A DNA stretch of 64,000 nucleotides, taken from contig OZ116708.1 of the NCBI GenBank assembly GCA_964199315.1, positions 23,250,001 to 23,314,000 of the forward strand. Reading direction: 5' to 3'. Origin of the DNA: Orbicella franksi. Its lineage: Eukaryota. The notes under the pieces were generated by a model. The model was given only the letters and a program-made list of their open reading frames with translations, did not search any database and had not been told where the DNA came from. Both the position numbers and the translations under genes were made by a program. Within the stretch, counting starts at the first letter, position 1. Every line of letters begins with the position of its first letter. Positions 1-64,000 of the stretch are shown here, one piece after another.

Positions 1-175
1 TTGAAGAGAAGTCAGGGAAAATTGAAATAATTTCACACGTTTAATTTATTATTTATACCATTGAAGTCTGAAGGAAACGTTTGGAGTCGCTGTGATGCCA
101 ACGATGTTTTTCCTTTACGAAACAGGAAAATTTGTTGAAAAGTTGGAAAGGACGGCTATAAGGAGAGTTTAGAAG

Positions 176-345
176 CAAGGGCGTAACCAGGGGGGACCTG
201 GGGTGCCCTTGATCCCCCCTTCTGTGAGCGTTTTTTAAGCAAACAACCTACAACAGGTTGCGAAAACGCCACGACAATCTGGTGAGTATCCTCACTTTGA
301 CACAGTGTAACCCCCCCTTTTTTTTAAATCCTGGCTACGCCTCTG
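176..345. mobile_element. Small MITE with GGCGTA(A/G)CCAG terminal inverted repeats (hAT-like ends)
   Basis: caagggcgtaaccag ... ctggctacgcctctg; AGAAG lies on both flanks. Confidence 0.6.
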
Positions 346-807
346 AGAAGCCACTACTATATCTGACATTTTGCATTTATTTGGTCAGAAATTTTATGTT
401 TACCAGGTAAATGTCAGTGAATTTTAAAAGGTGATGTACGTCCGTGGCAACCATGCTGAAAAAATTTATAAAAACTGGTCAAATGCAATTTTACATGACT
501 GCTATGTGGGGATCTGAACTGTCAGATGAGAGCAGTGGTCTGTTGGTATAGATCATAAAATGACCAACTCGAGCGCTTCTCCGCAGAAGCACGAAGGGGT
601 TATTCGTTTGGGGACAATCCGCTGGTCGCTGCAAGTGCAGGCCGTATCTTTCGACATTTGCGCCAGCTCTCGCATAACACAGCGGATTTCTATAACGAAC
701 ACCAGAACAGCAGGAAGGACTCGAGCCAACTTTCAGAGGACTAGAGAAACTGTCGAGACTTCTCAGATACCGAAACCGTGGAGTTGTGAGATGGGATATT
801 AGGGTAA

Positions 808-1170
808 GTGCCTGTTTACAAGGAGAGAGGCCGGACGGTTACCCTAGCAAGCGGGTTACTCTAGCACTAGGGTAACTAGTAGGCAGCTAAGGGCGGGTTA
901 CCCTATCTGCGTGCTAGAGTTGCCTTGACAGGCAGGTTAACTTTTTCCCTTATAAACAGTCCAGGTAGGGTTATCCCGCCTACCCAGGTCAACTCTCTAA
1001 TTGTTTCCAGACCCTTTCGGGGTAACCGGGCATTAAGTTGTCCCGATCCCTGGTTGTAGGGTTATCCTACCTGTGAAATTTTGCTTATAAACCCGGCCGG
1101 GCTATCTTTTGCCCTCCAGCTAGGGTTAACGCGCTTGCTAGGGTAACCTTCCCTCTTTGTAAACTGGCCC
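808..1170. mobile_element. PIF/Harbinger (Tourist-like) MITE
   Basis: TIRs gtgcctgtttacaagg / ctttgtaaactggccc, subterminal GGTTACCCTAGCAAGCG in both arms, TAA on both flanks (805-807, 1171-1173). Confidence 0.75.
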
Positions 1171-1223
1171 TAAGTCTGCAAGTGATGTTAAGAACTGTAT
1201 ACGTAACTCGCCCCCGATTTCAC

Positions 1224-1296
1224 CCAACCTCGATCCCGGGCTATCTCTCTTTTGGCTAAGGGAGGCAAAGGAGAGAGAGCCTGGGATCAAGGTTGG
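1224..1296. mobile_element. 73-bp hairpin mini-element (CCAACCTCGATCCC...GGGATCAAGGTTGG)
   Basis: Self-complementary arms of about 27 bp. Confidence 0.6.
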
Positions 1297-1829
1297 ATTT
1301 TACCCTGAGTTTTGATCGAGAATTGTGGCCGATTTGTTGAACGCATACCTGACCCTCGGAACTGAAAACACTATCAAACGTTGTTCATAACAACGACAAA
1401 GGGAGAGAAGCAGTGTCCATGTTTGTCTCCCAATGAGACGGAGCTTTCGTAATTATAATTAGGGCTTTAAAGGAAGGGTGTGTTGGGTTTGTTTTCAAGA
1501 CCTTTTGGGGCACAGGAATCCTTGGAGAACAACGCGGCTGGCTTTAGCTGAGAAGAACAGCGCTGAAAAATACAGAACTGGGTGGGGAGCTTATACGCCT
1601 CTTTATCATGCTCTTCCCTCAAACGCAGGGGGACTGAGTGACGAGCAAAATTATGTGTGCGTCGGAGGATAGAGAGAAGAGGCTATCAAAAAGTTTAAGT
1701 CCTGAGAGAATTTTTGGGGGACCTAAGAGCCTTTTAGTGAGACATTCGGCTCTGCTCTAACAAAACTCTACATCGGATTTGATTCAAACATAACGACACT
1801 TCTTCCATCCCCCTTAATTTAGAGTAACA

Positions 1830-3185
1830 CGATGTTCATGATAGAAACGCAAGGTGTAATGGACGCACGAACGCCAAGGGGGATGGACACCTCGGCGAAT
1901 GCATGGGGAACGTAACAGAAACTCACTTGGAACCTAGTGGGGAATGCAACGGGATGCAGAACACACGGGGGAGGTGGAAAACATTGGGGACCCCCTGGGT
2001 GGGACAAAAGGGATACGCACATAAGGGGACATTTGGGGCACTCGCAAGGAAATAGCCGAGGGAACCCACCATATAACGGACAAGCAATCAAATGGGAGAA
2101 TCTAGAGCGAACATACAGGGCCTCTGGAGGAAGCCTACCGGTAACTGATCAGTAGAAAGACATGGATAGTGGGACGAAGGGAACACATCACAGAGTGCAC
2201 GCGTAATGCACACATGGGAACGCATGGCGGAAGCACGAGGAACAACGAGTAACACGCGAGGAAATGTCTGAGGGAACGCACGGGTAAATATGTTCAAGCA
2301 AAAGAATAAGACAACCGACAAGGATTGACTGCGCGGGGTATCTAGAAGGAAATTCATCCACGCCTATGGGGAGCACTGGGAATACATGGGGAGAACATAT
2401 GGGGGACATTCAACCCTTGGGGGACATTACAAAAAATGTATGAGGAAACGTACTGAGAACGTAATACAAATGATGACAAGAGACCGCAAACGAAAATGCT
2501 GTTGGTATATGTAGGATCTGTATGAGATCTGATCAGCCAAAAAGAGAAATATGTTAGCAAGGCTGATAAGTACGTAGGAAGTTCAACGGGACAACGACAT
2601 GATAGAGTCCAGTCTGAAAGGAACCGTGGACAGCTCTTTAGACTTGGTTGGGTCTCGTCAGCACGGTGTAGCAGTAAAACATAAAGCAACTAGCGCGAGA
2701 GCCAAGTGTCTAACAAATGCACATGGTAATGACCTCAGATGAAACTGAGAACGGACGCACGGTTTAAAGGACAAGAAAACGCCTATAGGGAAGTATGGGA
2801 AACGTGGGGGAGGGGAGAGGCGGGGAAGGGACGAAATAGTAATCCATGGGAAAATGCACGTGGTAACGTATAGCAGAACCCACGGGGAGTGCGAGGGAGC
2901 GAACACAAACGCATGGGGAAACATACTCGGAAATTCGCAGAGATGGTCTGGTGTACCGTACTAGCAAACGCTTCTGGGAACCCGCAATGCATGCGCGGAG
3001 AACGTGAGGGGTGGGGAGGGGTCCACTGGAAACTTATGGGGAAAAGCATGGTGTAGAGGTCACGTGAGGTCACACTTGGCCGAACGCAGAGGGAAACACA
3101 AGGGAAAACACGGAACACGCAACGCATGAAACACGCAACGAGCGCAGAGAAAGCAAACCCACAGTGAAGGTACTGGAAACGTTGA
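1830..3185. repeat. Highly degenerate purine-rich satellite-like tract (recurring ATGGG(G)AA / ACACGCA motifs)
   Basis: More than a dozen CATGGG(G)AA-like words, T-poor plus strand by eye, no clean periodicity. Confidence 0.5.
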
Positions 3186-5344
3186 TGATCACCTAAGCCT
3201 TTCTTTTTCATAACCGTGCGTTGTCTATTTTAGTTGTCACCAGAAAGTGTTTCGTATTCGCCTCGGTAATCTTTTTCTATGTGAAGATGTCGCAGTTAAA
3301 GGAAAAGGGAAAATATTTTTTTCCTTTGTTAATTTTATTTTCTGTTAGAGGAAGAGAGTTGGAACTTGATAGAGAGTAATGGAAGAAAAACTTCACTTTT
3401 AAACCAACGCCCCCTGGAATTAATTGCAATGGAAGACTGAGTTTTTCTACTGTTTCATAACGATAAATATATTTACAAAAAGTATAAGAATAAAGAGTAA
3501 ACGTGATAGTTCCAAAACATTTCACCGCCACGTGACTTAAAACATTTTTGTTTTCCTGTCCACAATTTTTCTTTGCCTAGGAGGAGGGTTCGGAAGAGAT
3601 TGGGGCTTACAGAGGTTCACTTAAAGGTATTAATTGATTTAGCACTCCAAAACGCTCTTACGAAAACCTGCCCAAAGAAATGCAATAATCACTACAAAAA
3701 AAGCACTCAAAGATATAAACAATTTTGCATTGAACCGTGATTGGGAAAATATAATTTTTTAGAAGAATCATTTTTTTTTCTCGGAGGGTGAGAAAATAAC
3801 ACAAAACGGTATAAAACGCGAAAATAGTAATCTGCTCAACAAGTTTTTTCCCGCGTTACATTTTACACCGCCTATCTATATTCTTCAACTGATCTTTACT
3901 TGACCCTCCAATGAAAGCATTTTTTATGCCGAAGCTTTGCTGAAGCATTTATGAATGCTGCAGGCTATATGGGCGTTTGCATAACAATGCATATGCAAAA
4001 ATGCAGCAGAACATGCAAACAGGTGTTGTCGCTATGTGACTTGTTTGTTAACCATTGGCCCAACCTTATTTTCCATATTCATGAGGAATTACGCGGATCC
4101 GAGGTGATGTTTGTCAGTCAGAGAAGTTCGCGGACGGAATAACACGTACGTCGCTCTGTTCTTCACGAGAAGAAACTTGGAAGAAGAAATATCGAAGACG
4201 GTTGGGGAAAGTACTTCCATACCGTTCTAATTGACGGTAAGTTTCTATTTCTTGGCGTTTTCTTCAGTTTAAACTGAAATATATCCCCAAAAAGCTACTC
4301 CAAATTTTAGCGCGTGCGGTTACTGACTCGCTTTACGTTTCTTGTCGAAGCTTCAATAAAACGCTTCATGGTTGTAGCAAAGACTAACTTTCAGTACAGC
4401 AGTAAGAACCATTGGGACACTATAATTTTAACGAGTCGTTGTTTCCACTAAATTTTCCCCTTGCTGTTTTATATTTGCTGCTCAGTATCAAACTTTGTCT
4501 TTTCAATGCAAATTTCTTTTAATTTCATCATCACTAATTACAATCATCCTTTGAGATTTGTCTTGGAAAGTTTAAATAATCAAGTTTTTTCCTAACATCC
4601 TTTTTATCGTTTCTATTTTCAGAGCGGAGAAAAGTCCTGAAGAAAGCAATGTCAGCAGGAAACGTGGAGTGGATAACATAAAGATAAGAAGGTCATTTGA
4701 GAATTTTGTTACACTGAAACCTTTCTTATAAGAAATGGCAGTTTGGTACGACAAAATTGTACCCGCTACACCTAAAATTAGGTCGATTCTTCAGTTTAAT
4801 TTATCGCGGACCTTTGAAATATTGTTTGCACTCGAGAGACTTTGATCACGAAGTGCCAAAACAAATCATCGGCTGTCAATTAAAATTCTGCCATTGTTAT
4901 CAGAAAGGTCTCGGGAAGTTTTATTCTTGAGCGATCACAACAATTACGGTATTGAATTCTCAAAACCCGTGAATAAAATTGATAGCTGCCAGTTTTTCAG
5001 AAGCAAAGAAAGCAAACGGATTTATTATCGACTAGTGTCTAATTATATTGAATTGATTTCACGGGTTTATAAAATCACTCTGCAATTTCTGAATTAGGTT
5101 GTTCGTGTGTTTTTTGCATGGTTTCTATTTGTGATTTTTTATAATTTTTTTTGGATTGAAAACCGCTAAATTGTGATCGCTCAAGACACATTTACTTTGT
5201 TAATAGGTCATTAGAGTGTTTTAGGTGGTATCTGTATGTCGAAAAGCAAGTCTTGATACCAATTGGCCTTCTATGACTATTGTTAACGTTTACCCATCAA
5301 GTCAACGTTAAACAGTTTTCGATTGCCTTGTTTTCTGAACATTT

Positions 5345-5775
5345 TTTAAGAACTACTCTTTTACGAAGGCAAAATTTAAAATCTTTATTCGTGACTGGAA
5401 TTGTCTATGGCTGAGGGCAATGTCCTTGTTCAAAATTAAAACACGAGTGGTTGTATAAAAATTGATTCACTTTGGAACTGTTTTGAATTGTTTTGTTCTG
5501 TTAAAATTTACCAAGGGCTAAACAACTTTAATTTGTGACTTGAATTGTCTTTGACTGAGGGCAATGCCCTGCGCAAATTAAAACAGTCGTGAAAAATTGT
5601 TTCATTTTGAAATTTGTTTTAATTTTCTTGTTCTATAAGGTTTACGTTTTCTCTAAAGCTTTATACAAACAAAATTACTATTAATTTGTGATTTGGATTG
5701 TTTGTGGCAGAGGGCAATGTCCCTCCCTGTTCAAAATTAATAAACGAGTCATCCTATAAAAATTGGAGATCAAAA
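5345..5775. repeat. Three diverged tandem copies of a ~145-bp unit (core TGGCTGAGGGCAATG)
   Basis: Core near 5409, 5553 and 5704. Confidence 0.75.
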
Positions 5776-6021
5776 GTCTGATTGAAACTTAACTATATTT
5801 GATTATTTCTTCGTCTAAAAATCTTGTATCATTCCAGAGAAGAACTGAAAAAACTAAGGAGTGCTTTTATTTTTAACGTTTCTCAAAATTGTTAAGTCAT
5901 TGAAGTGAATTTAATATCTGTCCTAGTTGCTCGAAATTTACGTTTTGATTTGTTTTACTTCATCGAATTTAGGCGTACAAAGCGAACTCGACATACGAAG
6001 CCACCTTAAAACAACATTAAG

Positions 6022-6190
6022 AGAGAACATTGGGTTTCTGAAATGATTTTAATTTACTCGAAAAATTACTGTTTCGCTATAGATTTATTATAAGACATTT
6101 CGTTACGGCGAAGGGTCGGTGAAGTTTCGATCTTCATTAGCTCTTTTGCTTGGGAGGGACAAAATATCTTTCAGAAACCCATGTTCTCTG
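6022..6190. repeat. Inverted repeat (~28-bp arms), possible degraded MITE
   Basis: agagaacattgggtttctgaaatgatttt versus aaaatatctttcagaaacccatgttctct. Confidence 0.5.
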
Positions 6191-6639
6191 TTAGAGTAGG
6201 TGAGGTTGTAAAGAATTATATCTGGTTTCAACAGTAACAGTAATCGTGTCGGTATAGAAATATAAATCGCTCGGTTTATTTGTTTGTGTTTTTTTATCTA
6301 TCGTTGGCAATTGGCAAATATTTTACCCAAAACATAAACGTTCGACATAGAATGGCAATAGATTTTTGTAATGTGTTTAGTGAAAACCAGATATTATTCT
6401 TTAAAGCCTCACTGACTTTAAGTTAATCAGGGCTTTCATCAAAACCAGTTTATGAATGCTACACAGGACCAGAATCCAAATAAAATGCTCAAAAAATTTC
6501 TAGGATAATTTCCACTGAATTTTCTTTAAAAAATTTTTTTTCTTATGCGACGTTTATGAAATTGTTTGCTCAAATTTGGGCCTAAAATCTTCGTCAGTCT
6601 TCAAAATGTTTTTTGCTTCGTTACTTGTTTTTTGTTCTC

Positions 6640-7075
6640 TAAAAGTTTTCTCAGAGCTTAACTTTTACGAAGGCACAACTTTGATTCGTGAGTTGAATTG
6701 TCTATGGCTGAGGGCAATGCCCCCGTTCAAAATTAAAACTGAGTGGTTGTATGAAAATTGTTTGAGTTTTAAAAGGTCTTGTTTTCTAGAAGTTTACGTT
6801 TTCTCTAAAACTTGATGAAGAAAACATAACAATTTGTGTTTTAAATTGTCTATGGCTGAGGGCGACGCCCTGTCCAAATTTAGACTTGAGTGGTCGTATG
6901 AAAATTAATTGTCTCAATTTGGAATTGTCTTGTTCTCCAAAAATATACGCTTTCTTTAAAACTTTATGAAGGCAAGATCACAGTTTGTGACTTGAATTTT
7001 CCATGGCTGAGGGCAATGATCTTGTTCAAGTTTAATAAACGAGAGACCGAATGAAAATTGTTGCAATTTGAACTT
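6640..7075. repeat. Second array of three copies of the same ~145-bp unit
   Basis: Core near 6705, 6853 and 7004. Confidence 0.75.
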
Positions 7076-7447
7076 GATTTGATGAGTATACTCGGCACAA
7101 CTACATTTATGAAATTGTTTGCTCAGACTTTGCGATACATTTTAATTCGTTGGTTGTCCTGTGTAGCAAACTGAAACGAATGGTTTTGATGTGGCTCGAT
7201 TTAATTTCTCGAAGGTAACTTGGCAAGCCGTAAACATATTTTAAAATTGGCTAAGAATTATTCAGAAATGTTTTTTTTTTGTCGGCTTAGTGACGGAAGT
7301 TGCGGTAATTTACTCGTGCGTTGGATAAAAAAATTGTTCAAATTTGCGTAGATTTTATTTTTCATTTCTGATACTTATGGCTTGCCTTTGCTATCTTCTT
7401 GAAATATATTGCATGATGATATCACGTTAAACAGTTTTGCCTTGAAT

Positions 7448-7687
7448 GACGAATAGCTAGAAATCTATTTACAGAAATAAGACGAGCAGGTTAAAATTTG
7501 CACAACTGCAACGTTTCTGCACAACATTGAGGGGGCGAAAACATTTTTAAGTCGAAATGTTTAAGTTTCTTAAATATTTCGGTTTAGAAATGTTTCCACC
7601 CTTTCAATGTTGTGTAGAAACGTTGCTGTTGTACACGTTTTTAACTTGTTCTTCTCATTTCACTGAATAGATTTCTGTCTGCTCGTC
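7448..7687. mobile_element. ~240-bp near-palindromic fold-back element
   Basis: Left arm ...gagcaggttaaaatttgcacaactgcaacgtttctgcacaacattga... pairs with right arm ...tcaatgttgtgtagaaacgttgctgttgtacacgtttttaacttgttc...; centre ttaagtttcttaa. Confidence 0.75.
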
Positions 7688-8211
7688 GTTTAGGGCTGAC
7701 TATTTAACAAGATATCATCATGGATTATACTATCTTGTACACAAACAAATTTCTGCTGGATTAAAAAAAATTATGTTAGAACCAAAATTTTTCTGAGACT
7801 TTGTGTACAAGATGGTATGTATTGTAAATTTTTTGGCGGGAAAAATTCAAGGGGGTACCCCCTTAAAATTTTTGCGAAAAAAGTTGCCAGGGGAAACGCT
7901 GTGCAAATTTTTTCCAATTTTCCCGCCAAAAGTCTTAGTATATATAGGACAAATTTTTTGATGACACCTTTGTAATTGATTTAATTGAATTTCACTTAAC
8001 TAATTAACTATTGTAAGTAGAAATATGAAGATGAATAAAACAATTGAAATGAAACACTTGTTGTGAGTACTTTATTGTTTGAAATATTTTATTTAGTTAA
8101 TAAAGATTACAAGAGATATTGCACACCTCAATAAAATATTGAATTTATTGACTATTAAGTTAAGTATACACTTAGAATTAAACTACATCTTTTCAAAATA
8201 AAATAATAATT

Positions 8212-8483
8212 GGCGCATGCGTATTTTAGGCGCCGTATTTTTTCTAAGTCTTTTGGTGGTAAAAATAAAAATGTTTAAACAGATATCAACAAGAAGTATT
8301 TTTTTTTTAAAAAAATGGCGCATGCGTATTATAAGCGCCCGTATTTTTTCTAAGTTTTTTGGCGGGAAAATTAAAAATTTTTAAACAGATGTTAACAAGT
8401 AATTTTTTTTTTTAAAAAAAGGCGCATGCGTATTATAAGCGCCCGTATTTTTCTAAGTTTTTTGGCGGGAAAATTAAAAATTT
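8212..8483. repeat. Tandem repeat, ~105-bp unit x2.6
   Basis: Units start GGCGCATGCGTATT at 8212, 8317 and 8421. Confidence 0.85.
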
Positions 8484-11400
8484 TGGCAAGGATTATCATG
8501 AAAGCAAATTTCAACACAATTTTGCAAAAAAACACTTTTAATCTCCTTGTATAACTTGGTACAATAAGCTAAACAAAAATATTTTCTAGAAAAGTAATCA
8601 TGGGCCTCGCACACAAATTTGAGCATTTCAAGACAATGATTGTCCATCTTGATTCAAAAGTTTTGGAACACGAAGAATTAACTGCACGAGAAAACGAGAA
8701 ATTTTTAGAAGCAAATTGTGGCTTGGAAAAATAGTAGTTGGAAAAATGTAAAGCTTATCTCCCAAGTGAATGACTCTGTGAGCTCGAAAATTGCACGTAT
8801 TCTATAAAAAAAATTACCTGAAATTAATTTTGGTGGCGGTATTTTGACAAACAGATGACAATTCATTCTCTTCCTATAAAATTATATAGCATAAAGCCAA
8901 CAACTTGGAAAATTTACAAGTCCTCTTGTTCCTTTTACCGAAGAGAATAAGCTTTTGGTGTACGCTAAACACGAAGGCTTGCTACGAAATAATTTTTCCA
9001 AATCGAATTTGGATGTGACATTTTAATTTCGTAAACAAGACAATTAGAATTAGTGAACAGTGTAGTATAAAACAGACACGTACATTTGCAATTTGCCTGT
9101 AAAAATGATTTTTGGTTGCGATGTTTTGGCAAACAGACAACCAATCCCAGTAGTAAAATAAACAATTGCCTTCAAAAACGCGAGCTCACAGAGTCTGTTT
9201 ACCGAGAGATAAACACGAAGAATCGCTCAAAAAATGATTTTTCCACGTCAAATTAGGGCTTGATAATTTTGTAAACAAGACAATTAGAATTGGAGAACAG
9301 CCCTACATTTAAACAAGCGAATACTTTTGCCTTTGTAAAAAAAATCTAACGAATCGAATCTTCTCTTGCGAATTTCCATAATTCTGCCGCTTGAAATTAA
9401 TCTAATAGTCTCTCTTACTTCGCTCCCTTGTGTATTATTCTCAGCTCCAAATATAATGCCTTCAGAGTTTTGCCTTCTTAATTTCTTCCTGTAATGTCTT
9501 GCTTCTCTTGCCTCCAATGCATCGCCATTTGTCGTTTTCTTCAATCGATCGCCTTCAGAGAAATCCTGCAAAAAAATAAAATATATATATATCGATTTAA
9601 TAAACAAGCTTTGTAGTTGTCAACAAGCTGGTCCGCTTTTGCATTTCATTGCCGATTGCGAGTTCACGGCCGATATTATCCCGAAAGCTTGTGTCTTTAT
9701 AATATTGTAACTAGAAAACATTTTAAAATTTTACTATGATTGATCCTGGCTGCGGTCCCTCGATGGTTTTATTATCCCTGGGATTAACATCGAACAAACT
9801 GAAAAAGTTATAGAATTTCCAGGGCTTGAAACTTCGCAAAACACTTTGATACTACCGAATCGCCGTTTGAATGAGCCGCCTTAAAGATATCAAAGATTCC
9901 AGTTGTATGACTATTTATTTAAGTTGAACAAAACGTGAATTGAGAGTGTTAACGTACCACTGGTCTTTAACAGCAAGTCATGTTCCAATTCATCAGAAGA
10001 CATCTCAGCTCAGTAATTCAGTCCAATCTACAAATTAAATCAAGAAAACAATATAAGAGACAATAGCTCAGAAAAAAACAGCACTTCATTACCGAAAACA
10101 AACAAACAAAAAGCTTGGACTATTGCAGTCACTGGCCAAAATAGCACAAAACAACAATTACTCCAAAAAGACCTAAATGGCAAACTGGAGCATACCATGA
10201 TCATAAATTTGTTTTTTGGGCAAACCATGTCAACATATAATTTCTCCCTACAACATCAAGACACTGTCAAGTAAACAGGTGATGAGAATAAAGACTGAAT
10301 TGATCTTATCTTGATGTATCTTAAATTCTCCGAACTGAGATTGATAGACCTGTGTGTAATACAGTAACGAGAATTACTGTTTTTAGTTTAGGACTAGAAG
10401 TTCAAGTTACCTGAAGAGATAGTGTCAAAGCATCAATGACATCTTCGTTCATTCCCAACCTTGTTGGATCGCACTGCATTCCTGGAATAAAGAGTAAAAA
10501 ATACTGTTAGCAACTGAAACGACTTGATTTATGATCGAAGTCTTAACAATATATCATTTCGTTATGACTTATTTTCTACCCCAAAATAAGTTGTTAAATT
10601 ATTCCTAGATAATTAATGCAACCTGACCATATTCGTTGGACAGAGAAAATACCAAATCTTGTTAAGTTCTAAAGAAGTTTGTACTGGCCGTACAATCAGC
10701 TCTCCGAGAGTGTAAAAGCCATATTACCTCTACAAAATACGATATAGCATTCGTGTATAATTCGTACCTTAAGAAGGACCCAAACTCGTTTGCTCAGGAT
10801 ACCCTGTCACATCTCTGGTTTACAAGAAGCACGTGCTCTCATAGTTTGCTTGAAGATAAGTTCTTGTTGCAGTTATTTGCGTTTCATTTCTGCTCCAAAC
10901 GGCAAGGACAATCCTAAACTGTAGCTTGACACTTTTTCGTGACAATTCACGCCGCCGAAGGTGGATTTTTTTCCGTAGATAGAAATTTCAAACGCCGATT
11001 ACAAACGTACGAAGAAGAACGCAACGAGAGATGAAATAATTTGCAATTAAAATTTTCAAACGTTTTCGAGCACGCGCCAACGACTTTAATTACTGCTCTT
11101 ATTTGATTGGTTTAACTTATCGTGGGAATTAATTGCGTTAATTGAGTGTACGTTGATCGGAATTTACACTAAAAAATTCCCTGACTTTGAACAGGTACAT
11201 TGATTTTAAAACAATATTATTGGAACTTTTCTTTGTGCTTGCGTATAATCGAAACGAAGTTTCATTTTAAAGATGGGAGCTAGAGCCTTCATCTTTCAGG
11301 CTCCCTCAACATAACAATAAGACACAAACCAAGTTTCTATTAATCAGAAAAAGATCGAAAGTCTCAGAAGAAACTGCAATTACTTGATAATATTAAGGAA

Positions 11401-13147
11401 AAAATCTCCAATAGGGGACTTAATAAAGTTTGAGATTAATCGGAGGAAGTTATCTAGCCATGGGACTATATTTAGGGGGCGACCGGAGGGGGTATTTTTT
11501 GAGAGGGTTTTTGCGCCCGAAACTGGGGCTTTTTTTTTGGGCGGGGGGGGGGGAGGGGGAAAGGTGAATAGTTCTAGGACGACGAGAATATTATCAAAGA
11601 GGAGCCTTTTTTGGGAGCAGGGGCAAGTTAGAAATACGTTCGCGCTACAAGGCTAAATGTCATCACACTATTATTATGTCTGAGAAAAGGAAGGCTGTAT
11701 GTTCAGGAAACAGATACGGGATAGATAACTATCAATGCATGGGGAATTCAAGAAAATGTTGTCATTCCTTAGGGGATAATGACGTCATGAATACCCCTAG
11801 CACCCTTTCAAGCTTACCCTCTGTTTCTCCCACCTCAATTCCCCAGGTATTAAACTCTTTCCCTAGGGAAGAACTTGTTCGCTGGTTGCTTCTCTTTCAG
11901 TCCACCTCGTACTTTTTGCCCGCACCCAAAAAATAACAGTGTCAACAATTTCACCGTTCTTAACTTTATTTCACTCTTATGTACACAATACCATATCAGA
12001 TAATACCACCTTGCTTTCCTTTGTTTAACAATCTAGCGTTATAATTGTTCCCTTCACAGCATATCGCGTGAAAGCGCAAATTTAAAAGCAGAACGGTCTG
12101 AAAGAAATCCACTTCTAAGCCGGGACGACTATTCTGCTAAACTTTACCCTTCATCTCAAGTCAAGAGCAGTTTTCCAATATGGCTGCGGAAAGAGAGTAA
12201 CCTTAGAGTATATTTCAACCCCTCCCAAGTCTAACAAACCAATCAGACCACGAAACAAAAACCTCTGACTGGGTGGCATGTAACCCGCGCCAAGTGTTCG
12301 AAAAGCGCGGGAAAACACGGACAACCGGCCGCAAAAAGGGCGGGAAATCAAGTTGAAGAGCGCAGCTCATTGGTTCGCTGCCACCCATCTACGCAAAAGT
12401 ATTTTTTAGTAGGGAAGGGGTAATTTTGAGTCGAGTTTACGGAACTCTTTCAAACGCTATGGGAAGACCGCTCTTTTAATTCGAGACGAAAAATAACGAT
12501 CTAGTATTAATCTAAAATAACAAATAATAACCTTCACCCATCGATGAAAGTTTTCAATTAAAAAAAATCCGGTTTAAAAACGTTAGTTATACTCGACAAA
12601 TAGATAATTCTCTCTTACGTTCTTTGTGCTCATAAGAAATAACGTCTGTTTTAAGAACTTTAACTTAATGACATTAGTTTTGTACAATTTCTATGCAATG
12701 AACCTTTGAGTTGAAATTGTTGAATAAAGTCGGCGAGTTTTGTTTAAGTCCAGTGTAAGAAATGAAGAACAAGGTTTCTCTAATTGGAGAATATATCCTT
12801 GAAATATTCAAAGGAAAACACTTTCACCTAGCAAAAGTTCTCCTTCGATTTCAAAGTAATTTCATACAAAACAAAGCATCACTTAACATGACGCGACAGC
12901 TCCTTACAAATGGCTTCAGATTTAAAACAAATTAAATATCTTGGTCAACTCACATGGATGGAAGGTTCCCACGGGGAAGATTCCTTACAGGCATGTGCGC
13001 AGGGAGTTACCCTACGAATTTCCTGTCTTTCTTTTACAATTTCAATAGATCCGTGTATCATCTTGCTCGTCCGTTCACATGAACCAGAGTCCCTTAATAT
13101 ATATCCTTCGCTTTTCACTCTTCAAATTTATTTGGGCGGTCTTTGAC

Positions 13148-16100
13148 CTAGCGTTTACCATTCATGGCGGACGTATGAATCGGCGGTTTTATCAGGTCAG
13201 CGTATTCTTGTAATGCCTCCCGCAAGGCTCGTCGGACAGGGGTGGAGTTACAAACAGAACATTCCACAAGACGAGGGTACAGCTCAACGACTTGTTCCCA
13301 GATCCGCCCGTCCACTGCAACAAGGAAAAGAAACAGGTTAGGGTTATTATAAAACGATTACAACACAACAAAAAAATAGCTATAATAGCTGCCAAATTCG
13401 TAGTCGTTCTTCGCCTTAAGGAAGTGAACAATGGGGAGGGGAGGGCACTTAAAAGAAGTGAACAATGATGGGGGCACTTACCAACTGTAGGATTTTCCTT
13501 GACAGCTCTTTTCAAGGACGACAGTAATGTGCTGATAGCTTTCATAACAAAGGACATCTCAGCCATGCGGGTTCTGTGGAGTATCAAATGAAAAAAACAT
13601 AAGTACATGTAAACATACAGACAGACAGACAGTAATCGGTCAGTCAGTCAGTCAGACATTCATTCAGTCGGACATTCAGTCAGACAGACAGACGGACAGA
13701 CATACAAACGGACCGGTAGTCCGTCACACAGACCAACAGATAGCGACTGACCAACAGATAAACGAACGACCGACTGGCCGAACGACAGTCAGTCAGACAG
13801 ACAGACCAACAGACAAATAGACCAACAAAAAGACCGAAATTGTTAAACATACATACAGACAGACAGCCAGTCAGTCAGATCGATAGTCAGTCAGTCAGAC
13901 AGTGCAGGCCAGGATCACAGAAAACGTACTCATTTGTGTAAAATACGCGATAAAACGAAACCAGCTTACCTGGGTAAAGGACATTTTCCACTAAGTTTCT
14001 CGTCCTCAACGTACTTCACCAGCACGTCGCTACATCGCCTGAGAAGAGCGTCTAACGCTAACTCAGACACTTTGCCGTCTGAAAAAAAGGAAACTAAACT
14101 GAGAAACAGTGTTGTCGTCTTGTGGACGACTGAGGCAACCTAGGCAAGAAGAAATTTTAGCGAGCAAACTTTGATTGAAATTTCGAGGGTTTCACTGTAT
14201 CGTTATCACAACTGATGTATGTGTGCTTGATTCAACTCCGAACAACGACAACCCACCTGGCTGCTCTACACGTTGATCAACTTCTGCCGTTCCATTGACA
14301 AATGAAAACTGTAACAGAGTTTCAAAGCAGGACTTGGCAAACTCTTCACGTAAAGGAAATCCGTTGGCATCCGTACCTACCAGGCGAAAAAAAAAAATAA
14401 GTGCGTCAATTAGCTGACCAGGAAACAAATTCTCCAACCGTTTTTCATACATTTTCCATAACTGATCTTGGGAGAAATAGGTTTTTAATCGCGTTTTGCT
14501 AAACTGATCATGGCCTAAATTCTCATGACATTTCTATAGCATTTGCTACAAAGAGGTTCGGAGAAATTATTGATTAATCAAACAATTCACGTACCGCTGA
14601 AGGTGGCATCCGCAGCCGAGTGTATCGAGCCTCGGTTCAAAAGCGCCATGACCCGAGCCATAAAGTCCTTGGGAAGAGCGGCGGAATGGGGCAGAATTTC
14701 TTCACGGATCATGCGCAAAAGCTGTCAATCAAATGGATTGTTATTAGTACCTAGGCCTCTGTAGAGTTTACTCGCTCTAATACCTGTTCTGCTTTGTTTT
14801 GCTCCCTCAAAATGTTGACGATAAAGAAACTTATGTTTCTTCAGTGGATGGAATAAGAACATTTGTAGAATTTTGTTCATATAATATTTAATACTTGAAA
14901 AGAAATCTGGTTCAGACTTTTTCTAAGTCAGTTCTTGAATACGAGATTTCTACCAAAAAAGGAGAATGGTTCAATCTGCACTTAAATCTTAACCATGCAG
15001 GCATGGTGACCTCCTGGTTAGTGCGCCCGTCTTCGGATTGAGCGGTCCGCGTTCGAGTCCTGGACGGGAATATTGTGTTGTGTTCTTGGGCAAGACACTT
15101 AACTCTCACAATGGCTCTCTCCACCCAGGTGTGCATATGGGTAGCGGCGAATTTAATGCTGGGGGGTAACCCTGCGAAGGACTAGCACCTCATCCAGGGG
15201 TGAGTAGAAATACTCCTAGTCGCTTCATGCTACAGAAACCGGGATAAGCTCCGGCCTGATGGGCCACTTGACTCGTATGCTGACTTTACTTTTACCTAAA
15301 CCTAAACCATTGTAGATGGTATGTGGAAAGTCTTGCTCTCTATCTGTTACCTTGATGTCCAGTTCCTCATCCGCTTGATGCTGTTCAAGGGACTGATTCT
15401 CTGGGGGACTCCTGTAAAATGAAACAAGTATCTCAGTGGAGTGGGGAAGGGTCATATTATACACTTATTGTTCAAGAACTTATAGTTTACATTATTATAG
15501 CACAGGCTCTAAATACCATATTTAAAATGGAACTGGCTTCGTTTAGGTTAATAGAAAGGATCCTGATTAGAGACCAGCAAAGAACGTGTACAAAAGGTGG
15601 CACGTTTTCGTTTCAACTTCTGACTAGTAATAAAGATACTTAAGATTTAACTTGAAGAGATTTACAAATTCATAAAGCAAAGGAACTTACATATCTGAGA
15701 AGAGGAAGTCCTCTAACGCCGAAGCCAACTCATACCACATTGATCTAAATGAATCTACATATAAAAAGTGAAACGCAACAGTAAATTAAATATCATATTT
15801 AGAGAGGAAGTCACATCAACCTTAGCTGTTTTTCATGCAGGTCATCTATCCTGGTCGAATTGGAATTCAGAGATGTTGGTTTTTGATGGAGGAAGTAAAA
15901 CCGGAGAACTCGGAGAAAAACCCTCAGAGCAAGGCGAGAAACAACAACAAACTCAACCCACATAAGGCAACGGGCCAGAATCAAACCCAGGCCACACTGG
16001 TGGGAGGCGAGCACTCTCACCACTGTGCTATCCCTGCTCCGCAAACAATGATTAGAAGATATACACAGATAATTTAAATGCTAGCAAAATACACGAGATA

Positions 16101-19100
16101 CTTTAACCTAACTGCACACAGTGCATGTTATGTAATTTTATACCTGGCCGTGCTAGAGCCACATTAAGTCCTTTGCGAACAACAGTCATTAACGAATCCA
16201 CCGCAAGCTTCCATGTGGACTGGGACGAGCAACTGTACTTGAGATGAAGAGGATTGCGGAGGGACTGGAAACAAGAATAACGTTCTGTTAGTAGTTATGT
16301 AAAATCAGAGCAGAGGTCACGTCATCTGTGATCAGCACCTAATTTCTCCTTACAATTTTAATACATTGTCAAGCATACTAGTGATGAGAATAAAGAAACC
16401 CATCAACTAGAAGGGAGGAGACGATTTCTTTTAAGAATAGTTACGAGAATTTGGTAGAATATCAAGACACTAACCTAACTGATAATTTTCTTTATTCTCC
16501 CAACCTGTCTACCTAACCTTAAACAATGTATTGATATGAAATTTTAACGAGAAAAAAGGATTTGATCACATATTATACCTTGATGATCTTCTCCAATACT
16601 TTCTCCTCCATTACAGCAGGCAGAGAGAAACACTCACTATACAACACTACAGCCATCTCAAGACATTTCTCCGAGAAAGGCGTGAGCGACAGAATAATCC
16701 ATTCTTTCTTTTTACGTCTGGCAGTGCCATCTGTGTCAGGTAAGTCATCAATCTGAGGAGGCTCTGTAGCGCAGTCAAAGAACTGAAGAAGCAGTGAAAA
16801 TAGTGTAGGATACATTGGTTGCTTGGAGACATGAAGAACAGACCCAGAGAGGTTTGGCAGAGGTTCGCGTAAAACCTCGATAGCGTCCAAAATTGCGTGT
16901 TGCAAGGGTGTTAATACAGTATCTTGGAACGATGGTACTAGAAACGGTGACTGATCTATTGGCACGGGAATTGTCACAGAAGTCTGCAGAATTCGCACAA
17001 GTTTCTGCAAATCGGCTAAGCCAAAACGGCCGTATATTCTCATGAACAGAGAGGGAAATATCTGCACCAGGGCTGCCAGAAAGGCCTGCGCAGGATAAGT
17101 TCTAATAGAGCTAAGTTTTCCGGAGGAATCTCGTCTTGTTCTGACAACATGTGCTTCTGACATGCTTGTTGTTCCGATGTTGTACCACACGCGCCAAGCG
17201 TTTGTCCAAAGATTCAAGTCCTCGTCCGCTGCTTGACAAAATTTAGGTTTTACTTTAAGTCTAGCAGCTCCTTTGGCCGCTTTTTTGTCCCTTGTGTTTT
17301 CCCCCGGGCTTGAATTCGCGGTAGCGCTCTCTTGAGCTTCACTCGAATCTTGAACGATGTCCTGAAAGCTTTTAAGTGCCGCCAGTGCAACTTCAGCGGA
17401 CTTGCTCAACGCCGCAGACTCGACGAACTCCAAAAGAAGCGCCCACGCGCGCGGGAACTCATCGAGACCCGCCAAAATTTGGCGCCGGTTGTTAAACACG
17501 CGCGCCACGCCACCCAACGTTAGAACACGTGTTTCCGCCCACTGTTTTTCCGCCGTATCACGTGAATGGTGAATGAGTATTTTGCCCTTTGAGTTAACAG
17601 CATCACTTGGGGGTGGGACATCGGCTGCAGATGTGGACATGGTTTTGACTTGCTCCAATAAAGGAAACAGCACCTAATGTGAAATATGAGAAATAAAAAA
17701 AATAATTCAGTAAATTCATTATGATGGTAAGTTAACCAGCTACATCACGAGCGTGGCAGAGTTTGAAACGATCGAACCGTGTTTTTAGAGTCTTCACATT
17801 GGAGAGCGTTTTCCAAGTCTCCGTTTTCGATGAAATCATTGAAATTTACATCGTTTTAGCATGGCCCCTGGTATGGAGGATAGGAGAAAAAGCATAAAAA
17901 AGTATGCGATTAAGAGCGAAAACGTGTTTTGTGTAAGGCGACTCAGCTAAAGTAGAGTCAAGAGACGAAGCTAACACGTAAACACAGCACGTGGCTTGCA
18001 ACTTCTGACTCCATGATTGCTTTACAGTACGGTCAGGAGGCATTTAACACCTCTTACAATGACTACACTGTCAACTCGTAAACAAGGTTATATTTACCCT
18101 CCAAAGGACCGTGTACCACGTGACATTCTCCAGTAACGAGCCATGCGCACTTATGGTGGAGAACAGCGTCTGTCCTGCGCTTTTTCTAACCGCTGGACGA
18201 GGATCGACGCATAGTTCACCGAGTTTGGAATACAAGCACATCCATTGTCGGTCTGACGGAGGCACGGGTTTGTCGTACTTCGTGTTGTCATTCGCGGAAC
18301 CTTGGACTTGTTCCAACTCGGTGCGAATCTTCTCTCGGTGTTGCGAGAGAAAATCAGAAATATTCCACTGAAACGACGAAATAAAAGAGGCAGTTAGTTC
18401 CCTTCAAACAAAGCTTACTTAAGTCCTTCCCCCCCCCCGGAAAATTGGCCCACACAGGTGAAGCTTATCCCGATTCCACAGAACGAAAGTGTTCGGATTA
18501 AGGGTTGGGGGGGGGGGGGGAGGGGAGACGTTCACAAAAGACAAAGTTGACTGAGTTATTTTTGGGGCCAAAAAACGTGGCTGTAATGACAACGTCGGAG
18601 GCCTTAAAGGAACCCAGTCACGGTAATTTGAGTTATTTTAACCGGGTACTAAATTACCTTTAACTTGAAGAAAACCTGAAAATAAAAGTTTTCCAAGATA
18701 GAAAAACACCAAAGAGATAATAATAAACCATAAAGGAACATGGATGGTTAAGGATGGAGAAGATTGACACGGATTACAAACGACGAACTTGAAAACTTTA
18801 GGCTAAACGTTTCAAGATACGCAAACCGTGACGTAGCTCCTTTAATTACAGTATGATCATAAAACGGTTCAACTACATTCACAAACAAAACCCCAGCAAT
18901 AGGGTCACGTGATAACTTACCAACAGACCAATGGCTGTCAAGCTGATGTTCAGCTCTTGTGGCTGCAGGCCAAATTTTCCCGCCACGTCCACCACGACCT
19001 TGATACACGTGCAAGGCATCAAGGGAAGGAAATCTGTCACCACAAGCTGTAAGCTTTGGAATGCAACCCGAATAAGACCCTCACTGAAGAAAAAGAAAAG

Positions 19101-22100
19101 ACAGTGTTCATATAAAACATAGTTAATAGGGGCAAATGGTTAGGAAACCTGGCAAATTTCTTTGTGGTATGTTTTTGTTGGCTATTTTGGGGGTTGACCC
19201 TGCACAAAACCTGGCAAAATACAAAAGGTGGTTATGTGTGCTCATACAACTAACCAATAGAAACATTGTGATTATGTAATTCTTGCATGGTCAATGAGCA
19301 GAAAACAAAAGATTTGCAGGGTCAAGGACCTTGCAACATAAATCTTAGCCTGTTCGCTTCTTAGATGTTAACCGACCTTCCTAACCTTTTCCTATGAAAC
19401 TTGAAAGAAAAGTAACAGATACTGCAGGAAACTTCTGCTTTTACATGCTTTTTTCTACAGAATATAACTTTGGCGGCATTTATTTCATTTTCAAACTGCA
19501 GGAATTTGTTTTACAAAGGCGTATCATTTGAATGTCATTTGCTGATCAAAAACATTTGTCTCAAGACAACAGCAGTCCGAGAACTGAACAGGTGGTCTAA
19601 ATCTCCATTGTTAAAATAGGCAGGAAAAGCAGACATCAAGACAAAAGGCCAGATATCTCACCCTTGCTGGTTAGTAGCTGCTCCGATTACTCCCAGCACA
19701 CACAGCCATCCTTGCCCCAGGTTTTGACCGGTTGAGTGAAGAATCTATGGACCATAACAAACTTATTCATATTTCTCAATGTTAGTTGTTCTTACTTACT
19801 CAGTGTTAGTTGTTCATACTTGACGGAAGTCAACCAGTTAACCAATCAGATGCACGTGATTTGGTCACGAGCGTTTTCCCGCGCTTGGCGCGCTTTGCGT
19901 CCTTGACGTACAGTGACGACACGAGTAAAGACAAAAACAAGGGACTTATATTAAACCATCAGAGCGTCATATTCTTACCTGTAGAACACATTCTAATTGC
20001 TTATAGCGAATATCCGAAAAGCTGACATTTGACATTTCTTGGAGAGGACTGAGAAGCATCGACTGTAATTGCTGTAGAAAAGAAACACACGTATCTAAGT
20101 TAAAAATTTCTTTGTCAGGACTTGTATTTCAAACTAAGAACATCGATATCAGTATGCCACTTGAATTCGTCTCGTGGGTGACTTTTGTTTATCTCAACAC
20201 TTGAGTTGACTGTGTTGTCATTATTACGTTTTGATACGTTGTGTTACGTTGTGTTACGTTACGTTACGTTACGTGAGTTGCTTACCAGGTCTTGTTTCAA
20301 AGGAGGATTATGGTCATGCGTCAGAGCTGAACGAACCAATGACGTCACAGCCTCGGCCCCCCACTCGCGCATTTTAGCGTGAGAATGCTGGCACACCTAC
20401 AGAAACAAACACGTGATAGTATCATGAAACGTTTTTTCAGTGAATGTCAAAACTAGCGGTGCGACTAAAGAAGAGCCTACCTCCAAAAGATGTGCCGTCA
20501 GCGGTTTCCACAAGACGCGTGCGCGGTGGAGGTTATTTAAACCTGTTTCTAACAGTTTAGCCACAGCAAAGAGAGAGGGTTCCTGAAAATAATGGGACGT
20601 GATGACGGAATAATCATCAATTAATGTGAAGTTTACGTGTAAAAAAGCCATTATATGCCAAAGAAAACTGAACCACGATATGGGTGTCTGAGATCTCTAC
20701 TCGACGATTAGATTATTCGCTCTCGATTTCTATCGCGTGACAAATAACGAGGGTGCAGCCGGCAGGCGTCCCTAACCCTACAACAGAATAGCGGGCGTCA
20801 CTATCTACAGCAGAATAGATAGTAAGTAGCGTAGCCAATCAGAAGACAGCATTCGTGATAGGCAGCTAGTAGATTTATACTTAAGTGTGTTAGGTAGACA
20901 ATAGAGGGTATCAGAACAATTTAAATTAAATGTCTCTGTACCTTGTTGGTCTGTGCTTGTTCCATTGAAGTGGTGGATAATCTGCACAGCGCGTCCACAA
21001 GATGGTGCAAACCGACATCATCTAGATACCTGTAAAAATAAAGAAAACTGACTTGTTATTTCTGAAACCTTGCCATCTCCAGTATCCTTCACAGCTACTA
21101 CATTAACTTCAGCATGTTTGGTTACTGGAACCAAACGTCATGGGCGTGTCAAACAATCTGCGCGATGGTTTTCGTAGCTGGCAGGATTCCTGCGCGAGTG
21201 GCGCTTGTTTTGGAAGGGAGACTGCGAGTACTGGCTGCAAAAGCCGTGAGATATAACCATATAAGTATGTTTCAATTCTCTTAGTGTGCTTGTGTGTGCT
21301 TTATTTCGCTATTTTTCTGTCTTCCTTTGATTTTGCGCATTTGCGCGTTTAGCCTTGTTCAACTACTTTTTATCCTAAATAATGATAATTTTGTGTGCCG
21401 AAGAAAGCATTTTTATTCTTTTGTTAAGTCTTAGGTATCTTTAAGCCTTACTGGCTTCCCTGGGCTTCCTTGCCTTTAGACATTGATATGTTGTAACTAT
21501 ATTTATAAATTAATGGTAAAAAAATAGAACAAACAAACAAAGCAATGTCACGCAAAATTCGGTCGGCTGCACAAGCTATAAAAATTTACATCAGCTTCGC
21601 TTTTCTATTTCTAACCTTATCCCTCAGATTTTCTAATAGAATTTGTTACAAAAGGTGCCAAGAAGCTAGGAATTACAGTAATCAGAAGACATACTTGGAT
21701 GTTTCAAAGAGTCTTGATAAGATTGCAGCCAGGACAGGAAGCTCAGCCATCATTGCTTGGGTTATGACCTAGAACATATGAAAAGATCCTAAAATAGTGC
21801 TACATTTAATATCATGTTCACGCTGGCGGACATAGCTTTCAGCGTAGTACCATAGGCTTCCAGTGCAAGCAAAGGACGTATAGTAAGCCTTATTCTATTC
21901 TTAATGGTGTTACATCGTAATCCAGTCTCGCAATGCAAGCAAAGGAAGAACAGCAAGTACTTCTTACCAAGTTAGGAGCCTCGCTGGCTGGCATAGCTTT
22001 CAGCGTCCCTCCTGCAGACGGCTTCAGACCCAAAATCCATGTCAGATGCTGTAGAGAAAAAATGGAAGGGGTGAGTATCAAGCAAGCTTCTTAAAATTCG

Positions 22101-25100
22101 CCGATCTGGGTGGAGAGAAGCACTATGAGAGTAAAGTGCCTTGCCCAAGAACACAACATAATGTCCCCGGCAGGGGCTTGAACCTGGACCACTCAATAAG
22201 GAGGCAAGCGCACCAACAATGAGGCCATCACACCTCCTCCATAGTAGTAAAAGGGGAGCATGTAATTAGACCTGTATCTGACAGGTAGACTCAAATATTG
22301 ACGGGGGGGGGGGGGGGTAAGTTTACTGATTCTAGGTGGACCTGATCCTAAACAAATCGATTGAAATCTGACAGGAAAACTGCCAGATTCAACAATAATT
22401 TGATCAAAGCTTGTTTACTAAGTTCTTAGTCTGTTTGATTTCTGAAGTCAAATCTTATTGACTAAAATCTAACCTGTAGTGTTGTAAGTACCATGTGCCA
22501 GGCCGTTCCCAGAATTCCTCCATGGCAGTGTGCAAGGCTTAACAGTGAGCGCATACACTGAATGTTCTTTGCTGTTAACTATTAATAAAAACAAAATACT
22601 GTGAGTGTACCATGACAATTTGTCGCCTTCAGGGGAAATTCAAAAATTTCCATGTAGGGTCCTTACATAATAAAGTTATCAATGCAATTAATTTTACAGT
22701 CAAACCCCTATTAAGTGGCCACCTGTTAAACAGTCACCCCTATTTGGCAGCCAGTAATCAAAGGTCCAATGAGGGCTTTTTCACTGTTTTTATCTCTATT
22801 AAGCAGCCAACCCCTTTTATGCAACACTATATCCATTTCCCCGAGGGTGGCCATTTAATAGGGATTGAACTGGATTATGAAAACGTGACATAAAAAATAA
22901 CAGTGTGCTGATATGATTTGAAAGTCAGGCAGAATTTTTAATCTGAAATGTTTGCCAAACTTTAAATAAACAGAACTGCTAATTACGCAACTTACGGACA
23001 CAGGACCATGACTGGAACCAAGTGGGACCCCTGTGACAACAGCACTAGACCCAGTCTCTCCCGAGCCAGACAGTGATCTCCCAATGCCTCTGTGATCTCC
23101 TCCCTGTGATTCTGAGAGGGACTGAGACCCACTCATTGGCATCTTGACATAAGATACCTGAGCAGTACCGGAGTGGGGATTAAGTACTGTCAGGGTGTAG
23201 TGTGGGGGCAATGCTGCCTTACAAAGTGAAGTGATGAACGCATCTCTCGGAGTAGTGAGATTCAGGATGCCACAAACATTAGCATATAACTGGTAAGATT
23301 TGAGTATGGTTTCTGTGGCAGTTTCATCATTGCTGCAAAATAAACAAAGTTTATACGTCATATATCAAGAAAAATTAATAACTGGCAAACTTATCATGGA
23401 GTTCACAGATCTGGTATCACCAGGAGTGGGTGGGTGGGTGGGAATGATAGCCTTGATATCTGCCTTTCTCTTGAGTCCAGTCTATGCCTTTGGGGGAGGA
23501 GCGCAGGTTCCTTTCCCAAACAGGAGCTGGTAATCAAGCCTAGGGGCATGATGGTACATTGGTCCTTGTACGTATCTCCTGTTCATGTAACATCAAGTAA
23601 CTAAGGGCATTGCTCCTCCTCTCTGGAAGGGATGCTATGTAGTCTAGGGTAGGTTTCCTCCCAGCAGATTGTAAAGATCCCCTGACTAATACATGTAGTT
23701 TGCCAGTGTTTGTTAATTAACATACATGTATATGGTGTAGGTCAAAATGAAATTCAGGTTAAAATGATTTTAACCTAGTTTGATTCTCAATTTCCTTTGT
23801 CTTCTAACCCTGATTATTCATGATCGATGAATAATTAGGGTTAAGAGACAAAAGAATTTTATTTTAACCTGAATTTCATTTTGACCTACAACATATTTAC
23901 TCGTCAGTCCAAGGTAAAAAGAGAGAAAGAGAGTAACATTTTGCTGGGGGGTATTGGTGTTGCTTATCAGTGCAAGTCAGACAGTTTTCATGAAATAAAA
24001 ACAGACTACAAAAAAACTCTTTCCTGTCATGTACAACCAATATGAAACCAATTCTTAACACATACCTTGCTTCTAAAAGTAAAGATAAGGATGCCAAAAC
24101 TCCACACCATGAAGCCGACACCATCTCCTGAAACAAGTCTGGTGCATTTGATCCTGCAAATAACACCATCAAAAAGATATAAAAAAAATAATTTCAGTTT
24201 GTCATAGTGGTTAGCAGTTAAAGTGTTCATAAAATACATCCGAGTAGCAAAGGTTGGCTTTAGTTCTTACTACATTTGTGGGACAAAACCTGATCTAGCC
24301 TGGGTTGTTTGAAGGCTGGATAATGCTATCCACCAGATAAATCACTATCCAGTGGATAGAATGGTTTGTTATGTCAACACACTGGATAGCAATTTATCCA
24401 GTGGATAGCATTATCCAGCCTTTGAACAACTGGGGCCAGGTAGTTAACTTCAAGTAGTGAAAGTCTCTTACTCGGAGGCCTTTTTCAGTTGTTTCAGATT
24501 CTCTTAACAGAAAGGAAAAGGGCACTAATCCTACCCACCTTTGTCATTTTCTACACCTTCTTTTGCTGCAGCTCTGATAGTGTCAGTCCCTACCCCTGTC
24601 TCAATAGGTGTTCCAGGCACTTCAGGTTCAATCCAACCAATAACATCTCCCCCATTTGATGAGCCATTGCTTTCTTGTACAAGCACATCAAGACTTTTGA
24701 CAATCTCCAGCAAACAGGCGAAGGCAATGGACAGTGTGTAGCCATCAGAGATTGATGAACACTCAGGCCTTTCCAACTGTTCTAGACTGAGAAATAACAT
24801 GTACTTAATCAGGGCTCAAAAAAGGGCCATCCAGGACAAGAAGATTTTCCTGCCAGGCAACTTACTTTTCATTCTCACTTGCTGAATGGGAAATAAGGGT
24901 CCAGACAAGTAAAATGTGCCAATGAAATCGTAATAACAGCAAACTAAGACTTGTCCAGGCAAGCAAAAATTGAGAGCTGCTTGTGTGAAGGGCACACTAG
25001 AATTCAAGTTTTTCTTCAAGCCCTGCTTATTAAATACCCGTAAGTATAAAGTCCAGACAGGAATATGTTTGGGTTTTTCTAGTCTAGTTGAGCCTGCCCC

Positions 25101-28100
25101 CTCAGTCAACAAATGTGTTACTGTACGATCCTTTTCTTACAACAATAAAAATTTGAAGATTGCACAAAGTGTATTCATTTGGTAAATGCATAACATTATT
25201 TGAATTGTGAATTCCTTGAACTTTCCTTTTGGTTGATCTAGGGAATCTTCTAGGTGGACAATTTTTGAGGATTCATAGTGAGAAAGGCACCCCAAAACTA
25301 CTTCTTAACACGAATGTTCCCAATATACAACTCAAAACATGCAACGCTGTTTTGGTCATAAACTTGCCAGGCTTGTTCACATCAGCAATAACATGGGCAA
25401 GACTTCTGATTTAAGAGTCCTGCACCACACATGACTTGACATGCGATTAACCCTCTTACTATAAATGATTTTAAAAAATAGCAAGCTGCGCCTCAAGCAA
25501 CTCTTGAGTGCCCAGTTTGTGCTCTTCAAACTTCCCACATGCATCATACATGTACCTCAATGATGCATGCTAAAGCATGAATAGACTGTCAACGGGGTTC
25601 AGTCATGGCATAATTTTTGAGTTATTTTGGCCATGTACAAAATGACATTTCAATTGAAGGAAACCAGAGAGTAGTAGTTGACTAAGTTAACTTAAGATAA
25701 AAAACAACAAAAAGATAACAATAAACCATAAAGGAACAAGGATGGTTAAGGATGTAGAAGATTAACACAGGTTACAAACAACAAACATGAAAAATTTAGG
25801 CTAAATGTTTCAAGATGTGGAAACTGACAAACTGATATAGCTCCTTTAAGCAGCACACTCCAAACCAATGAGAATAAAAATAAGGGGTACAGACATAACT
25901 GAGAGGGGTGAACTTACTAAACAGGTTTAGCTTGACCATAAACTGGCATAACATTCAGTGGTATCCATGAACCCCTGTAAGAGAACCCAGGCTGCGGAGT
26001 GACCCCACCCATTGCACTCAGAGCCACGACTGATGGGGGCGGAGCACTGGATGGAGTCTGGATTGTGTTGGCACTGGCTAAGTGTGACGCATTCTGTGAT
26101 GAGCTGTGGGTTGTCTGGTTGGTGAATAATCCCTGGGTGAAGCTCGTCAGGGCATTCACCATGTCATGAAAGATTCTGGTAGAGTGTTCCTGCATGTCAT
26201 AAAACAGGCAAAATGACCTGAAACAGAGACAGTGTCAAGGATGAGTTCAATTGTAGCTGCAATGGTATAATGTGGCTAGTGATGAAGCAAAAGCCACTGA
26301 CTGTGTTGTAATAGGGACTTTTAGATTGGACTATGGGTGCGAGATTGAGTGCAAGCATGATTTTTGAATTTCAAACCAGTGACGTTTCCAGAGCCCTCAC
26401 TCTTCATTTTAGTCTTAGGTAGAGAGGGTAGCTCATGGGATGAGATGGGTATGTGATGTGACAATGTGGAGCCTGCAAACTAGAACTGAAAAGTGGTTCT
26501 CGTACTCAATCTTGCCCTTGTACTCAAATCTTAAGTTCGCTAGTATTAAAGGAGCATATGCAGCTACTTTGAGTGTGATTTGCAAATTGGGGAAGCTCAT
26601 AGGAGTTCTACAGTGTAGGTCTACTGAAGCTTTCTATGAGTAATGCTACTCCCCCCTGGATGGGATGCTAGTCCATCACACTGATTTCGTTAACAGCATT
26701 TTGTCACACAGCTGTATTACCTGGCACTTTGCCGCTACCCACCCAGTAATGGAATGGAAGTGTCAATGTAATGTTTTGCCCAAGAATGTACCATACTGTA
26801 CACACAATGGCCAAAGATTGAATCCAATAAGCCACTTTAGTTGTAATAGTATAAGCAAATGGTCAAAAGACTACCTGAGTAGGGCTGGCTGAATTGTAAG
26901 AGTATGAAGAACTTCAAGAGCCAGCGCTCTCTGCCACTGTGGCTTATCTGGCTCCAGGAACTTCACCAAGAGGGACAGAAAAATCTCACACTCAGTTACC
27001 TGCAAAATGATCATCGATGAGATAGGTACAGAGTAAAAATATACAACAGCAACATGGGAGGGACCCAAGTGACATATGTGTAGATCTTAAATTTAAGATC
27101 TTACAAAAGTGCCAGAGCATTAATTTGACTGCTTAATTTATATGAGACACTTTTTATCAAAGACCTATTTTTAAAGTCAACTTTGAACATGCAGTCTGAC
27201 TCCATCCACGCAAAGTTACTGTTAGTGTATTTATAGTACAGAGTATTTGATCTTTATATTTATGTCTTTTGTAGTTTTTAACATAGTCCTATTGTCTTAT
27301 CCAGCCTTTGGTAGTTGAGTTTTTGGCACTTTCATTTTGCAAAGCTTAGTCCATATTCATGAACATACTTTTATCACTTTTCAAATCCTCATGTCTCAAT
27401 TTCACTCAATCATTGTTTTTTTTATCTCTAGTTTTCATCCCAAAATAGGTTTTAAAGAAACTGATTGTAAGAGTTAGGTATGGTTTTTATTTGCTGTCAG
27501 CATGCCAGCATTGTTGAACCAAGTGAACCAAAAAGAAACAAAATCTCACCAAAAGAGTGTAAAATTTTTCTATCAGGACAGAGACAATCCTAAGAAGTCT
27601 GACCGCCACTGGATAGAGTGGTTTCTCCAATGGAGTTGAGCTTACACGGTGTTTGATGCTTGGAGAGAACAGTTTGATGATCAGTGGACAGACTCTTTCC
27701 TTTAGTAGGAAGCTAAATTCAGGATGCTGAAAAACAAAAACTCCAATGTTATCAAAAAAAAAAAACATCACTTCTTTCAGAGTGCCTTAATGACAAATGA
27801 TATGCAAATGCCAAAATTCTTAACCTAACTAATGATTTACTGTACATGTATTTTACACAGCCATCAAATCAAAATTTCAACAACCAAAGGATTCTGAGGA
27901 AAAAAAAAATTTAATTAACAAAAAGAAATCAAACGCTACCTGAGTCACAACGAAGTAACTGACAGTCTTTGTCTCGCCAAATGTTTGCTTATTAAAAATA
28001 ATTAACTACAACATAAAACCAAACTACAAGTGAATATATGAAAGATCATATTTTTGAACTGCAAAGAAAGATATGAAGTCATGATTGATCATCGCAGTTA

Positions 28101-31100
28101 TGCACACAACTTAATAAGCAGTTGTGAAATTTCAACCAGAGTTCACATTTTCAGAGTTTACATGTTTTCCAAGGGCACACTAAGCAATTAATTTAGAGAT
28201 GTGTCCGAAACCAGCTGTGAGATAGAACATTACAAAATCTGTATCATGAAATGCCTCAAAACAATCTTGTGAAAGACAGAAAGTATGAGATTTAACTGTT
28301 AATACATCTTCTAATACATAATCTTATGGTAAATGAACTCTCATCTAAGGCCTTGTTTAACATGTGCTAATTACTGTACTACCTGTGGATACATGTAAAA
28401 ATTCAACATACTTTAAGAAAAATGTTTGGGTATCCCTTGAGCACACTTTCTAGAAGCTCCAACCCAAATGTTCTTGTCATCTCAATGATACCAATCAACC
28501 AGTAGGGTTGCTCTCCATTTGTAAGTTGACACAAATCCTGAAATAGAGAGAAAGAAAAATTCATCCTAAAGTCAGCTGTAATAAAAATTTTCTTAAGTGG
28601 CTAGGTCATTCTGGTATCTCCATAGATTGAATTCATAGTCACTTTGAATTGTGCATATATAGTAACTTAACTGCACTTTCTGGCATTCGAAACAAGAATG
28701 GAATAACCCTGGTGCCAGGAAAACCTTTTTACATCCTTGAAAAAGAACTAAGTTTGAAGATCTAGTTCAAAGACCAGCCAAAGATCCTTAATTGAAGATA
28801 GGGACCCCCAGCACTTCTTACGTACCCAGACTATTGATGAAAATTGATGGATGTTGGCAAATTATTAGGCCAACCTGATGAAATGCTGGGGGGAATGTAA
28901 CCCACAATGGACTGGCATCCAGAGGGGGGAAGGGAGGGGGGTTGGGAAGCAATACTCCCAGTCACTTTTTGTTACAGAAACTGGATAAGCCACATTACCG
29001 TAGGTCAGTTTGGCTCTCTTGAAAACTTGCCATTTAATAAAGAAACAGATTAGTTACCTGAAAAAGTAGATAAGCATCCCGAGCACATGGGTGGAGACTG
29101 ACAGGACAGTTCTTATGTCTGATGGATCCTGCAGTGTCCTCAACTTTCTGAGCAGCTGAAAATGACAAACTGAAATATTAGGTTCCAAGTAAAGCCATGG
29201 TAAAATGACCCATGATGATCCGTGTACATGTACATGTAAGTCAACAATAGTTGTAACACACCTCCATTAATTTTTATCGTCAACTATCATCAACTATCAT
29301 TCACTTTGAACTCGTTCAAATTCTCCATGGCAGTTAATGATAGTTTTTCCTGTTTGACCATGCATATGATAGTTGATGATAGTTAGGGGAGGATCAGCTA
29401 TCATCAAATATCATGCGGCATTTGATCAGGACCTAACAATTTAGTATTGATACTAATTAGATCTCTTTCATTACGTACAGTTTCATAATTCTTCTGCCAA
29501 TCAACAATGGCCTGAGATTGGACCCAAAAACTATAAACATAATGACGATAACTCAGTCGGCAAAGAACTCTGAAGTGTACTTCACTCATCACTGTTCACT
29601 TTTGAACTATCGTGTGCTAGTACAGTTAATGTAATGTAATATACATGTAACGGTAATATAATTTTATTTTAATAGATTCATTACAAATCACCTCAGTCTA
29701 TGACAACATTATGCAGCAAGGTTGTGATCAAAGTGCAAGTCATGTGACTGATCACATCAGTTGTAACCGATTATTATATGAGTTCATTTGACTGAAAATT
29801 GTCAGACAGCAAACATATCAAGAACTTGACAACTCTGCTAAAAATTCTTGTGCCTTGATTGGCCAGGTTAAAGAGAAGCCAACAAAAAGTTGTCAAAAAT
29901 ATATCAAGGGATTGCTTAGAACTATCAGACTTTTAGCAAGATGGGTGTCCAGGTGTCCTGTGGACAGCCACATTCTAAAGAAAATTGGTTTATTTTTCAT
30001 ACATGCATGTTGCCTTATAAAGTACTCATTTGAGCAGACCCTATAGCACATTTTGCACAGCCACTTTTCAAATTCTAGCTAAAAGCCTGTTAACGATCAA
30101 TAGACGAAACTTCATCGGGTGTTGACTGTAAAAATAAGTGAAATTTCTTTACCTAATCCTTGACTGTCCTCTGTGACAACTCTCTCAAATATCACTGACA
30201 CCATCTGTCTGACAGTTGCTGCAGCAGTCGTACAAATTGTTGCATCTTTTATGAAATATAACTTGAAGCACAAGACCATGGCCTTAGGAGAGCAACAGAA
30301 TAACTACTTACATTAAAAGCTCTTGTTAATGACTACCTCTCTCTTGTCAGAGACTAAGTGGTCAGTGTTGGAGCTGGACACTTACAACAAGGAGAATGAT
30401 CTTCTTCTTAGCAACAACCCACTGAAATGGTAGAAGAAGGTTGCCTCCAAGAACTTTCGTGAACATGATGCTAAAACGTTTTGGAATGCAAGTCATCCCT
30501 TAGAGAAGTATTTTACTAACAAAAAATTTTACCACGAATATAAACAGGATTTCATGTGGTCACTTACACCCATGGTACCAATAAGAACTTCAACTGTACA
30601 ATAAGGGAGGTTTGTAATTTAAGTTTTCCTAGTTTTAAACAGGAAACCCCCATAGAACTGTTTATTTAGTCTATTAATGCATAACTTATTTCCTTTTCCA
30701 GTAACTTGATAATTAATTCTTACTAGGGATCCATGGTTTCCTTGGGTGGGGATGGAATTAATAATCATGGTTATTGGGAGAGGTACAATAAACACAGTTA
30801 TTTATTTATTTGTCTAGTTAGCTGTGTGTAAAAGGAGGTCGCAGTGGTGCTAGGGGGAGGGGAGGGGGATCATAAAAGCATAGTTCATTGATCAGTTCAG
30901 TAGGGCCATTAAGTTTGTTTTTGTCTTAAGAGGGTGTCAAACAAAACTTTAAAGGGGAGCTCTAAAAAACACTGACCCCCCCCCCCCCCAAACCATAAAT
31001 AATGAACACTCCCTTTAACTGTACATGTATATACCAGTAATACGTTATTAATAAATACCATGCCAGTAAGATTCTGAATCTCTTTACGGGCAAAAAAAAG

Positions 31101-31688
31101 GTGACAGACCTTTCCGAGGCACTCCCCATGAACAATATTTGACGTTGTTATGAGAAGAATAATTGTCTGAAGGATTCGTAGCTCTTCCAAGCCTCCCTCC
31201 ATCAACTGCCATAACGCACTGACAAGATTTACGGCAGACGACTGTAAAAAGAGATCAATCATTGTAGTCAGAATGTAAATTGTATATAGTAAGTACCCTT
31301 ATCTTGACTATGGACACCACAGGCCCAGAGCTGAGTGTGTACGTAAAACAGAGGTGTTGACATTTATAGAGATAGAGTTATACAGCGTGTATGAATGCTG
31401 GTCTGTGTGGCAGTGAGTGAACTACCCATAATTTATCTAAAGGTGTGTACATACTGTACATTTATACCGTGCCATAGAAAATACAGAATACAGAATACAG
31501 GAACATTGTATATTCAACATTATAATCCATCAAATATTTTCGCTCGCGTGCGATTGGTCTAAACGTGTCACGTGACTGAATATTCCCCAGCTAAAACTGG
31601 AAATATCTGAGAATATTCCCCAATTTTCAAAACTGCACTCGTTGTGAATAATATTTGAGAATAATAAACACAGTAGCCTCCATTTGGG

Positions 31689-31724
<36 letters not shown>

Positions 31725-34700
31725 TCTGTTCCTTGAAGCTCCCAGTTTTCTTCAAGCTCTCGCAAAACTGGTTGCTTCTCGGAGCAGATAATGTCCATGG
31801 ACAAATATCCAAGCACATTCTCATGCCAAATGGAGGCTATTGTTTATGTATTACATCCAACCTTTCCATCACATGCTCCTCGTATGTCACATTGATTGTG
31901 GACATTGGCCACTGTATTTTCTATGTCATGGTATAAAACAGTTATGGAATGCTCTCTCATGGTATACCAGGGAATATCCTACTTGTCACTTGTATTTTCT
32001 TGCCTAAAGGTTGTGTGTGTAGTCTGAGAAAATAGTCACGAAGTGACTCATGCAATATTCCATGATATATCACCCGAAAGCATTGCATAACTAGCATGTA
32101 AGCACAACCAAGTTAACAACGTACTACCCCAGTTGAAAACAAGGGCAAGCAATTGTTACTTAATGTAAAAACTTGATAGACGCAACCACTTAATACACAG
32201 TAGCACTTAAAACCATACAAATTCCATGATATTTTAGAACCACTGAAAAGAAATCCAGAACCAAAACCTCAAGAAGAAGATGCTAAAAGTCAAGGATGTT
32301 CCTTCCAAGGGCAATAATTATGTCAACAGAAAACACCCACACCCCTCCCACAGAAGGTTTTTGATTTTGGTCACTCCCCTGTCCCTATCCATGGAAATTC
32401 TATTGTAGTTTAGCTTTATAATTTTGTTTAAAAATATTCTAGGCTTTTGATCCCCACCCTCGATTCCTCTCAGAATGTTCTATTACCTTCCTTAGGTTGG
32501 GCAGGGAAGCAAAATAATTTTCCGGGAATTCAACAATATATAGTTCAACCCCTATTAAACAACCACCCTCGGAGAAATGGGTAGTGGTCCCTTAAAGGGG
32601 GCTGGCTGCTTCATAGAATTAAAAACAGTAGAAAAGCCCTCATCGGGATTTTGATTACTGGCTGCCTAATAGGGGTTGCCATTTAATAGATGGCTGCTTA
32701 ATAGGGGTCATGTAGGTATACATGAGAATGGATTTAACCAACAACAAAAAACAATTGAAGTACTGTAACATCATTCAACATTTCAATGCATCAAGCATCA
32801 TTATCAAGAATCAAAATTCAATGTGTCAAAACATTGAATAATGTTAGTTTAAATATTCCTTCTTGAATGGTTCAACAAGCAACTGACCATCTGACAACCA
32901 ATCGGTAAACACAAACCTCAGATAAAGCCTCGTTGTTTATGAGCCGCTGAAGACCCGTCAGTGAGATCTGTACCACACGCAGACTCTTGGTATCGCAGCC
33001 AAGCAAGAATGGTTGCACTATCTCAGTTTCATCTGCAATCACTGATACAGGTAAACAAATAAGCAACTTAAATGACATGCGGGTCTGTCACTAAGGGCCG
33101 TAACCCGGTATGCCTGTTATGGCTGAGTACGCTTGATTTTCCCTTGATGCTACAGGTAAAATTGCCTGTTGTTGATAGAATTCACCCATAAAGTAACAAA
33201 TTTGCTACAGGTGTGGAGAATAAGACTACAGGTGACTCGAAACTTAATGACAGCCCTGGACATGTTTTACATTTACAACAGTAGAAGCTTATGAGGATGT
33301 TTATAAGAAACAAACAGTTTAATAAGCATAATATAATTATTAAGATTTCAAGCATGCAGGACGTTAATCAGTTTGTTCTCTACAGCACTGCTCAAGAGTA
33401 AGTTACCACCCTCTCAAGTCTCGTCTCGTGAGAGCTTAAAAAACTATAAGTTCCACTGCTTTAAATTCTCGTGAGATTTAAATAGCCTATTGTAATGCAA
33501 ACATGCAAGCATGCAGAAACAATAGCCAAGCAAAACTTTGTGCGCTCAAATGAAGCATTTGCTGAACCCTGTTATTTGTTTACCACATTCATTAGAGATT
33601 TGACTCTTGAACTTTTCAAATCTATGTGGCTCTAAAATCGTATCCAAGATTATGCTGTAAAGCTTTCTATTTTAAATCGAATTCACATCATTCATGAGTT
33701 TTAGGAAGAGTGTTTAAACCACGTAGAAAGCAATGTGGAAGTTCAATCACTGCTCCTTGAGGTCAGTCACATACTTCATGCACGCTTGTATTACTTTCAA
33801 ATCACTTGTTACTTTGAATTCGTATTACTTTCCCAGTTTTAATTTACTGAACACAATGAAGCATAACACAAAGAAGTATACTGACTGATTACTGTTCAAA
33901 TAATCACACCTCAAAATTCCTAAAGGCTAACAAAACTCCCTAATGCAACAAAAGCTTAAAACTTGGTTAGTAATCACAACAAGTGTGTTGAAAACGGCAG
34001 TAAAACAACAAACAAATGTGTGGTGACACGAAGTTGTGAGAAAACGTTCAGTTTTATTCGTAATTTGTTCCCCTCTTTCAACTAAAAGAAGGTTTAGTTA
34101 TGAACAATAAAATAGACGATGCAGTTTTAATGTATATTTTTCAATTGGGGTATAAAACAATACTTGATGAATGTGATAATTGTCCCATGGGAAAATAAGT
34201 TTTGTTTCCCCAAGCCCTTCAGTGTTCCCAAAAGGAAAACATTGAGATTATTATCATTTCACTGGGAAATAACACTCCATATTCCCCGCGGGGACAGTCA
34301 TTGTGTGTTTATTATGCATGGCGTGTTAAAGGGGTTACAGCTGATATCAAAATGACTTATTATTAGTTATTACCTTTTGTGATCTTCAAGTTTTTTGCCT
34401 TGGCAGCACTAATCGTTCTGAGGCGTAGAATCCCAGCTTCTGCCGCCTGTAACAGTTAAAAAAAAAACACATTTACACGGACATTTGGGAAAAGTCTGTC
34501 AAGAACAGAGGCCAATATCACATTTACAAACACAAGTTTTAAAATAGTCAAGATCAATTATAGCTTAAACTTATAATTTTTTGGCGGGCACACGCGACTT
34601 GAAAATTCTCAATTCTTTGTTTGAATATGAAGAGCTTTCAATCCGTTTTTTGAAAGTGTCAAATATATTTCTTACCTCTTTAACTGGTTGGAATTTTCGT

Positions 34701-34783
34701 CTCGTTTCGTTGGACAAAGCTCTCAGGTCAGATTGAACCGCATCGATGAATTTCTTAGATCGCTCGTCCAAAGCTCTTGCCAT
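13148..34783 (-). CDS. MON2: Protein MON2 homolog (Golgi/endosome Sec7-related scaffold, DOP1 partner); 32 coding exons, 5193 nt, 1730 aa
   Basis: Exons rebuilt by hand, all GT-AG and phase-consistent, 5'->3': 34676-34783, 34374-34446, 32917-33041, 31110-31241, 30153-30282, 29058-29155, 28412-28537, 27550-27726, 26875-26999, 25918-26217, 24539-24786, 24066-24153, 22996-23332, 22474-22578, 21968-22048, 21695-21768, 20942-21029, 20481-20582, 20286-20396, 19979-20071, 19662-19744, 18921-19083, 18098-18367, 16579-17673, 16144-16264, 15691-15754, 15351-15411, 14595-14721, 14257-14376, 13970-14078, 13482-13573, 13148-13314 (TAG at 13148-13150). Peptides match remembered MON2 motifs: [126 protein letters not shown]. 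Confidence 0.97.
13612..13902. repeat. Compound degenerate (GACA)n/(CAGT)n microsatellite in MON2 intron 30
   Basis: cagacagacagac and cagtcagtcagtc runs. Confidence 0.9.
14998..15297 (+). mobile_element. tRNA-headed SINE (MON2 intron)
   Basis: A-box-like TGGTGACCTCCTGG, B-box-like GTTCGAGTCC, body TTCTTGGGCAAGACACTT...CTCCACCCAGGTGT, simple (CTTTA) tail; related fragments at 22106-22240, ~23540-23700, ~26640-26800, ~28860-29000 and ~48110-48450. Confidence 0.8.
15781..16040 (-). mobile_element. tRNA-headed SINE, second family (MON2 intron)
   Basis: Minus strand GGGATAGCACAGTGGTGAGAGTGCTCGCCTCCCACCAGTGTGGCCTGGGTTTGATTC (A and B boxes), followed by a body and AT-rich tail. Confidence 0.8.
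18608..18841. mobile_element. Kolobok-like non-autonomous DNA element (TTAA flanks, AGG ends)
   Basis: TTAA|aggaacccagtcacg ... cgtgacgtagctcct|TTAA; further copies at about 25593-25845 and 61733-61900. Confidence 0.7.
20225..20275. repeat. (TTACG)n/(GTGTTACGTT) microsatellite next to the MON2 exon 19 donor
   Basis: ttacgttgtgttacgttgtgttacgttacgttacgttacg. Confidence 0.85.
22106..22240 (-). mobile_element. 5' part of the same SINE family as 14998-15297, CpG-decayed
   Basis: Reverse complement of the head and TTCTTGGGCAAGGCACTTT body. Confidence 0.7.
23733..23893. mobile_element. Palindromic TA-flanked MITE (Tc1/mariner-like)
   Basis: TA|tggtgtaggtcaaaatgaaattcaggttaaaat ... attttaacctgaatttcattttgacctacaaca|TA. 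Confidence 0.8.
24295..24439. mobile_element. MITE with internal CTATCCA(C/G)TGGATAG repeats
   Basis: Arms ctagcctgggttgtttgaaggctggataatgctatcc / ggatagcattatccagcctttgaacaactggggccag. Confidence 0.75.
25593..25845. mobile_element. Second, CpG-decayed copy of the 18608 element
   Basis: Shares aataaaccataaaggaaca.ggatggttaaggatg...tagctcctttaa. Confidence 0.7.
31520..31850. mobile_element. Asymmetric element with a long subterminal hairpin (family unresolved)
   Basis: Arms ~31665-31728 and ~31780-31848 (tagcctccatttgg...ggatatttgtccttggacattatctg / cagataatgtccatggacaaatatcc...ccaaatggaggcta). Confidence 0.65.
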
Positions 34784-35845
34784 GTCCAAAATAATTAATG
34801 TTGAACACTAAAATACGCCAAGATTTTATGCCCGCTAGGATCAGGATTATTTTTGGCCATTTGAGCTTTGTTTTGATTCGAACTTTCGGATGATTAAATG
34901 ATCGAACAAAGGGAGGAGGCCGCCATATTGGATAGCTGATGTGGCTCGTGCCAGATCCCCTCCATGGTTTGAGAAGAACAGGAAGGACTGGGCCGAAACG
35001 CCGAAAGGATCTCCATCACGCGTGGGATCCCGCGGGATGGGACTTGAGAGGACCTCTTTTAATTGACTGTGCAGTTGGGACAATACTTCGACCACAGTGT
35101 CTAAAATAAGCTGAAATAGAGGATATTTTCTCATTCATTTTTACCTCTTATGATACAAGAGGAACTGCTAAACAAAGAAAATTGAAACTATGAATTTTTC
35201 AACTTCTAGCTGGAGTAGAAACTTTTGCAGCAAACGTAAAAACTTTTCATCTACGAGAAAGTTGCTACAGAGACCAGCTAGTGGACACTCAAGTCTTAGT
35301 TTCTTTGGGAAACTTGCAGCATCCGCTTAAAAACTGGTCCAACAACGTTGCATGTTTGTGAAAGCACTTCAAATACCTGCAACATAATACTGCATCGAAG
35401 TAGTTGTTGTGTTAAAAAATCATCTAGCGCGCCATGGTACACGAAATGTTGCCTCACTGAATCGTCGAGTGTCACTGGGGGAAAGAATACAGAAAAATGG
35501 CGAATTTATTTCAGAGCACAATTATGCTGTTTTAAATTCCTTGCCCAGGAGACAACACGCGATAAATAGGTCATCGGTAGTTTTTGACAGAGAAAGGTGC
35601 CCCCGTCACAAAGGGAGAACTCTGCGTCCTTTTCTAAACCCTTCGAATTAATGAACAATATTACGGAAGAACATTAAGCATTAGCATGTTAACCAAAAAA
35701 ACAAGTATTATTTGTTCAGTTCATGTTGTCGTGGGAGTCAAGATACTTCGACTTCCCAACCCTTTCATATACCTCAACTTGTGAAATCCCTACCCTCGAT
35801 AAAGGTATCCCTTTCGCGCGGAGCCTCCCCACGAGGGCCACTTAA

Positions 35846-36856
35846 GGGGGTCTTATACTCTCAGATATGAATTTTTCTCCAGAAAACCATTTTTTGGAAC
35901 ATGAAGATTCAACATCCCTGTCCATTTGTAAATCGTATTTTGAAACGATTTTCCTCTAATTACTCCTGAATTTACGTTTAAATTAAGAAATCTGAACACT
36001 TCTAGCTATATTTCAACATAGCAACACCCATAGCAACCATTGTCTACAGTCTAAAAGTACTCATAAAATGGATTCAATTCAGTACATTTTAATGATACTT
36101 TACACAAACGCTTTAAAGATGTGTAGTTATGAGAATTTTGCATCATGGTCCTGAACATTATTTCTTCTACCATCTTATACGCTCCTTATACTTGGTTAAC
36201 ATTTCTATGACTGGTGTGTATTCGGGTGTTCAATGAAAAATTCATGTAAAACCTTTAAATATACCCCTCCCCCTGCCCCTAACCTCCCCCCTCCCCTAGT
36301 TCACAGGGCTAATTTGGGCTCTCGGAGACCGAAGTAAAACTTTAAAGCCTTATTTCTCAAAATGATCAAATAGACGGATCATCAATATCTCGCACACGAT
36401 ATCTCCACTGGGTTTTAACCGAATGTTGTCAAATTTTCAACATTGATGAAGGACACAATTATCTAGGTCTTAAACCTCCAAAATTTGCAATTTATGGATT
36501 TTTTTCCTGTTATTTAGTTAATATAGTTAATATTAGTTAATATTAATATACTTTTTCAACATTTCACGAGAAAAACCCCCTCAAAACACTGTTTTCTGAG
36601 GTTTGTCTCCTGGACAACTTGCTTATGGACAGGATGAACTTAATTCCATACTTCTCGAACCATTAATTATTATGTTATCGTGTTTATAATGAACACTTTT
36701 TAACACTAAGGAGCTAGTTATTCATTAACTATTGTGGCACGTGAGCTGGAAAAGCTCATTTTTGAAGTCAGAGTGCAAAGTCCTTTAACGTGATACCAAA
36801 ACTGTTCCACAGAGTTGTTTTGCAAAAAAAAAAAAATTTTTAGGTATAAGACCACC
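35846..36856. mobile_element. ~1-kb Kolobok-like non-autonomous transposon
   Basis: TTAA|gggggtcttatac ... gtataagaccacc|TTAA; no transposase ORF. Confidence 0.75.
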
Positions 36857-39578
36857 TTAAGGGAGTATCCCACCGGGACCAATAAAAGGGACCCTTCCTT
36901 TTCTTCCGCCATCTGCATGACCTCCGGACCCCCTCCTTCTCCACTTCCTCCTCACCCCCCTCCCCCAAGATCTAGAATTTACCCCTTGTGGAACGTCTCT
37001 GTACCCTGTTCCAGATCAGCATGAGGTTCCCCCCCCCCCAACACCCCACCCACGCCTCATAACGGGTTTGTCAGTTGCACCTGTCAAACGAAAAGTTCCG
37101 CTCTAAATTACGATAAAATAACGGTGAAGTGAGCTGGAAAAGAATCATATTTTTAGGGGAGGTCATAGTGCGAGTAGATCAGAATACTGAACCAGGCAGG
37201 CTTTGAAATCCTGAGCAAAAAAAGGATTATATTATGTTTTATAATATCAGAGCCAATTCATTTTGATCCGTTGCCATGTTTATACTGATATTTGCCTGCG
37301 CTCCACTGAACTAGACTAAACTCACAACATGACACCCTAATCGTTAAATAATTTGAGTGTTTTCCGGTGTAATTCGTCACTCGTTGGATAACAACTTGTC
37401 ACTGAAGCTTGACTACAAGTTCCTGTTATTGTGGTCTACCTGATTATGCTCTCTGCCACTATCTGAGTTTTTGCCGACGAACGCATGTGAGATTTTGAAT
37501 TTAGTTCAAAGAAACTCTCCACTAACCGATCAGACTCCGTTAAATTTAGAATTTCACAAGTCTTTGCTGAGGTAAGCGTTTTGTATTGTACATTATATGT
37601 CGAGAATAGATTTGTTTCTAGAAATAATGATGATGCATTTTGATTATGTAACTGCCCGCTATACGAGGAAAGATTTATGGCCAAATTTCACCTATAAATA
37701 ATCTAGAGAGACTTCCAAAAACATCAGCACCGAGTTAGATTTACCGGAAGGCCAAAACTGCATCTAAAACTTTCCTGTAGCAAACACAGATGCTAAATAT
37801 TAAAGTGATATGTTGGCTGTCAGTGACGTTTAGTAACAAGTCGAGTCCGTTTTGTCTTAAAACTGAAGAAATGGCCGGGTATACGACTATTGTTCGATAG
37901 CACTGCGATATGACCACACATTTCTGATTTCGTTGAAATTTAGCGGAACATGTGCAGGAAATTTAATTTCTACACTGTGACGAAAAGTTTATGAATAGCA
38001 GCTATCATTATTTTGGGACAACTAGTTGTTAGCGTTCTATAAGCGTTCTCTCCTTTACCTCGCCTCGAGAGGTTTTCCCTTTGCTATTTATCAATCAGAT
38101 TTGAGGCAGAAAATATCTTGGATCAGATTATCAGTTCAGGAAACAAGCCTAATGTCATTAAGCGTGCTAGGTTCATGGAGGCCTCAGACGAAGGAAGTGA
38201 CCTCTGGATTTGTCGGGATTTTCCGTTTTTATCAAGTTTTACTTCACAATCTTACTTTTCAGTCTTCACTTTCCAACATGTATATATACGCCACACGAGC
38301 GTAAAGTTAAAATTTCCCTTCTGATAATTCACAACCGGAACAGGTAGGCTCGTTAATTTATCAATTCTACATCCTTCTTTGTCAGAAACTGATGTCTGCG
38401 ATTTCGACACTTTATCTGAAAACTGAATAAAAATTTGCACAGAGCAGATATTTTCAACGGAACATGCTTGTCAAGGAGACAAGGAAGTGTCAAAAGGGAA
38501 ACAAAGCGTACAAGGCGGTTGTCATTCCAAACAAAAGACGTTTGGGAGTGATGTTCCCCGAGGCACGTACATCTACGGTTTTCAGGTTCCATCTTCTCAA
38601 AGTCGTGCTCCATTCCTAATTTTCCAAAAGAAGCTGCAAGTTGCTACAGGGAGAGAGATGGGATGCCATTCAAACTTGATGATTTTCACGGCGGTAAATT
38701 TTAGTCAAAAATTTTAACTTATGCTTAAGTAAACAAAATAAATTAATCAGCTTTTATTGTAAGTGTCACGCTACTGGAAACATGAAATGACGAAAATCAC
38801 AAGATTAATGATGGTTTGATATTTTCTTTTTGCAGTTACATTTACTTTGTGAAAAGAAAAAATACAATAAAATAACAGATACCTGACGGTATATGAGGAA
38901 GGACTTGAATTCCAGATGTCATATACATAAAAAATAAACTTTAAAAAAGCAGGAAACTCTAGCTTCGGGCTGTGAACTGCCTAGACAGCTACAGAATATT
39001 TTGACAAAAAAAAAAGTTTCGTTTATGACAAACTGAATTTCCGTTGCAAGGCTTCTAAACGTCCGGGACAATAACGTTTTTAAAAATAACCCTTACTCAA
39101 TGTGTTCCGAACTAAGGACTTCGAAAGAGACTCTACGGGGAATGAATTTATATTGCATTTCAGCGAGTTCAAGCCTTCCCTTCTTTCTTGCTTCCTTTTT
39201 CCTGTGTGTATTAATAAAGTAGGAAAACATGAACGCAAAATTACTTCTGGTCAAAAATCTAAAAAGAACTACCGGAACATACTCCGTCGGCCTGGGCAAG
39301 TCTTTTCCGTCAGACACTGCTAGAGACGATTCATAAAGAAACTCAAGATTCTTAACATTTTCTGTAATAATATATTTTGATAACTTCGGGGATAACCTGA
39401 ATTTTAATTTCGTGGAAGCTTGAAACCCTGTACAAGCGCTAAGCGTATGTTTTCTTCTTTATATCATCTTATGCAACCCACGATTGCCGATGACGCCGTA
39501 CTAAGAAGCATTATTCTGTATTCCTAGCACGCGCCAGTTAATTCTCAATCTAATTTGCTTTTTGTTCGATTGACAAGG

Positions 39579-39777
39579 AGGAAGTAATTGCTATGCGTGA
39601 CATGACACTTCCACAATCACTTCCGCCCACGTTAGCCTATTGTTTGAACCATGACATAAACAGGAAGTCTTCACATTGGCATATAAACAAACTTCAAGTC
39701 GCCCACACGGCAGTTAAATATTGTGTTTCGATACTAGCTAAGCTACTACTACGCTCGTGAAACGGCGATCCTAACAG
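39579..39777 (+). promoter_or_regulatory. Core promoter and probable non-coding first exon of the ETS gene
   Basis: TATAAA at 39682-39687; Inr-like CAGTT with A at 39712, 30 nt downstream; ATTGG (reverse CCAAT) at 39675; ETS-type cores AGGAAGT 39579, CACTTCCG 39618, CAGGAAGT 39661; donor ACAG|gtacag at 39777/39778; next acceptor ttggttacag|A at 41036. Confidence 0.6.
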
Positions 39778-41079
39778 GTACAGTTGAATATTATTGGCCT
39801 TTTAATGCTTCTTTTCACTTAAATGCAATTTTTGTCACTTTGCGCTTGAAAACATTGCCATTTCGAATTTCGTGACATTTTCGCTGTCGTACGCGAGCAA
39901 TCGAAGCAGTGCTGGCAACACGCAAATCGAACTTGTGATCCATTTACCGCGATTTTTTGAGCTGAGTTTGAATCCTTGCTGTCAAGTTTGCGAAATTCTA
40001 ATTTTCCAATAAGTTCGCTTTCGTTCACGTTCTTGAGAAGCAAATTTATTTTGAAAGCAGTGGATTCGTTGCCTTAACAATCTACAGCTCTGTACATACA
40101 AGAAATGCAGTCACGTTCATTTTATCTAAGCCGTTAATTTTACACCACAAAAATCGGCGAAAAATCGCAGAATTCGAGATCGGCTTAAATGTAAGTTTGA
40201 AACAACGAGACAGAACTTTAGCCTTTGCAAAAATTACGAGAGATTGCCGGATTTGTTAGTCCTGAGGAAATTTCTTTGCAAATCCGTGAAAAATGAAAAT
40301 CATTCTCTTTACGTGAGCTTCCGGCCGTTTAAGAAAATTTCTTGGTGATATTAGGAAGACTTGAGCAAACTTTTGCGTTTCTTCGATAGCGGAAGTCTTA
40401 ACGGTGATTGAAAACTGGCAGGGGGCGAAAATTTGACCCTGTTGAAGCAGTTTGTTATCAAGACCTAAAACATACAATTCTTAGAAAGGTTTCTTTCATG
40501 GTAATTGGCCAAGGATTTGAAGAAAATATCAGCAGGTGATATAGAAAATATAAATAGTAGTCAAACTTCGTCAACTTTACTCATAGAGTTGCTCCTAAGA
40601 AATTTTTAATCTATTTGTTTTATTCGCTATTGGAAATTGATGATTTCTATGTCCAGTAGTAAAGTCCGCAGCTTTCGTCTTTCGGATAGCTTTTTATTTA
40701 CAGCGAAAACCTTTGGACAAAAGTTGTCGGCCAAGGTTTTATTCCGTTTACATCTGGTCGAAGCAAACAAACGCGCGCGCGCCAGTAAGATTCCTGTGGC
40801 GCTTAAGGTGAAGAAGGAGGTCATTAGACTTCCTTCCGCTCTTGTCCGATAGACAAAAGCATATTTTCACGGGAATAAGAGCACACACTAATCCGCGTGC
40901 TGTACTCGTGAAAAAGCTCAACAGTGGCAAATATTTTGCGGAATTAGCGAAGGTTTAAGTCCATTGAAACGTACCAGAAAGTATCATTGCGACAGTTGCA
41001 TATTTCCTAATTATTTCGTGTCCTCTTGGTTACAGAAAAGAAGACTAACTTATAGCAAGTACAAGTTCTAAAAAGCATC

Positions 41080-42582
41080 ATGTCTTTTGGTAAGTAGATA
41101 CCTAATTTTCCTAGATGCGTGGAAAACTGAGGCCAGAGGAACAGAGAAATAAAAACAAACTACTCCAAGTGCTCCGAGTTTCACGATTTTAAGAAAAATT
41201 CGTGATGAATACCAACCAAAAATTCAGGAAATATATCATTGAAGTCACGGACTTGTTCTTCTCGCCGAACTCGAATTAACACGCAAAACGTTTAGTTTTG
41301 CTTTCAACAAGGAAAAAAGGCGCCAGCTAGCAGAATTCGCTTTGACTTTTAATTTTAGCGATTGAGTTCGTTTTGTTGCAAAGATGACAATGATATTATT
41401 AGCTTACAGCGGAAGACGATGTCACAAATGATTAGGATAATCTTCTAATTGGCTTTTTCGGTTAGATCTATTAGCAGTTGACGCCAAACAGTTTTATAAT
41501 TGACACCAGCTTTTCCACCAGCCCAAGTGTGAAATCTTGGCAGAAGGAACCTATTTTTGACGTGTTATTTTAATCGAAAATGTATTAAAACGTTCATTTT
41601 TCGTTTATTCACAGAAAGTCTAAGGAAACCCCCAAAAACTGCCATCCATCTCTGGGAGTTTTTACTCAATCTCCTATTGGATGAAAAATGCGATCACATG
41701 ATCTGCTGGACCAATCGCGAAGCAGGAGAGTTCAAATTAAAAAATCAAGAAGAGGTAGCGAGGAGGTGGGGAACTTTGAAACATCGACCAGGCATGAATT
41801 ATGACAAGCTTAGCCGAGCACTGAGATACTACTACCAAAAAGGGATCATTAAAAAGGTATCTAAAATTATGTCATTGTTAGGAAAACTTCTTCATACAAA
41901 TTACAGTTTTGAAAAGAGGGATGTATCACGCAGTTCTTACGAGGTCAAGAACGTGAATTAGAGGGGTAGGGTAGGTAAGCTAAGGCCTTAATTTCCCGCA
42001 AAACAGATCCTTGAAGACTGAAAAATATGACCTTAAGCTAAGAAGGATGTTGCTTTTTTCAAACTAAAATTAGAAAGTCCGTGACTCAAACAACAAAAAA
42101 AAGGAACTAAAATAAGGAAATAAACAGAACTCAAAGTAACACACAGTTCTTTTCTCAAAGCATGTTGGATTTCTTATTGTACAAGTTTGCTCAAAGCAAA
42201 TTATATTTATCTTATTTTATGTTCTTTTCCGTTTCAGGTAAATGGACAAAGACTTGTTTACAAATTTGTGAAACCACCTCTGGCCAAAGAGAGCTCCTCT
42301 TCACAAGACGCCCCATCAAAGGCTCAAACGCCACCATTAGCACCTGCAAAGACAGATGAAGAATCAGGAAAGGACAAGCAGGAACTTCCCACTATACCTT
42401 ACGTGCGAACCAACTCGCTCACACTGCCCCAGACAACGCTGGCCAGCTCTCCGATGGGTTTCCGAATCATTCAAGCCCCATTGGTCAGTCCAAGTCACAT
42501 GACCTACCCAGTTTCTATTTACCCGTATATTGTTCCTTGTGTGATTCCTGCGTGCCGTCAAGTTGGCATCATCAAGTCATAG
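41080..42582 (+). CDS. ETS-domain transcription factor, short (198 aa), ETS domain at N-terminus, no PNT domain; subfamily uncertain (ELK/TCF-like features)
   Basis: join(41080-41089, 41615-41856, 42238-42582). ATG TCT TTT G|gtaagt is phase-compatible with the acceptor ttcacag|AA at 41615, and there is an in-frame TAG upstream of the ATG. Canonical ETS domain IHLWEFLL...WT...EFKL...[33 protein letters not shown]|[11 protein letters not shown], followed by a Ser/Pro-rich tail. Candidate AATAAA at 43447-43452. Confidence 0.92.
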
Positions 42583-45268
42583 AAAAATGAAGTTACAGCT
42601 AGAAATTGCAAGTGTTAATGAGTGAGAAATTAAAATTGAATAGTGTGTGAAGTTTAGCCTTCCTTGAAGGGGAGGGAGGAAGGTCGTGCATCTTTCCCGT
42701 CCCCCTTCCCCTCTATTAAGTTTTCCTTTCTCAGGGGATGAATGATATAGTCCCAAAACTGAAGAAGAGCGAAAAGGGCGGGGGGGGGGAGGTTGTGCAT
42801 CTTAGTCCATCCCCTCCCCCCTACCCTCCGTTTAGTTTTCCTTTCTCATTCTCCTCTTTTCTCCACAGTTGCTTACGGAGAAAGCTTCTAGAAGATGAAA
42901 TCCGAACGATTTTGCTGCCATTTGCATACAGTGTATAATTGCCACCAAAACCAAAAAAAAATTCGCTTTAGCTATGTTAAAGCCGTGTGTGAGAACTTGT
43001 CACAAATTTTCTATCTCATATTTAACAGACTTAACACAAAAACACGTTACGTTCGGGAACTGAATTTCTATATTCTTTGTTCTATAAAGATGTATTGAGG
43101 TTATAAACAATAACTAATACCACAAACTGTACATACTTGAATTGAAAGAGTTCACTAGTGACACAACGAGACAAAGAATGATTTTAAGACTTATAAATGT
43201 TCTACATCATGAGATTATATAGATGTTTTTGCTTGTAACTTATTTAATCTAGGTACAGTAGGAATTAACAAATGTATGACCTCCAATGTACATCAGTGCA
43301 AAAGTTGGGAAGAAGATTAGATTGTATTTTACGCCGGCAGGGAGTGAAAAAAAAAAAAACAATGTATAAATAGAGTTTATTTAGGTGTGAAAATTGAATT
43401 CAATTTTGTACATAACACTGCGAGCACTAGATGTCTATTCAATGTAAATAAACATTAGTAAAAAAATATGTACTTTGCTATGGTGATTGCCTGGGAAAGT
43501 TTTAATTTTGCGCTTGTGTTATTATTCATTTGTTTCTTTTTTTTTGCAAGAAGAGAGTAAAGTTCGCTATCGATGGTATTAATTACAGTACAAAGGGTGA
43601 ATGATGTTTGCTTATATCTAACCCACATTTGAAACCCACATACTCGAAAAGTTACTTACAAATATTTAGCTTTTGGCTTTGATCGGTAACAAAAATCCCG
43701 GTGAAAAATAGATTCAGCTTGCGTGAAGGGACACAAAACAATGATGATTGAACCTGGGCTGACAACGCAAAGAAAAAAACAAACAAACAAAAAAACTGGA
43801 GAGACGTCTATCTCTGAATCTCTAGCTTGTCTCGTGTTTCGGTTTTTTGCGCTGCAGCTTCGCTGCTCGCGCAACTTGTCTCGCGGTTTCACCGCTGGCA
43901 CAACGAGCATGTCGCAGGCTTGTCGATATTTTGAAGTCTGACTGGCTATCGATTTGTGAGGAACAAGATTAAGGCAGAGATTCTAAAATTTACAGGAAAC
44001 TTTCGAAAAGTTACTTTTTCTGGGTAGGATGTATAAACGTGGAGTAAGAATAAGAAATCGAGCCATTTGAGAGAATTTTGCCTGTTAAAAAGACAAAAAA
44101 AAGCTGCAAACTGAAGAAGAAGCTTATTACTACACGGAATTTTGTGCTTTAAGAATATTTGGATTTCCTTTTGGAATTATGTTGCGTATGAAGACAAATT
44201 AGGTGCATGCGGGTATACCACATTAAGGAATTCTCTAAATTGAATGAAGGAAGCACAAAAATCAAGTTCTGTAGTTGTTAAATGTCGCAACCTCACTAGT
44301 CTCTGAGGGTCCTCCAACCAAATTAAACACAAAGCTCGTTTTACAAAAAGAGTTCAACTGTATTTCAAGTTCTAAATATGTAGGATATAATAGAGTTGAT
44401 GTCTTCCTCAAGGCTGGGATTAATTTGCAGCTGTGCGTTGCGTGTTTCCGTCCGGGAAAATTCAACGCAATTAATGATATTGGCTTGTTGATGTCGCGTG
44501 CCAAGGGTGAAAGCGCTAGCTCTCCTTGTTCAACTTCCTTCCGCCATTAACACCTGCTAAATGCAACCACAAACGCGCGTGATCTTGAGAAGCAGCTAGA
44601 AACGAAACATTTCCGCACCAGCAAAACAATAACATCAACAAAAGACCGGTAATGGACAATACCCTGGGATAATGCCCAGCTGCTCACTGAATTGTATTAA
44701 CACTTCGACTTTCCAAAATATATCCTGGTTAAAAGTTTTCAAAACAAATGCGAAAGTTTCGAAGCAACAAATACTGCTTCGAAGCAGCTTTCATCTAAGT
44801 GGAAAGTGACCTAATCAAGTCGAAAAGGCTGTCCACGGTTACAATTCTTGGCGTTCAGTTGGGACTCTATCATGATCATGCTGGTGTCGCGTTAAGTTTT
44901 CTTCGTAGTGCCAGCTTTGGTAAGTTGTTATTCTACATGAAAAAAAGCCTTTGAGGCAATTTAGACAGAGCAATTCAGTAGAATAATAGGAAGTGGTCCA
45001 GATCTGTTATAAAGAGTTATCTACCAACGGAAGGAAATATGGCTCAATTTGATAAACACTCTCTCGGCGCCGAAAAGTTGTCTCCTGTTTTGATCCGATC
45101 AGCGGATAAACATAACTTAAATATGATAAATTTTCTAGATTTTATAACCAAAGGTTTGTTTGTCAGAGAATGCAAATTCTTCCTTGCATAAAAATATAAG
45201 CTGGCTTGCATGCTGTAAAACGTAGTAGTTTTAGTTACTCGTTCATTAGGGTTACTCCCTTTTCACAT

Positions 45269-45752
45269 AGGCCTTTTCATATGAGCCCGGTCAACCGGGT
45301 TGGCTCGGTTTCCGAGATCTGGCCTCGCCACTCGTTCCTTCGTACAAATGTCGATGGGTTCATAGGAGAAGCCGGACTGGCCCGGTTACCGAGATCTCCG
45401 TAACCGGGATGAAAATTTTCTCATATGAACACTCCAGCCTGGGTAACCGGGACGAAACTTTTAAGACAAAATAGCTTCGCTTTCGCAACGTAGCGGCCAA
45501 AATGGCATAATTTTTGTCTTGCATGTATTTCCACTTTAGGAGTATGTGAACTAGCTTTATTAGTAAAGTTACCGAGAGTTCGGCACAAAGCTACGACAGT
45601 CGCGAACGATACAAGTTTTTGTTCAACCATTATGCTTGTGTTTCTTGGATTTCATTCCGGTCGAGCGTGCTGAAATTTCCCATATGAACGGACCAAAAAA
45701 GTCGTCCCGGTAACCGAGCTAGCTCGGTTACCGGGCTCATTTGAAGAGGCCC
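45269..45752 (-). mobile_element. PIF/Harbinger-like MITE, copy A
   Basis: TIR ggcc(t)cttcatatgagcccggt ... accgggctcatttgaagaggccc|TTA. Confidence 0.8.
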
Positions 45753-46187
45753 TTACAAGCACTTGTTAAATCTTCGGATTGATAAAGCATGCCAACCGTT
45801 TATTTTTCATTATTTTCTTGTAATTCTTGAACAGAAATTCAGCGTCTAAGTCAATTTCGTCATAGGCGGAAAATAAAATAGCCGCTCTCTAAATGGGGGT
45901 TTTGTTATTAATGATTATCGGAGTCGCTGAGCTTTGCTGAATACAGTATCAGCTGTGGATGCCTAACGATAAACGGATCAAACGGAAATGATAAATTAGG
46001 TCAAACCCACGAATTTTTTTGTTTTCCATCGCTTTCTCTCTGGTAAGAGCGAGTTAGTCGGTCGATAAAAAGTAATACTAAAATAACAGCGGGTCATTGA
46101 AAAGAAAAGCCATTTTCACTTGTAGCCACTAGGCTCAAAAAGTTGCTTAAAGACCTGGTTATAGACCTGGTTGTGAGGGCTGATTAA

Positions 46188-46666
46188 GGGCCTCTTCATA
46201 TGAGCCCGGTAACCTGGCTGGCTCGGTTACCGGGACGAATTTTGTTGTCTGTTCATATGAGAAATTTCAGCCTGGTCTACCGGGATAAATCCTAGAAACA
46301 CAACCAAAATGGTGGAACATAAACTTGTATCGTTCGCGGTTGTCGCAGCTTTGTGGACTCTTGTAACTTTACTAATAAAGCTAATTCGCCTACTCCTAAA
46401 GTGAAAATACATACAAGGCAAAAATTATGCCATTTTGGCCGCTATGTTGCGAAAGCGAAGCTATTTCGTCTAAAAAGTTTCGTCCCGGTTACCCGGGCTG
46501 GAGTGTTCATATGGGAAAATTTTGATCCCGGTTACCGAGATCTCGGTATCCGGGCCAGCGTGGCTTCAGATATGAACACATCGAAAATTTTACGAAGGAA
46601 AGAGTGGCGAGGCGAGATCTCGGAGACCGAGCCAGCCCGGTTGACCGGGCTCATATGAAGAGGCCC
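46188..46666 (+). mobile_element. PIF/Harbinger-like MITE, copy B (inverted relative to copy A)
   Basis: TAA|gggcctcttcatatgagcccggt ... accgggctcatatgaagaggccc; body is the reverse complement of 45269-45752. Confidence 0.85.
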
Positions 46667-46808
46667 ATATGTCAGTCACTTGAAAATGACTATTTAAGAA
46701 ACCTATTAAACTTGGAAACACCCGAATAATGGAGAAATAATTTCTTAATTCCAAAAAAGAAAAAAAGAGGAAATTTGGGTTTGGCGGACGATGGTAAAAG
46801 AAGCATTA

Positions 46809-47039
46809 GAGAGTTTAAGCATGACGTTTACGGCAGACGGCAAACGGCAAAGATTACCTCTGATTTTTTATTCTTTTCTCGTAATCCTTAAATGAATCAC
46901 ACAAGAATAGAAAAATGTCTCCTACTATTCACCGCAAATACATATATTTTCACTCTACTGTACAGACGGCTGAAGACAGAAGGCAATAGTTTCATTTTTG
47001 CTGTTCGCCTTTTGACGTAACGTCACTGCTTAATCTCTC
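46809..47039. mobile_element. TA-flanked MITE
   Basis: TA|gagagtttaagcatgacgtttac ... gtaacgtcactgcttaatctctc|TA. Confidence 0.7.
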
Positions 47040-50000
47040 TATTCATGGAGATGGCCTTCAAACCACAACAAACATGCTTAAACGCAGCTTGGGTTAACAA
47101 AATACCAGCCCTGACTGATGAAAAATTCAGGACAATATTTCTTACTATTTTTTTCCATTTCTATTTCGACACAGCTGAGGACGAACCTAACTTAAACTTG
47201 CAAAGTTACATATGGAATCGCAAAGGTCATGTACTCGAATTTTTTTGGTTTCCTCTTCAAGTACTTAAGTTAAAGGTAACTAGGGAAATCTCAGTCATTT
47301 TGGCTTTTTCCCTGTAAAAAATTATCAACGCACAGATATTTTTGTTTTGTACGTATACTTTCAATTATTTTGAACCGTCCTCGTAGCGTAGTAATAACAG
47401 CTGTACCAGAACATGTTATTTAAAGACATGCTTTACTTCCATGGATTTCAAGACTATGACAAACAGTGTCTATGGGCATTTGCCTATCCTGTATGTAAAA
47501 AAAGCAAATACAATAGATTTGTAGCCGGATGTGTGTTTTAGTTCCTGTTCCTGTGTTTTGACGGAGTTGAATCACGTCCAGGAAACACTCATTTCGCAAG
47601 ACCGAACCGTTGCCACGAAACGTCACGCCTTCAATTATAAGTACCTCGATCGAAACATCAGCTCTCCTAACCTTATGCCTCTAATTCTTTTTAATGATAG
47701 TTCGGAGAGTTTGGTAATACATCACGACAATAATGATTTGATATTCTCCTTACCTGCACCTGTTAGCTTGGTTATTGTCAGAAACGCAAAATTGGATTTC
47801 AAACTCATCGAACCACAACCCGAATTTGCACACATTTTGCTCCAAGTGACGATTCCATAACAAGCGTTGAATACTAGTGAGGAAAGCGGAAAATTCGCTG
47901 AGGTAGGCATTTCTGAGCGTTGAAACAAGCTATAGCAACTAGCGTGACTCTAGTTGTAAGCACCTGACGTTTTTACAGTGAGCTATCTGCATTCTCAGAG
48001 TGTCGATTCGTGTAAAGTTCTTTCCAGTCTTAGGGATTGGAGGATCTCGTTTCAGGTAAAGTTGTCATTTAAAATTCCTGATTCTGTCGCATAAAGTGGC
48101 TAGGAATATTTTACCTCCCATTGGATGGGATGCTGGTCCATCGAAGCCCCCTTCCAAAATTATGTTAGGTAGACTTGCCACAAGGCGACCTTCGCTTAAT
48201 CATCCTCCTCGAGCGAAGCGAGAAGGCGCTCTTGATACGCCTGAGTGATGAAGTCGCGAAAGATAACAAACAGGCCAGAGAAGTTACACTGGAAAGGACT
48301 TACACAAAATCTATACATGTTAGGTTGCTCTGACAAATCATCGGTACGCATTTATACCCATGGCTGGAGAGAAGTACAGTTCATGTTAAAGTACAAAGTG
48401 AACAGTATCTTGCCCACAACAATACAATACTTCTATATGAAAGCTTGAACGATCAGCGCACGTTTCCTCCATGATTTGCAATTAATTTTTCTGGCAAGAA
48501 ATCTTGACTTGCTACGAGAACTCTCGGGAGAGGTTCGAATGTTTAAGCCATGACCACGACCGCCCATAAACTATGTGAGTAATTAGCTGTATTATTAGTC
48601 GGACAATTTTTTAATTGAATCATATCACAGAATGTTCTCTTTCTCTATCTTTTCTTGCCCGCGGCTAAGTAAACTGTAACAAGCGTTTAATAATATGACT
48701 GAAATTAATTTCGCGGATGACGAGTTATTGTTTCAAAAGCCTGAATATTTTCCCTTCTCTAATTGCAATTGCAAAATTGCAAAGGAAACTAATTAACTGC
48801 GGGGGTCAATTTTTCGCTTCAAAAATAATGATTTTGCTTGAAGATAAGTTTTGTTAGAGAATCTTTAGAGAGCTGCATGTTTTTTTTAGAATCTTCAGAA
48901 CGAGTTATGATTAAAATTAAATAGTAGTGTCTGTAAAATCTTAAGGATAATGTCCCTCGATGTAAAGAATAAAAACTTTATGAAGTCAGAATTAATCATT
49001 TCAAATTAATTAAAGAATTCTTTTACTGTTAGATGTTTGCAAGTTTTACATGTAAGACATACAAGCAAAACCCTGTGAAACATGCAAAAAGGATAATTAC
49101 ACAGAAATTCAATAATGAAATATACCAACTGAAATAGTAATATAAAATAAATGATAATAATAATGTTTACTAAACAAACGCCATTAAAGTAAGAATAACA
49201 ATAACAATAGTGAGTTTGATTCAATTTAGAAGTCTACCTTTTAACGCACTGATGTTCCATTAAATGGATTGTATGTAATTTTATGCAGTCGACCCCTCTT
49301 TTGCTCACTGTCAAAAAAAAAATTCACCCTGTATTTTCCGAACATACCGACTGCTTGAACCAATTTCTGTTCATGACCCTCGTTGGTTTGAAAAATCATG
49401 ATTCGACTGTGTTTCAAATCATTTTTGACATGATGTATATGAAGAGGTCTCAATCATGACCGCGAAATTTACTTTTTTTTGTGACAGTTTTTGTAAGCGA
49501 TCTTTAAGAACAATTAAAAGGAAACTCCCTGCCATAAATTCAGTTGACATTTATATGAGCGGTGCGTAAGCATAAAGTTCTGCAAGCATTGCGGGCGAAT
49601 ACCGGATATAGATGAGGCCAGTTTACCTCGAGAATCGACGACTGGATAATCTGTCTAAGCCGACCATATAAAAGTACTCAGCCCTTCGGATAAAAGTCAA
49701 TAGCACGCTCTATTTAAACCTATACGATAACAAAAGGGTATGATACGGTCATGCTGAAACAAATCATATAGGTAATAGACGATTAAAAAATGTGAACAAG
49801 GTATTACTATTCAGTGAAGCAAGGTAATAAAGAAGTCAAACGAGAAATCCAAACAATAATAAAACACTTTTTAGAGATCAAGCAAAAATCCCATTGAAAC
49901 GTAATCTTAATTAAGTGTAGTTAGACCATAGCTAAAAATATTCTTCTTTCTGTTAAAGAATTCGGCTGACAATTACGTTCATAGCATTAAGTGTCGAAAT

Positions 50001-51712
50001 CGGGTTATATGAAATTGAGACTGGCAAATTATTTTTGTACTGCAAGGCAAAACGTTAAGGCACGTTGAGTTCAGAGCAGATCGGAAATGGCTGATATTGG
50101 GTGAGGCCACCTACGTGTAATTTCCGTCATCTTCTTGAAAGAGCTTCAAAGCATTTCATTACGCTAACCAATTGGCTGACGCCTTTTTCCAGCGCATTTT
50201 TTCGACTGGGCCTGAAAAGCTTATTTATACGGACAGCCCTCTCTGAGGTGTAGTATAAGCACACGAGAATCAAACTGTTTTGAACTCACTGGACAAAGGT
50301 AAGTAGCCATACGGTTTGTTCACAGATCTAGGTAAGATTTAATTCTGTCGATATACAAGTTTTAGCTTATTTTATGCTAGATAATGCTCTCGATGTGTAA
50401 TTCTTTTGCCTTTGCTGCCAAGAGTTCCGAACATTAAATTGCGCTCGAAGCACCGCGATCAAAAAATCGTGCGAGACCCGGGTTGGAAAGGCCTTGGAAA
50501 GGCTTCCAAGACCGGACTAAGTACATTGGTTCAGAGCGTGAACACTTGAACACTTGAACACTCCGAAGACTGAGAAATTAAACGGCAGGCTAAGTGAACT
50601 TTCAGCTTAAGAATATTCGTAGTTTGTATCATTAGAAATCTCATAAATTATTCTTGAAAACTCAGTCAATCATTGAAAAAACTAGCTACAATGTAACGCA
50701 CGCGATTGGCAAATTTAGTGCACAATTACTTGTCTAAGTTCAATGAACTTATGACTTTTAGCTTATAAACCGCGGTATGAGACATCTTTTCTTTGCTCCG
50801 ATGTGCACCTCAGCTGAAGCGTCATGGAAATTTCTTCATTGAAAGTACGATGGCCTAAACAATTTTGACTCAGTCCAGATCGAACGCTGTGCATGCAGGG
50901 CCAGTGCGTTGTATTCTTATGCAAGACCCCTTACTCCTTCTATATGATGTCTCTCTCCTAGAAATTCAAACGGGTACACGGGAACCGTTATCACGCAACC
51001 TGCTACATGCCAAGAAGTTAAACGTTTCCCCGTTTATAATTAGCCACTAGGCTCCGAAAAGGCGCTATATTTCTATTTTACGAACACTGTAGCCTCCGTC
51101 GGATCAAATACTTTCAGTGGTGTAGTTTTGCGGCTCTCGAAGCGAACCATTTCTATTTTCTTGCTTGCTTTTGTCTAGTGCATGTAAGAGTTTCTACTGT
51201 TTGGCCACTAGATTCACTTAGGGCGTCTTTAGACCTCCGAAAACGGAGGAAGGAAGTGAGAGAGGAAAAAAAAAATAAACCGAGTGTGCATTACCGGCAA
51301 CTTTTTGAAAAAGTATTTTACATCTGAAGTACAAGTATGTATTCAAAGGTGTTAGGTCGTCCATGTAGATAAAAGCAAAGTTTTTCAGTACAGCGCTGCA
51401 AATATGGATGTTTTAAGACGTTTTCTATATTAAGCGAATTCGAGGCTACCGGGCTTGCATAGGGTTCACCATTAGCAAACTTAACTGACGTTTTTGCCAT
51501 TTTGCACTCTGTTTAATTTCCAAGTGAGTGATCCACATCTGTTTTCTCTTTGCAATGTTAGTACTTTGCAAAAGCAGACAGATGATTAGAAATAAATAAG
51601 GCATCTTCAAGTGAACATTGTCTTGGTGCACTACCAGATTCTTACAAGAATCATAACAAGAAACAAGCGGTAGTCAGAATGGAGGATTCATTCGGTGATG
51701 TTGTTTCCTTAA

Positions 51713-52018
51713 AGGTCCGCACACAGGAAGGGACTAGTTCCTGCGACTAATCCCTGCAACAAGTCGCGGAGAAAGGTCCCATCTTGTGAACTAGCCATTT
51801 TTACCACAAAATCAGGGACCAAATTTTAGTCCCTACGACTAGTCCTACGAATTCAAACTGGTTTGAATTTTTGGGACAAGTCCCTGCGACTTGTTCCTCA
51901 AAACGCTTCGTGTAAACTGTTCGTTCTGTCCCTGTGACCAGTCCCTTCGTGTAAACTCTTCAGGGGACTAGTTGCAGGGACTAGTCGCAAAGATTAGTTC
52001 CCTCGTGTATGCTGACCT
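51713..52018. mobile_element. PIF/Harbinger-like MITE with GGGACTAGT sub-repeats
   Basis: TAA|aggtccgcacac ... gtgtatgctgacct|TAA. Confidence 0.75.
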
Positions 52019-52065
52019 TAAAGGTTTATTTTTTTTGCAAAGAGCATTGTTCAATCTACGTATGC

Positions 52066-52405
52066 AACACGCGACGCAAGCATTAGCATAATCATAAAAA
52101 TATCAAACCTTGCGTTCTTCTTACGCTTATCATTATATGCTTATGTCACTGTTATGTCCAGTGGGGACATGTTGGTATAAGTTTAAACATAAGTTTCAGC
52201 AACATGGGTGAAAGACTTTCAGCCAATCAGCTAACACATTTTGCTTATGCCGACCATGTCCTCAGAGGAAATAACAGCGACACAAGCAGTAGCGGAAGCA
52301 GAAAGCTTAAATGCTTCTGCTTAAGTCGCAGCTGTCCCAACCAGCGCATAAACGTCTTATGTTTATGCTTATGCTTATGCTTGCGTCGCACGTGAGGACC
52401 GGCCT
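52066..52405. mobile_element. Harbinger-like MITE with (GCATAA)n subterminal repeats, left end eroded
   Basis: gcgacgcaagcattagcataa versus ttatgcttatgcttgcgtcgcacgtgaggaccggcct|TAA. Confidence 0.6.
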
Positions 52406-53594
52406 TAAGGCAGTGAAAACTGAGTCTTTTCTATCTATCAGACTCTACTCTACAAAGTGCAAATAACGCATGAAACGAGTTCAAACATCAAAATAGCATT
52501 GATTTCGTTTTCTAGCGCAAGGCAACACAGCTTATCTGTACCTTCATATAAGTTGAGATTGCTCGATGGCGCCAGGAACGGTTTAAAGTCAGGATTTAGA
52601 GAGAGAAAACGTTGAATAAGAAATCGATACTCTGGATCTCTCATTAGACATTTTGCATTATACTTGATATACGTTTTGACTCCGCGAGACTCGTAAAAAT
52701 ATTCGAACCCCTCACACACTAAAATGTGTATTGTGGCATATTTTTCGCGCAAGTTACTATCATGGACAAAACCCTTCTTTAGCCCGTGTTAGTGCATCTT
52801 AAGATAAGAGAGCTACAGAAAGACAGTTACCTCTACAAACCTAACGATCTCAGAGCACTCCTTTGTCTAAGCTACATATGTACGTGTATCCTCAAAGGGT
52901 AGGGTTTTTGAGCTCTCTTGGTGTGAAAATAGGTATAGATTTTGACCATTGTAGTCTGAAATTGAGTATGTATGTTCTTCACACTTGTGTGACCGAGTTG
53001 TTTTTCGTAATTAATATAGTTTAATACTAGTCATCTCTTTTGAAGTGTGGTCTGGTCTGAAATAGAGCATTGAATTTGGGTTAGATATGAAATACGATAG
53101 GAAAATTGCATACTTTGATCGTCTGAAATAGAGTAAGATTTCCTGAAGAATTGCGCCGCGCATCCCCACCCAAATTTCGGAATAGCTTCGTCAGGTCTCA
53201 GTGAATTAATAGAACACGTACGATTAATTTGTGGATTCACCAGGAAGGAAATACCTTATCGCAGATAAACTGAGACTGAAAGTGATTTTTGCTTCGTCAT
53301 ATTCTGAGCACCGAATGAAACTAACTTGGGCATGGTTGTACGTGTTTCCGGCTTTGATAACAAGAGCACAAGAGCCTGAGAAACTTGATAAATAAATGAT
53401 GCAAGACCGGACGTTTAACGGAAATATAGCACGCTTCACGTCACGCCCGCATGAGAAGTCCAAATATCATAGAGCTTTAAAACGGTACCTACAAAAACGG
53501 CTCATGAAGCCTTTGGAGAGTTTGCAAACGGTTCCGCGAAGCTATATAGGGAAGTATATTTTCAGAATCAGTCTTGAGAGGTAACTAAAGTGAT

Positions 53595-53906
53595 TTATAA
53601 TATAACTGAGCTACTACGCGCGCTCTCATTGGTCGATAGGTGTGTGTTTAGATGAGAGTATGTAAACACGATTGTGACGTTTTAGATTCGCTCGTAGTTT
53701 AGAGAATTTTTTTTATAAAAGTAACAGAGCACTTTTTCCTTGCTTACATAGCCTCATCTAAACTTTCGGGGGTGGGAGAATTCCAGGCAGTTATATAAAT
53801 TCGAGACATGGTCGAGGGTTTCCATAACTTTCGAGAACTCTCCCAACCCCCCGAGTGTTTAAATGAGGTTATGTAAACACGAAAAAAGTGCTCTGTTGCT
53901 TAAATA
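53595..53906. mobile_element. Asymmetric element with a long subterminal hairpin (same architecture as 31520-31850, different sequence)
   Basis: Arms ~53722-53782 (aacagagcactttt...tacatagcctcat) and ~53834-53900 (atgaggttatgtaaac...aaaagtgctctgtt). Confidence 0.65.
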
Positions 53907-55665
53907 AGCCTATATAATTTGTATTTGATTGTGATGACTATCAAAACTTTGACTACATTACTTCTGGACAAATGATCTGATAGAGCGAAGTTAGGCAGTA
54001 TATTTCCTCCTTATTTTCCCGTCATAAGTCCGTTCTGAGGTATTCTCTTTATTGCAACACTTCGATCAACACTTTATTTACACACGTTACGCCTAAGAGC
54101 TAAAAAAGGAGTCAGGAGTGTTTGATAGGAGAGGAAAAACTGACCTTTTTTTAACGTAGCACGCGCCCTAACCACGTACATATATGAAGTAGAAACCGTA
54201 TAGTGACTAGCTGAGTTCAACTTGAACAAGAAGCTATTTCTCAGTGTTTCGTTTCCAGAAAGATATTCAAAGTCTGAGAAAGGCTGGGGTTTTGATATCT
54301 TGTGCATGAGAAGTCCTGGGGTGAGGGGAATATGTGGTTGCCAGAGCCTGGGGCTTTTCGTTCAGATGAGGTTTAGTACTTAACCTATTGTAAAAGAGCA
54401 AGGGCTAATTAATTTAAGTTACCTACACATGTATCAGTTATTACAGTCAACGCGCTTCGAAATGTATTTACTTGTGATACTTCACTTTGACTCTACCCTA
54501 GGGGAGGGGGATGCTCCCTTATATCGACTATAGGTATGGCCAGCGTCAGAGGAACATGTTTTTTTAAGACATTTTAGTCAGAAGTAGATTATCGATTTTG
54601 GTCATTTTGGTCTCAAACTGGATTTGGTTTTTGCACTCTAGTCTTGAATTAGGTATGTTTTTTAGACGAAGCCACTTTTTTCGTTACTATTGATAAGACC
54701 AGCAACTAAAGCCATTCACAATACCTTTAACATCATTCTGAACTAGAGAACTGCGGCAGGTCTGAAAGAGGGTATTAATTTAAGGGTCAGGCAATAAATA
54801 GGTTAGAAAAATCGCAGACTTTGGTCTTAAACAGGGTAAGTGTTTTGGAAAGCGGGCCACACAGCCCCGCCAAAGTTTTCAGAAATTCAAAGTATTGTGT
54901 GTGAGGCTAAATAAAGCTAAGGGGCAAAAGCATTTGACGCATAATTTTTCCATTTCTGTGCCGGGCAGTCCTTGATTCGAATGGATGCGGCACTCTTCGT
55001 TTCGTTGTCAGTGACGCAGTATATTTTTCTTTTCAAAAAGGACGGTTCATGTGTGACGACAGTTGTGCAATTATTCCTCCACTTTCGCTTGAATATTGTG
55101 AAGCTAAAATACAAATGCTATCGGTGTTTTCATGGAAACCAGCTCTTGAAATGCCGCGGTATGTCGAAATATAAATTTTCTTATTTTTAAAAGTGTGCTC
55201 TAAGAAGTAAAGCTACTGGAATTGTGGAGGAAAATTCGAGAAATTCAACTAAATCTGGAAAATGTCGACACCTACGATATGAAGAAAACCTCATAAAAAA
55301 GCCATATTGTGCCTATTTTGGAATATACCAACGTTAATTAAATTACAGTACGATGAATTGTTACCTTTCACAATATATCGTATCTGTTGTATCGTTCAAA
55401 CGCTCCAAGTGCGTGTTCTTTCCCGTAAACAGCCACAGTAATAAAGGGGCGGGATTGTTATTCCTGACAAGTGTTCTGACTGACCAAAATTATGTCGCCG
55501 TAGTTGTGGTCTTAATCACATTTAAATCAAGCACGGAAACAGATATCTTCGTTTCTCTAGAATACACCGTTTCAGTAAGACTTAGGAACATTTGAGTCGC
55601 CAATTATTTCTACCTGCATGACATTTTAATTTCTTTCCGTGTCACGAAATAAAATTTAGTTTCGA

Positions 55666-56630
55666 GAAGTTATTTTTGCTGAACATGTTTACCTTGTGAA
55701 TTACAAGGGTTACTGGCTGATAACATTCATACTCATACTCACTATGTCAATAAATCACTCTGAAACGGAAAACAGTACCATTTCTTTGTTGAACTAAACA
55801 AAACTAACTGCTTCCATGGGCTTAAAATATCGCATTGGTGGACAAATCGCGTGGTGTGGCGGTGCCGCTCTACTTCGAAAATATATTTCTTTTTCACTAT
55901 CACTATCAAGTCCACTTCGCAGTTTTCTTGTGTAAGATAATACCGAGAAACGAGAGTTTCACTACAATGTTGCAAATGACCCATTTTGTTGCGATGCACC
56001 CAGTTTTGGCTGAAATTTTGCCGCCGTATTTACATTAACAATTACAAACTTTACTCTGATTGGATATATACCCCCACTATGTAAATAGTTCACTCCTGAA
56101 CTGAAAATAATACCGTTTCGTTTCTGAGGAAACGAAACAACAAGTTATTTTTGTTGAACGTGCTTACCTTGTGAATTAAAATCGTTACTGGCTGATAACA
56201 TTCATACTCACTATTGCAATAAATCACTATGAAACGGAAAACAGTACCATTTCTTCGCTGAACTAACCAAAACGAACTGCTTCCATCGGTCTAAAATGTC
56301 GCATTAGTGGACAAATCGCGTGGTCTGGCGGTCTCTCTACCTCCAAAATAAACTTCCTTTTCACTATTACTATCCGAATAGAAGTCCAGTGTGTAGTTTT
56401 CTTGTGTATTTTAATAACGAGAAACGAGAGTTTCACTCGTAATTCTCCATTTTCGAATAAAGCAGAAATTGAAATGTTCGGAACGCCACATTTGTTGCGA
56501 TGACCGAATTTCCACCGTATTTACATTAACAATTACGAACTTTACTCTGATTTGATATTACAAATCACTATGTAAATAGTTCACCCCTGAACTGGAAACA
56601 ACGCCGTTTCGTTTCTGAGGAAACGAAACA
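55666..56630. repeat. Direct tandem duplication, two ~480-bp diverged units
   Basis: Units ~55666-56140 and ~56141-56630; both start aagttattttt.g.tgaac and end gtttctgaggaaacgaaacaa. Confidence 0.85.
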
Positions 56631-56900
56631 AAAAGCTATACAGTAGAACCTCCGGTTGCGACCACCTCTTGTAAGCGACCACCTCTCCTCAGCGACCAGT
56701 TTTCCAAAATACCAAAAGTTTCCGAGTCAAATCACTATATTTGGAACCTCTTGTAAGCGACCACCTCTCGTAAGCGACCGCGACCACTTTTAGAGCCAAA
56801 AGTCTGAAATTTTCTTTTGTTTTTAACCTCCCGTAAGCGATTACTTGACAAAGAATAGAGTCAAAATTGGATAATAAGGTGTTGTAACAATAGCGCAATA

Positions 56901-57073
56901 GAGCGTTTTCACTCACGTGGTCAGGAGCCATGCAAATTTATTGAAACAAAAGGAAGTGTTTACACAAGAAAAGAGTTCAGTTCACACAGGATTGGTTTGG
57001 TACACCAACATGGTCGCCATTTCATTGTTTTGGAACAACAACATGGCTGCCGTGACGTCATGTGAAAACGCTC
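56901..57073. mobile_element. TA-flanked MITE
   Basis: TA|gagcgttttcac ... gtgaaaacgctc|TA. Confidence 0.8.
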
Positions 57074-57139
57074 TATACTAAAGGTCTAGATAGCAGCAGA
57101 CATGTAAATATTTTAAGGAAAACGACCAATTTTTTAAGT

Positions 57140-57183
57140 TTGCAAGACATGTTTCGACAGAGCTTCTGTCATCTTCAGTTGAA
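57140..57183 (-). ncRNA. Second, identical hammerhead motif on the minus strand in the inverted pseudo-LTR copy
   Basis: Exact reverse complement of 58344-58387. Confidence 0.72.
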
Positions 57184-57202
57184 TGAATGATTACAAAGCA
57201 AG

Positions 57203-58255
57203 TTGAATAACCAAATTGATGGTGTGGCCATGGGGTCTCCCCTTGCTCCCGTATTAGCCAATCTTTTTATGGGGCATCATGAAAAACTATGGTTGGAGAA
57301 TTTTCAATGCTCTAAAATTTTATTTTATCGTAGGTATGTTGACGACACTTTTTGTTTATTTCACTCGGAGCACGATGCTGTTATATTTTTTGACTACATT
57401 AACTCTAGGCACCCCAACATAAGGTTTACTATGGAAAAAGAACTTAATCGCAAATTACCCTTTCTAGATGTTCTTATTGATAATAGTGACACTAATTCCT
57501 TCCTAACTAGGGTTTACCGTAAGAAAACCTTTACTGGGTTATTAACTAATTATTTTAGCTTCACCTCGTACTCATACAAAGTAGGTCTCATTAGGACTCT
57601 TGTTGACAGGGCCTACAAGATCAACAACACTTGGTTGGGGTTACACGAGGATATAACCAAGCTTACTGAAATTCTCAAAAAGAACCTTTTCCCTGCCCAT
57701 TTAATTGAAAAAGTGGTTAACCGTTACATCACTGGGACCCATAGCAATCATTGTCCCCGGGGCTACCCCCTTACCACCTCGCCCACGTTTTACTTTAAGC
57801 TGCCATACATAGGCCATTTTTCTGTCATCACTCAGAAGAAGATTCGACACTTAATCAAGCGCTATTGTAATGATTTAGACATCAAATTAGTTTTTTCTTC
57901 CTTCAAGATAGGTAACCTTTTTGGTGTGAAAGACCCTATCCCCGACGGGCTTCGTTCACGTGTGGTTTATAAGTTTACATGTGCGGGCTGTAATGCCTGT
58001 TATGTCGGCGAAACCTCCCGACATTTTTCCACACGCGTACGTGAGCACTTAGCCGTTGATAGGGCCTCTCACATCTTCAAACATCTTCAGAATTCTGAAC
58101 GTTGTCGCTCATTGTGTTCAATAGACTGCTTTCATATTTTAGATCACGCCACTACCAGCTTTCAACTCAAGATAAAGGAGGCTATTCATATTCAAAAAGA
58201 ACTACCTTCCCTCAATCAGCAATTACACCATGTAAATCTAAAATTATCCTTTTAA
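57203..58255 (+). CDS. Penelope-type reverse transcriptase (C-terminal part) + GIY-YIG endonuclease, N-terminally truncated
   Basis: QIDGVAMGSPLAPVLANLFM (RT motif B), YRRYVDDTF (YxDD), LPFLDV, YRKKTFTG, then VVYKFTCAGCNACYVGETSRHFSTRVREH (GIY-YIG with the PLE CxxC...H zinc motif). No internal stops. The listed start is a TTG inside the inverted repeat, not a true start; retroelement coding sequence begins at about 57211. Confidence 0.9.
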   Translation: MNNQIDGVAMGSPLAPVLANLFMGHHEKLWLENFQCSKILFYRRYVDDTFCLFHSEHDAVIFFDYINSRHPNIRFTMEKELNRKLPFLDVLIDNSDTNSFLTRVYRKKTFTGLLTNYFSFTSYSYKVGLIRTLVDRAYKINNTWLGLHEDITKLTEILKKNLFPAHLIEKVVNRYITGTHSNHCPRGYPLTTSPTFYFKLPYIGHFSVITQKKIRHLIKRYCNDLDIKLVFSSFKIGNLFGVKDPIPDGLRSRVVYKFTCAGCNACYVGETSRHFSTRVREHLAVDRASHIFKHLQNSERCRSLCSIDCFHILDHATTSFQLKIKEAIHIQKELPSLNQQLHHVNLKLSF

Positions 58256-58343
58256 CTTACACCTTTTCACGTTCTTGTTGTTACTATTTGTCTTAATTAG
58301 CATTTTTGCCTACTTATTATTCAACTTGCTTTGTAATCATTCA

Positions 58344-58387
58344 TTCAACTGAAGATGACAGAAGCTCTGTCGAAACATGTCTTGCAA
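58344..58387 (+). ncRNA. Minimal type I hammerhead ribozyme motif in the PLE 3' pseudo-LTR
   Basis: CTGAAGA (58349-55), extra T, stem II GACAGA-agc-TCTGTC (58357-71), GAAA (58372-75), 2-bp stem III within palindrome ACATGT, cleavage triplet GTC ending 58381, short stem I TTCAA / TTG(C)AA. Confidence 0.78.
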
Positions 58388-58434
58388 ACTTAAAAAATTG
58401 GTCGTTTTCCTTAAAAGCTCTATACTAAATAGTA

Positions 58435-58621
58435 CAGTGGAATCCCGCCTTACGACCACTCCATTAATACGACCACCTCGTTATTACGGCCACTTTATTC
58501 TGGCCCAAAAAAAGCTCAGTCAGTCATTTTCTTATTCAAAAAACATCTTTAATACGTCCACCCCGTTAATACGACCAATTTTCCATGGCCCGAAGGTGGT
58601 CGTATTAGCGGGGTTCCACAA
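58435..58621. mobile_element. pogo/Tigger-like MITE (CAGTGGAA TIR, TA TSD), copy 1
   Basis: TA|cagtggaatcccgccttacgaccac ... gtggtcgtattagcggggttccacaa|TA. Confidence 0.85.
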
Positions 58622-59474
58622 TACAAGAGACTGTTATTTCTCAATGGCAAGTGCACTATTGCTTCTCGAAACTGACTTTTGACATCAATAGAACATTTAA
58701 AACATTGAGTAAGTCTCTGCAGTTACCATACGCTAAAGAGGCAAAGTTTTCTCCCAATATGGTCTTAGCTCTCGTAAGCAACCACCTAGGCTTGACATTT
58801 TGGGTGGTCGCTAACGGGAGGTTTGACTGTAGTTGTAGAACCAACCTGTTTTAAAGAAAGGTACTGGATATCAAACAGGCGAACAAAAATGACAAGATCA
58901 TCTCACTAGGCAATTATGACTAGATTTACCAACGATTTCCCATAAGTAACCTTTTAATGCACAGAGAATATATAGATAGTGTATTTTGAAACATGAGACT
59001 GCCGGGTTATTATAAACCTTCCCGGGTTCTTCACCCTTTCTGATTTTGTACATGAAAATTGCCAATTCGTTAACCACTAGTAAACTGAAGTTACAAATGT
59101 AAAGGGTATCGGTACATTTGAATGGAAAACGTTTTCAGTTACCGAAAGTCTCAGTTCTTATCCTTCACCAAAGCCGAACATTGAAAAAGGCGAACGTACT
59201 TCGGGTGAATTAGACGTTACTAGAAAAATCCGTAGTTTTTCAACTTTTAGGCAGTAATAGCTGGTTTATTTTAAGGGTGCATGCAGACACGTGTACATGA
59301 AAGCATCGTCTGGCACGTAGAACGTATCTTAGAATGCGAAAAGAAAGATAAGTAAATTGGCCTTTCTATGAAGGCAAATAAATTATACAGTTATTTCACT
59401 TACAAATTATAAATCACAAAACACAACCCGCGCATAGCGTAAGTTAATTGAGGCGGGTATTGTAATAACTGATA

Positions 59475-59662
59475 CAGTGGAACCCCGGCTTACGACCACC
59501 CCATTAATACGACCACCTCTTTATTACGGCCACTTTATTCTGGCCCAAGGAAAAGCTCAGTCAGTCATTTTCTTTTTCAAAAAACATCTTTAATACGACC
59601 ACCCCGTTAATGCGACCAATTTTCCATGGCCCGAAGGTGGTCGTATTAACGGGGTTCAACTG
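59475..59662. mobile_element. Same MITE, copy 2
   Basis: TA|cagtggaaccccggcttacgaccac ... ggggttcaactg|TA. Confidence 0.85.
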
Positions 59663-61732
59663 TAATACATTAAGTCACAATAAAAAGAACGAATTAAATT
59701 AAATGAACAATCACAAAAGCAAGTACCGTACGATGAGTCGAGCTAATTATAATTAAGTAGGACTAATGATGCAAGGGATTGTAAAAAGACGGAGAAAGTT
59801 ATAATAAATACAGTCATGAGATACAATAATTATGGGTATTCAGTATCAAGACTAAAGAATGGGCCTTGATTTTTGCCTTGGTTTTCTCGCATTTATCTCG
59901 ACTTGTTAAGCGCACTATACTTGTGAGATGTATTTCAGCCATTTTGCCAGTCATCGAAGCGACTCAGCACTTGCAGCTGTGGTCTGATATCTTGATATCT
60001 ACTGATATCTCAATACTTGCGGCTTGCGGCTGTGGCCTGACATCTGAAATCCGGGGTGACGACACTTACAACTGAGTTTTCTCTGAAGCAATGTATAAGC
60101 TAATTTAACCTGTTTTTTTTTTTTTTTTTTTTTTGAAATAGTTTTTACACCCTTTGTTTCTTTTAAGGGATATATTTAATAAGAATATGGAAGTTGAAAT
60201 TTGCAGAATTTTAAGAATATTTTAAGAATAAACCCAAGGCTGAGATTTTCATTAAAAAGAATATAATCTTGTGTGTTGAAAATTTGTAAATAGGATACAA
60301 TTACATGATTTTCGACTAAACCGTATAAAATTCTTCCTTTCTCTAAACGGCAAAGCTAGCCGAAAGACAACAAAAAGAGCACTAACCGTATAACATTTCT
60401 GCCGCCATGTGTGTCAGGCTCAGGCCTTGTGGCCTGTAATTTGCGGTTTCAAAATTACTTCAACGCCATCAAAGTCATGATAGGACAGATAATCTGACGT
60501 CGTGTTGGCATAGTTCACTTTGTATTAATATTGCTAGAACCTAAGAATATTCACAAAAATATTTTCAGCCTAGAATCGGCAGAAAAATAAAAATATTCAA
60601 CCTGGGCCAGAAAATAATATCCTTAAAAAGGGTGTAACATTAATAAAGGCCACATGGCTTTTAACTATAATTAACTACTTTCGATCAAACTTGTTTTCTT
60701 TTCGCGTTAGCCCTACCCCATAGAGATGAATATTGATTTCATGCGTGTGTGAAATAAGTGATCTGAACAATAAAAAACACTTTCCAAAGTTTATTGGAGG
60801 TAACACCTGTTGAGAGGGAAATTGGTTAAAAATCAATGAAACGACAAAAGAATTGTCACGCAAAAGAACAATTGCGAGTTAGAATTTTCTTATCTCGAGC
60901 TTCTGCACTCAGGTGCTAAAAGAGCTTATAACAGAGAATTCATAACTTCACTTCACTTTTAGCCATAACTCCCTGGAGGTATTTAACCGAAAATTCTTCT
61001 TCGCCATGTCACTCGGTCACTTGAAAGCACTGCTGCCCCGCCCCACGACGTAAAACCATAGGCTGGAGTTGCTCTCAGCTTTTTACTAAGTTGTTGTGGA
61101 TTTACAATTGTCAACTTATACCAACAACTTTGATCGACCAGAGCTGAATTTGTAAAGAAAGGTTTTTGGATCCAGCTAAACTTGTTCTGTCTTCCTCTGG
61201 TGTTTCCCCTAGACGATTCGAGGTTTCTCTTCAACTCAGGGTTACTCGAAATAAATCAATGTTTGATTGCGAGTTTTCCTTTGTTTTAGAACCGTTAATA
61301 GCAAGTTGACACAGTAATGAAACCTACACGGTCATTAGCATTAGTAATAAACGAAAACGTTCTGGAACTTGAGCCTTAAAAGACGCCGATAAACTTGCAC
61401 TGACAGGTATGTAGCGGATTTAATGTTCTTTTGTTCATGTAGTCCGGGTGGTTGAGCAGCCTTTGAGTTCTTCAATTACCCCCAGGCGTGAAATAAAATA
61501 AAAAAGAAAAGCAACACCTTTTTTACAAATTTACCTGCCAGACGGGTAGACTACTCATTTTGACGAAAAGTAATATAAGAGTAAGCAAGCAGTCTTGGCC
61601 AAAAGATCTCTTTAACTCTTACTAACATCAGTACCAGAGCAAGACAGTTTAGGTAAGTAGACAAGAACTTAAAGTTGATAGAACTTTGCAGTCCTCAAAT
61701 CCCGTGAATTTTCTTCTCTTTTTTTCTCTTAA

Positions 61733-61900
61733 AGTAGCTATCTCACGATTTGAGCATCTTAAAAGGTTTAGTCTTAACTTTTCAAGCGTTGTTTGTAATC
61801 CGTGTTAATCTTCTCAGTTAACCATCCTTGTTCCTTTATGGTTTATTATTATCCGTTTGGTGTTTTTCTCTCTTAGTAAGCAACTATGTTCGGGTTTCCT
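61733..61900. mobile_element. Third (inverted, internally deleted) copy of the 18608 element
   Basis: ccatccttgttcctttatggtttatt is the reverse complement of the shared core; TTAA on both flanks. Confidence 0.65.
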
Positions 61901-61914
61901 TTAATTTGAAGGTA

Positions 61915-62103
61915 CAGTGGACCCCCTCCTTACGACCACTCCGTTAATACGACCACCTCGTTATTACGGCCACTTTATTCTGGCCCAAAGAAAAGCTCAG
62001 TCAGTCATTTTCTTATTTAAAAAAAACCCTTTAATACGACCACCCCGTTAATGCGACCAATTTTTCGTGACCCGAAGGTGGTCGTAGTAACGGGGTTCCA
62101 CTG
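61915..62103. mobile_element. Same MITE, copy 3
   Basis: TA|cagtggacccctccttacgaccac ... ggggttccactg|TA. Confidence 0.85.
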
Positions 62104-62658
62104 TAATTTTGTTCTTGGCCAAAATACCGTGACAGAGCCTTGTATTTCCTGGTTTAACGTTGACTTCAAAGCTCCTAGAATTTGATTGTAACATGTTATT
62201 ACATGTCTCATCACATGTCTACAAGACAATGCAGTACCACTGTATGGAGAATTTTGATATTGATATTTCGATTGATACCCAGTGATATTTCTGTCAGCGT
62301 GCCATAATAACAGTATCAGCATTAGACAAGAGACGTATATCATCGTCTCTTGCATTGGAACCGTCTATACCAATGTTATCAGTGCCCTGACTTATTATAA
62401 TGAGATAAAAGTACTCTTTGAAAAATAAGGCGTTTAATCCGGGATTTGCTGCAAGTAGTTATCCTGAACTGCCAGTGTACATAATACCACAGGTTATTTT
62501 CGGCTATTCCTTGAAAAATCGTTGAGGGTCTTGATGGGGGCAGTACTGAGGCACTAGAAATCTCATTTATCAATTAAATTTTTGGCGATCACTTGCAATC
62601 AGTTTAAATTTCACCCCATTTCTGAGCTCTCCGTAAATTTCGCAGTAGTCAAATCTCA

Positions 62659-62965
62659 GGTCCCGTCCTCATTACACCGGAGAAATTCAGTGAAAACGCA
62701 ACAATCACCGTTCATTTTGGATTTGCGTTTAAGGAAATCTCGGGCAGCCAAATCACATGATTATCGTTACCTCACTCGTTTTCGAAAAGCTCCGTTTTAA
62801 AAATGTCTTCCGTCCACACTAAAACTGAAAACGCAAAGCCGATGTTAATTGAAGAGCCGTTTTTGAAAAGCTCCGTTTTCGTGACGGATTAGTGTAGACG
62901 GTAGGCCTAACCGTAGAAATAAAGCTGCGTTTTACAAATTTCTCCCTTGTAGCGCGGACGGGGCC
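62659..62965. mobile_element. PIF/Harbinger-like MITE with 3-bp TCA target duplication
   Basis: TCA|ggtcccgtcctcattacaccggagaaatt ... aatttctcccttgtagcgcggacggggcc|TCA. Confidence 0.75.
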
Positions 62966-64000
62966 TCAGCTATCAATGAAAAAAGTGTTACTCATGCAGG
63001 GAAAACTGTTGGCATGACAGTTCATTCCGGCCGCTAATTAGCTAAACTCAATCCGCCTTAATCTTGTCGCTGATTCGACATTCTACATCGCTTTTTGCTT
63101 TCTAAGTATAGCTTTTCGTTTCTGTTAAGTTTCAAGCCTTTAATAATTTAATTTTAAGACCATTATTTAATTCGTATGTCAGGGCACGGCCCTTCAGATG
63201 TAAAACTAAATAACTTGGTTCAAAAGTGGTGTTAGAAACTGAAAACTAAAAGATAAATACTTGAACTAGGAGAGATATTTTTGCCAAAGGTAGTTCAAAC
63301 TTTTTAATCTGTGGGTCAGTGAAACCCTAGTGTGTGGCCATTCAGATGAAAGCTATTCAGCAGTACTATCATGTGGTACTGTTTACTACGCTGTTCAATG
63401 AGGTTCTATAGCATTGCTTTAGTCTTGTGGGTCAAACCTTATGCTGACTATAGACCTTATGTAACTGTTCAACAGAACGCTATCAACCGAGTCCAGTCAG
63501 GTTTGTTTTTCAACATGTTGCCAAATCAATTTAGAGATGCTTTACTCAGTTTTACACGAACACTTAGCACGTCCAGGCTTGGCCATGCAGAAGATAAATA
63601 TTAGCACAATCCATTAAATTATTTGTAAACATAAAGTAAATTTACACACGTGCCATGAAATAAGATAGCAACATCGGAAGTATCGTATTGTGTATGTGTC
63701 GTAGATATCCGGCGATATCAGAGCTTCGGGAAAAGTCTTGTAACCTTTCTAAACTTCCTGTTAAATTCCTAGGCGTACGTACGAGAATTAAACTGAAGGG
63801 TAAAAATTTGGAAATATGAATTCATCTTACAAAAAAAAAAACCGGTCAAACGAGTTCCTGGAAGCTTCACCGGATCAGAAAAAGTTGCCAAAAATAGGTT
63901 GGTGACGGTTTGAACTAGTCCGTGCAGCATAGCATTAACTCTTGAATATGTCATTTCTTATAAAATAAAACAAAATTTTAAGTTAGGACTCTTTTATTAT

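What the first reader, a model, noticed from the sequence alone, without database searches (positions are those of the whole stretch)
57111..58416. Two hammerhead ribozymes facing each other on opposite strands around a Penelope RT/endonuclease ORF
Seen: both arms of the perfect 100-bp inverted repeat contain CTGAAGA-t-[GACAGA agc TCTGTC]-GAAA-c-at-GTC|, a complete hammerhead core with a 2-bp stem III lying in the palindrome ACATGT. Established: Penelope-like elements carry minimal hammerheads in their pseudo-LTRs, and such short palindromic stem III forms are thought to cleave as dimers. Inference: here each strand carries one sense ribozyme plus its exact antisense. A read-through transcript from either direction could therefore fold into a 100-bp duplex closing a ~1.1-kb loop. 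That would sequester the ribozyme and create a Dicer/ADAR substrate, a self-silencing insertion. The extra U between A9 and stem II is a core variant worth testing.
Basis: partly seen in the sequence, partly recalled or inferred. Interest (0 to 1): 0.78.

Follow-up and report, generated by a model that had tools for sequence, protein, structure and literature searches.

The report
Ordinary Penelope insertion with twin hammerheads
This is one recent, 5'-shortened copy of a coral Penelope-like retrotransposon laid down head-to-head with a short inverted copy of its own 3' end, so the element's usual small hammerhead ribozyme motif lands on both strands; it is a textbook example of a published architecture, not a new device.

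Summary
The arms 57111-57210 and 58317-58416 are 100% complementary. Each carries a complete minimal type-I hammerhead motif, with the cut site after C58381 on + and after 57146 on -.

The insertion spans 57083-58416 and is flanked by a 13-bp target-site duplication. It holds a 1,206-bp 5'-truncated copy (RT motifs 4-7 plus GIY-YIG endonuclease). Joined to it is a 128-nt inverted 3'-end copy that carries the 28-nt Penelope "tail".

Head-to-head pairs are the default for this clade in this genome: 26 (-)(+) pairs and no (+)(-) pairs among the first 100 motif hits.

The ribozyme motif has comparative support. There are 416 genomic hits against 0 control hits. At least 8 helix II versions occur, 96.6% paired, with compensatory changes at 5 of 6 pairs. 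The "extra U" is universal (0 hits without it) and is a published hallmark of Penelope hammerheads.

The hairpin idea holds thermodynamically (-167.7 kcal/mol) and is already published for Drosophila Penelope. RNA reads show no read-through at this locus, no pile-up of ends at the cut site and no A>G excess.

Verdict: a new member of a known kind. Earlier notes of this scan describe the same kind elsewhere in this genome.

The parts
57070..57082 (.). Left copy of the 13-bp target-site duplication (GCTCTATACTAAA)
   Evidence: Identical 13-mer at 58417-58429, immediately outside both ends of the insertion.
57083..57110 (-). 28-nt PLE 'tail': the unit sequence that follows the pseudo-LTR end, present only at this end of the insertion
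   Evidence: Its reverse complement matches 27 of 28 nt of the sequence right after the 5' pLTR in the full-length copy L031. BLAST maps the inverted copy as far as the tailed end.
57111..57210 (-). Inverted copy of the last 100 nt of the element (left arm of the inverted repeat)
   Evidence: 100% complementary to 58317-58416.
57146..57178 (-). Minimal type-I hammerhead motif on the - strand; cut expected 3' of the C at 57146
   Evidence: Descriptor hit; exact reverse complement of 58349-58381.
57211..58416 (+). 5'-truncated PLE copy, 1,206 bp, with a tail-less 3' end
   Evidence: 99.2% identical to unit positions 1632 onward of the full-length copy. RNA reads from longer copies diverge exactly at 57210 into the element's upstream sequence (loose ends).
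57203..58255 (+). Open remnant of the RT-EN ORF: RT motifs 4-7, linker, and GIY-YIG with CCHH
   Evidence: It aligns with the C-terminal part of the 824-aa ORF of L031.
58172..58416 (+). Pseudo-LTR-equivalent 3' region, which is repeated at both ends of full-length copies
   Evidence: Direct repeat of about 245-248 nt with a 2,595-bp unit in L031.
58349..58381 (+). Minimal type-I hammerhead motif on the + strand; cut expected between 58381 and 58382
   Evidence: helix II covariation among sister families.
58377..58379 (+). AUG inside the ACAUGU helix III palindrome; it is the start codon of the 824-aa ORF in full-length copies
58417..58429 (.). Right copy of the 13-bp target-site duplication

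Best explanation
The region 57083-58416 is a single recent insertion of a canonical, C-terminal-endonuclease Penelope-like element (Penelope/Poseidon-like) in a stony-coral genome. It was made by reverse transcription primed from both ends of the staggered target cut. One end gave the 1,206-bp 5'-truncated + copy, which starts at the tail-less RT start site. The other end gave a 128-nt inverted copy, which starts 28 nt further along the template and so carries the 'tail'. The two cDNAs were joined head-to-head at 57210/57211, and repair of the stagger left a 13-bp duplication.

The last ~70 nt of every copy contain the family's minimal type-I hammerhead: a 3-bp helix I, a bulged U, a 6-bp helix II and a 2-bp palindromic helix III. 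An insertion with two outward-facing 3' ends therefore carries one hammerhead motif on each strand automatically. The two motifs are not a functional pair. Any one transcript holds only one sense motif, and with a 2-bp helix III that motif should need a second sense copy (a dimer through ACAUGU) to cleave.

Shown here: the anatomy, the family context and the covariation. Inferred from published PLE biochemistry: two-ended priming. Not shown: self-cleavage.
For: Anatomy of the insertion:
- The inverted repeat is perfect over 100 nt.
- A 13-bp target-site duplication flanks it, and the 28-nt tail matches the unit sequence downstream of the pLTR.

Family context:
- Full-length copy L031 has 245-248-nt direct pLTRs, a 2,595-bp unit and an 824-aa ORF. 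The ORF has a DKG motif, RVT_1 (E 2e-8, above the cut-off) and a GIY...YVG motif with CCHH. An inverted truncated copy sits next to it.
- At least 429 candidate copies exist, and the 44 that were scored are 99-100% identical.
- Head-to-head (-)(+) pairs: 15 among those 44 hits; 26 pairs and no (+)(-) pairs among the first 100 motif hits.
- Exactly one tailed end in 15 of 15 pairs of this family and in 5 of 5 pairs of sister families.

Hammerhead motif:
- 118 + 298 genomic matches to the core pattern, against 0 for the reversed control.
- Helix II is 96.6% paired across 15 distinct sequences, with compensatory changes at 5 of 6 pairs. 0 of 500 shuffles reach the observed values (2 of 500 for further pair types), and slid registers give 34-44% pairing.
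- A version of the motif without the bulge has 0 hits.

Literature:
- Min-HHR features and opposite-strand pairs (PMC4209133).
- Inverted copies and a one-ended tail (PMC8557442).
- A PLE protein cleaves and extends both strands, and two RT start sites define the tail (PMC11167929).
Against: - No Rfam hammerhead model matches.
- Helix I is only 3 bp (CAA/UUG), and comparative support fades beyond the first 2-3 pairs.
- The active monomer fold (-3.8 kcal/mol) is not the minimum-energy fold (-8.2).
- PolyA RNA-seq shows no accumulation of read ends at 58381/58382.
- Two-ended priming is inferred from the anatomy and from in vitro work on a lizard element, not observed here.
- Clade assignment rests on motifs read by eye, with no phylogeny.
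Confidence: 0.9

Rival explanations
1. Self-silencing hairpin. Read-through transcripts of this insertion fold into the 100-bp duplex. That masks the ribozyme and feeds Dicer or ADAR, so the insertion works as a built-in silencer of the family.
For: The arm duplex is predicted at -167.7 kcal/mol. In the minimum-energy fold of the whole 1,334-nt RNA, all 100 arm nucleotides pair arm to arm. RNA-seq reads cross inverted joints of other head-to-head copies, for example 57905/57950 with 23 reads and 19 start points in X23, so some palindromic copies are transcribed. In D. melanogaster lines transformed with Penelope, siRNAs map to inverted regions of rearranged copies (PMC3681739).
Against: At this locus the flanks are nearly silent in three raw polyA RNA-seq runs. 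Depth is 0-0.6 at 56900-57021 and at 58608-58700. The few reads next to the insertion break off into other sequence, so they come from other repeat copies. The changes seen are a mix (X23: A>G 5, T>C 3, G>A 7, C>T 5) and mostly match sister-copy variants, with no A-to-I signature. No small-RNA data were available. Even if true, this would be a side effect of the insertion mechanism and a published idea.
Confidence: 0.15
2. The hammerhead motif is conserved but does not act as a self-cleaving ribozyme in vivo. It would be kept for another RNA role, such as template recognition by the RT, RNA dimerisation through ACAUGU, or control of the start codon that sits inside helix III.
For: No pile-up of read ends at the cut site. 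The active fold is not the minimum-energy fold and helix I is only 3 bp. Published min-HHRs cleave poorly in vitro (PMC4209133). Catalytic mutants of the Anolis PLE hammerhead do not affect insertion in vitro, and no RNA-seq ends were found at its site (PMC11167929). The AUG of the 824-aa ORF lies 2 nt before the cut, so cleavage would behead the mRNA.
Against: All catalytic-core positions are intact in 416 motifs spread over several diverged families, while helix II covaries freely. This is the pattern expected for selection on the hammerhead fold itself. PolyA RNA-seq at about 30x family-level depth is a weak assay for a cleavage product.
Confidence: 0.3
3. Assembly artefact: the palindromic junction was created by mis-joining reads from different copies of a 99%-identical repeat family.
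For: PLE palindromes are known to trouble assemblies (PMC8557442). No DNA reads were laid on this locus.
Against: A perfect 13-bp target-site duplication flanks the whole structure. Dozens of independent loci share the same architecture, each with its own duplication. RNA-library contigs and reads show analogous short-inverted-arm junctions at other copies (joints 57131/58191 and 57138/58142).
Confidence: 0.03

Closest known systems
Minimal hammerheads of metazoan Penelope-like elements (Cervera & de la Pena 2014, PMC4209133)
   Same: [quoted passage not shown] That paper also notes pairs on opposite strands 100-700 bp apart, and reports motifs in cnidarians.
   Different: This is a specific coral family whose helix III is the 6-nt palindrome ACAUGU, which contains the ORF's start codon. 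Helix I is at the short end of the range (3 bp). No activity data exist.
Standard PLE insertion architecture (Evgen'ev & Arkhipova 2005 and Arkhipova 2006, as summarised in Craig et al. 2021, PMC8557442)
   Same: 5' truncation; pseudo-LTRs in full-length copies; an inverted 5'-truncated copy next to the 5' end that forms inverted repeats; a 30-40-bp tail at only one end; a target-site duplication.
   Different: The tail is 28 nt here. In this genome the one-tailed-end rule is strict in the sample examined (20 of 20 pairs), whereas the literature says 'often'.
Poseidon PAc of Anolis carolinensis, reconstituted in vitro (PMC11167929)
   Same: The protein cuts and extends both DNA strands. Reverse transcription starts at two adjacent internal sites whose spacing equals the tail. 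The ORF start overlaps the hammerhead, so the cut lies downstream of the AUG. No RNA-seq ends were found at the cut site.
   Different: In vitro, the two start sites were used alike on the top and bottom strands. Here, the two ends of one insertion always differ. In PAc the AUG lies at the start of helix II, 26 nt before the cut; here it lies in helix III, 2 nt before the cut.
Penelope of Drosophila virilis, and rearranged copies in transformed D. melanogaster (PMC3681739)
   Same: Rearranged copies with long inverted repeats were proposed, and partly shown, to yield dsRNA and siRNAs that map to the inverted regions.
   Different: No small-RNA evidence here, and this particular locus appears not to be transcribed by read-through.

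Membership tests
Penelope-like element, canonical C-terminal EN+ type | Reverse transcriptase domain | tested here: met
   RVT_1 E 2.1e-8 at 34.6 bits, above the 29.6 cut-off, in the full-length ORF. E 1.3e-6 in the window remnant. The YVDD motif can be read.
Penelope-like element, canonical C-terminal EN+ type | C-terminal GIY-YIG endonuclease with CCHH motif | tested here: inconclusive
   Pfam GIY-YIG is below its cut-off (15-16 bits against 22.6). Read directly, VVY...(11 aa)...YVG with C-x2-C and two downstream His, plus R, E and N, are present. No structural or profile confirmation was run.
Penelope-like element, canonical C-terminal EN+ type | DKG motif upstream of the RT (DKT in the Hydra clade) | tested here: met
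   PDKGNG is present in the 824-aa ORF. This argues against the Hydra clade (PMC8557442).
Penelope-like element, canonical C-terminal EN+ type | Pseudo-LTRs (partial tandem) in full-length copies | tested here: met
   L031 has direct repeats of 248 nt at 99% identity, spaced 2,595 bp apart.
Penelope-like element, canonical C-terminal EN+ type | Inverted 5'-truncated copy next to the 5' end | tested here: met
   Seen in the window, in 15 pairs among 44 hits, and in 26 (-)(+) pairs against 0 (+)(-) pairs among the first 100 hits.
Penelope-like element, canonical C-terminal EN+ type | [quoted passage not shown] | tested here: met
   A 28-nt tail at 57083-57110 only. Exactly one tailed end in 20 of 20 pairs.
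Penelope/Poseidon clade (as against Neptune or Nematis) | No extra Zn-finger-like CX2-5CxxC motif in the RT-EN linker; placement by phylogeny | tested here: inconclusive
   No such motif is seen by eye in the linker. No tree or reference set was used.
PLE minimal type-I hammerhead | Conserved core: C3-U4-G5-A6-N7-G8-A9, G12-A13-A14, A15.1-U16.1, H17 | tested here: met
   CUGAAGA ... GAA-A ... U-C, read directly and found by the descriptor.
PLE minimal type-I hammerhead | [quoted passage not shown] | tested here: met
   U58356. 416 clade motifs carry one nucleotide there and 0 lack it.
PLE minimal type-I hammerhead | Helix II closed by G10.1-C11.1 and supported by covariation | tested here: met
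   96.6% of cells paired, and 5 of 6 pairs show changes on both sides. The G-C closing pair was fixed by my search pattern, so it is not informative.
PLE minimal type-I hammerhead | Helix I next to the core | tested here: inconclusive
   3 bp here (CAA/UUG). Across the families, pairs 2.1-1.1 and 2.2-1.2 always form, 2.3-1.3 forms in 10 of 15, and support fades beyond that.
PLE minimal type-I hammerhead | Short palindromic helix III that allows dimers | tested here: met
   The ACAUGU palindrome. In a co-fold of two 71-nt copies, the 6-bp intermolecular helix forms together with both helix II hairpins.
PLE minimal type-I hammerhead | Self-cleavage at H17 | not testable with these tools
   The only indirect test was RNA-seq, which showed no accumulation of read ends at 58381/58382.
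Rfam hammerhead families (Hammerhead_1, _3, _II, HH9, HH10) | Match to a curated covariance model | tested here: not met
   No hit at E<=10 on 2.5 kb or on a 141-nt slice. This agrees with the need for a special descriptor reported in PMC4209133.

The most novel reading that the evidence does not exclude
In vivo, the two DNA ends of one PLE insertion may be primed in a coupled and asymmetric way. One end would always use the tail-less RT start site and the other the start site 28 nt further along the template. This fits a dimeric RNP whose two protomers sit on adjacent sites of the template. Support: 20 of 20 head-to-head pairs have exactly one tailed end, and in 4 of 5 near-symmetric pairs the tailed arm is 12-18 nt shorter at its inner end. 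In vitro work saw no strand difference in start-site use.
Probability: 0.3. Interest if true: 0.45.

Novelty: new member of a known kind. Interest (0 to 1): 0.2.

Why it matters
It matters little as a discovery. Every element of the finding (PLE hammerhead, bulged nucleotide, dimer-type helix III, facing copies, tail, hairpin-to-siRNA idea) is already in the literature.

Its value is as a clean and very young example. The arms are 100% identical, the target duplication is intact, and hundreds of sister copies are 99-100% identical. It comes from a cnidarian genome in which several diverged sister families share one ribozyme core. Three things follow:
- the set gives natural covariation data for helix II;
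- it gives a strict one-tailed-end statistic that bears on how PLEs prime both DNA strands;
- it gives a case where the start codon lies inside helix III, so that cleavage and translation of the same RNA exclude each other.

Tried and rejected
- Rfam scans at a permissive E-value, on 2.5 kb and on 141 nt, gave no hammerhead family. The only hits were chance ones (mir-360 at E 9.2, rli22, PCA3_2). I rejected these as irrelevant and used a purpose-built descriptor and genome pattern searches instead.
- I checked whether the 27-28 nt between the left duplication and the left arm was untemplated filler. It is the PLE tail, so the filler reading was rejected.
- I looked for an ADAR signature and for locus-specific read-through in RNA reads and found neither. 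Reads cannot be assigned to this copy, because sister copies are 99% identical.
- I looked for short inverted arms beside seven apparently single copies and found none. Singles have 0 or 1 tail, so the 'exactly one tail' rule holds only for pairs.
- I considered a long-range helix I (UUUGUA pairing with UGCAAA), which RNAfold prefers and which stays paired in one sister subfamily. It leaves 8-13 unpaired nucleotides next to C3, which does not fit a hammerhead core, so I treat it as a competing or closing helix. This is not resolved.
- The idea that the tailed arm always trails the tail-less arm on one template fails in 4 of 15 pairs.
- I did not run the large protein searches, because the protein's identity was not in question.

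Full report
**Observation**

The window holds a perfect inverted repeat, 57111-57210 against 58317-58416: 100 nt, 100% complementary, 1,106 nt apart. Read directly, the right arm on the + strand contains:
- CUGAAGA at 58349-58355;
- one unpaired U;
- a 6-bp helix (GACAGA/UCUGUC) with the loop AGC;
- GAAA;
- C-AU-G-U-C, ending at C58381.

The left arm carries the exact reverse complement, so the same motif reads on the - strand from 57178 down to 57146.

I wrote a minimal-hammerhead descriptor and ran it over the whole window on both strands. It required the core boxes, an optional bulge, a helix II of at least 4 bp, A15.1...U16.1, a non-G at position 17 and a helix I of at least 3 bp. It returned only these two sites, and none in 100 shuffles.

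Rfam's hammerhead models do not detect the motif, even at E<=10. This fits the published need for a special descriptor for this class (PMC4209133).

**Anatomy of the insertion**

- A 13-bp target-site duplication, GCTCTATACTAAA, lies at 57070-57082 and 58417-58429.
- Next to the left duplication, 57083-57110 is not filler. Its reverse complement matches 27 of 28 nt of the sequence that follows the pseudo-LTR in a full-length copy. This is the Penelope "tail".
- The inverted copy therefore spans 57083-57210 on the - strand: 28 nt of tail plus 100 nt.
- The + copy spans 57211-58416 and ends without a tail.
- ORF 57203-58255 matches RVT_1 and, weakly, GIY-YIG. It covers only the C-terminal ~350 of 824 residues.
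- RNA reads from longer copies diverge exactly at 57210 into the element's upstream coding sequence, which confirms the truncation point.

**The family**

The genome is 497 Mb. Earlier scan notes and the run labels indicate a stony coral.

- The last 187 nt of the element have at least 429 candidate matches. The 44 that were scored are 99-100% identical.
- On the - strand of locus L031 there is a full-length copy. It has direct pseudo-LTRs of about 245-248 nt, a 2,595-bp unit and an 824-aa ORF.
- That ORF has a DKG motif, RVT_1 above Pfam's cut-off and a GIY...YVG block with CCHH.
- The ORF has no CxC motif and no linker zinc finger visible by eye. This points to the Penelope/Poseidon type rather than Hydra, Naiad, Neptune or Nematis (PMC8557442). 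I ran no tree, so the clade assignment is provisional.

**Facing copies are the rule, not a peculiarity of this locus**

- Among the 44 scored 3'-end hits, 30 form 15 (-)(+) pairs with their 5' ends facing each other.
- Among the first 100 places, I counted 26 such pairs and no (+)(-) pair.
- In all 15 pairs of this family, one outer end stops at the tail-less site and the other at the tailed site.
- The same holds for five independent pairs of two sister families, giving 20 of 20.
- Copies without an inverted partner can have 0 or 1 tail.

The literature describes exactly this architecture:
- inverted 5'-truncated copies next to the 5' end, and a 30-40-bp tail often present at only one end (PMC8557442);
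- "dual min-HHRs ... ~100-700 bp ... in opposite strands" (PMC4209133);
- a purified PLE protein that cleaves and extends both DNA strands and starts reverse transcription at two adjacent internal sites whose spacing equals the tail (PMC11167929).

The most economical account is two-ended target-primed reverse transcription, followed by a head-to-head junction. The twin hammerheads are then an automatic consequence.

**Is the hammerhead motif real?**

Two genome pattern searches fixed only the core boxes, the bulge position, G10.1/C11.1 and the helix III palindrome. They gave 118 + 298 matches, against 0 for the reversed control. The matches fall into at least eight versions of helix II, for example GACAGA/UCUGUC, GGCAU/AUGCC, GGAUAC/GUAUCC, GAUGUU/AACAUC, GAUCGU/ACGAUC, GGAUGA/UCAUCC and GUCUC/GAGAC.

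I aligned 16 representatives (15 distinct sequences) and counted pairs:
- Helix II is 96.6% paired, with changes on both sides at 5 of its 6 pairs.
- For the whole structure, the observed values were reached by 0 of 500 shuffles for four of the five measures, and by 2 of 500 for further pair types. Slid registers give only 34-44% pairing.
- Helix I is supported only for its first two or three pairs. Here it is CAA/UUG.

A bulge-less version of the pattern has no match in the genome. The "extra U" is therefore universal in this clade, and it is one of the four hallmarks listed for PLE hammerheads (PMC4209133).

The active monomer fold (-3.8 kcal/mol) is less stable than a competing fold (-8.2). 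In a co-fold of two copies, the 6-bp ACAUGU intermolecular helix forms together with both helix II hairpins. This agrees with the published view that these motifs act as dimers and cleave poorly in vitro.

Each strand of this insertion has only one sense motif. The two facing motifs therefore cannot dimerise with each other on one transcript.

**The hairpin and self-silencing inference**

The duplex is predicted, trivially. The arm duplex is -167.7 kcal/mol, and all 100 arm nucleotides pair arm to arm in the minimum-energy fold of the 1,334-nt RNA.

RNA reads came from three raw polyA RNA-seq runs and one contig set. They show the following:
- The family is present in RNA libraries, with a 3'-biased depth that mirrors the abundance of 5'-truncated copies.
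- Most reads carry sister-copy variants rather than this copy's letters.
- The flanks of this locus are almost silent, and reads near the edges break away into other sequence.
- No place shows an accumulation of molecule ends, so there is none at 58381/58382.
- The changes are a mix, with no A>G excess.
- Reads do cross inverted joints of other copies (57905/57950: 23 reads, 19 start points in X23). Some palindromic copies are therefore transcribed and could form hairpins.

The concept that rearranged Penelope copies with inverted repeats give dsRNA and siRNAs is already published, and siRNAs were mapped to such regions in transformed D. melanogaster (PMC3681739). At this locus the idea is neither supported nor excluded, and it is not new.

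**Extra observations**

- The AUG of the 824-aa ORF is the AUG inside ACAUGU, 2 nt before the cut site.
- The peptide that starts there (MS-C/Y-K-L/F-K...VV.F-L/F-K, running on through the tail) is conserved across the sister families.
- The last 35 nt of the element therefore serve three roles at once: the 3' strand of helix I, the RT start region and the ORF's first codons.
- Cleavage at the 5' pseudo-LTR would remove the start codon. A comparable overlap is reported for the Anolis element, where the cut lies 26 nt after the AUG (PMC11167929).

**Verdict**

It is a young, typical insertion of a coral PLE family with the typical PLE hammerhead: a new member of a known kind. Earlier notes of this scan describe the same kind elsewhere in this genome. 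I treated them as leads only and repeated the tests on this locus.

The natural copy L031 served only as a coordinate reference.

Noticed in passing
L003-L034 (pairs of the window's family); L035/36, L045/46, L047/48, L061/62, L041/42 (sister families): In 20 of 20 head-to-head PLE pairs, exactly one outer end carries the 28-31-nt tail. In 4 of 5 nearly symmetric pairs the tailed arm is 12-18 nt shorter at the inner junction. Single copies can have 0 or 1 tail. In vitro work on another PLE reported no strand difference in start-site use.
   Followed up: partly
window 58377-58379; L031 4514 (- strand): The start codon of the 824-aa RT-EN ORF is the AUG inside the helix III palindrome ACAUGU, 2 nt before the predicted cut. 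The N-terminal peptide encoded by the last 35 nt plus the tail is conserved across sister families, so cleavage and translation of one RNA exclude each other.
   Followed up: partly
window 57905/57950, 57966/58177, 58142/58389 (coordinates of joints seen in reads that come from other copies): PolyA RNA-seq reads join opposite strands at these unit positions (23 reads with 19 start points for the first, in run X23). At least one other head-to-head copy is therefore transcribed through its palindromic junction.
   Followed up: no
window 58423-58619 and 59463-59660 (also 56638-56785): A repeated element of about 200 bp, 89-95% identical between copies, with internal 21-nt inverted arms (58458-58478 / 58594-58614). 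It looks MITE- or SINE-like. The PLE sits right at the edge of one copy. The weak mir-360 hit (E 9.2) is just this hairpin.
   Followed up: no
window 55667-56640: Two to three direct repeats with a period of about 470 bp (86-92% identical blocks, spacing 467-491), just upstream of the insertion. Nature unknown.
   Followed up: no
L035/36, L037/38 (C1, about 1.63 and 1.66 Mb); L056/57, L058/59 (C3, about 0.61 and 0.67 Mb): Four loci carry the same sister-family head-to-head pair with identical flanks and target duplication. This is a segmental duplication that copied an existing PLE palindrome, not four separate insertions.
   Followed up: no
G000-wide: At least eight diverged PLE lineages in this genome share an identical hammerhead core, bulge and ACAUGU helix III, but have different, fully paired helix II sequences. 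Most reads in RNA libraries carry the AGU-loop / UUAUAA subfamily letters, not those of the window's AGC-loop subfamily.
   Followed up: partly
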